In this document: one piece after another, positions 1 through 64,000 of the stretch
Layout of the letters: every line of letters starts with the position of its first letter
How positions within the stretch are numbered: the first letter of the stretch is position 1
Assembly: GCA_034780895.1 (NCBI GenBank)
Contig: JAUZTB010000087.1
Location: forward strand, 87,678,936-87,742,935
From: Rhynchobatus australiae
Lineage: Eukaryota
Direction: 5' to 3'
DNA: 64,000 nt
Notes under the pieces: model-generated
What the model was told of the DNA's origin: nothing
Seen by the model: only the letters and a program-made list of their open reading frames with translations
The model's database searches: none
Translations under genes and position numbers: made by a program

Positions 1-170
1 GGGTGCTCTGGTTTCCTCCCACATTCCAAAGATGTATGGGTTAGGAAGTTGTGGGCATGCTATGTTGGCGCCAGAAGTGTGGCAACACTTGCAGGCTGCC
101 CCCCAAACACTACGCAAAAGATGCTTTTCACGGTGTGTTTTGATGTACATGTGACTAATAAAAGATATCT
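1..170 (+). mobile_element. V-SINE (HE1-like) 3' part
   Basis: GGGTGCTCTGGTTTCCTCCCACATTCCAAAGA V-domain; tail closely similar to the copy at 11292-11575. Confidence 0.8.
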
Positions 171-749
171 TAAAAATCAGAAAAACTGCAGATGCTGGAA
201 ATCTGAAATAAAATTAGGAAATGGTGCTGAAGTAACAGGTTAGAGCTTTAAGAGTGATATTTTGAATGTGTGTGGGGAGTAATATCTAAGAATACTGTTT
301 CTTAGGGCTAATTTTTTTTGCCTATAATCTACCCGTGTGCCCTCTACTCTCATGTACATCAATCTGCAAGCCAGTACTGAATTCAGTAGCCTGCTGCGCA
401 CTGCAGCAAATACTTAGATGGTCCTTCAGCATCATGAAGGAGTTGAATCATAGTCACACATCACTGGCCATCAAGCTCCCATTTACATTAATCCTATACT
501 GATCCCACTTTGTCCCTCCACGCCACGCACTGCACCCCACCCCACCCCCAAATTCTACTATTCACCAACACATTAAGGGCAATTTACATTACCCATCAAT
601 CTACATGTCATTGGGATTTGGAGGGAAACTAGATCATCTGGTGGGGGTGGGGTGGGGACCCCACGCAGTCACAAAGAGACTATGCAATCTTCATACAGAC
701 AGCACCTGTGGTCAGGATTGAACCCAGGTTGTAGGAGCTGTGAGGCAGC

Positions 750-1560
750 AATTCTACCAGGTGTGCCACTGTACCATCATAGGGAAGAGATTTGCTGCAA
801 CTCCAGTTTTGAGTGTTCCGAGGTGGCTGTTGAGACTAATGTGGGAACTACAAACTTCCACAATTTGGACAGGTGAGTGGGTAGTTTGTGAGGTGGTGCT
901 CTCCTTCAGCAGGTTATGCAGGGCCCCTGTGTGCTTCCCTTGCATGGTCTCCTTTCTCAATACCCTCCCTAATATTGCTTCTCCACTTTAAACTAAGTTT
1001 TTCAGGACTTGGTGGGGATGTTGCACTTCAATGAAATTTTGAGTACATCCTTAAATCCTTTTCTATGTCTGCCTAACAATCTCCTCCAACAACAGAGCTC
1101 TGAATAGAGTGTCTGTTTTGGGTATTTGGTACTGAGCATATGAACTATATGCTTCAGTGAATGAATTTTGGCTTGGAGCTTGGCTTCCAAGTGTGGCAAT
1201 CACGAGCGTCATCTGCATACCGTAACTTGACTAAATTTGAGTGACCTTGGTTTTGAAGATAGTCATCGCATGTTGAACAGTGTCCCATTGGTTCTGAAGA
1301 TTAGCTTCACTCCCTTGGCAAGTTTGTCGGAGGTGAGGTGCGACACTGTAGCAAGAAAGATGGAGAAAAATGCTGGGGCAATGGCAGAGCGTTGTTTGAC
1401 ACTTGTCTTCTATGAGATTCATTCATCCATAGACTTGCTGGTTAGGAAGATGGCTTGCACACTGCCATGTAGCAAACATATGAACTAGCAGAATTTCTGC
1501 AGGTGGCTGAATTTGAGGAGGGTCCATGGCCATAGCCAAGGGTTGAGAATGTAGGCTCGG
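750..1560 (-). mobile_element. Decayed RTE-clade LINE, RT C-terminal and 3' region
   Basis: Fragments such as QVTVCR*RS (YADD region) and RHRKGFKDVLKISLKCNIP resemble RTE/BovB ORF ends; many stops; similar to the copies at 10.0-11.0 kb and 47.6-48.1 kb. Confidence 0.65.
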
Positions 1561-1799
1561 TCTGCAGATGGGGCCTGCAGGAACATGGGCGGTGTATGCA
1601 GTTGGAGCCAGGGGCAGGAAAATGGCCTGGGGGGGGGGTCGAGAACATGGACAGGTTGGGGAGCTATTGACTACATGGGAGGTGAGGAGGGAGGCAGTGG
1701 GTAAGGGTTTCTGTCTGTGTGGGGGCAGGGGGATTGGGCATTGTGTATCTATGAAAATGAGCACCCACCTCTATGTGTGAACATTAATTACTGATGAAG

Positions 1800-2130
1800 C
1801 AGAGCCTGGTCTCCAGGTGCCTTCGTCCCCTTGCCAATGGATCAAGACCTTGCTCTGCGAAGACTCTGGTAGTTGGTGTGCAACAGCTACCCTGTGTTAA
1901 ACGGAACCACACACAGCCAGCTTCCACTGCACACTGAAGGTTGGAACCTGAAATGTTGGGACCCTTATGGACACTCCTGCAGTAACTGACTCGAACGCCA
2001 CTCTACTGTCATAGCTTGCAAACTCAGGTGCTTTGATATTGACATGGTTGCAGTGAGAAAATTAGATTTGACAGGAAATGGCCATTTTAAAGAATAAGGT
2101 GGTGGGTACATCTGGAGGAATAAACTGAAG
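1800..2130 (+). mobile_element. RTE LINE 5' end with start of the AP endonuclease
   Basis: GT*NVGTLMD...ERHSTVIACKLRCFDIDMVA resembles the GTWNVRTL...ERRTA...IDIAA start of RTE endonuclease. Confidence 0.65.
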
Positions 2131-2712
2131 AGGAACATGGAACACTACAGCACAGTACAGGCCCTTTGGCCCACAATGTGCCGACATTTTATCCTGCCCT
2201 AAGATCTATCTAACCCTGGACAGTGTTGGTTGCATGAGACAAGCCACCTTTGGTGTTGGTGGCGGCAGACACAACTGCAACATTTAAAATGTATTTGGAT
2301 AGAAAAGGCCTAATACAGGCAAATGAGTCTGGCGTAGATGGACATCACTGCTGGCATAACGAGGTGGGCTGGAGGGCCCCGTTTCTGTGCTGTACAATGG
2401 TCTGATTCCCTGATCCTGCCAGGACATCACACATTGTGTTCATTTTGAAAGTGTTTGGGGAGGTAATTGGTGAGGTAACTGACCACTGGTTAGCAAAGCA
2501 GTAGTAAAGTGTCTTAAATTTGCTAGTACAACTAGAGGTCAGCCCAGAGATTTCTGGGATTATTGAGAGCACAGAGTTCCGTAAAACCTCAGTTCAATTA
2601 AAAGAGAATTGCATATGTCTTTGGCAAAGGATATGGAACCTTAACAATGAGCTGGAAAACCCTTCGCCACTCCCACCCCAGCACTCCCCCATCCCACATG
2701 CATATGCACGCA

Positions 2713-2713
2713 T

Positions 2714-2744
<31 letters not shown>
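2713..2744. repeat. (CA)n microsatellite
   Basis: Directly visible dinucleotide run. Confidence 0.95.
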
Positions 2745-3189
2745 GCATTACAATATTAATAGAGCAAATCAAATGCGTCTGCACCCAGTGTTAAAGGTGG
2801 ATTTGTTCACTGCTTTGTGGAGATAACATCTTGCATACAAAACTGACAGACAACTGTGACTGCACGGGCAATCTACCTCACGATCTACCTTGTGACCTCG
2901 CACCTTATTGCACTGCACTTTCTCTGTAGCTGTGACACTTTACTCTGTACTNNNNNNNNNNNNNNNNNNNNNNNNNNNNNNNNNNNNNNNNNNNNNNNNN
3001 NNNNNNNNNNNNNNNNNNNNNNNNNNNNNNNNNNNNNNNNNNNNNNNNNNNCTCCCACATAGCCCTCCATTTCTCATCCAAACAGTGAGCTTTGCTGTCA
3101 AGAACAAACTAGTCCAGCTTCTCTGTGACTCACTCAGCAGAATTTGCAAAAGCTTTACAACCCTTTGGCTCACTTTGAAAGAGAACTAA

Positions 3190-3730
3190 AGTGCCTCATA
3201 GTGCATAGGCCCCAACCCTGGTAGCTTCAGACAAAGCCAAGGAAGACTTCTATTCCAAGCTTGAAAAAAATCGTGGTCTGCATCCCAAAGGGAGACAAAC
3301 TGATCCTCCTGGTCAACTTCAACCCTCCGGTAAGGCATGATCGGCAGAGTAGGAGTCCTTCAGGGTCCAATGAGGTCCTTCTCTTGACAAAATGCTTGGA
3401 GCATGGCCTCATCATAAGGTTTTGTCAGAGGGACGAGCACAAGATATCATGTCAACACCCCTGGTCCGAACACTTATACCTGTTAGAGGATATAATGGTC
3501 TGAATGAAGGATTGCAGAGATGTTCGCACTACCTGCACCACAACATGCACTGACTGCTGGACTGGCCATTGCCTAACCTCCATCAGCCTGTCACCAAAAC
3601 ATCACCGTTAACAGAAGCGGAGTTCTCAAGGACCCCACAAAGGCAGCGTCCCACTGACAGCTCCTCACCCACAGGAGCTGCCCAGATTCCGCAGTCTGTT
3701 GGCTGCGATGGAGTCTGCTATAACTGGAGC
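3190..3730 (+). mobile_element. RTE LINE endonuclease-region fragment
   Basis: IPKGDKLILLVNFN...LLLTKCLEHGLII...HKISCQHPWSEH resembles RTE endonuclease motifs (LGDFNA, SWQHPRSKHW). Confidence 0.7.
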
Positions 3731-3839
3731 AAATAACCCGGAGCGGCATTCGGGAATCAAAATGCTGCAGGAGCTAGAAATCTGAAATAACAAAAGAACA
3801 GAAATTGCTGGAAGTGCTCAGCAACTGAGGGAGCAGCCG

Positions 3840-5000
3840 TGAGGGAGGAACGGAGCTCACGGTTCAGGTGCACGACCTGAAGGCTTTACAGCGAATGGCG
3901 AGGACGTTATAATGTGGTGTAAAAGGGGAGAGAAAGGCAAACGTGTCTCGGGCGCCAAAGCGGATACAGTGCAGACTTGGTGCGGCGTGATTGGTGTGTG
4001 CGCGAACTCGGGAAGCGAGGTGGGAACTCGCGGCAACGTTTGATCTCAGTTGGTGCTGAATTAGTGGACGCTCTTTATGAGCAAAGTGGACAAAGGGGCA
4101 TGGTGAAGCCCGGCGCTGCAGCAGCGAACCACAGCCTCTGGTGGTGCAGAAATTCCTTGCCGACCATCCTCTTCCACCCCCCCGCTGNNNNCCAAAAGTT
4201 TCAGTAGTTAGCAACTACTTTTAATAAAAACAAAAGTGCACGGTTTGAAATGTCTTTTAATCGAAAAGGGCGGCGCGCCGCTTCTGGGGCAGGGACGTGA
4301 GGTGAGCGGTGCTCTGGGCTCTTGCTGTGCCCGGAGCGCCGGGACCACCCAGGGTGCAGGCAGGGAGAGCCGCCTCGCAGCCCGGCGCCATTGCACGAAG
4401 CGGCTGGACGAGCGGAGGGAGAACCCCGGGCTCAAGACTAGAGGCCGGTTGCGGGAAATATGCGGAGGAGCGGGCTCGGCGCAGGGAAGGTGAGGAGTGC
4501 CGTGCGGTGGAGGGTTCCCAGTGCGGGGAGAGGGGGGGGGGTGAAGGCGGGAAAGTTGTTGGGAGCGGAGCAGACAAAGGGAGCTGGTGGTCGGGTTCAG
4601 TCGCTGCACAGGACGGGGACGTGCGGGCCAAATGCTCCGGCGCCTCAAGACCCTCAGTTTGAGGTGGGTGAGAGCTTCCCTGGGGTTGGGGGGTGGGGGG
4701 TGTGGTTGACTCTCTGCCGGTTCCCGCCGGCAGGGCGCCGCCTGGCCCGGGCTTTGTGCGGAGCCGCCGGGGTCCCGCCATCCCCACCTCCCTCACGGCC
4801 GCCGACCTCCCTCCCATCGGGAACAGCCCGGGCCCGGCGATGAGCGGCGAACAAAACCAAAACTTTCTTTGAGGGAAGTGGATGGATTCGGGTGGTTTCT
4901 GGCGAGAAGGGGCGAGGCCAGTCGCCCCTCCGGGGAAGGTGGCTGGCTGGCTGGCGGCTGCATCCCCGGACACACCGCAGACGTGGAAAGCGACTCTCCT
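3840..5000 (+). promoter_or_regulatory. CpG island, probable GPR161 promoter and first (5' UTR) exon
   Basis: Only CpG-dense, GC-rich stretch in an otherwise AT-rich, CpG-depleted window; lies about 1.5 kb upstream of the first coding exon; candidate donors GAG|gtgagc (4301/4302) and AAG|gtgagg (4489/4490). The exact first exon cannot be fixed from sequence alone. Confidence 0.8.
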
Positions 5001-5569
5001 GGCAAATCACATGTAACTTGGGTTTGGGGGGGGTGGGGGCATTCGAATGAATCGTGCCATTCGCCTTACAATTTAAAAAAACAAACCACATGGTTATAAA
5101 ATTGCATTTTTTTTCCTCCCACTTTCTTGCCATTTCCCCATCCCATATCCAACCTGGTCTGAACCGTCCACTCACCCTAGTGGCCAGGGAACAAGACTGC
5201 CTTCTTTAAAAATCCCACACAGCTCATTAACTGGAAGATGGCTTGTGGGTTGCTGCAACAATGCCAGAGTAAATGTGAACAATGGAGATTGCATGACAGC
5301 GCATAAGTAAAGTGGGTTTGGTTCCTTGCAAAGAAAAACCTTCCCCGACCCCTCGTAGTCGTTAAGACTCACAGATCTGAAGGTGTTTGGAGTATTTGTA
5401 CCAACCACATTTATATAGCATTTTTTAAAAAGAATATAATAGCGTCCCAATAATCTAGTAGGCGTTTGCACTCAAATACAGATGATGAAGCTCCTTCATA
5501 GTGTTAGGTTTCAATGGGCCGGTATGAAGGAGTGGGAGGGAGGGTTGGGGAGGGATTTCCCGAGTTTTA

Positions 5570-6420
5570 CAATTGGCAGCTGAAACTTGTCTGCATTGAC
5601 TGGTGATTTAATTGGTTCAGAAATGGAAACTTACAGAACTGGACGAGATCACAAAGAAAGGATGGGATTTGTCGGGGTGGGGCGTTTGAGGGATTGACAA
5701 ACTAGGTTCAGAATTTTAAAATCATTTTTTTTAACCGGAACCCAGTGTGGATTAGCAAACAGAAGGGAGGTCGATTATTGTGGCTTGGTACACATTGGGG
5801 GATTTGAGCCAGAGCGTTGGATAGCTCACGTACACAGGAAAGTTGGTGAGGAGCTTGCTGGAAAAGTCAAGTCCAGAGGTAATAACATTGAAAGTGAGGA
5901 TAAGGATTTCAGCACTGAGTAAGCTGAGGAGGGACAACTGCAGATAGTGCGAAAGGGGTGGAAATATGCAGGCTTAGTAAGATACTAACTTTGTAAATGG
6001 TCGGGCGTAGTTTCAGAGCATTGCCAGAGTGGGGCAAGGAGATAATGATGAAGGGACAGAGATAGTGACAAGGAATGCAATCGGTAGCTTTGCTCTTCCC
6101 ATTGTGGATGTGGGATAAGCACCCTCAAAATTTAGAGATAGAGAAGGGGTTAAGAGCAGTGATGGTGACATTTTGGGTGTTGTCAGCTCACACACAGACA
6201 TTGATGTTTGAATGACACCGCCAGGGGGTAGATGGTAAGTAGGAGGGGGGTCAAGTATAGATCCTTGGGAGACATCAGTGGTGGTGGTGGGGGGTATGAC
6301 CAAAAGCCATCAAAGGCCATTCTCTAGATAAGAATGGAACCAGATGGTTTTGGTCCCTTCCACCTGGACAGTGCTGCAGAGGCATTAAAGGAGGGTGGTG
6401 TGGCTGATCCAGATGGGAAA
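5570..6420 (-). mobile_element. Old L2-like LINE fragment
   Basis: VSQGSILDPP resembles the RT motif GVPQGSVLGP; heavily decayed. Confidence 0.5.
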
Positions 6421-6566
6421 TTGTGTATCTGCCATGTTATTTGCTAAAATATTTTGACAAGATATTCTTAATGTATATGTGTCTTCTATTTCATACAATT
6501 AATAATTTTTATATTTCTGGTTCAGGACTCAAGCATGCTATTACCGATCTATTCCATGACTTCACA

Positions 6567-6925
6567 ATGAACTGTAACACCAGTGTCAATAGAAGTGGGG
6601 GGAACAACACTACCCATGAAGACGGTGGATTCGTCATTGCATCAGTTGCCATCATTGTTATTGCTGTGTTGATCTTTCTGGGAAACCTGGTGATAGTTGT
6701 AACTCTATACAAGAAATCTTACCTCTTGACACCGAGCAACAAGTTTGTCTTCAGTCTGACACTTTCTAATTTTCTGCTGTCTGTTCTGGTGCTCCCTTTT
6801 ATTATCGCAAGCTCAATCAAGCGAGAATGGATCTTTGGGGTGGTGTGGTGCAACTTTACAGCACTGCTCTGCATGCTTATCAACTCTGCCAGTATGATGA
6901 CCCTTGGAGTCATTGCAATAGATCG
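6567..6925 (+). CDS. GPR161: GPR161 coding exon 1 (N-terminus, TM1-TM3)
   Basis: Acceptor ttcag|G at 6525/6526, ATG at 6567. Encodes [10 protein letters not shown]...[42 protein letters not shown]...[10 protein letters not shown]...AIDR, as in GPR161. Donor CG|gtaag at 6925/6926 splits the Arg of the DRY motif. Confidence 0.97.
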
Positions 6926-9900
6926 GTAAGACATGTTTCTTTAGAGATTTGCTTATTCTGTAATAAAGTTACATTGTGGTTAGATTTTGCAAAAATAGTA
7001 AATATTTTCATATTGGCAGTCTCTTGAATCAAAAGCTTGTTAAGTGGAAAAACTCCAAGGAACTTTCATGGCTCTATGTATTGTATTAAACCATTAAATA
7101 CAGAACAGATTTTAATACTTCAATTGCATTGCTTCTAACTAAATGGAGGTTACAATATTTTAAAGAAAATTACCCTCCGATATGAACAGAAATTGCAATT
7201 TCTGAAAATGATAGTTGGATTATCACATGCTTCAAAATTGTCAGGGTATCACAGGTACTGAAATAAGTCTTTAAAACAAAAATATTTGCAAACTACAAGT
7301 GACAATTATTGCTGCCATTACAGGCCTAGCCATAGGTGATTTTCTAAAAGAATAAAAGAAGTGGAGAGATCAGGGGCAACTTGAGTAAAATGAGGGGAAG
7401 AAAATCTTTGCATACCTTCAAGTGCTTTACAATGCTTTAAGGAAAAATAGAGAGTGATGGGCAAGTTTAGAGAGGGTGACTGAGAGCTTAGTCAAAGAGT
7501 TGGATTTAAAGAGGTTCTAAAAGTCGAGAAGGAGGTGAAAAGACAGAGTTTTAGTAGTCCATAATGTGGTCCATGACTGAAGGCACAGCAGGGACTACAT
7601 AAAGAGCCGTCATAGATTTAATGGGTTGAATGGCCTCCTTGTCTGTCGTGAGAAATTGAGTGAATAAACAGGGAATGAGAGGCTTTGGTAGATTGTTGGG
7701 GTGGAGTGGGGAAAGTAGAGTTGGTCAAATTAGAAATGGAGAAGGGTGGAGCTATGTTAGATTTTAAACACGTGGATGAGAGTTTTAATTATGAGATATT
7801 GGCCACCTGAGCACCAAAGGGGGAAAAACGTAGTTGCATGTAGAATGTGGACAGGAGAGCTTGGAGGGAGCTGGCTGACCACCCAGAGGAGAATTGGAGG
7901 AATAGCTTGGATAAGGGTTCCAGCTGTAGGTGGGCTATGACACTGCTGGAGGTGTGTGATGCCAGAAAGTTCGAAGCAAATAATTACTTGTGGATGGAAT
8001 GATTTAAGGTCTGAAACTCAACAAGGAGATCCCAGCTTGTTAAAGTTGTGAACTGTCTGGTTCAGACTAAAATATTTGGGTGGAGTTAGGGTGTGGGTAG
8101 GGAATTTGTGCTTGGAGCCAGAGGTGATTCAGTTTTTCCAGTGCAGAGCTGATGGAAATTATTGCTTGTTCATTCCAGGGCATCAGATGAGCAGTTCTGC
8201 AGTGAAGAAGGCTGAGCAAGGTGCTGGTGAGGTCGTCTGGGTGGTATTAGAATGTGTGTGAACTCTGTAGCACACGGAAGGGGAAGGGATTGTTGATTCA
8301 TTCTAGAGAGATTCCAAAAATGGAAGTGCTGGGATTGGAGGAGAAACTGGATTTGAATGGCTATGGTCAAGTAGGTTAGAGTAGTCACAAAATGAACAGA
8401 AAGTAAGAACGGCAGAGGGCAAAGAGAGCAAACAGATTATATAAATCTAAGATTTAACAATAGGCCAGTATGTTATATGTCCACACTGCCCTAGAATTTG
8501 CTTGCTGTTTCTTTGTTTCTACCTGTTTCTTGCTACTTTCTTGAGTAGAATCCTTCGACCAACAGGACCCAACTACATCANNNNNNNNNNNNNNNNNNNN
8601 NNNNNNNNNNNNNNNNNNNNNNNNNNNNNNNNNNNNNNNNNNNNNNNNNNNNNNNNNNNNNNNNNNNNNNNNNNNNNNNNTCTTGAGTAGAATCCTGCGA
8701 CCAACAGGACCCAACTACATCAGGCAGGTCAGATATCAAAATAATCTGAGGTTGGGGGCAGTTCAGAATGGTTGGGGTTGGGTCGGGTTTTAATTTCATA
8801 CCTGAGAGTATGGGAGATAAATCTGATAATAGATGCGATACTGGAGCAGGCATTTCCCTGTGTTTCTGGAACATGTTTGATCACCTTCAAGAATCAGAAA
8901 GATTCTCAATATTTTTAGTCCTCAATTTGTATTTGATCAGCCAAGGGACTGTAAGGAAATGACACTTCATCTTATTTTCAGGGTATGGCATTTTTAAAAA
9001 ATAATTTTCACGCTTCAATTAGATATGGATTAGCATTTGTAATAGTGCAGTGTGCAGGGGATTACTGCAGACACTGAGGCTCCCTCTGTCAAGTACCTCA
9101 GGCTTCTCCAGAAGGGTCCTAGTTGTTGAAGTGCTGTTCCGGTCTGTTCTATTAGAAGATGTGTGCCTGCATAGCTTTCAGTGGTATGAATGGCAGGGAT
9201 AGTAAAAAGCCCTTGGTGCCCAGTGGCTAACTTTTTGATTTGTTGCTGTGGCTCGTGAGCAAGTAGTGTAGGAAGCTGTCACAGAATGGACAAGTCATGA
9301 TTGCTGCTCGGATACTCAGTAAGGACCTGTATGATTTGCTGTCTAGATTGCATGCTGACTGGGCTCTGAGACAGTGGAATTTGTTTTGGTAGAGCCAGAA
9401 TTGACTTTCAGGGTTTAAGATAAGATATCTTGTAGACTGATCTGCCTCCTGTCAATAGCACGTTGCACCTTGGGCATTCTGCTAACATTCCATGTTCTCT
9501 CTGCCTGACGGTCTCTGGCAGGGGAGAATGAAACATTATTGGGTTTCTTCAAACATGAAGCTTCAGTGACCTTTCATAACAGTGCAAGAAAAACGGCAAA
9601 GTATTTCCAAATATGTCCAGCTTCAGGAAGCATGATGGCTAAAAGGCTGTTGCTGTGTTCAGCCACTGGGAATGGGATCTCCACACTGCCCTGAGGTTGC
9701 AGTGAGTAGCAGATTTCATTACTGTTCGCAGTATGTGACTTCCCACTGAAGCTGCTCTTCCAGCATCCTGCTTTGCCTGTCTTCCACTTGTTCTGACAAA
9801 GATGCCATATTCCAAGGAGATTACTCACCAATGCACCCATGTCTCAGAGGGAATGTTTGGTGCAGAAATCTGGAAGTCAGGAAAAAGATAGCACCTGTCA

Positions 9901-10019
9901 CACAACTTCCAATAATTGTTTCAAGTTGCAGACATTTGCAACCTGAAACAACAAGGAAAACACCAGATAGTTGTTGAATTATATCAATAAGCAGTAGAAA
10001 TCAATGAGCAACACTTCCT

Positions 10020-10970
10020 AGACAGTCCTTTTGGATTAAGGATGACTTGCTTCTGCTCCAGTTCTGTGCGTTCTGAGGTGCCTGATGAGGCCAATCTGAG
10101 AACAACAGACTCTTGCTCTAATGGGTAGGTGGTGCCTGATGGGATGTGTGATTTGTGATGTGATGTGCCTCTTTTGCTGTTTACTCTGGACTTCTGTATG
10201 CTCCTGAATGCTGTTTCACCACTTAGTCGTCATGGACCAATTTTTTTTTTTGGAGCAATTTTTTTTCAAAGAGGTTTTGAGAAAATCCTTGAAAAATTTC
10301 CGCAGTGTGCTTGGTAATTTCTTCTGTGACAGGCACACTGTTCTGTACTGTTTCAGGAGATTGGTGTCAAGTGTGCAAATGACTTGGCCTAACCAATGGA
10401 GTTGAGTATAACCAGGTCTCAAAGCTGGGAACATTAGCCCGAGAGAGGGTATTGATGTTGGTTTGTTTGTCCTTCCAGCTGATTTGGAAGAATTTGTGGA
10501 GACAGCATTTGTGATGTCTGTCCAGTGCCTTGAGGTATAATTTCATGAGTCTTGAGCCAGGTATGACGGCTTGATCTTCAAACACCCTTTTTCTTAGTTG
10601 GCCAAAGGCTCTGTTAGCACATTGAATGTGCTGGTGAATTTCACCATCGATGTCTTGCCGAGAGGTGGTTCCTGAAACATGGGAAGCTGATCGCATTTTC
10701 TAGGGTCTTGCTGTAGACCTTAATTGTTCGAGGGTGGTGTTTTACAGTGGGGTAGATTGATGGAGGGCCATAGTCTTTCAGTTATTGAGTGTTAGGCTCA
10801 TCTTCTGCCCTGCATCAGTGAACGAGTTGAAGGTGACTTGGCATCTGAGCATGTGCAAAGCAGTACAGGCCATCCCCAGGTTAGCAACGAGTTCCGTTGT
10901 TACAGATGTGCACAAGTCAATTTTCTCCGTAAGTTGGAAAATACACAAAATCACTCGATATGGTAACCAT
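10020..10970 (-). mobile_element. Decayed RTE-clade LINE 3' half
   Basis: DIDGEIHQHIQCANRAFGQLRKRVFED...ISWKDKQTN is typical of the RTE post-RT region; RTE-type tail near 10030. Confidence 0.8.
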
Positions 10971-11291
10971 ACCTCCACGGTATTGTAACGAATGGTGAAC
11001 GCCAATTAACAAGACATTTATTTATTGTCTTCCCTGCCTAGTTGCAATGGTACAGAATCAGGGTACCCTTCCTTACATTGCTTAATAGAGTCTCCTTACT
11101 CAAGTATCAATAGAAGCAACTGCTTGTCAATTTCCAAAGCAACTCTCTCAAGTGGCCTCCTGCAGTGAAATGGCAGCGTATAGATCTTAAGAGACAATGG
11201 TATGTGGTCACTGTGGGGAGGTTACATGTAAACAGGTTTTATTTCAAGACTTGTTCTCGTTTGAATTTAATAATATTTATCGGTGCTCATT

Positions 11292-11575
11292 TGTACAGTA
11301 GTGTAGCAGTTAGCGTAACGCTTTCCAGCGCCAGTGACCTGGGTTCAATTCCAGCTGCTGTCTGTAAGGAGTTTATACGTTCTCCCTGTGTCTGCGTGGG
11401 TGCTCCGGTTTCCTTCCATATTCCAAAGACGTTCGGGTACGGAAGTTGTGGGCATGCTATGTTGGTACTGGAAGCATGGCGACACTAGCAGGCTTCCCCC
11501 AGAACACCCTGCGCAAAAGATGTACATCAAAACACACAGTGAAATGCGTGACCAATAAAGAAATCTTATCTCTTA
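11292..11575 (+). mobile_element. tRNA-derived V-SINE, near full length
   Basis: tRNA-like head with B box GGTTCAATTCC, V-domain (TTCTCCCTGTGTCTGCGTGGG...GGTTTCC), tail ending in ATCTT repeats. Confidence 0.85.
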
Positions 11576-12326
11576 TTGTATGTATGGGGTGTTCGTAACC
11601 CAGGGAAGCCCTCTATGTAGTTAATGATCCCTTTCTAATAGTAGTTGTTTGGCAGGGTGGCGTTGGACAAGGGGGTCCTTCTCTCTGCTAAATGTACATT
11701 TAGCTGTGCAGTGTTAAGGAAGGACGTGGGCTGGAATATGGCTGAATAGCAACACAGGCATCAGATTTCCTGCACATTAACGCTCTTATCAGTCCCTATG
11801 AGGCTATTAGCAAGGATAGGTTAGTTATTGCCTCTCCCCAGCATCGTGATAGTTGTCAAGTTCCTGGTCAGCATGTTTTTGCTCCAACTATCTGTGGCCT
11901 GAAGGGAAGTGACTTTCTTGCACTATCACACAGAGTATCAAGTGAAACAAGGGTTTTATTTTTTCCACATTTAGCTTCCCATAAAATATTGCAAAATGTT
12001 TCCCTCATTACTGGGGCAATGCCGTGTATTTCAGTAGTTTTATTCCATCTTCATTTGGCTTTTTTAAATACAATTGTCCATATCTGTAAGCTTATCAGAT
12101 TCTAGTCTGCCAGATTCATGTTCATTGTACAAAATAAACTGGATAAAGTTTAAAAACTCTCTCCAAATTGAAATTAAGATAATTACATTTCATTTCTTGC
12201 TTTTAAAATGTTTTGCAAAGTGGTTAGATTTATTGCATTAACAAAACTTTTTGTGTAGGTAACAAAAGAAGGTAGTATTGAAATGTGAGCTGTTATATGT
12301 GGCTGAGATGTTTTTGATTTCTGCAG

Positions 12327-13051
12327 GTACTATGCTGTTGTTTACCCAATGGTATATCCTATGAAAATAACTGGAAACCGTGCTGTTGTTGTCATTGTAT
12401 ACATTTGGCTGCACTCTCTAATTGGATGTCTTCCTCCTCTCTTTGGCTGGTCAGCGTTTGAGTTTGACCAATTCAAGTGGATCTGTACAGCTGCATGGTA
12501 CAAAGGAGTAAGTTACACTGTCTTTTGGCAGATATGGTGTGGACTGTTGCCATTTTTAGCCATGGTCATTTGCTATGGATTTATATTTCGTGTGGCCAGG
12601 CTCAAAGCACGGAAGATTCACTGTGGAACTATCATTGTGGTGCAAGAAGAATCCAATAAGGATGGAAGAAAAAATTCAAATTCCTCTACCTCTTCATCAG
12701 GAAGCAGAAGGAACGCCAGCAATAATATTGTTTATTCAGCCAATCAATGCAAAGCCCTGACAACTATTGTGATCGTGATTGGAGCTTTTGTTGTCACATG
12801 GGGACCTTACATGATAGTGATTAGCACTGAGGCACTTTATGGTAAAGGCACTGTGTCTCCAGGACTGGAGACACTGGTAACATGGCTGTCCTTTACTAGT
12901 GCTATATGTCATCCACTTATCTATGGCCTGTGGAACAAAACGGTACGCAAAGAGCTGCTAGGGATGTGCTTTGGTGACAGATACTACAGGGATTCATTTG
13001 TTCAACGTCAGAGGACTTCCAGGTTATTCAGCATCTCCAATCGCATCACAG
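12327..13051 (+). CDS. GPR161: GPR161 coding exon 2 (TM4-TM7 and proximal tail), 725 nt
   Basis: ctgcag|G TAC TAT completes DRYY. Encodes [14 protein letters not shown]...KARK...[28 protein letters not shown]...[10 protein letters not shown]. Donor G|gtaac at 13051/13052. Confidence 0.98.
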
Positions 13052-14754
13052 GTAACCTAGGAAAAGGGAGTGGGTAAAGCATTTTCTCTGACTGCATTAT
13101 GAAAACATTGTTATCGCCTTTTGCTTTCTCACATTTGTTGTGTTAAATTATTTTTTGGACATTGGTGCTGAAAAAAATAATTGGGACTGTCACATATTTG
13201 AAGAGCGTAATATACTGTGTACCTCTTATGTAAATAAGATATTATTTTCTAGAAAATATTCACCTTGTGGTTAAGGCTCTTCCAGCTTTATAGATGAGTC
13301 AGTTTCACATGGATTTTCTCGCAGTTGCAATTGACCAGCCACTTGTTTACCTTGATTTTGTATAAGATGTGCTTTATTGAAAACATGTTGACATTTTAAT
13401 CATGTAGATCTATCTTAGAGTTATTGCTGTTTCCAGTTTATTAGAGTCCTTTTAAATTCAGAGTAGAAGCATAAAATGCCTCAAAGGTGATTATTACAGA
13501 GAGATTCTGCTGCAGTATATTGTGACATCCAGATTTATGGTGAGGAGGAACGTTGATGCCACTCGGAAAGGATTAAGAGGGAATGAGATGAGGCAACTAC
13601 TTATACTCTGAGGTGGTACAAGTAAGGATTACTGTGATGCATCACCTGTTCAGTGATGTGTATGATTTTTAGTTTCCTGCAGGCTGTTGATGCTGTGATA
13701 CTAAAACAAGGCTTTGACAGAATAGCTTTGCAGGGAGGTCCTAGGGCACGTTTCAGCTGCATTACTTTATAAAATAATGCAGAATTCATGAGGTTCATTG
13801 CTTCTGAATATGGATCCTCTTGTTAGCCCTTTTGGGAATTACAGAAGCCTTTTAAAGCAGAGAAGATAAGATTTCTTTATTTGGGTAGATGTATAGGAGA
13901 TTGTGAATGAAATATTCAGTTTATTTACTATTCATATTCAATGATATGCTTTACACAGGATGAGCCCAGTGGTTTTCAGCTTTCTCCCTTTGGAAAGTTA
14001 AGTAGACTGTGTGCCACAATGAGTAGCTGTTTATTCTCAGCGAGATGTCATGTGGATATCCTGTGTTTTACCTGTTTTGGTGGCAGATGTCCTGCTGTAA
14101 ACACCATGAATCAGAGAGCGCTTCACTGAATGCATTAGTCTTAGTCAGTGAATTGATACATGCTCTTTGTTTGCTCCTCATTCCAATCTATTTTGCATGG
14201 GACAAGTGGGCACTGGGGTACAGGGTTATATCCTGAAAAGAGAAGAGAGCACTGCATTTGTGGGAATAGATGATCCACCTGGTGTCCAGGTATCATGGAT
14301 TGATGGTGTGGAGGGACTTGGTGGTGAAATCTGAGGGTGCGCATCACTCAGCTGTTCAAAACAAGGGCAAATTAGAGTGCATTAGTAATAGAATTAACAG
14401 GACTTCAATGAGGATGTTAAAACTAGCATGCAACAGATTGCTGTTAAAGGATTATGTAAAGAGATAAATATTGTAAGCAGATTCCTGCATCTCTAATTTT
14501 GAAATCCTGAACAAAGTTTGTTTTTACTTTCCCAGCCCCTGCTCTGCCCTGGATTCTGGTTTTTTTTTTGTCACGTTTTAATTCTTTAGAACGTCACCCA
14601 TGCCAATAAATGGAGTTCATTGAGCATCTGCTGCTGTTGTTAGGCCTGCTGAGTTTGGGTTTTTCATAGTGGGGTATAGAATAAGTTGTGTTCTGCTTTG
14701 CCCCAGATGTGCCTTAGCCCATATGATAAGCTAGAAGCAAATATCACTGTATTA

Positions 14755-16152
14755 AAGCAACACACAAGATGCTGGAGGAACCCAGTGGGTCAGACAGCAT
14801 TTATGGAGGGAAATGGACAGTTGATGTTTTGGACCGAGAGTCTTCAACTGGACTGAAAGATAGAAGGGAGATAGCCGGTATAAAAAGGTGGAGGGAAGGG
14901 GTAGAGCAAGAGCTGGCAAGTGATAGGTGGATCCAGGTGAGGAGGGGTAAAGGTAGATGGGGAGAGGGAGTGGCCATAGCGACAGACTGGGAGGTGATGA
15001 GTGGAGGTGACAAAGGGCTGAAGGTTGTGGAATCTGATAGGAGAGGAAGGTGAATCGTGGAATAAAGGGAGGGAGGTGGGGAGGGCCGAGGGGAACAGTG
15101 AGAGGAGAGTGTGGGTAATGGGCAGGTGGAGTGAGCGGAAGAGGGGAAAGAGACATAGTGATGGGGGGCTGGGGTGTGCAGGAAAAAAACTGGGAGGAGA
15201 GAGAAAAGGGACAGGCAGAAGCAGCTTATCGGAAGTTGGAGAATTCAGTGTTCATGCCGTCAGGTTGTAGACTACCCAGGCGGATTGAGAGATGCTGTTC
15301 CTCTAGTTTGCCTTCAGCCTCGCCCTGGCGGTGGAGGAGGCCGAGGACAGACGTGGGAGTGGGGGGGAGGAATTAAACTGGCTAGCAAGTGGGAGCTCTA
15401 GATGCCAGGGTGGACTGAGCACAGGTGCTCGGCGAAGCAGTCGCCCAGTTTGCACATGGTCTCCCCGATGAAGGGGAGGCCACATCGGGAGCACCGGATG
15501 CAATAAACAAGGCTGGAGGATCTGCATGTGAATGTTTGCCTCACCTGGAAGGTCTGTTTAGGGCCCTGCGTGGTGGTGAGGGATGAGGTGTAGGTGTTAC
15601 AACTACACCAAGTGTCGGTGTAGGGACAGGTGTTACTCCTACTCCTAACAGGGGAATGTGCCTGGAGAGCGGGAGGGATGATCTACACAGTTCTTGCTAC
15701 ACTCATCCCAACCCCCATCACCATATTTCTATCCCCTCCTCCATCTGCTCATTACCCATACACTTCTCCCACTGGTTCCTCCCTCCCCTCCACCTCCGCT
15801 GTTACCCTCAGCCCTCCCCATCTCCCTCCCTTGATTCCATGCTCCACCTTCCTCTCCTATCAGATTCCACTATCTTCAGCCCTTTGTCACCTCCCCCATC
15901 ACCTCCCAGCTGTCTGCTTATCACCCCTCCTCACCTGGATCTACCTATCACTTGCCAGCTCTTGCTGCACCCCTTCCCTCCACCTTTTTATTTAGTGGCT
16001 TTCTTCCCTCTATCTTTCAGTCCGGCTGAAGGGTCTCCATCCGAGACATCAACTGTCCATTTCCCTCCATAGACACTGTCTGACCCGCTGAGTTCCTGAG
16101 GCATCTTGTGTGTTGCTCCAGATTCCAGCATCTGCAGTCTCCTGTGTCTCCA
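14755..16152 (-). mobile_element. Penelope-like retroelement remnant with inverted pseudo-LTRs
   Basis: 14755-15170 is the approximate reverse complement of 15705-16120; the internal minus strand reads VYCIRCSRCGLPFIGET..LGDCFAEH, a GIY-YIG endonuclease signature. Confidence 0.85.
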
Positions 16153-18236
16153 TCACAGTATTAAATATAACCTATGAACCTAACTTTCACCATTTTCCAT
16201 TCAAGCTGTTTTCATACGACTCTGAGCAACAGTCATTGATTGTATGTTTATATGCAATTATAGATTAGTGCAGAGAGGTACCTCCTGGATAAAATCGACT
16301 TTAAATCTAAAAGAATGTTGCAGCCCCCACAAGCAAGATTTGTTTAATCAAGCCCCTCCTCATTAAGCTGTGCTAAATACACATCCCAGTCCTAGTGCGA
16401 TAACCCACTGTGCCACCTTGTGATTCAATAACTTTTTAATATGAAATATATTTTTCAGTTATTTTCCATGAAATATAATAGCCGTTTCATTAAGCACTTT
16501 CCAATATATTTATAAAATATATCAGAAAGCCTTGGAGTGTTAGAAGGTGAGTCACTTGTTCCAGGACATCAAGCCTTTGATCTGAACTTGCAGCCAGTCT
16601 TTATGTAGCTGGTTCAGTTCAGTTTCTTGAGGAGGGTAAAACCCAGAGACTAAGGAAAAACTAAATTAAAACAGTATATTTTTTCAGTTACATTTTAGTG
16701 TTGCATTTGGGAATGAAAGTACATTTAGGGAAAAGTACTGAAAAGAAATAATGAAATGGAACATTTGAAAACTGAAGCATTCAAGAATTAATGAATAGAA
16801 CTCAGTTGCCCTTACTGTGAAATGAAAATAAACAATATCCTAAAATAGAATATTGAGGCTTAGTATTTCGTAAACCCAGCTGTGCTCTCCAAATCGACAT
16901 CACATTTCAAACAACCCCNNNNNNNNNNNNNNNNNNNNNNNNNNNNNNNNNNNNNNNNNNNNNNNNNNNNNNNNNNNNNNNNNNNNNNNNNNNNNNNNNN
17001 NNNNNNNNNNNNNNNNNNCCTCCTGTTGGTTTTGAATAAGCAACAACCCTTGTGCATTTAACATAGTAAAACATCTAGAATTCTTCAGAGGAACATCATT
17101 TAAGAAAATTTGACACTGGCATAATTGCAGGAGCGAGATTACCTCAGTGCTGAAGGAGCTTACAGTAATGGGGAGGGATTTGAAAATGTGTATTTTAAAA
17201 TTTAACCGCCACATAATTGGAAGCTATTAGTAGGAGAGCGCAGGATCTGGTGCAAATTAGAACATGGGCAGTAGAGTTTAGGATGAGCTAATTGCTAAAG
17301 GTATAGGTCTTTAGGGAAACTTGCAAGTGGTGGTGGGTGTTTTGTACCTGCTTATGTTAGGATTTTTATAATTTCATTTCCTTCCTTTTGATTTAATAAT
17401 GAAATGGTAGATACAATAGATTTATTTCAAGCAGAATAGTTGAATGAGACTGCAAATAATTATTATAGAACTTAAAGAAATTGTAAGATTATCAATAGCT
17501 GATTAACAATTCCTCTGCTCCCACCTCCCAATTTCTGTAATTAAGTGCTGGCACCTGTTTATCTTTGTGAAAATGATGAGCAACTGTAGTGCAGTAAGCA
17601 CATTGGCCTTTGAGTGAACTTTCGCTATCCGAGAGTCACTGGATAGTGATCAACAGAATGTTGGCTGAGTTATTTCCCAATTTTTGGTGCAGGATCTCAG
17701 TTGTGCATCAGCTGTCATCTTGGCCCCATAACAGCTGATGACCAGTAATATTTACTCTTTCAGCCATTCGGGGAGTCCATCAATTTTATAATGGGAAGCA
17801 CACTTTGAACAACAGCAAAACTGGATTATATACTGGAATCAATTTTTCTTCTGTTTAAGAACACTAAAGTGCTAAGAGAAACAAACCAAGTCAATAACTA
17901 ATAATTTCAGGAATTTTGTTTTTGAATAAATGTTGCAAGTGGAAGGGATATTGGATTCTAAGGAGGTAGAATGATACCAGTTATCTATCTTGGTAAAATG
18001 CAGCTGCTATAGTGTGTTGTTAAGATCCTAGTCTCTATGGCTTTGCAAAAGCTTTGCACCATTGCTAATGCCACTTTCAAGCTCTATAATGAAGTTTTGA
18101 ACAAATAGGATATAAATAGTTGTAGGAATGATTATAAAGTGAATTGAGTGCATACATCAAATATTTGTTTTTAAAATTTTCTATGAAAATGGAAAGAATA
18201 AATTTAATTTGTTTGCTCTTTTTGTTCCTTGGACAG

Positions 18237-18341
18237 ATTTGGGATTGTCCCCCCATCTCACAGCCCTGATGGCTGGTGGACAATCACTGGGTCATAGCAG
18301 TAGTACTGGGGACACTGGATTTAGCTTCTCTCAGGACTCAG
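18237..18341 (+). CDS. GPR161: GPR161 coding exon 3, 105 nt
   Basis: gacag|AT acceptor; reads [35 protein letters not shown]; donor G|gtaat; phase 1-1 fits its neighbours. Absent from the ORF track. Confidence 0.96.
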
Positions 18342-18576
18342 GTAATTGTTCTTAATACTTAAAGCTGGCACTTGACAAGATGAAGGCCACTTGATGTAAA
18401 GACTGCATGTATTAAAAATTGACAATCTCCCCAACCATTTTTAAGTGTAACATTGCATTTATTGAATTGGTAAGGTTTGTCATTGGATTTGTTAGACAAA
18501 ATCATCCCCAGAATGTGATTTTGCTCGCATTGACTTAGCTGTATGAGTTATAACTAACAAGGTCATATAACTAACA

Positions 18577-18816
18577 TGTTGCATGCCCCGACACACCANN
18601 NNNNNNNNNNNNNNNNNNNNNNNNNNNNNNNNNNNNNNNNNNNNNNNNNNNNNNNNNNNNNNNNNNNNNNNNNNNNNNNNNNNNNNNNNNNNNNNNNNAT
18701 TCCTGAAGTATTTCCTCTCAGGTCTGCATGCACTCTCTGGAAGACCTGAGAGGAAATACTTCAGGAATATGCAGTGTCATACTCAAATGCTTGCTGGTGT
18801 GTCGGGGCATGCAACA
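18577..18816. repeat. Long inverted repeat interrupted by a 100-N gap
   Basis: 18577-18598 is the exact reverse complement of 18795-18816; 18699-18725 is the exact reverse complement of 18742-18768; 16-nt loop. Confidence 0.9.
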
Positions 18817-19447
18817 GCTAAAGATTACTTTGTTTCTGAAGTAGCTTGAACCTGACATCTTTTGAAATGTGCAAGTTTTGTCCTTTTAGTTTATTCAGTT
18901 CCTTGACCCCATTATTTCCTGAGGGAAAGATAGTGATCGTAGAATTCCATTAAACATTTTTCTTTAGCCTTTTCTTTTAATCAGGTTAATATGTTGTGTT
19001 TTCACTTCCAAGGCTTGGTCTAATCTGATGCTATTGTCACCCCAGTTCCTGAAGAGCTCACATTAATAAACAGCCCACAATTAATGGTTCAAATTATAAT
19101 CTATACAATAGTAGGCACAGTCCTTCTCCAGAACCAAAGGATTTTAATCCACTTTGGCAGTCCAGTCCAGCACTAAGAGAGTGTTACGCTTTCAGAAGTG
19201 CAATCTTATAATTATATTCTAAATGTAGGACCTACTTCAGTTCCAGCTGAAGAGTGTTGTTGTACCACAAGAAGTCCTAGCCAACATTCCTTTCACAGCT
19301 AGTAAACTCTTAAAACGTGTGGAATATTTCTAAGGAACTGGGATTTATTGTGCATGTTTTACATCCATTCTAATATGTAATTCACAAAAACCTGTGTTCT
19401 GGTGTTGTATTGTCTCAATTCATATCTTTTCACAAACTATATTTTAG

Positions 19448-19567
19448 GCACTGATGTCATGCTATTGGAAGATTTCAATTCAGATGGAACTCATTATTCA
19501 TACCACAATAACTATCCAAACAGAAGACGGAGTTCTGTGACAATTGGTGAGCTCCCAGAATCACAAG
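19448..19567 (+). CDS. GPR161: GPR161 coding exon 4, 120 nt, with PKA consensus RRRSSV
   Basis: ttttag|GC acceptor; reads GTDVMLLEDFNSDGTHYSYHNNYPNRRRSSVTIGELPESQ; donor AAG|gtattt at 19567/19568; phase 1-1. Confidence 0.93.
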
Positions 19568-20574
19568 GTATTTATAGATGTGGTTTCTATTTCTGAGCTT
19601 TTTCCTTTAACGACTTTTTTGTGTGTTGCCATGCAAACCTCATCAAAACATGCGAGTCTCCATCTCAGATAATTAAGAAATACATTTTTTATGTCTGCCA
19701 AAGATGGAATGTGTATTCTTTCCCAATGGACATATACCAATCAGCAGTGTTTAGGGTTCATGGTTAGGGGCTTTAACTAGACAGAAGCACTGTGGAGTTT
19801 AAACAGCTGAAACCATCTAACTTGCCACCACAAAGTACGGTAATAGTTCTCTTATCCAGCTAGACACATACCACTTTGCAACGTCAGCTGTAGCTTGGTG
19901 GAAACAGTTCCAGTTAGCAGTGCCAGACACAACCCTCTGGATTTCATTAGTGAACTAGGAAGCTGGTTGATTGATTTTCAACAGTGGCCAATACCCTGCT
20001 TTAGGTATTAGCAAGTTTTCTTGTTTGAACCANNNNNNNNNNNNNNNCAAGGTGGTGGGTTTGGGCCTTTGCATGCTAAGCAGCAAGTACCAGTAAAGTG
20101 GCATAGTGCATAGGATAGTTCCTTATAGTTCTGCCCCCTGAAGAGCAGAGTGTGGACATATACCATACCCAGTCTATGTTGGTCCCAACATTTGGGAAAC
20201 CAAGAACAGAAGTAGACCAATTAACCTTCAAGCCTCTTCTGCCAATGACTGAGACCATGGCTGACCTGTGACCTAGCTCCATGTAACTGTCATTCTCTTC
20301 TCAATACTGGTTATCGATCTTGCATTTAAAGTTAACAACTGACCTTGCATTTTTTGCCCTTTGTGGAAGAGTTCTGAATTTCCACGTAGAAGTATTTTCA
20401 ATCATTTCTGAAAGGTCCCATTTAGGTCGTAGACAACATCATTTTGTCCTCTACTTCCATACCAACAAGTAGTTTCTATCCATGCCAAACTACTTCTTCA
20501 TGGTATCTTGAAAACTTCAATCAGATTACCCCTTTAACTCTGAGATTCTACTGCATATTGCTTTAGTTTCAGTA

Positions 20575-21060
20575 ATCTCTGAGTTGTACAACACAAACTG
20601 GCCCTATGGCCCACAATGTCCATGCTAGCCGTGCAGTACCTCTCTACTCCCCATTTACTAACACTTGCTCCATAGCCTTTTATACATTGGCAATTCAAGT
20701 GATCGTCTGGATACTTACTAAATGTTGTGAGAGTACCTGCCTCCAACCCCCACTCAGATCCTAACCACCCTCTGGACAAAAAAGTTCTTCCTCAGATCTC
20801 CTCTAAACTGCTTATTCCTTACACTAAACCCATGCCCTTCAGCTTTAGACACCTCCCTGATATGGNNNNNNNNNNNNNNNNNNNNNNNNNNNNNNNNNNN
20901 NNNNNNNNNNNNNNNNNNNNNNNNNNNNNNNNNNNNNNNNNNNNNNNNNNNNNNNNNNNNNNNNNCCTCCCTGATATGGGGAAAAGTTTCTCAGCATCTA
21001 CCGTTACCAATGCCTCTCTATTAGGTACACTCTGAGCCTCCTCCAGGCTAAAGAAAACAA
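20575..21060 (-). mobile_element. CR1 LINE 3' fragment
   Basis: Resembles the reverse complement of the CR1 ORF2 end and 3' UTR seen at 43.5-44.2 kb and 63.3-64 kb. Confidence 0.65.
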
Positions 21061-22313
21061 ACCTTCTATTTATATTATTGACATACATAGAGACTGAATA
21101 ATTCTGGCCTGAGTAATAATCACATCCTGTCAAATTGAGTACCTTCTCTTTCCACAATTGTCTATTCTATGCCACTTGGCCAATTTCCTAGTCAGGTCAG
21201 TAAATAATGGTTAATTCTATGATCTTCAATTTTAGACGTCTGTTTCTTTTTGAAATGTCTTCTGGAAGTTCAGATAAACAATCCCTTGTTATCTCCCCAT
21301 CCACCACTATAATTACCTGTTTAAAACAAATATCCAGCTTGTTCATTAGATATTCTCTCCCCATTACAAATGTGTGCTGGCTCTCTCAGATCAATTGAAA
21401 ATTCTCAGTGTTCAATCCATTCATGATTATACTTGTTGACAATTATATCCTGGCATCATACGTTTGGCCAACGGGTTAATAATTATATGGCTCCCCCTCT
21501 CATAGCACTTAGTGAAGTGTGCAGTTTCAAGTCTGAAGGAACAGTTGCCGCATAGAGAGAAATAAGGAAAATTACAGTTAGGGCAAATATGTTGCATCTT
21601 GGAATCATTATCTTCTTCGTTCTNNNNNNNNNNNNNNTAATTTTGATGAGAAGTTTTCTCTGATATATTTTCAAGGAATATGTGGGATTCTATCCTTTAT
21701 TTCTCTCATCATGTACAGTTATATGTAGAGCTTGAGCTACATCACCATTTTTGTTTGGATCTTCTTCCTGATGCCAAATGCAGTGTATGTTTAGTGTGTG
21801 TACATTCACATTATACCTGCTTTCAGTTAATAATTTCTATCAGCTACACAACATTAAGTATTTTTGCTTGGATAGCTTGCAATGTGCCAGGTACCTTTTT
21901 GTGTACACATCTGTAACCGCACTGGTACATTGCTGTCGTTGATCAGGGTGGTCAGAGTGATGGAGGGATGTGGTGACATTCAAAGACTTAAGAATCTTTA
22001 GTCCCTTCTCGCTACAAACCTGAAGAACCTCTGTCTATGCATAGTTTAGCATTCATCAGGACCTGTTGTGAATTATCAGATTATCTTTTTAGATTTCAGA
22101 TGTGGAGAGCATTTACAGCATACCTTCTCTTTCTCCCAGTTAGTTCATTTTCTATGCTGGGTAAGTCTGGGAAACATTAAAAAGCACTGTATATTGGAAT
22201 AATATTACAGCAAGGCCTTCAGGAAGCAAGGAGAAAATTACTAGAAAAAAAGATACTAGGTTGCACTTTGGTTTTAAAAAATAATTAAATATCTTATTTT
22301 ATTCCTTTTGCAG

Positions 22314-22525
22314 AGGAGGTTGACCAGTCTTCAGTCCTGCAAATCAAGGCAGATGTTCACAAAACTCTGGACAATTTTGCTGCCAGTTTGGCCAAAGCTA
22401 TTGAGATGGATGCCAAAATGAGCCTATTTGGGGAGAATTGTTTACCTGGAGATTTGTTTACTGTTATTAAAACTGTACCTGGAGGTACCAGCCAAGCAAC
22501 CAAAATCTCATCAGATCAGAGATGA
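22314..22525 (+). CDS. GPR161: GPR161 terminal coding exon to the first in-frame stop (TGA 22523-22525); frame stays open to TAA 22592-22594
   Basis: ttttgcag|AG acceptor; reads [49 protein letters not shown]...SDQR*. Contains the PKA-RI-binding amphipathic helix region. Spliced CDS is 506 aa to the TGA or 529 aa to the TAA. Confidence 0.92.
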
Positions 22526-23535
22526 AGGCTGGAGAGTATAGATGAAGGAATTGTTAATGATGGCACAGAGGAAGAGAATGCTCTGGAGGATTAAAGCAAA
22601 CATTCAATGTAGAAAAGACATTACGTTTATTTCTGGTGCGTTACATGGCTGAGGCTTAAAAAGTATCTATTAGTATGCCTTCATTTGTNNNNNNNNNNNN
22701 NNNNNNNNNNNNNNNNNNNNNNNNNNNNNNNNNNNNNNNNNNNNNNNNNNNNNNNNNNNNNNNNNNNNNNNGAGGTTGGCATCTGCACCATCTTATTGCT
22801 AATAACTTTGCTGCAATTGTGTTAATTCTAGAAAATAAATATTTTTGCCTTCCATTAGTGACTTCAGTTGAGAGCAGTGTCAATGCCTGCCTTATTGGGA
22901 ATGAGAATGGGCAGTCAGTCAGCTGGCTTCAGCAGCAGGTTTTTCATGAAGATATATCAAGTAATTAAAAACTACGCAATTCCATGTCTTGAGCCTCAGT
23001 CTGTGTTCCAAACAAAAATTATGGTGAAGGTGTTTGGGGTGCTGGAAAGGGGCAAAGAAAGAATGCAAAGAATATGTCAAGTAATAGTTCTTTCATATGG
23101 GCAAGAAGTTACTCTTAAGTTTCAGTTTAAGAGTTAGTTCTAGTTTGACAAACCCATAGATTATATAGTTTTGAGATGTTTATAAAATTAATGAACTAGA
23201 GGTGCTGCTTCATTTCCCTTTTAAATGTTTTGTTAGGTATTGATTTTTTTTAATGTCACCAAGGTTTTTGGATGCCTGTGGAAATGTGCAAGACCCAACA
23301 GGAATAGAACGTAAGCCAATACTGCACATTGCTGAGCATTATGGTTCTGACTTCAAATTATAGTAAGTGTACTATTTAGCAAATACTCACTGTCAAGTGT
23401 TCATGTTTCTAAGCCATGTACTAGTCAATTTTTAAAAATTTGGACAATTTATGTCTAAATTGTGTAGGTCAAACTAAAGTGTATTGAAGATTTGTAAGTT
23501 AAAACAAATGACAAATAGTCATTGCCATGTTTTAT

Positions 23536-23546
23536 ATTAAAATAAA
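23536..23546 (+). terminator. Candidate GPR161 polyadenylation signal
   Basis: Overlapping ATTAAA/AATAAA about 950 nt after the CDS, followed by T-rich sequence. Other AATAAA hexamers at 22834 and 23706. Confidence 0.45.
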
Positions 23547-24299
23547 CCTGAACAAGTTATATTAACATTTATCTTTCAATAGGTTTGACTGATTTTAAAT
23601 ATCTTACTATGCTTGTTCTTGGTGTCAAGTGCACTGAAGTGGGGTAAGGTCCGAGGACACCAGAGGAAAGGTAGAGTTGTGTGTTTGGCTGCTGGGGATA
23701 TCAAGAATAAATGAAACCTAGATATGTATAAATATGGTTTTAATATTTGCTATAATGTTTTATGAGCATTAGAGTTCCTGGACAATATTATTACATTGGA
23801 TAAGTAAATAAGATGGAGATGCAGTATATGGTAGGAATACTTATCAACATGATTATTAAATGGCATATCATATCTGGTATATTCATCTCTGCTATGTTAC
23901 CTTTTCAGCTTTAGAAAAGTATTATCAATAATTACTTCTCTTGTTGGACCCAAGTGTATAAAGCAAAAATGCATGTTAGAACTGGCAAGAAAGAAATTAG
24001 TCATTTGGCTGTATTATATTACTTAACTCTTCAGGAGAGAATAGTTAACATATTTATTAACCCTTCAGGAGAGTTAGTAAACTTAGAGGTGTTTATTTAA
24101 GTCATTCTGTGAGGCAAATTGCACAATTTGAGTTATCTTCTTTGAGCTGTCATTTACAAGGGGCAATGTGAAAATATTGACTTTATACACAGCATATTAC
24201 AGTCTCTCTGACCATGAAACACAAGTTAGGATGCAGTACTTAAGGAATAATTGTTGAAGCCCCACTTGCAGTTCAGTTGACTTTTTGTTTAAGGAGGAA

Positions 24300-24730
24300 T
24301 ATACTTGCATTTGGGAAGTTTAATGAAGGGGTTGGCTAATGAGGAAAAATTGAGCAGGTTGGCCCTGGAGTCTATGGAGAATAGAAGAATGAGGGGTGAT
24401 CTTATTGAAATTGAAGATTCTGAAGGAGTTTGACAAGGTAAAAGAATTCCCCACAAAAGGGAAACAAAAACCAGGGAGTATAATTTCCGACTAAGGGGTT
24501 AAGTCAGATGAGGAGAAATTTCTTCTGACTGTTGTGAACTGTGGCATTCTCCTGGAGAGCTATGAAGATTGAATCAGTAAACATTCAGGCTGAGGTTAAG
24601 CGATTTTTGAACTATGTTACAGAAAAAGACAGTAAAGTGGAACTTGTGTCAAGATTGGTATCAGTCATGACCTTATTTGAATGAAGAAGTAGGCTTGAGT
24701 GGTTTGTTGCTCCAATTTCTTATATTCTAT
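24300..24730 (+). mobile_element. CR1 LINE 3' fragment between the two converging genes
   Basis: AGAAGAATGAGGGGTGATCTTATTGAAA (RRMRGDLIE), GATGAGGAGAAATTTCTTC and a CR1-type tail. Confidence 0.75.
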
Positions 24731-25234
24731 GTTGGAACTTTCAACCTTTTTAGTGGGTCACAGGAAAAACTAATGTAATTCTGATTTTTGGTGCACCAAC
24801 TGACAATTAAACCAGTAGTTTTTTTAAACAACCAGAAACTTTAATGAATTTCTCTTCCCCCCCNNNNNNNNNNNNACATGCATAACAGCAGGTTTAGAAA
24901 GGTTTCATCTTAACCCTCTTACTAGTGTTTTTTAATCTTCACACTCAAAACACTGATCCAAGCACATACAGTTGCACATTAGAGAATATTGCACTTGAAA
25001 CCTCCAAGCATCTCATCCACAGAACATAATAATTAAAAGCAACTTACTTATTCTTTCCCACCTTTCTCATCCTAATTCATGCACACATTTTGCACAAAGA
25101 AATATTCATATTAAATGTACCCTTTTTTTTCCAGAAAAGGAACTAAAATAACACTAAGGCTTTGTACGGAAAATATACTAAATTTTCTGTAATACAAATT
25201 TCTTGATGCTCTTTTTTTGAATCTGGACAATTAA

Positions 25235-25293
25235 TTATTCATCATCTTCATTCTCTTGACCAGAGCCTTCTGAACGGTCACCTTCCAACCGAT
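25235..25293 (-). CDS. DCAF6: DCAF6 last coding exon
   Basis: Minus strand cacag|AT CGG TTG...; reads (D)RLEGDRSEGSGQENEDDE* with TAA at 25237-25235, the DCAF6 C-terminus. Confidence 0.96.
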
Positions 25294-25769
25294 CTGTGTA
25301 ATACATTAAATATTAGTCTCAGTATTTAAAATCTTAGTAGTTCAGAATCTATTCAGGAAGATGTAATAAAACTGAGGCAGGTTGTTAAAACAATGTTTAC
25401 ACAATTAATACTCATCTAGCTTTTGAACAAGCTGTCTTCCACAATAATTTTTTAAAAATCATTTTTAATTACCTTGAATCTACCATTTTGGACCAACTTT
25501 TAAATTTAGAGTTGTTACACAGACTTAGTGCTACAACATGTTGCCTAGAAACCTAATAAATGACTGTTTTCCATTTTGGGAATCTCTGAATAACAGAAGC
25601 CGCCAGCTTGAGGCAAAAAACAACATGGAAGATTGACGTACTTCAGAATTTACTTTGCACATTGAAAGAGAAGAGATTAACACTTGGGGAATCTAACTAC
25701 CTTTCCTGAATTTTAAATTTAGTGCATTTTGTGTATCTCAATGATTTCAAGTAATGGGTTTCAGGGAAA

Positions 25770-26690
25770 TCAAAACAAAAATTGCAGATACTGGAAATGT
25801 GAAATAAAAACATAATAGGTAGCAGGTCAGGCAGCATTTCTGGAAAGAGAACAATGTTTTAGGTTGAATACCCTTCATCAGAACTGGGAAATAAAGCAAA
25901 TAAATTTGTATTATGTTGCAGAGAGTGTGGGGAGGGATAGGACAAGGGGAGTCTTTTGGTTTGTTTGTAAAAACAGTCATCTGGTGTGTGTGTGCACGAG
26001 AGAGAGAAAATCTGAACAAAGGAACATAAAAGCTGTGAAATGCAGAGCTGTAGGACATGTGTAGAGGTCAGACTGTGCTGCTAATGGAGAGTGAAAAGCT
26101 GGACTGGTCAGTTCTAGTACAGATTGGGAAAGCATATTACTCAAAATTGTAGAGTTCTCTCAGGCCTAGTCAGATGATGTGATAATTGGCCTTTTTAGAA
26201 CAGCACAGGAGGCCACAGACACTAAGTTCAGAGTAACAGAATGAGTGACAGGCAACAAGAATTGCAGGGTTGCCCCTGCAAATTAAAAGCAGGTGCTCAG
26301 CCAAGCCATCATTCAATCTGCATTACATTTCTCCAATGTGGAGGAGACCATATTGTGAACACCAAGTACAGTACATTGGGGGGGGAAAAAAAGTGCAAGT
26401 GAATTGCTACTTCACCTAGGAGGACTATTTAAGTTCCTGGATTCTGGGAACAGGTAAAAGAATAGGTGTTACGTCTCCTGTGGTTGCATGCTAAAGAGGG
26501 GGAACAGTTAGTAGAGATGGACGAGCAGACTAGGGAGTTGGAAAGGGAATAGTCCCTTCNNNNNNNNNNNNNNNNNNNNNGGAAGAGTATGTCTGGTGGC
26601 GGAATCTCACTGATAGTGATGAAGGATGATTTGTTGAATGTGAAGATGGTGAGGTGGAAGGTATGGACCGGGGACCTCACCTTTGTCTAA
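25770..26690 (-). mobile_element. Penelope-like element fragment in the last DCAF6 intron
   Basis: pLTR-type end with CTGATGA motif at about 25880 on the minus strand; decayed YCTWCSQYGLLHIGE..RLNDGLAEH GIY-YIG motif near 26290-26375. Confidence 0.7.
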
Positions 26691-26989
26691 CCAGGACAGA
26701 GATGGCTTTGAGAATCTAGTAAAGAACAATTGCCATGGCACTGGAAACAAAGCTTGTGCTGTACACTCTGCTAAAGGTTTTTTTGAAATTTTAGTAGACT
26801 TGATTGGATGACCTTAGACTGCCTTACCTGAATAGTTCCTTCAAAAATATAAAATCCATATATGATGTTGATTAAAGAATGCTTACATGGCATTCAACCT
26901 ATCACCAGGGTTTACTTTATTTGTATGTGGATTACTCTAGGAGCTAAACTGATTCACTATAAACAAGCCATGGTGCACACGGTTCTTAC

Positions 26990-27095
26990 CTGTTCGAATA
27001 TGATTGAGCGAAGCCAACATTCTTAGCACGAATGAAGCCGGAACTGTGATTGTGTTTCTGGTCTCCTCCAACATCAATTCATTGCGACTGATCAC
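26990..27095 (-). CDS. DCAF6: DCAF6 penultimate exon, 106 nt
   Basis: Reads [35 protein letters not shown]; cag| acceptor and G|gtaag donor; phase 0-1. Confidence 0.97.
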
Positions 27096-28441
27096 CTGCC
27101 AGGGAGAACCCAATTATTAATGTCTATAGTGGGTACTCTTCTCCCACCATTGGTGAGGATTTTTTTGCATAAATTTAATACACACTAAACTCTTAACAAT
27201 AATACAGCAAATTCTTCTGAGCAAAAATAAAACTTTAGTGTTTCTATTTAAATCATATGGTAAGACTATTACAAAGATTGGAGAATGCAATTGTCGTAAA
27301 AGAAATTAAGTCACATTTTTCTTCCTACAAGACTGGGAGGGGCAAAGATGCTGGAATTACAGTGAAGACTTAACAATGGAATTTCAAAGGATTAAAGCAA
27401 CTTGGAGTTTTACAGAAATCTTCATGGATGCACTTTGATCCTCCATTCCAGCCCCATTGATCAGGCTACTGGAGACAACTGCATTATTTACAATTGGCCT
27501 GATTTGACAGCTGTAAATTCTGTGGTGAACCTGCTATGAATTACCTTTCGGGCATTAGTATGAAAGTACCTGTTAGTCAGGACACTATTCTTAGCCATAC
27601 CATGGGAATGCACTATTTTTGATATAGCTGGCGTGGTCAACTGAGAAACGCCTTGAATCTTGAATAGATCCGGCTATTTTGACCATGCAGCAATAGATGG
27701 TTTACACATTGTGAATGTACAATTTATAGGAAAATAGCAATGCAAGTTGAAATTCTAGGTTGACTACAGCAAACTGGAATGTGATGGAGAAAACTTCATA
27801 CCCCTAATTTATAGATGTCAAGGCCACAATATAAACAAACACCCTGTTACACTCTCTGGGGATCATCTACAAAGGAAGATGCATTACCTAAATGTGGATT
27901 TGGGAGAAGCACAAGTGCAACCTCTGCCCTATATTTAACATTGCTCCTGGTTACCACTACTCCTGACTTTCATTCTGACCTCTTCTGCCAAGCACAGTCT
28001 GAAACCCACAACTCTAGCTTCCAAATTTGATCCACACCCCAACCCAACTTACTTGAGCACCACACAAGACGAATATTGCACAACTCTTTTCCACTAGCTT
28101 TGACTTCTTCATAATGTGGCTCAATATTTTAACACAGAACTACCTACACAGCCACCTGTCCACATTTTTAGGTCCATAATTAGCAATGAGAAGGTAGTTT
28201 GGTGGGATCCTGACAATTGCTCCTTTGTTGTGTTCTATTCTAATGCAACATTCTATTTTGTTTACTGATGGGAAATCTGTAATTTAAAGTGTAAATTTTC
28301 ATTTTTTTTGTGTAATGCTATTATTTACCTTTCGATCTTATCACTGCCTTTTTAGTACAGCAAACCTGCTTTAACAATATTTATGAGACAAATGTTTTTC
28401 GATCAATTTACACGTCAAAAACGTCAGAACTGATTGCACAC

Positions 28442-28530
28442 CTCATCTGCAAGTTTTCTGTCAAAGGCTGGTATTCCTTCCAGTGGTGTCCAAATCTTGA
28501 CATCATAATCTATACCAGAGGATGCCAAAA
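28442..28530 (-). CDS. DCAF6: DCAF6 exon (last WD40 repeat), 89 nt
   Basis: Reads (I)[29 protein letters not shown]; tgtag| acceptor and GAG|gtgtgc donor; phase 1-0. Confidence 0.96.
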
Positions 28531-31500
28531 CTACATAAAACAGAAACAATAAATTGTACATCAATGCATATTTAGATCATTAACAACATTATAAAAGTGG
28601 GTAATGGCCAAAATCATTTTTAGGATCACTACACTAGTTCTCTAAATAACTTAGTGCAGAATTATTGACATCACTGCAGAGTCTTGTCATTCTGTGAATA
28701 AACCCAAGGGCCTTGTCACATGGACGATGTTGATCCAACGGTTTAATTCACACTCTAGAAATGATAGCATGGTTCTCCTTCAGCAAGATCATGTTAATGA
28801 ATGTAGCATATCCATTTTTCTGATGCCAACTCATGATTATGGGTACTCATTGCAAAAATGTGGTAATATGAAGTGCCAAAGAATTTCATTGTGCATTTTA
28901 AGAAATGGTGCAAACATTTTGAAGCACTTTCTTGATTTATATTTTATATAACGTACATCTTCAAAAGAAATGTGTTTTCCTTTAATTTTGTCAACTTTCC
29001 TGGNNNNNNNNNNNNNNNNNNNNNNNNNNNNNNNNNNNNNNNNNNNNNNNNNNNNNNNNNNNNNNNNNNNNNNNNNNNNNNNNNNNNNNNNNNNNNNNNN
29101 NNNTTCCTGGCCAATCAATCTCTTTTGGTCACAGAATTCTAATGTGAAAGTCATCTCAAGGGCCTTAAGAAAAGTTTGTTTCTAAAATTGTGATCGTTAA
29201 CTATCTTACTGGATCAAGAATGGCAAAAAGAGGCCTCTACTGGTACTAGTTTTATTTTTGTCTCAGTAATCTGACCAGCTGTTGAATTTCGTCATCTTTC
29301 TTTACAAAAACTTGCCTTGACTCAAGTTAATCAGAAAAGAACAGTTTTAACATTCTTGATCAGAACCTACTTAAGAATTAGTAGGTTGGCTTGTATACAT
29401 TGAATAATTCTTGCACTGAAATAGAATGTACATTGACATAATTCTTTGTTATTTGTTAAACTTATAATATACATTTACACAGCCTCATCTAAAATTAAGT
29501 ACTTATGGATATAGTCCTATTTTGTTATGGAAGAGAACCATTTACAATTCCACTGATCAATTTAAATTTAAGACCAGAATAAAATGCTCTATGGTTATTT
29601 TAGGCAAGCTATACTTTGTTACATCCCCCTTAAACAGAAAATAATATAGAGAAGCACAAATACATTCTAGTCCATCACGTTTTCCAAATTGTTCATTCTT
29701 TTGTCACAAGTCCTGTAATACAATCCTACTGTTCTTCCATTGCCTCACACTCTGCACAATACTGCTTCTTTAACCTGAGCAATGATTCTTTTAAAAATGT
29801 TAGACACAAGGTGTGGTCAAATTTCCTATGAATTTAGGACCTTTACGGCAGTCACATTATTAACATGCTGCTCATATTGGTACCCATTACTAACTGTTAA
29901 GTGTCTAACTTTCATTTAGTGTAAAACTTCAAAGGGGTGTGGCAAGGGTGTGAGTGGCAATGGAGTGGATGCTAACAATGATTATTATACCTAAAGGGGC
30001 AGCATGTTTGTCTTTTTTAAAATCACTGGTTGCAGGCTAACAAAGAGGATAAATCATGAGACATGTGAACCCTTACAACAAACATGCCACAATTCACAGA
30101 TGTTACTATGTGAGAGTGAAGAGTTACTGTAGGGTACTGATGTAGAGCAGTCTGTAACCAGCTGGTATCGAACAACATATCTAGTTTATAAACTAATTAT
30201 TAAGACAAGTAATATTACTAAGGTAAATCAGTATAGAAAACACACTTCCCAGAATGTATAATCTATTTGAAATTGAATGACAAAAGGTTTTTAAATTAGT
30301 TCATTAGTTTTACAAAACAACTTTGAAAAATAATCCAGCAGAGTAAATGAGAATTGAGCTAGGCAGAATGCAGAATAGAAAGTTGCGCAATTTGATTCAC
30401 CAACAAAGTATGAAGGAGAAATTTTAACGGTGCTTTTCACGTAATAAGTATGGGAAGCAGTTAAATAAAGAAGAATCTGTAACAGTGAATTACAACACTA
30501 CAAAACGTTGCATTATTCATATTTTGGAATGTTAAACCATTCTACAAATGTGTGTTCCATATAACACGGTAATATGCCTTTATCAGCTAATAAAATATGA
30601 GGGGCCATCCATCTAGCGAAATAGGCAGGAAAGTCCCAAGTCAGAGAGAGGGCAGCCCAGCACTTTGAAATTGGATTAAAACTGCCACAACGGTACTTGC
30701 ATAGAAAGATTGAAAGTGGGCGACCCAGTTTACTTAAAAATTGTAGATATTACTAGCTATAGTTTTCAGTTGGGATTATGCTTATGCTAAACAAAATTTG
30801 TCTGGCGTACTATCTACAAGGAACAGGGCATGGGAATGATGACCTGAATTCCAGAGCAATGTTGCACAGAATTCAGGTCCTTCAGGACCAAATGCTTCCC
30901 TACAGGTTGATGCAGCAGATCCCTGTGTTATTTATGCAGACGTGGGCTTACCTTTGTACTGTAGATGGAAGTGCTGTGTTTCAACAAGACTGCCCCCAGT
31001 TCCAGCCTGTTGATATGCCAGGTGGACTGAAATGAAGTTCCGGTTCCCTGTCCCCAGGTGAAAATCCTATCCAGAGGAGGGAAGTATCAGTGATCAGGAT
31101 GACAGGTAGGCTGGGTATGCAACTGTGCATCCGGCCCAAGTATTGCTTTTGATTACCAGCATTGTGCTTCTGTAGGTGCAAAGGAGGAGGAACAATAGTC
31201 CCCTGATAAATAGTCCTAAATGTAATAAGAGGGATATATATGGATGTATTTGTTTTGACTTGCTGCTTCTGTTATACATGAAATAAAACTTAGGCTGGGT
31301 TAACACTTTGATAGAACTTTTCTTAGGTTACATTCCAAATATAATCATAATTATTAAACATAACTTGAATAATGAAATTGTCCATTGATTATTTCTTCAT
31401 AATCCAGGTTCTAACTAATAAATGTTCCCCAATTTATAATCTGCATTTAGGGAACAAATAAAAAGATACCAGAAAGGCTGTCGGTCTATATTACACAATC

Positions 31501-31684
31501 ATTTTAGGCAATTCCACCAAATGATCTTCACCCTCTTCCCACCTGACATTTCTTTGCATTGATGATAGTTAAGTGCATTTATATCACCAATCTTCCATGA
31601 AATTCAACTGAATGAGTTGAGGGATTTCAAAGTGCAAATGGCACCATTTCCCACCTGCTGGGATAGCTAGATTTTACATTTTGA

Positions 31685-32490
31685 AACCGCAGAAACTGGA
31701 TCTCTGAAATAAAAACGGAAAACGCTGGAAATACTCAGCTGATCATGCAGCATTTGTGGAAAGAGAAACAGAGTTAACATTTCAGATCAAAGACCCTTCT
31801 TATCAAGAAATCCTAAAATGCAGGAAATCTGAATTAAAAGCAGAAGATGGTGCAAACGCTCACCCAAGCAGGCAGTATTTATGGAAAGTGCTCATCAAAC
31901 AACTGGAAATCAAACTTTAATTTTCCATCACACTGACCAACCTGCCTGTGGCTGCCTGCACCATTCCAACACCTCACCTTCCGTCTTGGCACAATGCAGC
32001 CTATGGACTCAATATCAAGTTCAACAGTTTTAGATAATTTGGTTCTTATGTTTTTATCAGAACTAGCTAGTTCTGTGGTAAGGTCATCCATCCATAATAT
32101 TAACTCAGATATTTTCCCCTCCCCCTCTCTAGACACAGCCCAAGTTGCTGGGTATTTCCTGCATTCTCCTTTTGGTTTAAATCTAGCAACAGCTCTGACC
32201 TACATTTCACAACCTTTACTTCTACTTTTGTTTTCTTTCTAACTGCCTTCATGAATCTGTCAACCAGACAGCTCTGGAACCAATGGAACCCTGGTCCCAC
32301 CCGATCAGGAGATTTTTCCTTTTCCCCTCCATCTCTCCCCTCTCACTTTGCAACTTAAATCTCATTTGTTTTCTCACTTTCCCAACTCTGATGGAGAATC
32401 TTCAATCTGAAATTCTACCCATGTTTCTCTTTCCTGCCCGACCTTTTGTGTGTTTGCAGAATTTTCTGCTTTTATTTGCTAGATTTTAAA
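31685..32490. mobile_element. Penelope-like pLTR cluster (tandem and inverted ends)
   Basis: Repeated GCAGA..CTGGA..TCTGAAAT.AAA...GAAAA.GCTGGAAATACTCAG ends on both strands flanking a decayed internal segment. Confidence 0.6.
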
Positions 32491-32789
32491 ATATTTGTGT
32501 GCCCAAAACAATCTGTTGCCTGAAAATAAATCTGCCGTTCTGGTTTGAACCCTACTTCGTGAGAAAAGGTAATTTTCTGATATAAATGATCCATAACGTA
32601 GATAGATAATATTTGAGCATTATAAAATTGCCTCCATGACACCTCTCCTACTGTTGGACTGTCACCCACTTTCAATGATAGTCTACTTTTCCTACTAGAA
32701 AAGATTTTAAACATGTTTTGAAAAGCTAGGTGGATGGCAAGGAGGACAAGATAGAACCTGTGTTTACACAGCACTTCCACAATGCTTTA

Positions 32790-33190
32790 TAGTTAGGAAA
32801 GTACATTTGGAGCGTGGTCACGATTGCAATGTACAAACACCAACTGCTAATTTGCACCCAGCAAGGTTATACACACCACAATACAATGATGGCCAGATAA
32901 TTTATGTTGGCGATATCAGTTAAAGGATAAATATTAGTATGTACAACGGGGATAAATAACTTCCCATTTCTACTCTGAAGTGGCATTGTGGGGTCTTTTA
33001 CATTGAACTTGGGTAAACAATGCTTTAGCTCTGCGCTTCACGCAAGAGACAAAACATCCAACAGTGTAACTCACTCAGTACTATAGTGTTGTGCCAGCCT
33101 ATGTTATATGCCCAACTTTTGAAAGTGGGACAAATCCACAACTAATGGAGACACAGTGCTACCAATTGAACCACAACTGACAATAGAAGT
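32790..33190 (-). mobile_element. Deu-domain SINE, decayed
   Basis: Reverse complement resembles the copy at 44400-44825 and has a tRNA-like head near 33120-33185. Confidence 0.55.
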
Positions 33191-33234
33191 TTGAGGAATG
33201 TGATGGAGAAAAGGAGGATTAACAACTTGCAATT

Positions 33235-33510
33235 TAGAACATAAAAAAGTACAGCACTGGACAGCCCATTCGGCCCATGGTGTTGTGTCGATCTTGATGC
33301 CAGTTTATACTAAATGTCTTCCTCCTGTGTATCCCTCAATTTCCTTCATATTCACGTGTCTATCTAACAGTTTCTTAAACTCCACCAAACTGCCTGCTTC
33401 CACTACTACCCTGGTAACCTGTTCCAAGCACCTACCAGTCTCTGAGTAAGAAACACGTCCCTCACAATGCCTTTAAACTTCCCCCCACCCCCCCCCCCAC
33501 CTTAAAAGCA
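33235..33510 (-). mobile_element. CR1 LINE 3' end
   Basis: AGAACATAAAAAAGTACAGCAC...CCCATTCGGCCCA matches the reverse-strand CR1 tail seen elsewhere in the window. Confidence 0.7.
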
Positions 33511-35747
33511 TTGAATTTGAATGTACCTAATGCGAAGAAAGTTGTTCACAAATTGGCAACTTCAAGAGGGGATAAGTTCCGAGGATGTGACAAAATCTGG
33601 ACGAAGGTAGATTTGAGAAAGGTTTTTAAGTAGGGAGGAGTGGAGAAGTTTTGGGAGGTATGTACAGCTAGTAGAACCTGGTACCTGAAGATTCCTGCCA
33701 TCAAATATTAGGGGATGGTGAAGACAGACAGACAATGTTTTATGGTTATTTTAAGGGAATGACTTAAAATCAAAGACAAGCAAAGGCATAAGCAGAAAGT
33801 GGAGGGAGGTGTAGGCAGCAGCGGAATCATCAAGTACATAAAGGATGCACACACTTCTGCATACGTATTATATGTATGTGTTTTAAGTGCGCCTCCAAAA
33901 CCAGCTTTAAGGTTGACACTTAATACATGGTGATTAATATAAAACATGCCAATTGGAAAAATTCACCAGAGCTCCAAAACAAAATGTTGGACTACACGTT
34001 CCATAGGCCAAATTCGACCAGCATTCTGCCTCAGCTATTGGACCCCTACATTTCTCAGCTGCAGATATTCCATTTCCCTCTCTGTCCCTGGGTTTCCTGC
34101 TGCCCATCAGATCACACGCCTCAGGTTCATCTCGGACAATACTTGGATAACCGATACCCAGGAACAGTCAATCTGAATATGCTCTTCCTTTTTTCAGTAT
34201 CTCATTTAAAAACACATCTAGTTAAGGCCAGTTGAAACAGCTTAATCCCATCTACATTCAGAATCCTACCATTTTCTAAAAGTTAGCCACAGACACACAG
34301 CTAATTAACCATGGTATCCATATCATACACACATTAAAACAGCTAACATTCATTTCTGCCTTTTGCAGATGGTAGTGCACAAACAGGCTGCTTTTGCAGC
34401 TGACTGGAGCCAACTTAGCAAGTTACCTGGGGACAGGGTTCAGGCAATTATGGGCTATAGAGCTAATAGTCAAACAGTAGACTGGTGATCACCAATGACA
34501 GTATGCTCATACATAATCCTGATACATATAACTATTTCTGCTACTTTACAAGACCCAGATAAGTTTAAATGTATGCCAATCTTCTGGCCCCTCAACTTGA
34601 ACATATCTCTGGACGCTTCACATTTCAGAGCACCAGAAAAAAATACTCAGCTCAACCGACACATTCAAAAGGCAACAACACCGTATCACTACAAGTGGTC
34701 CTTGTATTCATCAGCTCAAATCCCGGCACTTCTTGGACAGTAAAAGTGGTTGAAAGGCAGGGAGTAGAGCCATACCAGAGAGAAAGTGGGAGGGGTCAGC
34801 TGAGTTTTCTGAAGGAGTGACATCAGCCCTAGTTACTTTGTGCAACTGCATATTGCCTTATGTTCTATATATATTTAAGGTGCCAATTGATATTACATTA
34901 TAAATCAGTCCTGAGGTACAAAAAAGTTGTACTTGTAACCGAATTTCTGGGTCAGCAATACTTAAGTTCAATTCAAAATTGAACAGAATACAATGGCTAG
35001 GGAAGGTGGATGAGTTAAGTGACCAAAAAAAAGCCAAAATTGATGGCTTTGTTTTTTAATATTGACGTGGTTAAAGTTGTAAATCATTCAGAAATGGATG
35101 TCAGACAAATTTATTGAGAGCAAAGTAATAAGTCAGGGTCTGAAAGAAATGGGGATGAGCCAGAGCTGCCTTTTATCAAGGTACATGTGGCAATGAAACA
35201 CAGCAGGTTTAGCATCCATCATTTGGGTTACCAATTAACTAAAGTTAATAATAATGGGGAAGAACCTCTCAAAGAAACAAAAGTAAGAAATTACTGCATT
35301 AAGTTCTAATCTCTTTGGACCCAAATCCAGATCAAAAGTCCCTATTTGGCTATATTTTCTTCTACTATTATCAAATGAGGGAGTATTGTTTACAATTTCC
35401 CTTCTTGTGACAGAAACAATAAAAGATACGTACCTCTATGTAAACAAATTGTTCAACAAACAGTTTTAAAGTATAAACCACGAGGCAGTAAGACAATTAT
35501 ACAGATATATTTTAAGAAATTGTGCTTATTTCTCATCATCTTTTGTTCTTTAATTTTTCTCTCATCCCCTATCCCATCTAAGGCAGGCCAGTAAGGTTCC
35601 AAAGAACGGTCTCCACTGTTTTGCAGAATTGGACAGTTTCTGGGTGTTCAACTATTGGCATCATTACATTCCATCTATGCTTATACCTCCTGCACATCCA
35701 TGTATTTTATGTTCACTGAACAGTCAACCAAAATGTAAACTTTAGGT

Positions 35748-35885
35748 GGAGACACAAGAGACTGCAGATGCTGGAATCCGAGCAACAAACAATCTGCTAG
35801 GGGAAGTCAGCAGGTCGAACAGCATCTGTGGGGGGGTGGGGGGAGGAATTGTCAACATTTTGGGTTGAAACATTGCATCAGTTTA
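35748..35885. mobile_element. Penelope pLTR-type short repeat
   Basis: GAGACACAAGAGACTGCAGATGCTGGAATC.GAGCAACAAACAATCTGCT, same family as 14755, 46010, 51085 and 54200. Confidence 0.75.
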
Positions 35886-36330
35886 AGTACTTGTTTTCTC
35901 ATTGATCTGTTAAAATTCAGACCAAACAAGGGAATATGCAAAGTAGTCTCTCTTTCCTACATGTAGATAGTCTTAATCAGAAATCAGGGCCTTATGCAAG
36001 ACTCCCTGGAATCTCAAGTAAAGGCTGAACTCCAAATTTACAACATACAAATTTACTGTTGCTGCTAAATAGAACTGGTTTGCCCAGACACTAAATGTTT
36101 AACTTAAATTCACTGCACCAAGTGACATTAATCCAGTTCAAACCAGAGAAGATAATTTGAAAATGCTTTTTGTAGCTTAGCCCCATAACATCTTGTGCAT
36201 TTTACCTTCTAATCATGGCACCTTCAGATTTACCCTTTTACTACTACAGTAGAGTTGGCACCAGTTCATTATTAGTACTCCTAAAGGTAGGAAGGATATC
36301 CCTTCTTTAGCAGAGGAGGTGACTACTTAC

Positions 36331-36487
36331 TTGGATCAAAAGGATGAGGCTGCAGGCAGTTCACCACATGGTTGTCAGCTTCCAGTAACATCAGCAACTC
36401 AGCTGTCTGACGATCCCAGATGAATATGTGACCACAGTCTGAGCCACTAATTACATAATAACTACCCCAGAAGTTGGCTTCTTTGAT
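36331..36487 (-). CDS. DCAF6: DCAF6 exon (WD40 repeats, WDR motif), 157 nt
   Basis: Reads [52 protein letters not shown]; ttcag| acceptor and A|gtaagt donor; phase 0-1. Confidence 0.97.
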
Positions 36488-36582
36488 CTGAACCCAAAGA
36501 CAGTCAATTATCATTGTGCATTCCAACAGCAAAAATGCCTTTTTATATTTCTCACAAAGACAGTGTTACAAGATTTGTTTAC

Positions 36583-36721
36583 CATTGTTCTTGAGTTACG
36601 GTGGCCCTTGTATACCATTTTTATCGTAGGTTTTCTTATGTTTTGAGTCTCTAATTNNNNNNNNNNNNNNNNNNNNNNNNNCCTTCTGAACAACTCCTGA
36701 ATACGGGCAGCTGCAGTGCGT
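36583..36721 (-). CDS. DCAF6: DCAF6 exon with IQ motif, 139 nt including 25 N
   Basis: Reads [13 protein letters not shown]-(N)[24 protein letters not shown]; donor ATG|gtaaac; acceptor taag|A (phase 2). The frame is preserved across the N run. Confidence 0.93.
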
Positions 36722-38491
36722 CTTAACATCATGTGTTGTAATTCAATACAAGTGTTTAAAAACAAAGGAGAGAAAAATTAGTTGTTTACTAAATAAGAAC
36801 CTTGAACATAATTACTGTTATTGAAAGCAGTCATGCAATTTCAAAAATAAGTTCTGCAGAAACTCTTGCATTAAAAGCAAATCCTTTAAAGTGCAAAATT
36901 GTCCTAGGGTACTTTACAAAAGGAGATAATTAGAATCGTTAGTTAACGTTATGCCACAATACTGGAAACCTCATTTCCAGGTTTTACTGATGAAGTCCAT
37001 ACAGAGGAATTTTTGGTTATGCCTTTAAAGTAATGCCTTACCCAGTGTCTAATCCAAAATAAAGTTACATTGACAGACAATATTTAATAGTCTCAATATC
37101 TTTAGATAATATGGCTAAAATTCAGCTTGAAAACCTGATAATGAAAGTTCACAAATACATCAGTTACAGCCGACTGCAGGAGTGCTTTTGTTAGATATTC
37201 TCTGTTCAGTTTCTCACTGCAATGTTAGCTACTGCTTCCATTTTGAAAAAACTATTGAAAATTTCCTGTTTTGAAAATAACACGTCTTCAGATTAGTTAA
37301 AAAGAGATTATATAGTATGTTTCAATTTCAGAGTATGTAAGAAGTGACATAATTTTGCATTGTTAAGGGCAGATAGAAATTGGAGACAACATGACAAATG
37401 CTTGTTACATCCAATCCATGTTTCCATCTCAGTAGTCAAAGTAAGTACTTTAAAACGAATAAAAGCACATAAAATCAGAAGTAATGGTGGTGGTGGCGGG
37501 GGGGGGGGTGTGGAGGGGCAACGTGGACCAAGTTAAAATTAACTGTCATAATCATTCAAAAATGGGGTCCCATTCTTTTCCGATGGGAATTCTGGCCTGG
37601 AGATTAGAAGCAAAAAAATGTTCTTTTTTTAAGAAATAATTAATAACTAAGTTTAATCTTATAATGTTCATTAATTTCATTTACAAGTTAATCATTACAA
37701 CTCATTTACATCTATTATGATTTTTAAATGTCTTTCAATATGATTACGGTCTTGGGTTTGATAAGATACATCACTTGGGGTGCTTTGTGAGAGGAGCTCA
37801 ATTTACCGTACTTGAGATGACTTGCTGCTGAGGCCTCACTGTGCTTCGTTGGTGCAGTGGGTCACCTTTATCGCCTCTCTGCCTCTGATCCAGGTAACAG
37901 GAGGTGGTTGTGAACTGTGGACAGCAAGTCTGGCCAGTGAGCCAAATCCAGCTTGATTTATAGCATGCTGCACACTGCCTATTGTGGAGGCATAGTGCAG
38001 TGCACTGACACCACTATTATATCCAGGATGAACATTTGGGTGCATGTCCATTTTGCCCCATCATTTAGTGAGCAGGAGCATGTTAATTGGAGGTATTGTG
38101 GAATTGGGAGCCAATGTAGGGACGTGGGTAGTCAGTGATCAGGGGAGCTGTCGACATTACCAACCCACCATGCGACTTGGATTGATGGAGGAAACAAAAG
38201 CAGCCAGAAGAACGATAGATTTGTTGGGTTTAGAGATAACAAGTGATATGTACTTGGGCAGCAAATGGGCTGAAGAATGGATGAAACCTGGCAAAGTCAT
38301 GGAGGTAAAAGATAGGGGTCTTTTGATGACAAAGTTACAAGTGCCGAAACTTCAATTAAGGTCAAATAAGATGGCACAATTATGAATTGAAACAGTGAAC
38401 ACAGACTGCATTCAGACCAAGGTTATGGAAGTTGGGGCAGAGGTCAGAAGGTGACAGCTTCAGTCTTTCCAAAGCTTAACTGGAAATATCA

Positions 38492-38715
38492 GCACAGTAG
38501 TGCAGCGGTTAGCATGATGCTATTACAGCACCGGCGGTTCAATTCCCGCTGTCTGTAAGGAGTTTATACATTCTCTCTGTGTCTGTGTGGGCTTCCTCTG
38601 GGTGCTCCGGTTTCCTCCCATGTTCCAAAGATGTACAGGTAGGTTAACATGGGTTTAAAATGAGTGGCACGGACTCATTAGGCCGGAAGGGCCTGTTTCT
38701 GTGCTGTAAATAAAG
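38492..38715 (+). mobile_element. tRNA-derived V-SINE
   Basis: Head and V-domain similar to the 11292 copy (GGTTCAATTCCC, GGGTGCTCCGGTTTCCTCCCA) with CR1-like tail GGCCGGAAGGGCCTGTTTCTGTGCTGT. Confidence 0.85.
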
Positions 38716-41700
38716 TTCAAAAAGTTTAAGGTTTAAATCATCCAAGTACTGGAGATGTCTCTTGAACCATTGCTGTGGAATGGATGAAAACTTTATTCAA
38801 CAGTTCTCAAATGTGGATTTAGGAGGATAAATATTCAGAGACTTGGTAATGGAAGAGATTAATCATACTGGCACCAAGACGGGAAATGAAACCAAACATT
38901 GCTTTATATTAAGTCATTGTGAGAGTATACATAGCTGGGTTCAAGTTTCTCAGGAGCATTTGTGGAATTTGATACAACATACAAGGGCCAAGACGCATCT
39001 CAATCTTGTTGCCAGAGAACATCTGTTCTCTACGAAGCCTTGGGCCTCAACAAATCTCAGTGAAACTTAACACCCTGTTCACAGTATGAACAAAGCATTT
39101 AAAATTTCCAGCCCTACAACATTTTACCACTTGCACTTTATTTACTGAACAATCTTTCTATTCCTAGAACTACATCTACTAGATAAGCAGATTAATATCC
39201 AAGGATCTCTTTCAATTTCACTCCAGCTGGTTAATCACTTTTCAAAAATGATAAAGAGTTGTCCTTTTTTTCATCTAATGTTCAGTGACTTATAGCCACC
39301 TGTAGATTTTACCTAGCTTACCTTGCTTGTCAAGTTTTATATCAAATATGACTGGTTTCCAGGGCTGTGACCAAATTGCTTTGAGTATTTTTAATCTAAG
39401 TTGTTGACGTAAATTAGTATCAGTAGAAGTCTTAGTGCCAACTCCTGTAGCTTTTCACACAGTACGTGATCCTCATCTCAACATCACACTCAATGGGAAG
39501 CTAAAGGAAGTGTTCCTTAACTCTATGATAACTTCATCTGTCTTTAATTAATGTTATTTAGATAAGACTAAAACTGTTTTCCTTGTTAAAGATGAATTTG
39601 CTTGTAATTTGCCCAATTTGAAACCGTATTTACAACACAAACATTTACTGAACTATTACAGTTTCCATACCTGTACTTCCCGCTAAGACAAATGTATGCA
39701 GTGACAAATTCAACACCAATAACACCATGGTGATGTGGCATTTTCTCAAATATAAATGCAATTTACACCAAACTTTGACAGAGCAGAATTTCCTATGTCT
39801 TTGTTCTTTACTCAATTTAACTACTCCTGTTCATGAAATCAGGATATAATGTAGATTGGAATTTCACTAAGAGCAGTGTCTGAGTTTTATTTTATGAAAG
39901 GAAGTCAATCTACATGGCCCCAGCAAGATACTGGTATTCAACTGAAAATCAAAGGTCACCAAATGCATGTCTATAGAACTGCGCTGTGAGTAAACAGTCC
40001 AAAATGGCCTGCAAACTTTCATCTGTTAAACTATTTCATGCAAACTTTGTCCAATGTGGCATTAATACCTTTCTTTTTTTCTGATCAATTTTTATGTTAA
40101 TAATATGCAAAAAGATCAGTACAAAGCATAACTAACACATAGCACATGCCATTAGGGTAATGAAAGTATGCAACAGGCAGTGGGGTTAAAATGAACAAAC
40201 TGGTACACAAGTTGACCAATTAAGATTGAAGAGACGGTATTCCTTCCCCCACCACACCTCCCCCCACCACCCTCAAGCAAATCCAGGTGAAAAATAATCA
40301 GCCAAAGAATGGTTTAATAATGATAATATCACACCTCTAGAGGTTGACTCAGTCCTGAAGATGATCAATAATTTGACTTTATTTTTCAGGCTTTTCATGT
40401 TAAGGGCAGATGTTTCCTGTCATGAGGGAACTAGGCTTATAGTATTAGAATATGTTGCTCAAGAACAGAAGGAATTTCTTCTCTCAGAGGGTTGTGATTT
40501 TTTGGAAATGACTAACCCCAGAGAGATGTGGAGGCTGAATGACTGAATATATTCNNNNNNNNNNNNNNNNNNNNNNNNNNNNNNNNNNNNNNNNNNNNNN
40601 NNNNNNNNNNNNNNNNNNNNNNNNNNNNNNNNNNNNNNNNNNNNNNNNNNNNNNCAGAACAGGTTCAAGGAGGCATATGGTCAGCTCCTGCTGTAATATG
40701 ATCCTACAGCTGATCCAACCAAAAGAATATCACAGTTGAGCCCAGCCCTGGGATCCAACTAGGATTTTGTAAATTACTATCTGGTGGGTGATCACTAAAA
40801 TATGTGTTATGCATACTATCAACTTATTGTTGATAAGGGTTTTATATTTATAAATGAAGCTATTTAGATGACTTTACAGAATAACAACATCTCCTGAAAA
40901 ATGAGCAATAGCAGAGAGGGAGGGAAGCAAAATATGAGATGAGAAAGAGGGCCCATCCTCATGCTTAGGTTAAACGCTATAATGCCTGACAACAAGATTC
41001 AGTATAGCCAAAAATTCAACCGAACAATGGTGCATTAAAAGAGCCATTATTAAAGAATTAAATCGAATGCTAAATTGTTTTCCAGACAGCAACCATTGCT
41101 TTGCAACAAACCATGATTACCTACTGCACTATCAAATATTCATTTAGATAAACAGGCAATTGCCAAATGTGTCGATAAAAATGTGGGTGGTGATCTAATG
41201 CAAAGGAAGGTAAATGGGTCAAGGAAAGCACAAAACACAGAAATGCGAGATGGGCAGGTTGAATTTATATGCAAATTTCCAAGGATGAGCAATTCTGTGC
41301 AGTGATTGTGAATAGCCTGCATGTATAAATATACTTCATCATAAACGTGTACTTTTGCAGTTTCTTGTTCATTAGAGAAAGTAAACACAAATTGTGTAAT
41401 TATTCTGGAAAAATCATCTCCCTTTTGTTTCATGTATGATCATAACTTCCTTTAGCTCAATTATTTCCCCTTCTATTTCCATTCTGATCTTTATATTTTT
41501 AGCTCACATTATGAAGACTNNNNNNNNNNNTTTAAAAAAAAGGATGAAAGTGTATACAAATATTGTAATTCTGGAATCTAAATCCAAACCTTGGCAATGC
41601 AAAAGCGGTATTAAATGTTTAATTTTTTTTCAATGGTCACGTATAGCTTACAGGAAAAGAGTCCAATTAGCCTCATCACAATTCAGTTCCACAAATCCAG

Positions 41701-42224
41701 AATTAGTTTTACAATCATCTATATACAGGCCAAAGAAAATGTTCTGTTGAATATGCTGGCCCTGGCATGCAGGGGTGTAACTGAGAATTCATTCTGCCTT
41801 ATGGAGAATAGGAAATATCACTGGCAATGATAGCAAATGCCTAATGCATTTGTATTTTATACCCCGTCTGCAATTTTACCAGAGACAGAGACACCAATCT
41901 GTACAAGGTCAATTGAGCTGCCAGAATTGCAGACAAGGAGATGTTATATGGACACTTTAAATGCTCAGTTTCTCACATGGTCAACAGCAATTTCTTTCCC
42001 TGAATCTTCGGAACCTGGCTTTGAATTGTTTGATAAATTATATGTATCAGAAAATACTAGTTCAAACAGGTTATTTAGCTTGCACCATCTTTCCTCACCT
42101 TAATTAAAATGCAGGTAGGAAAAAGGAGCACTGTCTCTTCAAGTGTAATCATGGGTTACATGAGAAAAATATGGTTTTAACTGATAAATTCCAATTTTCA
42201 GTATTGTTAAGTAGATAGAATTAC

Positions 42225-42263
42225 CTCATTCTATCACCCACTGCCATTCCTCTGAAAGTAAAT
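42225..42263 (-). CDS. DCAF6: DCAF6 39-nt microexon, probably alternatively spliced
   Basis: Polypyrimidine tract then gatag|ATTTACTTTCAGAGGAATGGCAGTGGGTGATAGAATGAG|gtaatt; phase 2-2; reads (R)FTFRGMAVGDRM(R), resembling the FNIRGTTIGDRIM insert I recall from mammalian DCAF6 isoforms. Confidence 0.82.
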
Positions 42264-43524
42264 CTATCAAGGAGAAAAAGAATAAGGGCTCAGGTTATAC
42301 ACAAGCAGCCTGGGGTATCATAAATCTGATGCCATATTTCCAGAACCCCGTCAACATCACTGGAATGAAACATTTCAAATATGCTCCTTAAATGACAGTT
42401 TAATCATTGTGGCAACTTCAATGGTCTAACGTACATTGTCATTATAAAACATTACTATACAAATAAAAGTATATCAAAAAGATTCATGTCCAAAGCTGCA
42501 ATACCAGCCCCAATTCTTCATTTCTTAAAATGTAATATATGAATATGGATGTAACATTTTTAAGTTAACACCAATCAAATAGCATAATATACTACTTCTT
42601 GTAACAAAGTAATAAATGATCTTTTTATGATTTGAGGCTTTGGTGAACTAATCAAGTTTGAATCATAAATTTTATATTCTCAGTATTAAATTTAAAACAA
42701 ATCTTTGTACTTGCAACACTGCCATGCTTTTGGTTATCAGCCAGCTCCTAAAACAATTGGTTTATTTGTTTGGTAGACATAAAGATACTGACTTTAAAAG
42801 ATATTTGTCTGCATTAAAATAATTGTCTGCATTAATATTAAATAACATATTAATGCAAATTAGTTGAAATATTAATGAGTTTGTCTAATCAGAGCCATTT
42901 GTAGTTCAGGGCAGGAGATAAATTACACTTTATCCCTTGCATCTAACATTTTGTATACAAAAAAATTTCAGTAAAGCTNNNNNNNNNNNNNNNNNNNNNN
43001 NNNNNNNNNNNNNNNNNNNNNNNNNNNNNNNNNNNNNNNNNNNNNNNNNNNNNNNNNNNNNNNNNNNNNNNNNNNNNNTAAAGAGTGAATTCATAGATGT
43101 GGACCTCAAAGAGTGGTAGGAATTTGGAACTCTCTCCCCCTAGGAGAGGCGGTAGCTGCTAATCAATAACTAACTCAATAAACTGCTTGGAAAGACATCT
43201 GGGGCAAAGATACTGAAACGTAGCTGAGGTTGACATCAGTTGCAATCTAACCAAAATCACACCAGAGGGGGGGCTGAATGGCCTATTACTGTTCCCACAT
43301 TAGGTTGAACAGAGATTTCTGTGCTAAGAATTCAACGCATTTCAAGCCAGGTAACCAAGGGGATGTTCTTCCCAAGAGGCGGCCATCCAAGGACCAGTGG
43401 ATGGTGATTTAATACTTTGGGCAATTATGTGGAGAGGGGAACTGAGGATGGAGCTTTTTCAGTGCAGAAAGTGGGGATGATCTAAGACTCACTGCCTGCA
43501 CTGGTGGTGGAAACAGAGTCAATC

Positions 43525-44165
43525 ATGGAGTCATACAGCATGGAAGCAGGCCCTTCGGCCCAACTCATCCCTTCTGACCATGGTGCCCACCAAGCTAGTG
43601 GTGCCCATTTGCCTGCGTTGGTCCCATTTCCCTCTCAACCCTTCCTATCATGTGCTTATCAAAATGTCTTTTAAATGTAGCTATTATACCTGCCTCAACC
43701 ACTTCCTCTGGCAACTCGTTCCATATACGCACCACCCTCTGTGTGAAGAAGTTGTCCATTAAATCTTTCACCCCTCACCTTAAATCTACGCCCTCTAGGT
43801 TTTAGTTCCACTTCCCTGGGAAAAAAAGACTATGTGCGTTCACCCAGTCCATATCCCTCATGATTTTAGACACCTCTGTAAGGTCACCCCTCAATCTCCC
43901 TCATTCCATGGAATAAAGTCCTAGCCTGCCTAACCTCTCTCTCTAACTTGGGCCTTCGAGTCCTGGCAGCATCCCTGTAAATCTTCTCTGCACTCTTTCC
44001 CAGCTTAATGATGTCTTTCCTATAGCGGGGCGGCCAAGACTGTACACAGTACTCCACGTGCAGTCTCACCAAAGTCTTCTACAGTTGCAGCATAAGTTTC
44101 CCAACTCCTAAACTCAATGCCCTGACTGATGAAGGCCAGGGTGCCAAGCGTCCCCTTCACCACTC
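43525..44165 (-). mobile_element. CR1 LINE 3' end
   Basis: LVRLHVEYCVQSWPPRYRKDIIKL from the CR1 ORF2 C-terminus, plus the 3' UTR. Confidence 0.88.
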
Positions 44166-44399
44166 TGGATCAGTGTCAAAGAAAGAGAATTGCGAGAGAA
44201 TAATGTGCACGGTTGCGGGGCAGGAATGGAGCTGAGAGAATTGCTCTGCAAGGTGCCAACTTAGGTTCAATGGGCAGGATGGCTGCTCCTGTTACTTAAC
44301 AATCCTATAATTTTACAGGTGAATAAAAATGTTATCTCCTGTAAATTGTGCTGGTTTGAGATTTGGGTTCATATAACGTGTTAAAAAGAAAACCTTCCC

Positions 44400-44825
44400 A
44401 CATTCAGTGATGACATACTGACTGATCCCATCAGCCTGCCACAGAATCAGCCAACAGAAAAACAGGCTTGGCCCTCCATTGCAGCACCAAGTGTGTGCTG
44501 CACAGTTGGAAGTGCCATCGTTCGGATGAAGGGTTAAACTGAGCCTCCGGCTGCCTTCATGGCACCATTCCGAAGACGAGCAGGGGAGCTCTCCACGGTG
44601 TCCTGGTCAACACTACCCCTCAGCCAACATCGTTGAAAAAGCACAGGCGATCTCTTCGCCGTCACAATACAGTTTGTGGAAGTTTGTTGTGTTCAAATTG
44701 GCTGTTGCGTTCCCGCATTACAGCAGTGGCTGCTCTTCAAAGGAACTTAATTGGCTGCAACGTGTTTCAGCGTATTCCAATACTGTGAAAGGGACCACAT
44801 TAAGGAACGCCTTTCTGTATAATGG
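44400..44825 (+). mobile_element. Deu-domain SINE (SacSINE1/AmnSINE1-like)
   Basis: GTGCCATCGTTCGGATGAAGGGTTAAACTGAG and GAGCAGGGGAG..CTCC..GGTGTCCTGGTCAA resemble the Deu-domain core. Confidence 0.7.
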
Positions 44826-45849
44826 GTTTGTGCTTATACTGAGTACTGTGCTGAAGCAGACCAGGAGTGGAAGCAGCACTGATAAACGACATAAACATTT
44901 TAATATTAATTACTTAATTTTATCTGATTTTCTATGTGTACAGGTTTATTACTCACAAAATAATGGCATTTTGCACCATTTGAAAACTTGAATCCTGCAT
45001 TTTTGAAGTAATCAAAAGCATTGCCAGTGCAGGGGACATGCAGTTCCATTATCTACTGCTCCTTGGACTAATTGTTCAGTGCAAGTATTCATGGCTTGGA
45101 ATTGGAAAAAGTGAGGCCACTACAACTGCAATTAAAGTTACTGTTTGATAGAAATATTCTACATACATTGAGATTATGTATAGTTTAACATCCATTTTTC
45201 AAATTAAAATACATTCCTAAAATATCAATGCGTGTCCATTTTTATGCAAGAAAATGTTAATATGTCAAAATTATTGGAAGTTAAATGAAAGTAATTAAAC
45301 ATTACTCTTTTAGTTTTGATATACAGTATAATAAAGTAAACTTAAAATTTTAATTTTCTTAGTAGCTTAAAATTTGACTGCACCCTCTTTTCTCCAGCTT
45401 ATTGACTTATTGCTGCAATTTTTTTATTGCTGCAAAGAAAACAGTCACTTAGATTGTATTCTAGCATGTGAAACATAACTTGTATATAGAACCCTTCCTG
45501 TAAATATGCAACGTCATGTGGTTAAGCACAGATGACTGCAAAGAAAATAGAAAACAAACCAAAAGGGGCATAGGAGAAGTAATTGAAAGCTTGATTGAAG
45601 AGATGAATTTTTCGAAGATAGGGTAATGTGGAGAGGTAGAGGAGTTTACAGACAAAATCTAAGTAATTAGGAGCCAAGGATTTAAGGCACTTCTACCAAT
45701 AATGGAGCAAAAGAACTTTGAGCTGTAAAATTGAACAAGATCACACAATTAACAAATTCAGGGAAGGGGATACGGGAGTGGAGATTCTGTGGAATACTGT
45801 GGGTCAAAGAAATGCTAATCTGCAAACTAGTAAGCCATCACAGAGACAG

Positions 45850-46500
45850 AGTCAGTGTCACAGAGCTGCACAACAGAGAAAGGGCCCTTCAGCTAAAAAT
45901 TGTCTACGCTGACTGTGATGCCAATCCATGCTAATCATTTGCCTCCATTAGGTCTGTATCCCTCTACTTTGTTCTTAAAGTACTTGTCCAAATGCCTTTT
46001 AAATATTGTAGACACAAAGTGTTTCTGCAGATGCTGGAATCTGGAGCAATACACACAAAATGCTGGAGGAACTCAGCAGGGCAGGCAGCATCTATGGAGG
46101 GAAATAAACAATTTTCCTGATGAAGGGTCTCGACTCGAAACATCGACTGTTTATTTCCCTCCATATTATTAACACTGCTTATTTCTTCCCTCTCAGCTTA
46201 AATCTGTGCCGTCTAGCTCTAGACTCCCTGACTGTAAGAAAAAGATTGTAACTACCCTGTCTATGCCCCTCATAATCTTATAAACCTCTATTAATTCACC
46301 CTTCAGCTTCCTACGCTCCAGTGAGAACAAGCCCAGCCTATCCAATCTCTCCTTGTAACTAAAGCCCTCCATTTCAAGCAACATTGTGGTGATTCTCCTC
46401 TGCACTCTTTCTAATGCTACCACTTTCCTCCTGTAGTGTGGTGATCAGAAATGTATTATACTCCAAGTGCAGCCTAACCAATGTTTTGTAAAGCTTTGAT
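45850..46500 (-). mobile_element. CR1 LINE 3' end interrupted by a Penelope mini-element at about 46010-46165
   Basis: ALERVQRRITTML..MEGFSYKERLDRLGLFSLERRKLKGELIEVYKIMRGIDRV; the CR1 tail resumes on the other side of the insert. Confidence 0.88.
46117..46147 (+). ncRNA. Minimal hammerhead-ribozyme-like motif (Penelope type)
   Basis: CUGAUGA-A-[GGGU CUCG ACUC stem-loop]-GAAAC-AUCGAC. Both core boxes are intact; the helix III palindrome has one change (ACAU instead of ACGU). Confidence 0.65.
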
Positions 46501-47629
46501 TTGGGAGATCACATCAATCCCAGTTATGTTAATGAAGTATAGGAATTCCTCTCAAGGAATATACAAATAAAAATACTCAAGAATATCGTTCAAAGTAACC
46601 ACAGAACTAAATTGGGAATACAAGTTAATGCAAGTGTTAGAAGCAAAACCTTCAACACTTGTATAGCAGTATGGATGTTGACAGTTTACAAAATAGAGTG
46701 AAATCCACATATTCTTAAATTCAATTTGTCATTAAAATTGCTGAAATTAAGTCCACAATTCATAAAAGGCAAAAGGAGTTAGAGATTTCTCTCAGCTGGT
46801 AATGCAAAGCGAGTCACTGATATCATCAGTTGGCCACTAAATGCAATTGCCAAAATTCAGTTCCATTACAGTAAATATTACCTATGAAGGTCAGAGATCA
46901 AAACCTATCTTCGTTGCACACCAAGGAAGGGAAATTTCTAACTTTATCATGTTGTTAAAAAAGTTAGAAAATGCATGTATATTATCCAGAAACAAACTGG
47001 TTTCAGCCTGTGACCCACACAACCCACCCATCTTTCGGTAACATATGTAAAATTAAGTAACTGCATTTAGTCCAAGGTAAGCCTGGCCTGCTCTGGTCTA
47101 AGATCACAGATGGGGATTTCCCAGTGTAATACTAGGGCATCCCGGCACATTATGGCTCTGCAGCTGGAGCCAGTGATGCAGCAGCATCTGGTCACTCTGC
47201 TCAGCCCAAAACTATGTCAGGTCCAAGCAAGCCCCAAGCTTCCTTCCCTGAGAATGGCTGAATATCTGTCGATGTAAGGTGATTGACACTATTATAGTAG
47301 ACAAAAGAAAAAAATGTATTTACCTGTTGGGGCCTCTTCTACTTTTTTTATCAAATCCTGACTGGTTTTACCTGGTAAGAAACCCATAGTGGTTGCCTAT
47401 AATGAAAGAAGAATCCTGTTAGCAATTAATGAGCAACCCAATAAGTTGCAAGTTTAACTTTGGTGAAAGACTAGTAAATATTGATATTTGTAGGTATTTG
47501 GATTTTGCTGTGCACCAATCACACAAAATTAACTTCTTAGGTGATCTTTCAAAATCAGGATTTGCTTCCACTTGTATGTGCGGGTTCTGTAGTGATGAGG
47601 CCGTTGAGGGACTGGAGATTTAGAGATGG

Positions 47630-48140
47630 GGGTAGTTTGTGAGGTGGTGCAATTTATTTGCTTTTTAAGCTGGGCTTTTGTGTGATCCCAGTGGATGGAA
47701 TCACAGTGCCTTCCCATATACATCTTTTCCCTTTTGGGCAGTCTTGTGCCAGGGATCTCCAAGAGTCAGCGGGGAAGTTGAATTTTTCAAGGTGGAATTT
47801 AGAACATTCTTGAACATCTTGTCCTCTTTCATGATCTGCTGATTTCTCCTCGTGACAGAGTTTGGAATAGAATATCCTTTTCAGGTTTAAGCACGCAAAA
47901 GATGTGGTTTGGCCAACTGAATGTAATTGGGCCTTCATTGCCAGATAATGTTGCCCTGGAGAGAATATTGATATTGGTTCTCTCCAGTGCACTTGGAGGA
48001 TTTTGTGGAAGTGGTGTCCCTCTTCAGTGCCTTGAGGTTCCTGGTCTAGGACTTGGAACACAGAGGAGGCAGGAATTGTTGCTGCCTGGAGACCATGAGC
48101 TTTTTGCTGAGTTTGGAACCACTAGTGTTGTGCAACATGT
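47630..48140 (-). mobile_element. RTE LINE 3' fragment
   Basis: LKRIFYSKLCH...KFHLEKFNFPADSWRSLAQD resembles the RTE ORF C-terminus. Confidence 0.65.
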
Positions 48141-51084
48141 GACTCAAAACAAACATTAGACAAAGTCAGTTTATTCAAGAAGTATTCTATTTAAAGAGCA
48201 GAAGAAACAACAATAGCAACTTCTCCCAGTAAAGGCAGGACATTCTTTCCAGAGAAGTGCAGAGGGTAAAGGCTGATTATATTATACATTTTGTGCATAA
48301 AATGGTCTTTATTATGTAGAGCAATGTAGTCACCAAGTTTGATTCAAGGGGCACTTCTTGCTAGTTAAAGTATTGTCACTATGCGCAGTCCTTATTGGTG
48401 AAGGATGGGACGGGGAAAACGAATGTCTTTCCCTCCCCTGAAGAAATGATGGCAATTAATATATAATTGAAGTTTTACTTAAATTTACCATTACTAATTT
48501 AAGATTCTGAGCTGTCATGGTTGGATTTGAACAGTCTTCTGGAACGCTAGATCTGTGACATAATCACTATGCTTTTGTACCCAACATGGAAACCCGAGTG
48601 AAATTTGGTGCTGACAAGATCCAGATAATTTTCCAGTTTTAACTGCCCATCCCTATGATTTATGTAGAGCAGACTGAATTAAAATTGTCCTGCTAATCTT
48701 TGAAATATTTCTTATTTCACTCAGAAGTACTAGTCAATCAATAAAGGTGTGTCCCTACATCACATATCTGAATAATGAAGAAAGGTTAATGAAATATAGG
48801 TCTTGGTAAAAAGAAAGTTTTCTGATTGAAGTTTTCATGATTATTAAAAGGATTGATCAGGGCATTTCTTTTATCATGAGGAAAGTTCAAATATTAGAGA
48901 ACACAAGTCAAAAATGAGGAAGTTAGAAGTTCAAAATAAGCAAATCAACTGAAACTCTTCAACCAATAAGTAATGAACTTAAAGAGTGAAATTTAAGTCA
49001 CATACATCCTGTAAAAATCAGATAGATCAGATGGATGCCCTGTCAGGCTTCACTTCATGCAATGATGACTTTGTCCACAAAATTTCTTAAGTCAGCCAAA
49101 TGTCAATTGGGATCCCATAAGACAATATTAACACAAACACATACATAGTCAATATTCTCACCCATCTCCCAACCCACAATAAAATCTTATAGGATTAATT
49201 TCACAGGCAATAAAATACATTATTCACAGAGGTATTCATTAGCATTAGAGGAGATTTTTGGAGTTGTATTGATTCTTGACGTTGGATGCTGCTTGTTCTG
49301 ATTGCTTATTTTCATTACTCATCCTGAATAAGCAATCAAGTCTTCTGTGTGTAAAAGGATTCACATGTATTGAGAATTGATATCTCCTTACTTACAGACA
49401 ATGATGATCAAAGATTATGGAAGGCCTTCCAACTCAGCTACTGCACTACAAACAGCCTGTGCTCTGGAAGTCATCCTGCTCATGGAACTAGAAGAGTTTA
49501 TGCCAGGACTATGTGCTCCTGCTCACTTGTGTGTTTCCCCTGATGCGGGTCCTTCCAATTGTCTTCTGGTGCTGATCTTTTGCATTCCAAATTGGAAGTG
49601 ATAAATGATGTCACTCTCCATGTCTGAAGGTATTAGTGCTTGCCCACTTTTGACTTTTCTCCTTCATTTCAGTACAAAAGATCACAAACTTTAATAACTC
49701 ATGAATTCTAATACTCCTCCCAGTCTTTCTCCCCTTCCTTTACCTCTGACCTATTTCACTCTCCCCCCCCCACCCCACTTACCCAGTCTTACCTCTTGCC
49801 ACATTTTCACAACCTTCATCATATCTTTGTCACTAATCCCAAACAATCAGTCCTCACCAGAGACCTCAGCTTTATCTCATTATGTCCCCACCTCAACGGA
49901 ATTCAAGCCTGACAGAGTGTTGTGCTCTTCTTCCTCTGGGTTCACCTCTGGGTCCATTTCTTTGGTCAAGAGTCACCACAGACTGCTGATGCTTTCGCCT
50001 ATCTTAAGAATTCCCAATCCACTTGGACTTTTCCCTTGGGCCTCTTATTCTCTCCAGATCTATTCATTGCTAAATGCTGGTGTGACATTGCCTGCCCCAA
50101 CTCTTTCCACTGTGCTTGCTCTGACCTACCTCACTCTGACGAAACATCAGCAGCCTGGAACATTAATGCTGTTTTTCTCTCCAGTCTTGCTGCCTGATCT
50201 GCTTTGTATTTCAGCATCTTATATTTGCATTCTATCAAGTTGCCATCCTTAAGCATTGCTGATGTGGTGTATACGTTGTAAATCCATCCCGAAAAACTCA
50301 GCATCTCCATGTACTCTCTTTTGCACATATTAATTTACTTTCTTTAAAACAGTCACAGTTTGTCTCCTCTCAGTGTGAGCTCATGTAGCCTGGTTCTTGA
50401 ATTTAACACTGTGCTAAATTCATCATCGAAATCTAACAATCTCTTAAGAATTTTGAAAATATTTTCATTATCATGATTGACATTAGCTAAGCCATCATTC
50501 ACTGACTTTCCAATCAGTACCTTCTTGATCTCTGTGGGCCAATCCATTAATGGATGTACTCAGTGAACCATTGACAAAATATCTTTATATTCCCCAAGAA
50601 ACATCATTGTGTAAAACTCTGATATTCTCTCAACTCACCAAACTCATCCTCTCTCCTACCTTCACCATTCCAAATATATCCACTCTCATCGCCCACCACC
50701 CCAAAATGCTCGTTAGTAAATCCACTCCAACTAACAAGACCATTCATACATCCCCACTCTCATCATCATAAACAAGCCTCTCATACACAAAGCAGATGGA
50801 CATGTGGAAAAGAGTGGACATCTTCAACCTAAAGCACATATCCTAATCCTCACATGCTAAATATACCCATTCATACACATTAACTACAAATATGCCCACT
50901 TATAAATCCCCAACATACCCACTTATACAATCCTTCCACACTTAACTTCCTCCATTCATATCTGTCAATATCCGCTCCCGAATCACACCCAATACTGAAA
51001 GTGAATTAATGCTTCACTGAGAGGGAAGGTACATTTTTATCACAGTATTTTTTACATTGGAACTTCTTATTCCCTTTCAACAGT

Positions 51085-51348
51085 CAGCTGGAGTAATTCA
51101 ATGGGGCAAGCAGCATCTGTGAGGGAAAAGGAATTGTCAACATTTTGGATTGAAAGCTGCTTTAGGACTAAGAACAGAGGGGGAGATAGCCAGCATCTCC
51201 GCTCTCCACTCCTAGTCTTGATGTAGGATTTTGATCCAAAATGTCGACAAATCCTTTCCCTCCACAGATTCTGCTCAACCTGCTGAGTTCCTCCAGCAGA
51301 TTGTTTGTTGCTCCAGATTCCAGCATCTGCACTCTCTTCTGTCTCCTT
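51085..51348. mobile_element. Inverted Penelope pLTR pair
   Basis: 51085-51190 is the approximate reverse complement of 51195-51300; same family as 14755-16152. Confidence 0.75.
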
Positions 51349-52249
51349 CTTATTCCCTTTCATTGTTACCATAGATTTTACACTGATTGGGCACAAAAGA
51401 TTCAAGCTCGCTTTACCAACAATACTGTCCCATTTTTTGCAGCTCTTACTATGCAAATCTTTTCTCACCTGACTTTAGTGTGCTGCCTTATGTAAAAAAC
51501 ACATTACAATTGATTACACTTCAAACACTTGAAAACATCTTTAAAGAAAAGCCCACAGTTTAGCATTTTATTTCCCATTTGTCACAGAAAGGAATTTATA
51601 AAAAGGTTAGATACCCCGGAACTAGGCCAGCAGAAACTCGGAATGCAAAGTGTCAGCTGACAGCTGTATTGCTATTGTTCAGGCTTCTCTACTCAAATAC
51701 AATGAAACAAAATCCAGTCTCAGTCTTTCACTGTTGAATGAACCTCTTCTCTGCCACAGAGATTGAATTAGATTACAAATGGTGTTGTGGATATTTTTAT
51801 AATCATGGTAGCTGTGAATATGGCTTTACTACAGATCAGAAATATGCTGTGATCTTTTCAGCACAAATACAGGGAAGCCTCTCAAGAGAAAGAAGGATAT
51901 AATATTAATAGAACAACATGTCTAGGAAACAGAACATTTAATCTGAGAAGCATTTTTAAATTAATCACTCCTGATCCTCAGTGTTGTCCAGGGAGTTTCA
52001 TGAAAACCCGAGGAATTCCAGAATTGCTTTCACCATTGGCCTTTAGTCTTTTTGGAACTTTTAGGGTTGCAGAGCTTAGCAGGGAAGATGAATCCTTCAC
52101 ATTTTCAGTCTCTGCTGCAATTTTAATTCAACCCATAAAGAACTAGATTTTCTTAAACATTGAGTTTAATGTCAGTATACCTTCTGTTAATTCTGGTAAT
52201 CCAAATATGAACCTGACCAACATTGCTTTTCTATCCAGGCACTGGCTTT

Positions 52250-52560
52250 CAAAGCTATTGATCCTGTCAGAAGGGTCAGAAATCAGGGGGCACATATCTA
52301 AAGTAAGTGGCACAAGGGTTAGAGGGGAGATGAAGGAAACAAGTTTCATCCAAAGGGGTATAGGCGTTTGTAACTCACTGCCTGAAAAGGTGATCGTAAG
52401 AGAAACCAACATTGCATTTGAACTATATTTGGATGTGTACCTGAAGACCCTTGACCTGCGAGATACAGACTGACTGCTCACAGGTGGTATTAGGTTGAGT
52501 AGCTTTTCTTTTGACCATCACAGATACGATGGGCTAAATGGCCTCCTCTATCGTAAATGC
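52250..52560 (+). mobile_element. CR1 LINE 3' fragment
   Basis: RGHISKVSGTRVRGEMKETSFIQRGIGVCNSLPEKV plus tail GATGGGCTAAATGGCCTCCT. Confidence 0.7.
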
Positions 52561-54199
52561 TGTGTGTCTTGTTGGGGGCAGAATCAGGTTTAGAGGAAAA
52601 CATAGCGCAATGTAAAGACTGTGACAGCAGGGAGCATGGAGCAGCTGTTTTTAGAAATAACCAAGCATGAGAGAAGTCTGCCTTACACTGAAAGTGTTCC
52701 AAATATAATTCCAACAATGACTGTGGCCCCTAGAGAATACAGTGCTCCTGAAAAATCGTCTATAAGTTAAGAAAAAANNNNNNNNNNNNNNNNNNNNNNN
52801 NNNNNNNNNNNNNNNNNNNNNNNNNNNNNNNNNNNNNNNNNNNNNNNNNNNNNNNNNNNNNNNNNNNNNNNNNNNNNACAACATGGTGGGCCAAAGGGCC
52901 TGTATTGTTCTATGGTTCTAATGCAAATCACACAACCATCAAATCATTTTACATTCCAACACACCTGGCTGTATAGTCTGAAGGGGTGGTGGAAGCAGAT
53001 TCATTAAAACTTGTAATAGAAAATTGGATAAGACAGGAAACATCTTTAGAAGTATTGAGAATGAGAAGCAGAGTGGAATAAATTGGATAACTCCAGCTAT
53101 TTATTTTTAAATATTTATACACAGGAAGCAGGTGTTGTTGGGAAAGTCGGCATTTAGTGGCATCCTTCTAGAAACTGGTTCCCACATTGTTGCTAGGTGG
53201 GGAGTTCCAGCATTTTGACTTGGCACTGAGGAAGGAAAAGTGTTACATTTCTGAGACAGAATGAATTATGATTTGAAGGGAACTTGCAAGATACTACACT
53301 TCTCAGAGATTTTAAACCTGCACAAATGCTTTTCATGTGCAATATATACTACTAATTAATTTTCACACTAAAACAAGCACTGATGTAGAACAAAACTCAA
53401 CACAGATGAGGGATCAGCTGGTCTACGACTACACCTGTTGTCTTCTTACATTATGATGATCACAAATTAATCTGTTTTGAGGTGTTGGTTGAGAGGAAAA
53501 TACTGGCCAGAAATACTGGCCAGCACTGCTGTTTTTATTTTAAAACAACAATACTCATGAAGAAAATCAAGGATGCAGTTAAGGATCAGTCAGTAGGGGG
53601 AAAATAGGGCCTTATTTTCTCATGTAAATGTTACACTCTGAAATAACATGCGGTGAATCTAAATTTGAGCTAGTTTGATTACCTGAATCAGTAATTCACA
53701 AACTGGGCTGTGTTGGTATCAAGAGTTACATAGGGTCAGTGAGGGTTTAGTAATATTGAAGTAATTTCATTGGGGGAAAAAGTCACGAAAACATAAAAAT
53801 GGATTAAATTATTATCGGCTCAGTTGTCCTGGCATATATCTGCTGATATTCTCTGGGACGATCCCAACTCTTTGAAGAGAAGGTCCTGCAACATTATGCA
53901 TTTATGGGAAGGGGGCTTGATTGTATTTTTCTGAGTGTGAACAAGTTGGGTCTTCATTCAAAATGGTTAGATTAAAGAATATTAAAGAACCAGCCACCAA
54001 GCTGCCTATCTATTGGTCCATTATTAATAACTGACAAAATAGCAGAATGGATTTTAATTTAAATTTAGCTCAAAATATCCATCTGACACTAGGTTGCCTA
54101 TTAACAATTTTAAGCAGATTACCAACTACAACATTGGAAAATTCATTTTGCCATTTCCTAATTATGAAATTTGGGAGAAGGTCATCTGCCAGGATATTC

Positions 54200-54352
54200 A
54201 AGAGACTGCAGATACTCGAATCTGGGTCAACACACAAAGTGCTGGAGGAACTCAGCAGGTCAGGCAATATCTATGGAGGGAAATGGACAGTCCATTTCCC
54301 TTCATAAATGCTGCCTGAGCCGCTGAGTTCCTCCAGCATTTTGTGTGTTGTG
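54200..54352. mobile_element. Palindromic Penelope pLTR mini-element
   Basis: Arms 54228-54288 and 54290-54350 are near reverse complements around TGGAC-A-GTCCA. Confidence 0.85.
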
Positions 54353-55679
54353 CCAGATATTCGGGTAAAACAAGACAAAGCCAACACAAATGTGAGGAAA
54401 TGAAAATAATGAAAAAGCAATCTGAAAAGATTATTTGAAATTGTATTTGACTTTTTTGCTTGCTAAAAATAATTGGAAGCAATTGCTCTGTTTACTGAAA
54501 TGAGGTTGATGGAAATATTTTTAAACAAAGCAAACAGGCATATGAAGCATAGGCTGAAACAGGTTTAAAATGGAAAGAAACCTTCAACTGAAGTGTCTGA
54601 GATTCTAAATCTTAATTACATTTGAGAGAAAATAATTAATCTGGTAAGCACCAGCATTTGCAATTTATAAACTGAGGATTCAACCTTATACTTAGGACAT
54701 TTTGAAAATAGTTGAACAAATGTAATCTGTCATAAGCCACAGCATTTGTTTTCACAACACCACACTGCAAACCTTACTACAGATAGCATTATATGATTTC
54801 ACTGCAGGTTCAAGATGAAGGATTAAAATCAACTAAAGAAGCAGGATCCTCTTAAATAATAGGGTACAACATTCAACTGGTTTAGGCTTTTGGAAAAATC
54901 AATCTAAATCAGGATCTGAGAACTATGTCTTCTCTAGAAGTGTAACTGATATTCACCCTGCTCAAGTATTTTGAAAGATCCTTCCATTGAGAGGAATAGG
55001 CAAATAATGAATCTTTCCTGCCAAAAATACAAGACCTACGAATATACATTTGAAATCTCTAGTTTTTAGTTCTTTGTAGAAATGTCATTCACAGCTGTCG
55101 GTGCCCTGAATACCAGATAATCCCACACTTAAAATAAAAAGAGTTTGATTGGTGGTCAGCTGATGAAGAGATGTAAATGTTGACCTGAAATTGTACATTC
55201 TGTTAGCAGCATCAGAAACTAATCTGAAGGGCACAGAGAGAAGATTTGAGGCAGAATTCCTCACACTCATTCTCAGGCACAATGATTAATTATAATTTGC
55301 ACAAGGTAATTGAGCAATCTGCAGTTTTATCTTGCTTACTCCTGGTAGACTCCAGTCTTGAAAGTATCCACCATGGGAAATGAACAAATATGCATGTGCA
55401 CCTTGGGAAGAAAAACACCAGCCAAACCAGCTATTGATTTGACAGTAGATATCAAGTCAAAAAACAGAGATGATGTCTGGAGGGAGAGAATTGGAGTTTT
55501 TTTTTCTAGCTCTGTTCTTATAGATGTTTCATGGGCTCAAGGCAATTGAATCCAGTTAAAAAGATTTTTTATGTCCCTAAAAAGCAATGTTTTTTGACTT
55601 GGGCACCGTGTGGAATTATTTATCTAGGGTGCACTTAATTTGTCATATACAAAACACTGAATGTGCCTGTAAAGTGTCA

Positions 55680-56710
55680 GACAATGATCGTTTCCATTAA
55701 GAGAGTCTAACCAACTACCTTTAACAATCAATGGTGATTGTGAGTCCCCCACAATCAACATTCTGGGCATTACCACAGATCAGAAACTCAACTGGAACAG
55801 CTACATAAATACTATTGGTTATAACAGGAGGTCAGTGTCAGGTTATCCTATAGTGGGTGACTAAATTCCTGACACTCCAAAGTCCTTCCTCCATATGGAA
55901 GTCATCAGTCAAGTGTATGATAGAATGCACTCCACAAATAAAGAAAGCTTGACACAATCCAGTGCAAAGCAGCCTGCTTGATTCATACCCAGTCCACCAG
56001 CCTAAACAATCATTTCCTTCACCACCAGTGCATAGTGCCTGCAGTGTACACCATCTACAAATTGGAATTCAGTTACTCAGCTAAGCTACTCCCAACAACA
56101 TCTATCAAACTTCTACCACCAAGGGCAACATAGTTGCACAGCTAGTAGAGCTACTGCCTCCAGCGGTAACCCAGGATGCAGCAACCCCGGTTCAATCCTG
56201 ACTACCAGTACTGTCTGTGTGGAGTTTACGTGTTCTCCCTGTTACCACATGCATTTCCTCTAGATTCTCTAATTTCCTCCCACTCCAAAAAATGTGCAGA
56301 TTAGTAGGTTAATTGAGTGGGGATGAGGGGTAAAATTTGGAAGTGGGGTGGAATACTTCATGGGAATGTGGGGGGAATAAAATAGGTTGGGGTCAGATTA
56401 GTGTTAAAATGAGTGCTTGATGATTGGTATGGACTCAATGGGCCAAAGGGCCAGTTCCTATTCTCTGTAACCCAATAAGGCATCAGACATATGGGAACAC
56501 TACCAACTTGGGTTCCCCTCCAAGTCACACATCCTGACTTGGAAATATATTGTCAGTCTCTGGTTCTAAATCCTGGAACTCTCTATCCAATAGCATTATG
56601 TGAGTGCCTTCACCAGGACAGTGGCTGTTCAGGAAGGTGGCTCATTATCACCTTCTTGAAGACAATTAGATATAGGGAAATAAATGCTAGTCATGTCAGC
56701 AAAGCCTACA
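55680..56710 (+). mobile_element. Old LINE 3' fragment with a V-SINE inserted at about 56125-56470
   Basis: TINILGITTDQKLNWNSYINT resembles the RT thumb motif LGV..D.KL.W; the nested SINE has GGTTCAATCC and a V-domain. Confidence 0.6.
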
Positions 56711-57069
56711 TGCTGAAAAATTAACAATTATAAAAGTGCAGCATTGTTTTTATATTTTTAACTATTGGACATTCACCTTGGGTTTTTGAACTCTTTTTTG
56801 GTTTTATTTTCCAATTAAAGAATGACATTTAAGTTACAATACTGACATAAGTACTTGCTTCTACATCTCAGGAACATTTGCAAGTTGTTATCTTTTTGGA
56901 TGTTGTTTCTTATTTTTAGAACTGTTGGCTAACTTGTCTTGATTAGATGTGTGAAATTTCAGTTGCGCCAGATCAAAACTGTAAACCCCCAGTTAACTTT
57001 CTGGGGAGTGAAGGTAAAGGAGCAAATCTTGGAACTGTAGACAGCAGTGGAATAAAGAGCAATCAGTAT

Positions 57070-57452
57070 AATTAAGTACTCCCCATGTTACAAATGCCTG
57101 ACTTACGGACACCCCGTACATACGAAGGAGCTTTTCGGAGTCCAGCAGGATGAATGGCGATGGATTTGTCAGCTGCTGTGAGGCTGCAGGCATCTTCCGC
57201 AGGGTGAGAACACAACAATTGGGGGCTGGGTTGAGCTGAGCAGAGCTGGAAATGCTGAGCAGACTCACTTGCTCACTCAGTGAGTCAGAGAGGCTGGCGA
57301 GCGGCCACTCTTCCCTCACCTGCTCACTCCGTCACAGCTGTTTCTGTGATCCTCTCTCACATACCGTTTTTGTTCATTTCTGACTTACGAACAACTTGGA
57401 GTACAAACAGTTTGCAGGAGCAGAACCCTGTCGTAACCTGAGAACTGCCCAT
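57070..57452. mobile_element. Possible Tc1/mariner (Tigger-like) MITE
   Basis: Imperfect terminal inverted similarity (TACTCCCCATGTTACAA versus TCGTAACCTGAGAACTG) and repeated GACTTACG motifs; local CpG enrichment. Confidence 0.4.
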
Positions 57453-59774
57453 TCTATGTACCAAATAAATATTTGTCCTTGCTGCCTTTGCTCACTTTTC
57501 ACCCAACTACAGGTAGCTATACTGCATAGCACAAGGATAATGAACTACTTCATACAATAGCTGGATATCATTATCAATGCTAATAGTTTGTGTATAACTA
57601 TCAGCTAGTACAGAAACTGCTTGTACACTGTAAATGGAGCAAATCCCTGGAGTTTGATAAGAAGATTACAAAGGACATCATAGACAGTGCACTGAATCTA
57701 GTAATGTCCTAAACTTATTCAATACTGTGCCATAGTTAGAATTGGATGTTATAATTATGGTGCAATAACTTAAAGGATTCAAGCCATTTGCTTTCTTGAA
57801 GAACAATTCCAAAATTGAACCTACTTTGTAGAAGCTGAATAGAATGTTGTTGAAGATCATGTTGCATTGAAGGGCAGTGATAGCAACCATCATGCCTTTA
57901 AGATCTAAAAAACCATTCAGTAAAATTAGTAGCCAAATATAACATTCTTTTTCCAACATAATAAGTGAGCAAGCCCCAGGGGGGAAAAAAAACTAGATGC
58001 CTATAAGCATGACCATTCTGAACTTACTAATTACCTACTTGAAAAAAAAAGTTGGTTTAGGCCATCAGAAAGATTGCACAATGGGAAGGAGAATACACAC
58101 TAGTCATGGAAATGGGAGGATCAGGCAACTTAACTTGAAATACATACAAAGTTTCTTCATGAGACAATTCCCACATAGGCTGATTAGGATGTCCCTGTGT
58201 GCTGTAGGTGGTGGTGGAGATCAAAACAACATACCCCTCCAAATCATTGTTCTGTGGTCAATTATTAAAAAGGTGAAACAGCTCCTGAAAGAACATCAAG
58301 TTCTCTCAGAACTGTATGACCTTAGTAAATAGAGTCATGTTTCCCTCTTTCCACATCTATCATCTTTACAAATTATGCACAACTACAATTTACCAATATG
58401 ACCCCACCTCCACTATTAACACAGCTGAACTCCCACCCCTCCCAACCACTGAATCTCTTTTCCATAGAACCTACTGCGTGCAGAGATAACTTTTATCCTA
58501 GCTTCATCGGATATGAATTTCAACTTACTTCCAAGCAGTCAAAATGCAGGACACTAAGAATAATTACAGGTATAAAGAAATAATTTTTCTTGCCGTCAAT
58601 GTGCTCAAATTAAGATCAACTATAACTAGATGTTTATTCCTATTCATGAAATTCATTTATATTTAAATTAAGCTCAATTTAAAAGGTAATTATATTACAC
58701 ACTTAATTCAACAAATGTAGTTTATGCACAAAGAAATAAATATCAAAATGACCACATTGTACTACAAAATTATGTGCGTTCAGTAATAACCTATTTGATA
58801 ATTAAAAAGGATCACAATTTTGTTAAAATTAAAAATACTTCAGAAAGGACTGCTGCTATTCAAATGAGCAATATTCACTTAAGATAACATACAACTAAAA
58901 TATTAGTACTATTCAAACATAATAATGTATAGACTCTGAATCCACAACATATGGAAGATATGTAGAAATAGTTTCTAATCTTGTTCTTGGAAGTTTGGCT
59001 GTTAACAGTTTACACCACAATACATAGTATTGTTAGAATGTATAAATGAATGTGCAAGACTGGTGGTGTAAAACTATGGTTTACTCAGTTTATAGGAGCA
59101 GGGAGTTCTATTTTGCCCATTGGAGTGGTTTATTTGCATCAGTTCCTGTAGCACACAAATATATTTGGTATTACTGTTATGTTAGCTATCTTTAGAATAG
59201 AAAATATTTTAAATTATAACTTATTAGAGAATTATATGTATTGCTAACTTTTATACATTTCATAAAGATGTCCTGTTGTGTAATCTGTGACTGCAAGTTT
59301 TAGGAGCCTCATTTCATCCATGGCCATGTGTTGAGAACTCATTGTATATGAATCCAAAAGCCAGTTTGACTCTCCTCTCCCAAAACCAATTATGTCACCA
59401 TCCCAGCTAATTACAGAGGTTGAACTGTCTGTTTAGTTGATGCACTTTGTTTTTCACTAGTAGTACAAAAAGCAAAATACAAAAAAGTAGTCTCGCTCCC
59501 GAATGATAGAATAAGCAAGTGGGCATTGTAGCAGATGGACTTCAACTTAGGAACAGTGGGAACTACTTACTTTGTATTCAAGAAAGTTGAGTGAATTTGT
59601 CAAATCGAGAGAAAATAGGAAGTGTGGACAAAGGTTAAAATCTCTGGATTACAACCTTAGCCACGTGTACACAAATTAATAGGGCAGGGTAGCAAAATGG
59701 ATAGTGATAACTAAANNNNNNNNNNNNNNNNNNNNNNNNNNNNNNNNNNNNNNNNNNNNNNNNNNNNNNNNNNC

Positions 59775-62700
59775 AGAGAAGAGAAAACTGCTAACAAAAA
59801 AACATAAGTTCTTTAACTGAATGCATGCAGCATTCATAAGCTAGACAAATTGATAGCACAAATAAAAATTGCTATTACAGAGATATGGTTCCAAGGTCAC
59901 CAAGGCTGTGAATAGAATATTCTGAGATACTCAAATATGATCATAAAGGAAAAGGAGACAAGAGTGAGATCGATACAATATTGAGAAATGACGACTTAGA
60001 AGATCAAGATGTAGCATCAATTTAGCCAGAGATAAGAAATAGCAAGGATAAAAACTTTACTGGTGGTGTAGTCTATTGCCCTCCCAAAAAGTCATAACAT
60101 AGGATAGAGGATAAATCAAGAAATATTGGGGTCTTATAAAAAAGATACTACAGTGAAGGTGAGTGACTTTAATATTCATATAGATTGGACAAATCAAATT
60201 GGCAAAGGTCTTAAATAGCAGTTCATGGAGTTTATTACAGAAAGTTTCCTAGAACAAGGTGTTGTGAGGCATGTTGTTTAGACCTGGTCATGTGTAACAA
60301 GATGGGATTAATTGATGTCATCCTCTGGGTAAGAATGATCATAACATGGTAGAATTTCATATTCAGTTCGAGAGTGGAAAGCTCACATCTGGAATCAGTA
60401 CCTTCAACTTAGTTTCAAAGGTACAAAGACAGAGTTGGCTAAAATAGACTGGGAAAATAGATTAAATGGTAAGACAGAAGATAAACAACGACAGACATTT
60501 AAGAATATTATTCCTAATACCCAAAGATATATTCCATTGTGAAATAAGGATTCCACATGAAGGACGATCAATCCTTGGTTGACTAAAAAAGGATGGTATC
60601 AAATTGAAAGAAAAGACTTGTACACTGAAAAGACTGGAAGGTTGAGAAACCAGCAAAAGATGATTAAAAAATAAGAAAATCAGTTATCAGGATAAGCATC
60701 CTAATAATAGTAGAAAATCAGGGAGCAAAAAAGAGGGAGGAATTTAAAATAATCACTTTAACTAGAGAAAAAATTTAATAGATTAACTAATAGAACTAAA
60801 GGCTAACAGGTCTCTGGGACCTCCATTCATACAAAAGAGAAGGCATACAATATGGCAAAGATTAGTGGGAAGCCAGAGGATTGGGAAGCCTTTAAAAGCT
60901 AACAGAGGACAACTAAAAAAACTATAAGAGAGAAAATGAAATATGAGGGTAAATTAGCCAATAATATAAAAGAAGATTCCAAAAGTTCTTTTTTTTTTAA
61001 AAATGTACATAAAGGTTAAGAGAGAGGCAAGAGTGGANNNNNNNNNNNNNNNNNNNNNNNNNNNNNNNNNNNNNNNNNNNNNNNNNNNNNNNNNNNNNNN
61101 NNNNNNNNNNNNNNNNNNNNNNNNNNNNNNNNNNNNNNNNNNNNNNNNNNNNNNNNNNNNNNNNNNNNNNNNNNNNNNNNNNNNNNNNNNNNNNNNNNNN
61201 NNNNNNNNNNNNNNNNNNNNNNNNNNNNNNNNNNNNNNNNNNNNNNNNNNNNNNNNNNNNNNNNNNNNNNNNNNNNNNNNNNNNNNNNNNNNNNNNNNNN
61301 NNNNNNNNNNNNNNNNNNNNNNNNNNNNNNNNNNNNNNNNNNNNNNNNNNNNNNNNNNNNNNNNNNNNNNNNNNNNNNNNNNNNNNNNNNNNNNNNNNNN
61401 NNNNNNNNNNNNNNNNNNNNNNNNNNNNNNNNNNNNNNNNNNNNNNNNNNNNNNNNNNNNNNNNNNNNNNNNNNNNNNNNNNNNNNNNNNNNNNNNNNNN
61501 NNNNNNNNNNNNNNNNNNNNNNNNNNNNNNNNNNNNNNNNNNNNNNNNNNNNNNNNNNNNNNNNNNNNNNNNNNAGTAACAGGCAGGATAGACAAAGGAG
61601 AGTCAGTGGATGTTGTTTTCTTGGATTTTCAGAAGGCCTTTGACAAGGTGCCACACATGAAGCTGCTAAACAAGATAGGAGCCCATGGTATTACAGGAAA
61701 GGTACTAGCATGGATAGAAGATTGGTTGACAGGCAGAAGGTAAAGAGTGGGGATAAAGGGATCCTTTTCAGGATGGCTGCTGTTGGCTATTTCAGTTCTG
61801 CAATGTTGGGATTACAATTTATCACTTTGTATATTAACGATCTAGATGAAGGAACTGATGGGATTGTGGCCAAATTTGCAGATGATATGAAGATAGATGG
61901 AGGAACAGGTAGTGTCTCAGAGGCAGGGAGTCTGCAGAAAGACCTGGACAGGTCGGGAGAGTGAGGAAAGAAGTGGTAAATGGAATACAACATAGGGAAG
62001 TGTGGGGTTATGCACTCTGGTAGGAAGATAAAGGGGTAGACTATTTTCTAAATGGAGACAAAATTAAGAAATCAAGGTGCAAAGCAACTTGGGAGTCCAA
62101 GTGCAGGATTCCCCCAAGGTTAACTTGCAGGTTGAGTCAGTAGTACGGAAGGCAAGTGCAATGAAAGCATTCACTTCGAGAGGATTAGAAATATAAAATC
62201 AAGAATGTACTGTTGAGGCTTTATAGGGCATTGGTCAGACTGCATGTGGAATATTGAGAGCAATTTTGGGCCCTGTATCTAAGGAAGAATATCCTGGCCC
62301 TGGAGAGGGTCCAGAAGAGGTTCACAAGAATGATCCCAGGCTTAACACATGAGGAGTGTTTGCTATCTCTGGGCCTGCACTTGATGGAGTTCAGGAGGGG
62401 GATCTCACTGAAACCTACCAGATACTGAAAGGCCTGGATAGAGTGGATGTGGAAAGGATGTTTCCATTAGTAGGAGAGTCTTGGATCTGAGGACACAACC
62501 TCAAAATTGGGAGATGTCCTTTTAAAACTGAGATGAGGAGGAATTTCTTCAGCCAGAGGGTGGTGAATCTGCGGAGTTCGTTGACACAGAGGGCTGCGGA
62601 GGCCAAGTCATTGGCTGTATTTAAGGCAGAGATTGATAGGTTCTTGAATGGTAAGGGATTAAGGATCATAGGGAGAAGGCAAGAAAATGGGATGAGAAAG

Positions 62701-62775
62701 ATCAGCTGTGATTGAATGGCAGAGCAGACTCAATGGGCCAAATGGCCTAATTTTGCTCCTGTATCTTATGGTCTA
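59775..62775 (+). mobile_element. Decayed CR1 LINE(s): endonuclease, RT and 3' UTR, with a 558-N gap
   Basis: LN(E)CMQH/TEIW/VYCPP endonuclease remnants; VDVVFLDFQKAFDKVPH; YINDLDEG..KFADD; MRRNFFSQRVVNL; tail TATCTTATGGTCT; many stops and frameshifts. Confidence 0.92.
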
Positions 62776-62784
62776 TTCTAGTTT

Positions 62785-63325
62785 TGCACAAGTAGTGGCT
62801 GCCTGTTTGTAAATTTGTATAATTCCTTAGATTCTTGAAAAGGTTCCAGTACATTGGAAGGCCACAAACCTGACACCTCTTTTGAAGAAAGGAAGGAAAC
62901 AAAAAGCTGGAAACTTTAGGCTAATGAGCCTAACATCTGTCATCAAGAAAATGCTGGAATCCATTACAAAAATAGTAACATGACATTTAGAAACTCATTG
63001 TACAATTCAGAAGGGTCAACATGGTTTTCTGAAATGGAAATAGTGCTTGATAAATTTATTAGACTTCTTTCAGAAAGTAATGAATACGTGGATAAAAGGG
63101 AACCTGTAGCTATAGCATGTCTGGATATGCAAAGGCATTGTGCCAGGTGTCATTTTAAAATTACTCCATGAGATAAAAGGTCATGGGTTTGGAAGCAAAA
63201 TATTAGCATGTATGTAAGATTAGCCAAACTAACAAAAAAACAAGCTGGAATAAGTCAGTCACTATCAGATTGCAAGCTACAACTTGTTGGGTGTCACAGA
63301 TATCAGTATCTGGGTCTCTGCTATT
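62785..63325 (+). mobile_element. Older CR1 RT fragment
   Basis: VPVHWKATNLTPLLKKGRKQKAGNFRLMSLTSV and VDKREPVAIACLD motifs. Confidence 0.75.
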
Positions 63326-63327
63326 TA

Positions 63328-64000
63328 TAGAACAGTACAGCAAAGGAACAGGCCCTTCAGCCCACAATATCTGCGTCAACCATGGTGTGAATTTACACTG
63401 TACAACTGCCTACAAATGTTTTATAATCACTCCATTCCCTTCCTATTAATGTTCCCATCTAAACGCCTCGTAAATGTTGCTATTGTATCTGATTCACCAC
63501 CTCCCCTGGTAATGTGATACAGGCACCTACCACTCTCTGTGTGTAAAAAAAAACTTGGATCAATATATATCTCCTTTAAACTTTCGCCCTCTTACCTTAA
63601 AGCTATGCCCTCTAGTATTTGACATTTCTGCCCTACGAAAAAGATTCTGCCCTGTTTATGCCTCTCAATTTTATATACTTCTATCAGGTTGCCCTACAGC
63701 TTCCAACACTCCAGAGAAAATAATTCAAATTTGTCCAACCTCTTCTTTATTAGCTAATACTTTCTAATCCAGGAAATATCCCGGTGAACCTTCTCTGCAC
63801 CCTCTCCCCCACATTCTTCCTATAACGCGGCAACCAGCACTGCACACTATACTCCAAATGTGGCCAAACCAAAATTTTATATAGCTGCGGCATGACTTCC
63901 CAACTTTTATAGTCAATGCTCTGATTAATGAAAGGCGCTTTCATGCCATACGCCTTTTTAACCACCCTATCTACTTGTGTCGCCCCAAGATCCCTCTGTT
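63328..64000 (-). mobile_element. CR1 LINE 3' end running off the window
   Basis: YKILVWPHLEYSVQCWLPRYRK..ERVQRRFT plus the 3' UTR. Confidence 0.88.

What the first reader, a model, noticed from the sequence alone, without database searches (positions are those of the whole stretch)
22523..22594. In-frame TGA inside the conserved GPR161 tail, with the coding tail intact behind it
Seen: the last exon reads SDQR-TGA-RLESIDEGIVNDGTEEENALED-TAA with no frameshift. Recalled knowledge: human GPR161 ends with QRLQLQSIEEGDV..., so the TGA sits at a hydrophobic (Leu-like) position within a conserved motif, and reading through gives 529 aa, the length I recall for the human protein. Inference: this is a recent nonsense allele (for example TTA to TGA) trimming 23 residues from a Hedgehog-pathway repressor, a consensus error, or stop-codon readthrough producing two tail isoforms. 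The TGA-AGG context is not the known leaky TGA-CTAG context. As it is in the last exon it should escape NMD, and the PKA-binding helix is retained.
Basis: partly seen in the sequence, partly recalled or inferred. Interest (0 to 1): 0.8.

Follow-up and report, generated by a model that had tools for sequence, protein, structure and literature searches.

The report
Likely assembly-error stop in ray GPR161
The early stop codon in this ray's GPR161 gene is in the assembled sequence, but five related organisms have an ordinary leucine codon there and the stop comes with three other one-off changes in 32 bases beside an assembly hole, so it is most likely a sequencing error and not a new way of making two protein forms.

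Summary
The TGA (22523-25, codon 507 of 529) and the intact 22-codon tail are in the sequence. It is not conserved. Six of six laid runs from five related organisms read TTA or TTG. Of 35 cartilaginous-fish proteins that include this exon, 32 have Leu and 3 Met; human has Leu. The cluster lies 165-196 bp from an 83-N hole in a draft assembly with a hole every 2-3 kb. That points to one event: most likely one bad read in a thinly covered spot (0.72), otherwise one real complex mutation (0.25). Readthrough has no support: TGA-A context, no stem-loop, no SECIS, no shared stop (0.02). The source reads were not among the indexed runs (best share 0.71), so error versus real allele is inferred, not shown.

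The parts
6567..6925 (+). GPR161 first coding exon (ATG to TM3, 7tm_1 positions 1-83)
12327..13051 (+). GPR161 coding exon 2 (TM3-TM7, helix 8, start of the arrestin-binding stretch)
   Evidence: motif as printed in PMC4810300
18237..18341 (+). GPR161 coding exon 3
19448..19567 (+). GPR161 coding exon 4
   Evidence: junction to the last exon seen in RNA reads of organism D
22314..22594 (+). GPR161 last coding exon, to the ancestral TAA
22352..22402 (+). Stretch homologous to the human PKA-RI-anchoring amphipathic helix (limits approximate; window L462 at 22388-90 inferred to match human L465); upstream of the TGA, so kept
   Evidence: alignment to PDB 8smv_R; role of L465 from bioRxiv 10.1101/2023.05.23.540554 passages
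22493..22524 (+). Cluster of four window-only transversions: 22493 (K497Q), 22497 (G498A), 22500 (N499T), 22524 (L507stop)
   Evidence: 6 of 6 laid runs differ from the window at all four sites
22523..22525 (+). In-frame TGA at codon 507; TTA in organism A, TTG in organisms B, C, D, E
22526..22594 (+). 22 sense codons plus TAA behind the TGA; no difference listed for any laid run
22689..22771 (.). 83-N hole; contigs of four runs bridge it with exactly 83 letters, so it is a hole in ordinary 3' UTR sequence
   Evidence: table 5 and 8

Best explanation
The TGA is most likely a local base-calling error in a draft short-read assembly, and the animal would make normal 529-aa GPR161 with Leu at 507. 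Shown: the stop is absent from every relative examined and travels with three other window-only missense changes in 32 bp next to an assembly hole. Inferred: one degraded read (or very few) supplied the consensus at this thinly covered spot. Read on the minus strand the four changes are A>C, T>G, C>G, T>G in order of rising cycle number for a read starting near the hole, the pattern expected from signal loss toward a read end (channel logic recalled; platform unknown).
For: 6 of 6 laid runs (of 24 listed), 5 organisms, 5 studies read T at 22524 and the conserved letters at 22493/22497/22500, including 8 of 8 raw RNA reads of organism D at 22524. 32 Leu and 3 Met in 35 proteins that have the exon, 19 named species; G498 in 35 of 35, K/R497 in 35 of 35. 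In the last exon the closest relative differs from the window at only these 4 sites, all protein-changing, none silent. Clustering: p 0.006 for three more window-only sites within 32 bp of the TGA site, 0.045 for any such cluster in 3,815 bases, 1e-4 by codons over the whole protein and 0.004 within the last exon; all post hoc. All four are transversions, three of the T>G/A>C class that PMC13218037 (abstract and first half of Results read) reports as a two-colour Illumina artefact; two of these three sit in its NT[TG] context. The assembly is fragmented: 19 N runs in the 64-kb window, 38 in 114 kb of GPCR loci and 108 in 227 kb of protocadherin loci, about 10% N, many inside coding exons. No inverted template within 300 bp explains the cluster. 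A second nonsense codon sits in the PTAFR gene of this assembly at a human Tyr.
Against: The source reads were not seen: no listed run holds the window's exact sequence (best share 0.71) and organism A is 2.1% diverged (81 of 3,870), so no same-species read contradicts the TGA. The assembly is not riddled with stops: 1 of 147 best GPCR matches and 1 of 150 best cadherin matches (selected for high score). The window's branch is not inflated overall (31 window-only sites of 81 differences). Window-only sites are not significantly enriched near N runs (11 of 31 within 200 bp, 7.6 expected, p 0.12). The T>G/A>C excess is weak (9 vs 2, p 0.065; 6 vs 2 without the cluster). The stop-making change itself is in an NTA context, not NT[TG], and PMC13218037 says the artefact is negligible for germline calls at normal depth. 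A503S in the same stretch is shared with organism A, so real change happens here. The PTAFR stop is over 900 bp from an N run and is itself unverified.
Confidence: 0.72

Rival explanations
1. A real single multi-nucleotide mutation created all four changes; the assembled haplotype carries a truncating allele (private or heterozygous, less likely fixed in the species). It would give a 506-aa receptor that escapes NMD (last exon; established rule), keeps the arrestin site and PKA-RI helix, and lacks the conserved distal acidic motif.
For: Clustered de novo mutations exist: about 3% of SNVs, mostly pairs, largest cluster 8 (PMC5147774 passages). Real doublets occur in this lineage (22613/22616 in organism A). 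The T>G makes a 9-nt direct repeat with 22540-48, which only 6 of 843 possible single changes in the exon do, as a templated slip might. Organism A is a different taxon, so its TTA does not exclude a TGA here. Background stops in the assembly are rare.
Against: Four-change clusters are a small minority of an already small class; all four changes are damaging at sites nearly invariant across 19 species; no inverted template found; no second genome, run or protein carries any of the four.
Confidence: 0.25
2. Programmed stop-codon readthrough (or UGA recoding to Sec or, after A-to-I editing, Trp) gives a short and a long tail isoform.
For: Only that the frame stays open for 22 codons to the ancestral TAA, and UGA is the stop type used in the known leaky UGA-CUAG context.
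Against: No relative shares the stop. Context is UGA-A, described as among the commonest eukaryotic stop signals, basal readthrough under 0.1% (10.1101/2021.04.18.440353 passages). The 150 nt from the stop fold no better than shuffles (z +0.89). No SECIS or readthrough family in 22300-26400 at E up to 1; 3 chance-level hits only. The residue is Leu/Met in relatives, not Cys, Trp or Arg. An intact tail is expected by chance (0.59).
Confidence: 0.02
3. The stretch is a chimera with a paralog, pseudogene or contaminant.
For: A local block of several differences is what a short chimeric patch looks like.
Against: One match only in the own genome by protein and DNA search; the variant letters match no relative and include no silent change.
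Confidence: 0.01

Closest known systems
GPR161 of Pristis pectinata (XP_051869277.1, P0005) and other batoid orthologs
   Same: 97.9% identical over 529 positions, same length as the read-through product, identical last 22 residues
   Different: 11 differences, 5 of them in codons 497-507; Leu at 507 instead of a stop
Human GPR161 (PDB 8smv chain R)
   Same: PKA-RI helix and the distal QR-L-x-L-x-SI-(D/E)-EG motif align (E 5e-18); Leu at the TGA position
   Different: No stop at this position; no paper in the library searched reports GPR161 readthrough as far as 4 listings holding both words show (titles and abstract starts only)
Programmed readthrough genes with UGA-CUAG
   Same: UGA followed by an open frame to a second stop
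   Different: Context is UGA-AGG; the stop is not conserved; the extension is the ancestral coding tail, not a conserved post-stop extension
Mouse Gpr161 vacuolated lens (vl) truncation
   Same: C-tail nonsense truncation that keeps the arrestin site; distal tail 402-558 is needed for ciliary exit (PMC4810300 passages)
   Different: vl removes the whole distal tail including the PKA helix; this stop would remove only 23 residues, whose role was not mapped in the passages read
T>G/A>C artefact of two-colour Illumina chemistry (PMC13218037)
   Same: 3 of 4 cluster changes are of this class, 2 of 3 in NT[TG]
   Different: The stop-making change is in NTA; platform and depth of this assembly are unknown

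Membership tests
GPR161 ortholog | 7tm_1 domain and best similarity to named GPR161 proteins over the full length | tested here: met
   PF00001 in both TM exons; 82-98% identity to 11 named orthologs compared
GPR161 ortholog | C-tail arrestin-binding stretch and PKA-RI amphipathic helix | tested here: met
   Motif printed in PMC4810300 matches exon 2/3 translation; helix aligns to 8smv_R
Programmed stop-codon readthrough | Stop codon conserved across related species | tested here: not met
   0 of 6 runs, 0 of 35 proteins
Programmed stop-codon readthrough | Leaky 3' context (UGA-CUAG) or downstream structure | tested here: not met
   TGA-AGG; fold z +0.89
Programmed stop-codon readthrough | Purifying selection behind the stop while the stop is in place | tested here: inconclusive
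   No change in 66 nt, but 0.59 probability by chance on this short branch
Programmed stop-codon readthrough | Ribosome footprints or peptides beyond the stop | not testable with these tools
   No same-species RNA holder listed
Selenoprotein (UGA = Sec) | SECIS element in the 3' UTR and Cys/Sec in homologs | tested here: not met
   No SECIS hit in 22300-26400 (83 bases are N); Leu/Met in homologs
Template-switch mutation cluster | Variant block is an inverted copy of nearby sequence | tested here: not met
   No exact inverted or direct template for the block or sub-blocks within 300 bp, beyond 5-6 nt chance matches; exact matches only
Assembly consensus error | Source reads disagree with the consensus or depth is 1-2 | not testable with these tools
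   Source reads not among the 24 listed runs (best share 0.71)
Assembly consensus error | Private, clustered, selection-blind changes near a low-coverage hole | tested here: met
   nearness to holes is not significant as a general trend (p 0.12)

The most novel reading that the evidence does not exclude
One complex mutation really cut the conserved last 23 residues off GPR161 and is fixed in this ray species, making it a natural vertebrate knock-out of the distal acidic tail motif of a Hedgehog repressor (with or without trace readthrough).
Probability: 0.07. Interest if true: 0.45.

Novelty: not a real feature. Interest (0 to 1): 0.08.

Why it matters
As a probable error it matters only as a warning: lone in-frame stops in this hole-rich assembly (another is in PTAFR) need read support before any biology is built on them. 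If the allele were real and fixed, it would show that a motif kept from chimaera to human is dispensable in one ray and would point at which part of the distal tail drives ciliary exit, which the passages read map only to mouse residues 402-558.

Tried and rejected
Same-species reads: none found; no RNA holder listed, which is no evidence on expression. A search for short protein fragments ending at the TGA found only a lungfish piece and one weak unnamed hit. Second copy or pseudogene: none. Template switching: not found. SECIS, stem-loop: not found. Enrichment of window-only changes near N runs: not significant at 100, 200 or 300 bp (p 0.71, 0.12, 0.08). That four random changes are all non-silent is unremarkable without selection (0.38); it counts only against a background of purifying selection. 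A first exon join had exon 3 off by one base and was corrected. A cryptic intron removing the TGA was considered by eye (a GT 38 nt upstream) and dropped as too short; not tested on reads of this species. Two apparent protocadherin stops (L041, L050) lie outside the coding part and were dropped. Earlier scan notes: three look-ups returned nothing. No supplementary files were read; Supplementary Fig. 6b of the GPR161 structure preprint may bear on tail conservation.

Full report
Observation. The window carries TGA at 22523-25 and TAA at 22592-94 in one frame. Joining five GT-AG exons gives 530 codons with stops only at 507 and 530: 506 aa as written, 529 aa if read through. Both TM exons hit PF00001. 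The closest named protein is Pristis pectinata GPR161, 529 aa, 97.9% identical, so the window is from a ray (inferred). Protein and DNA searches of the own genome each find this exon once.

Is the stop shared? No. A run search listed 24 runs, best word share 0.71, so none holds the window's exact sequence. I laid 6 of them in two calls: X1 and X2 (organism A), X3 (B), X4 (C), X22 (D, raw RNA reads), X15 (E); five studies. All 6 read T at 22524: TTA in A, TTG in B-E. In X22, 8 of 8 reads over the site read TTG. X3's contig has depth under 5, the others 5-12. Of 37 proteins fetched (15 of 20 members of the shark cluster were listed), 2 lack this exon; of the other 35 (19 named species plus unnamed skate-like contigs, rows partly redundant) 32 have Leu and 3 (chimaera) Met, none X or an early end. 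Human GPR161 in PDB 8smv has Leu. Organism A differs from the window at 81 of 3,870 aligned bases (2.1%), so it is a close relative and not the source; its TTA fixes the ancestral state but is not a same-species check.

The TGA does not come alone. All 6 runs also differ from the window at 22493, 22497 and 22500, which turn the conserved K-G-N into Q-A-T. G498 is present in 35 of 35 proteins and K/R497 in 35 of 35. These four sites are the only differences between the window and organism A in the 281-bp exon; none is silent. Elsewhere in the protein there is one other window-only residue (A250; state in organism A unknown); S503 is shared with A and so real. Using sites where X1 and X4 agree against the window (31 in 3,815 bases; taken from a table cut to its 40 best-supported rows, 294 rows not shown, so possibly incomplete), the chance of three more such sites within 32 bp of the TGA site is 0.006 and of any four-in-32 cluster 0.045. 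By codons it is 1e-4 for the whole protein and 0.004 for the last exon. All are post hoc, but together they say one event, not slow decay. Relaxed selection after truncation cannot explain changes upstream of the stop.

Quality of the assembly. The window has 19 N runs; one of 83 N starts 165 bp after the changed base, and contigs of four runs bridge it with exactly 83 letters. In 30 GPCR loci and 41 protocadherin loci there are 38 runs in 114 kb and 108 in 227 kb, about 10% N. 24 of 24 N runs of lengths other than 10 or 100 inside protocadherin coding alignments keep the frame, against 5 of 9 runs of 10 or 100: the holes are exactly sized gaps in ordinary sequence, as in a reference-guided short-read draft of modest depth (inferred; some could be withheld stretches). 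In-frame stops are uncommon: 1 of the 147 best-scored 7tm_1 matches (of 2,368 candidates) and 1 of the 150 best cadherin matches (of 836). The GPCR case is PTAFR with TAG where human has Tyr; unverified. This background cuts both ways: such stops recur in conserved genes here, but the assembly is not generally bad, and window-only sites are not significantly closer to holes (11 of 31 within 200 bp, 7.6 expected, p 0.12).

Error signature. All four changes are transversions (background 14 of 27; 0.07 for four). Three are T>G/A>C, the class reported as an artefact of two-colour Illumina chemistry, enriched at NT[TG] (PMC13218037, abstract and first half of Results). Two of the three fit that context; the stop-making one does not, and the paper calls the effect negligible for germline calls at normal depth. 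On the minus strand the changes read A>C, T>G, C>G, T>G, each a loss of one colour channel (recalled), at spacings that tighten away from the hole as at a read's 3' end (inferred). The platform is unknown. The alternative, a real multi-nucleotide mutation, is possible: about 3% of human de novo SNVs are clustered, mostly as pairs (PMC5147774 passages). Template switching (PMC9435742 passages) found no inverted template within 300 bp. The T>G does create a 9-nt direct repeat 20 bp downstream, which 6 of 843 single changes would; this may be chance or a templated slip, biological or computational.

Readthrough. The context is UGA-A, not UGA-CUAG; basal readthrough is given as under 0.1% (10.1101/2021.04.18.440353 passages). 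The downstream 150 nt fold worse than the shuffle mean (z +0.89); Rfam gives no SECIS and 3 chance-level hits in 4.1 kb. The unchanged tail has probability 0.59 on this short branch. One literature search for GPR161 with readthrough gave 4 papers, seen as listings only, none on this topic by title.

If real. The 506-aa protein would keep the arrestin-binding stretch (PMC4810300 passages) and the PKA-RI helix, whose L465 is needed to repress ciliary GLI2 (10.1101/2023.05.23.540554 passages; window L462 by alignment, inferred). It would lose only the distal acidic motif, part of the region needed for ciliary exit but not mapped finely in what I read. A mild or no phenotype is the likely outcome (inference).

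Verdict. Real in the assembly, not conserved, most likely a local consensus error (0.72), else a real one-event allele (0.25; fixed in the species about 0.07), readthrough 0.02. Interest 0.08.

Noticed in passing
G000:C68:7114365, minus strand (L033): PTAFR (platelet-activating factor receptor) ortholog has an in-frame TAG in TM1 where human has Tyr; rest of the frame intact. Error or null allele, unverified.
   Followed up: partly
G000:C87:5391844 (L034) and L062 about 3390-3400: One clustered protocadherin exon with an in-frame TAA and one with a frameshift among 41 loci fetched; could be pseudogenes or errors.
   Followed up: partly
G000:C87:4.7-6.1 Mb: Large clustered protocadherin array, at least 41 variable exons fetched, on the same contig as the window.
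   Followed up: partly
window 22511 (codon 503): A503S is shared by the window and organism A but by none of 35 proteins: a real lineage change inside the same tail stretch.
   Followed up: yes
window 22520-22528 and 22540-22548: The stop-making base completes a 9-nt direct repeat 20 bp apart; 6 of 843 single changes in the exon would do so.
   Followed up: partly
P0005: The Pristis pectinata GPR161 record is labelled LOW QUALITY PROTEIN by its source; it shows Leu at 507 and no X, so the reason lies elsewhere or is hidden.
   Followed up: no
window 24343-24501 and 25774-25932: High-copy repeats (summed contig depth in the thousands in relatives' runs) behind the 3' UTR.
   Followed up: no
window 4001-6000: GC-rich island (54% against about 38%) upstream of the first coding exon; likely the GPR161 promoter or a non-coding first exon.
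   Followed up: no
window 23600-64000: None of 14 long non-GPR161 open frames tested from the window hit Pfam; 61644-61961 looks by eye like a LINE reverse-transcriptase fragment (recalled, no hit).
   Followed up: partly
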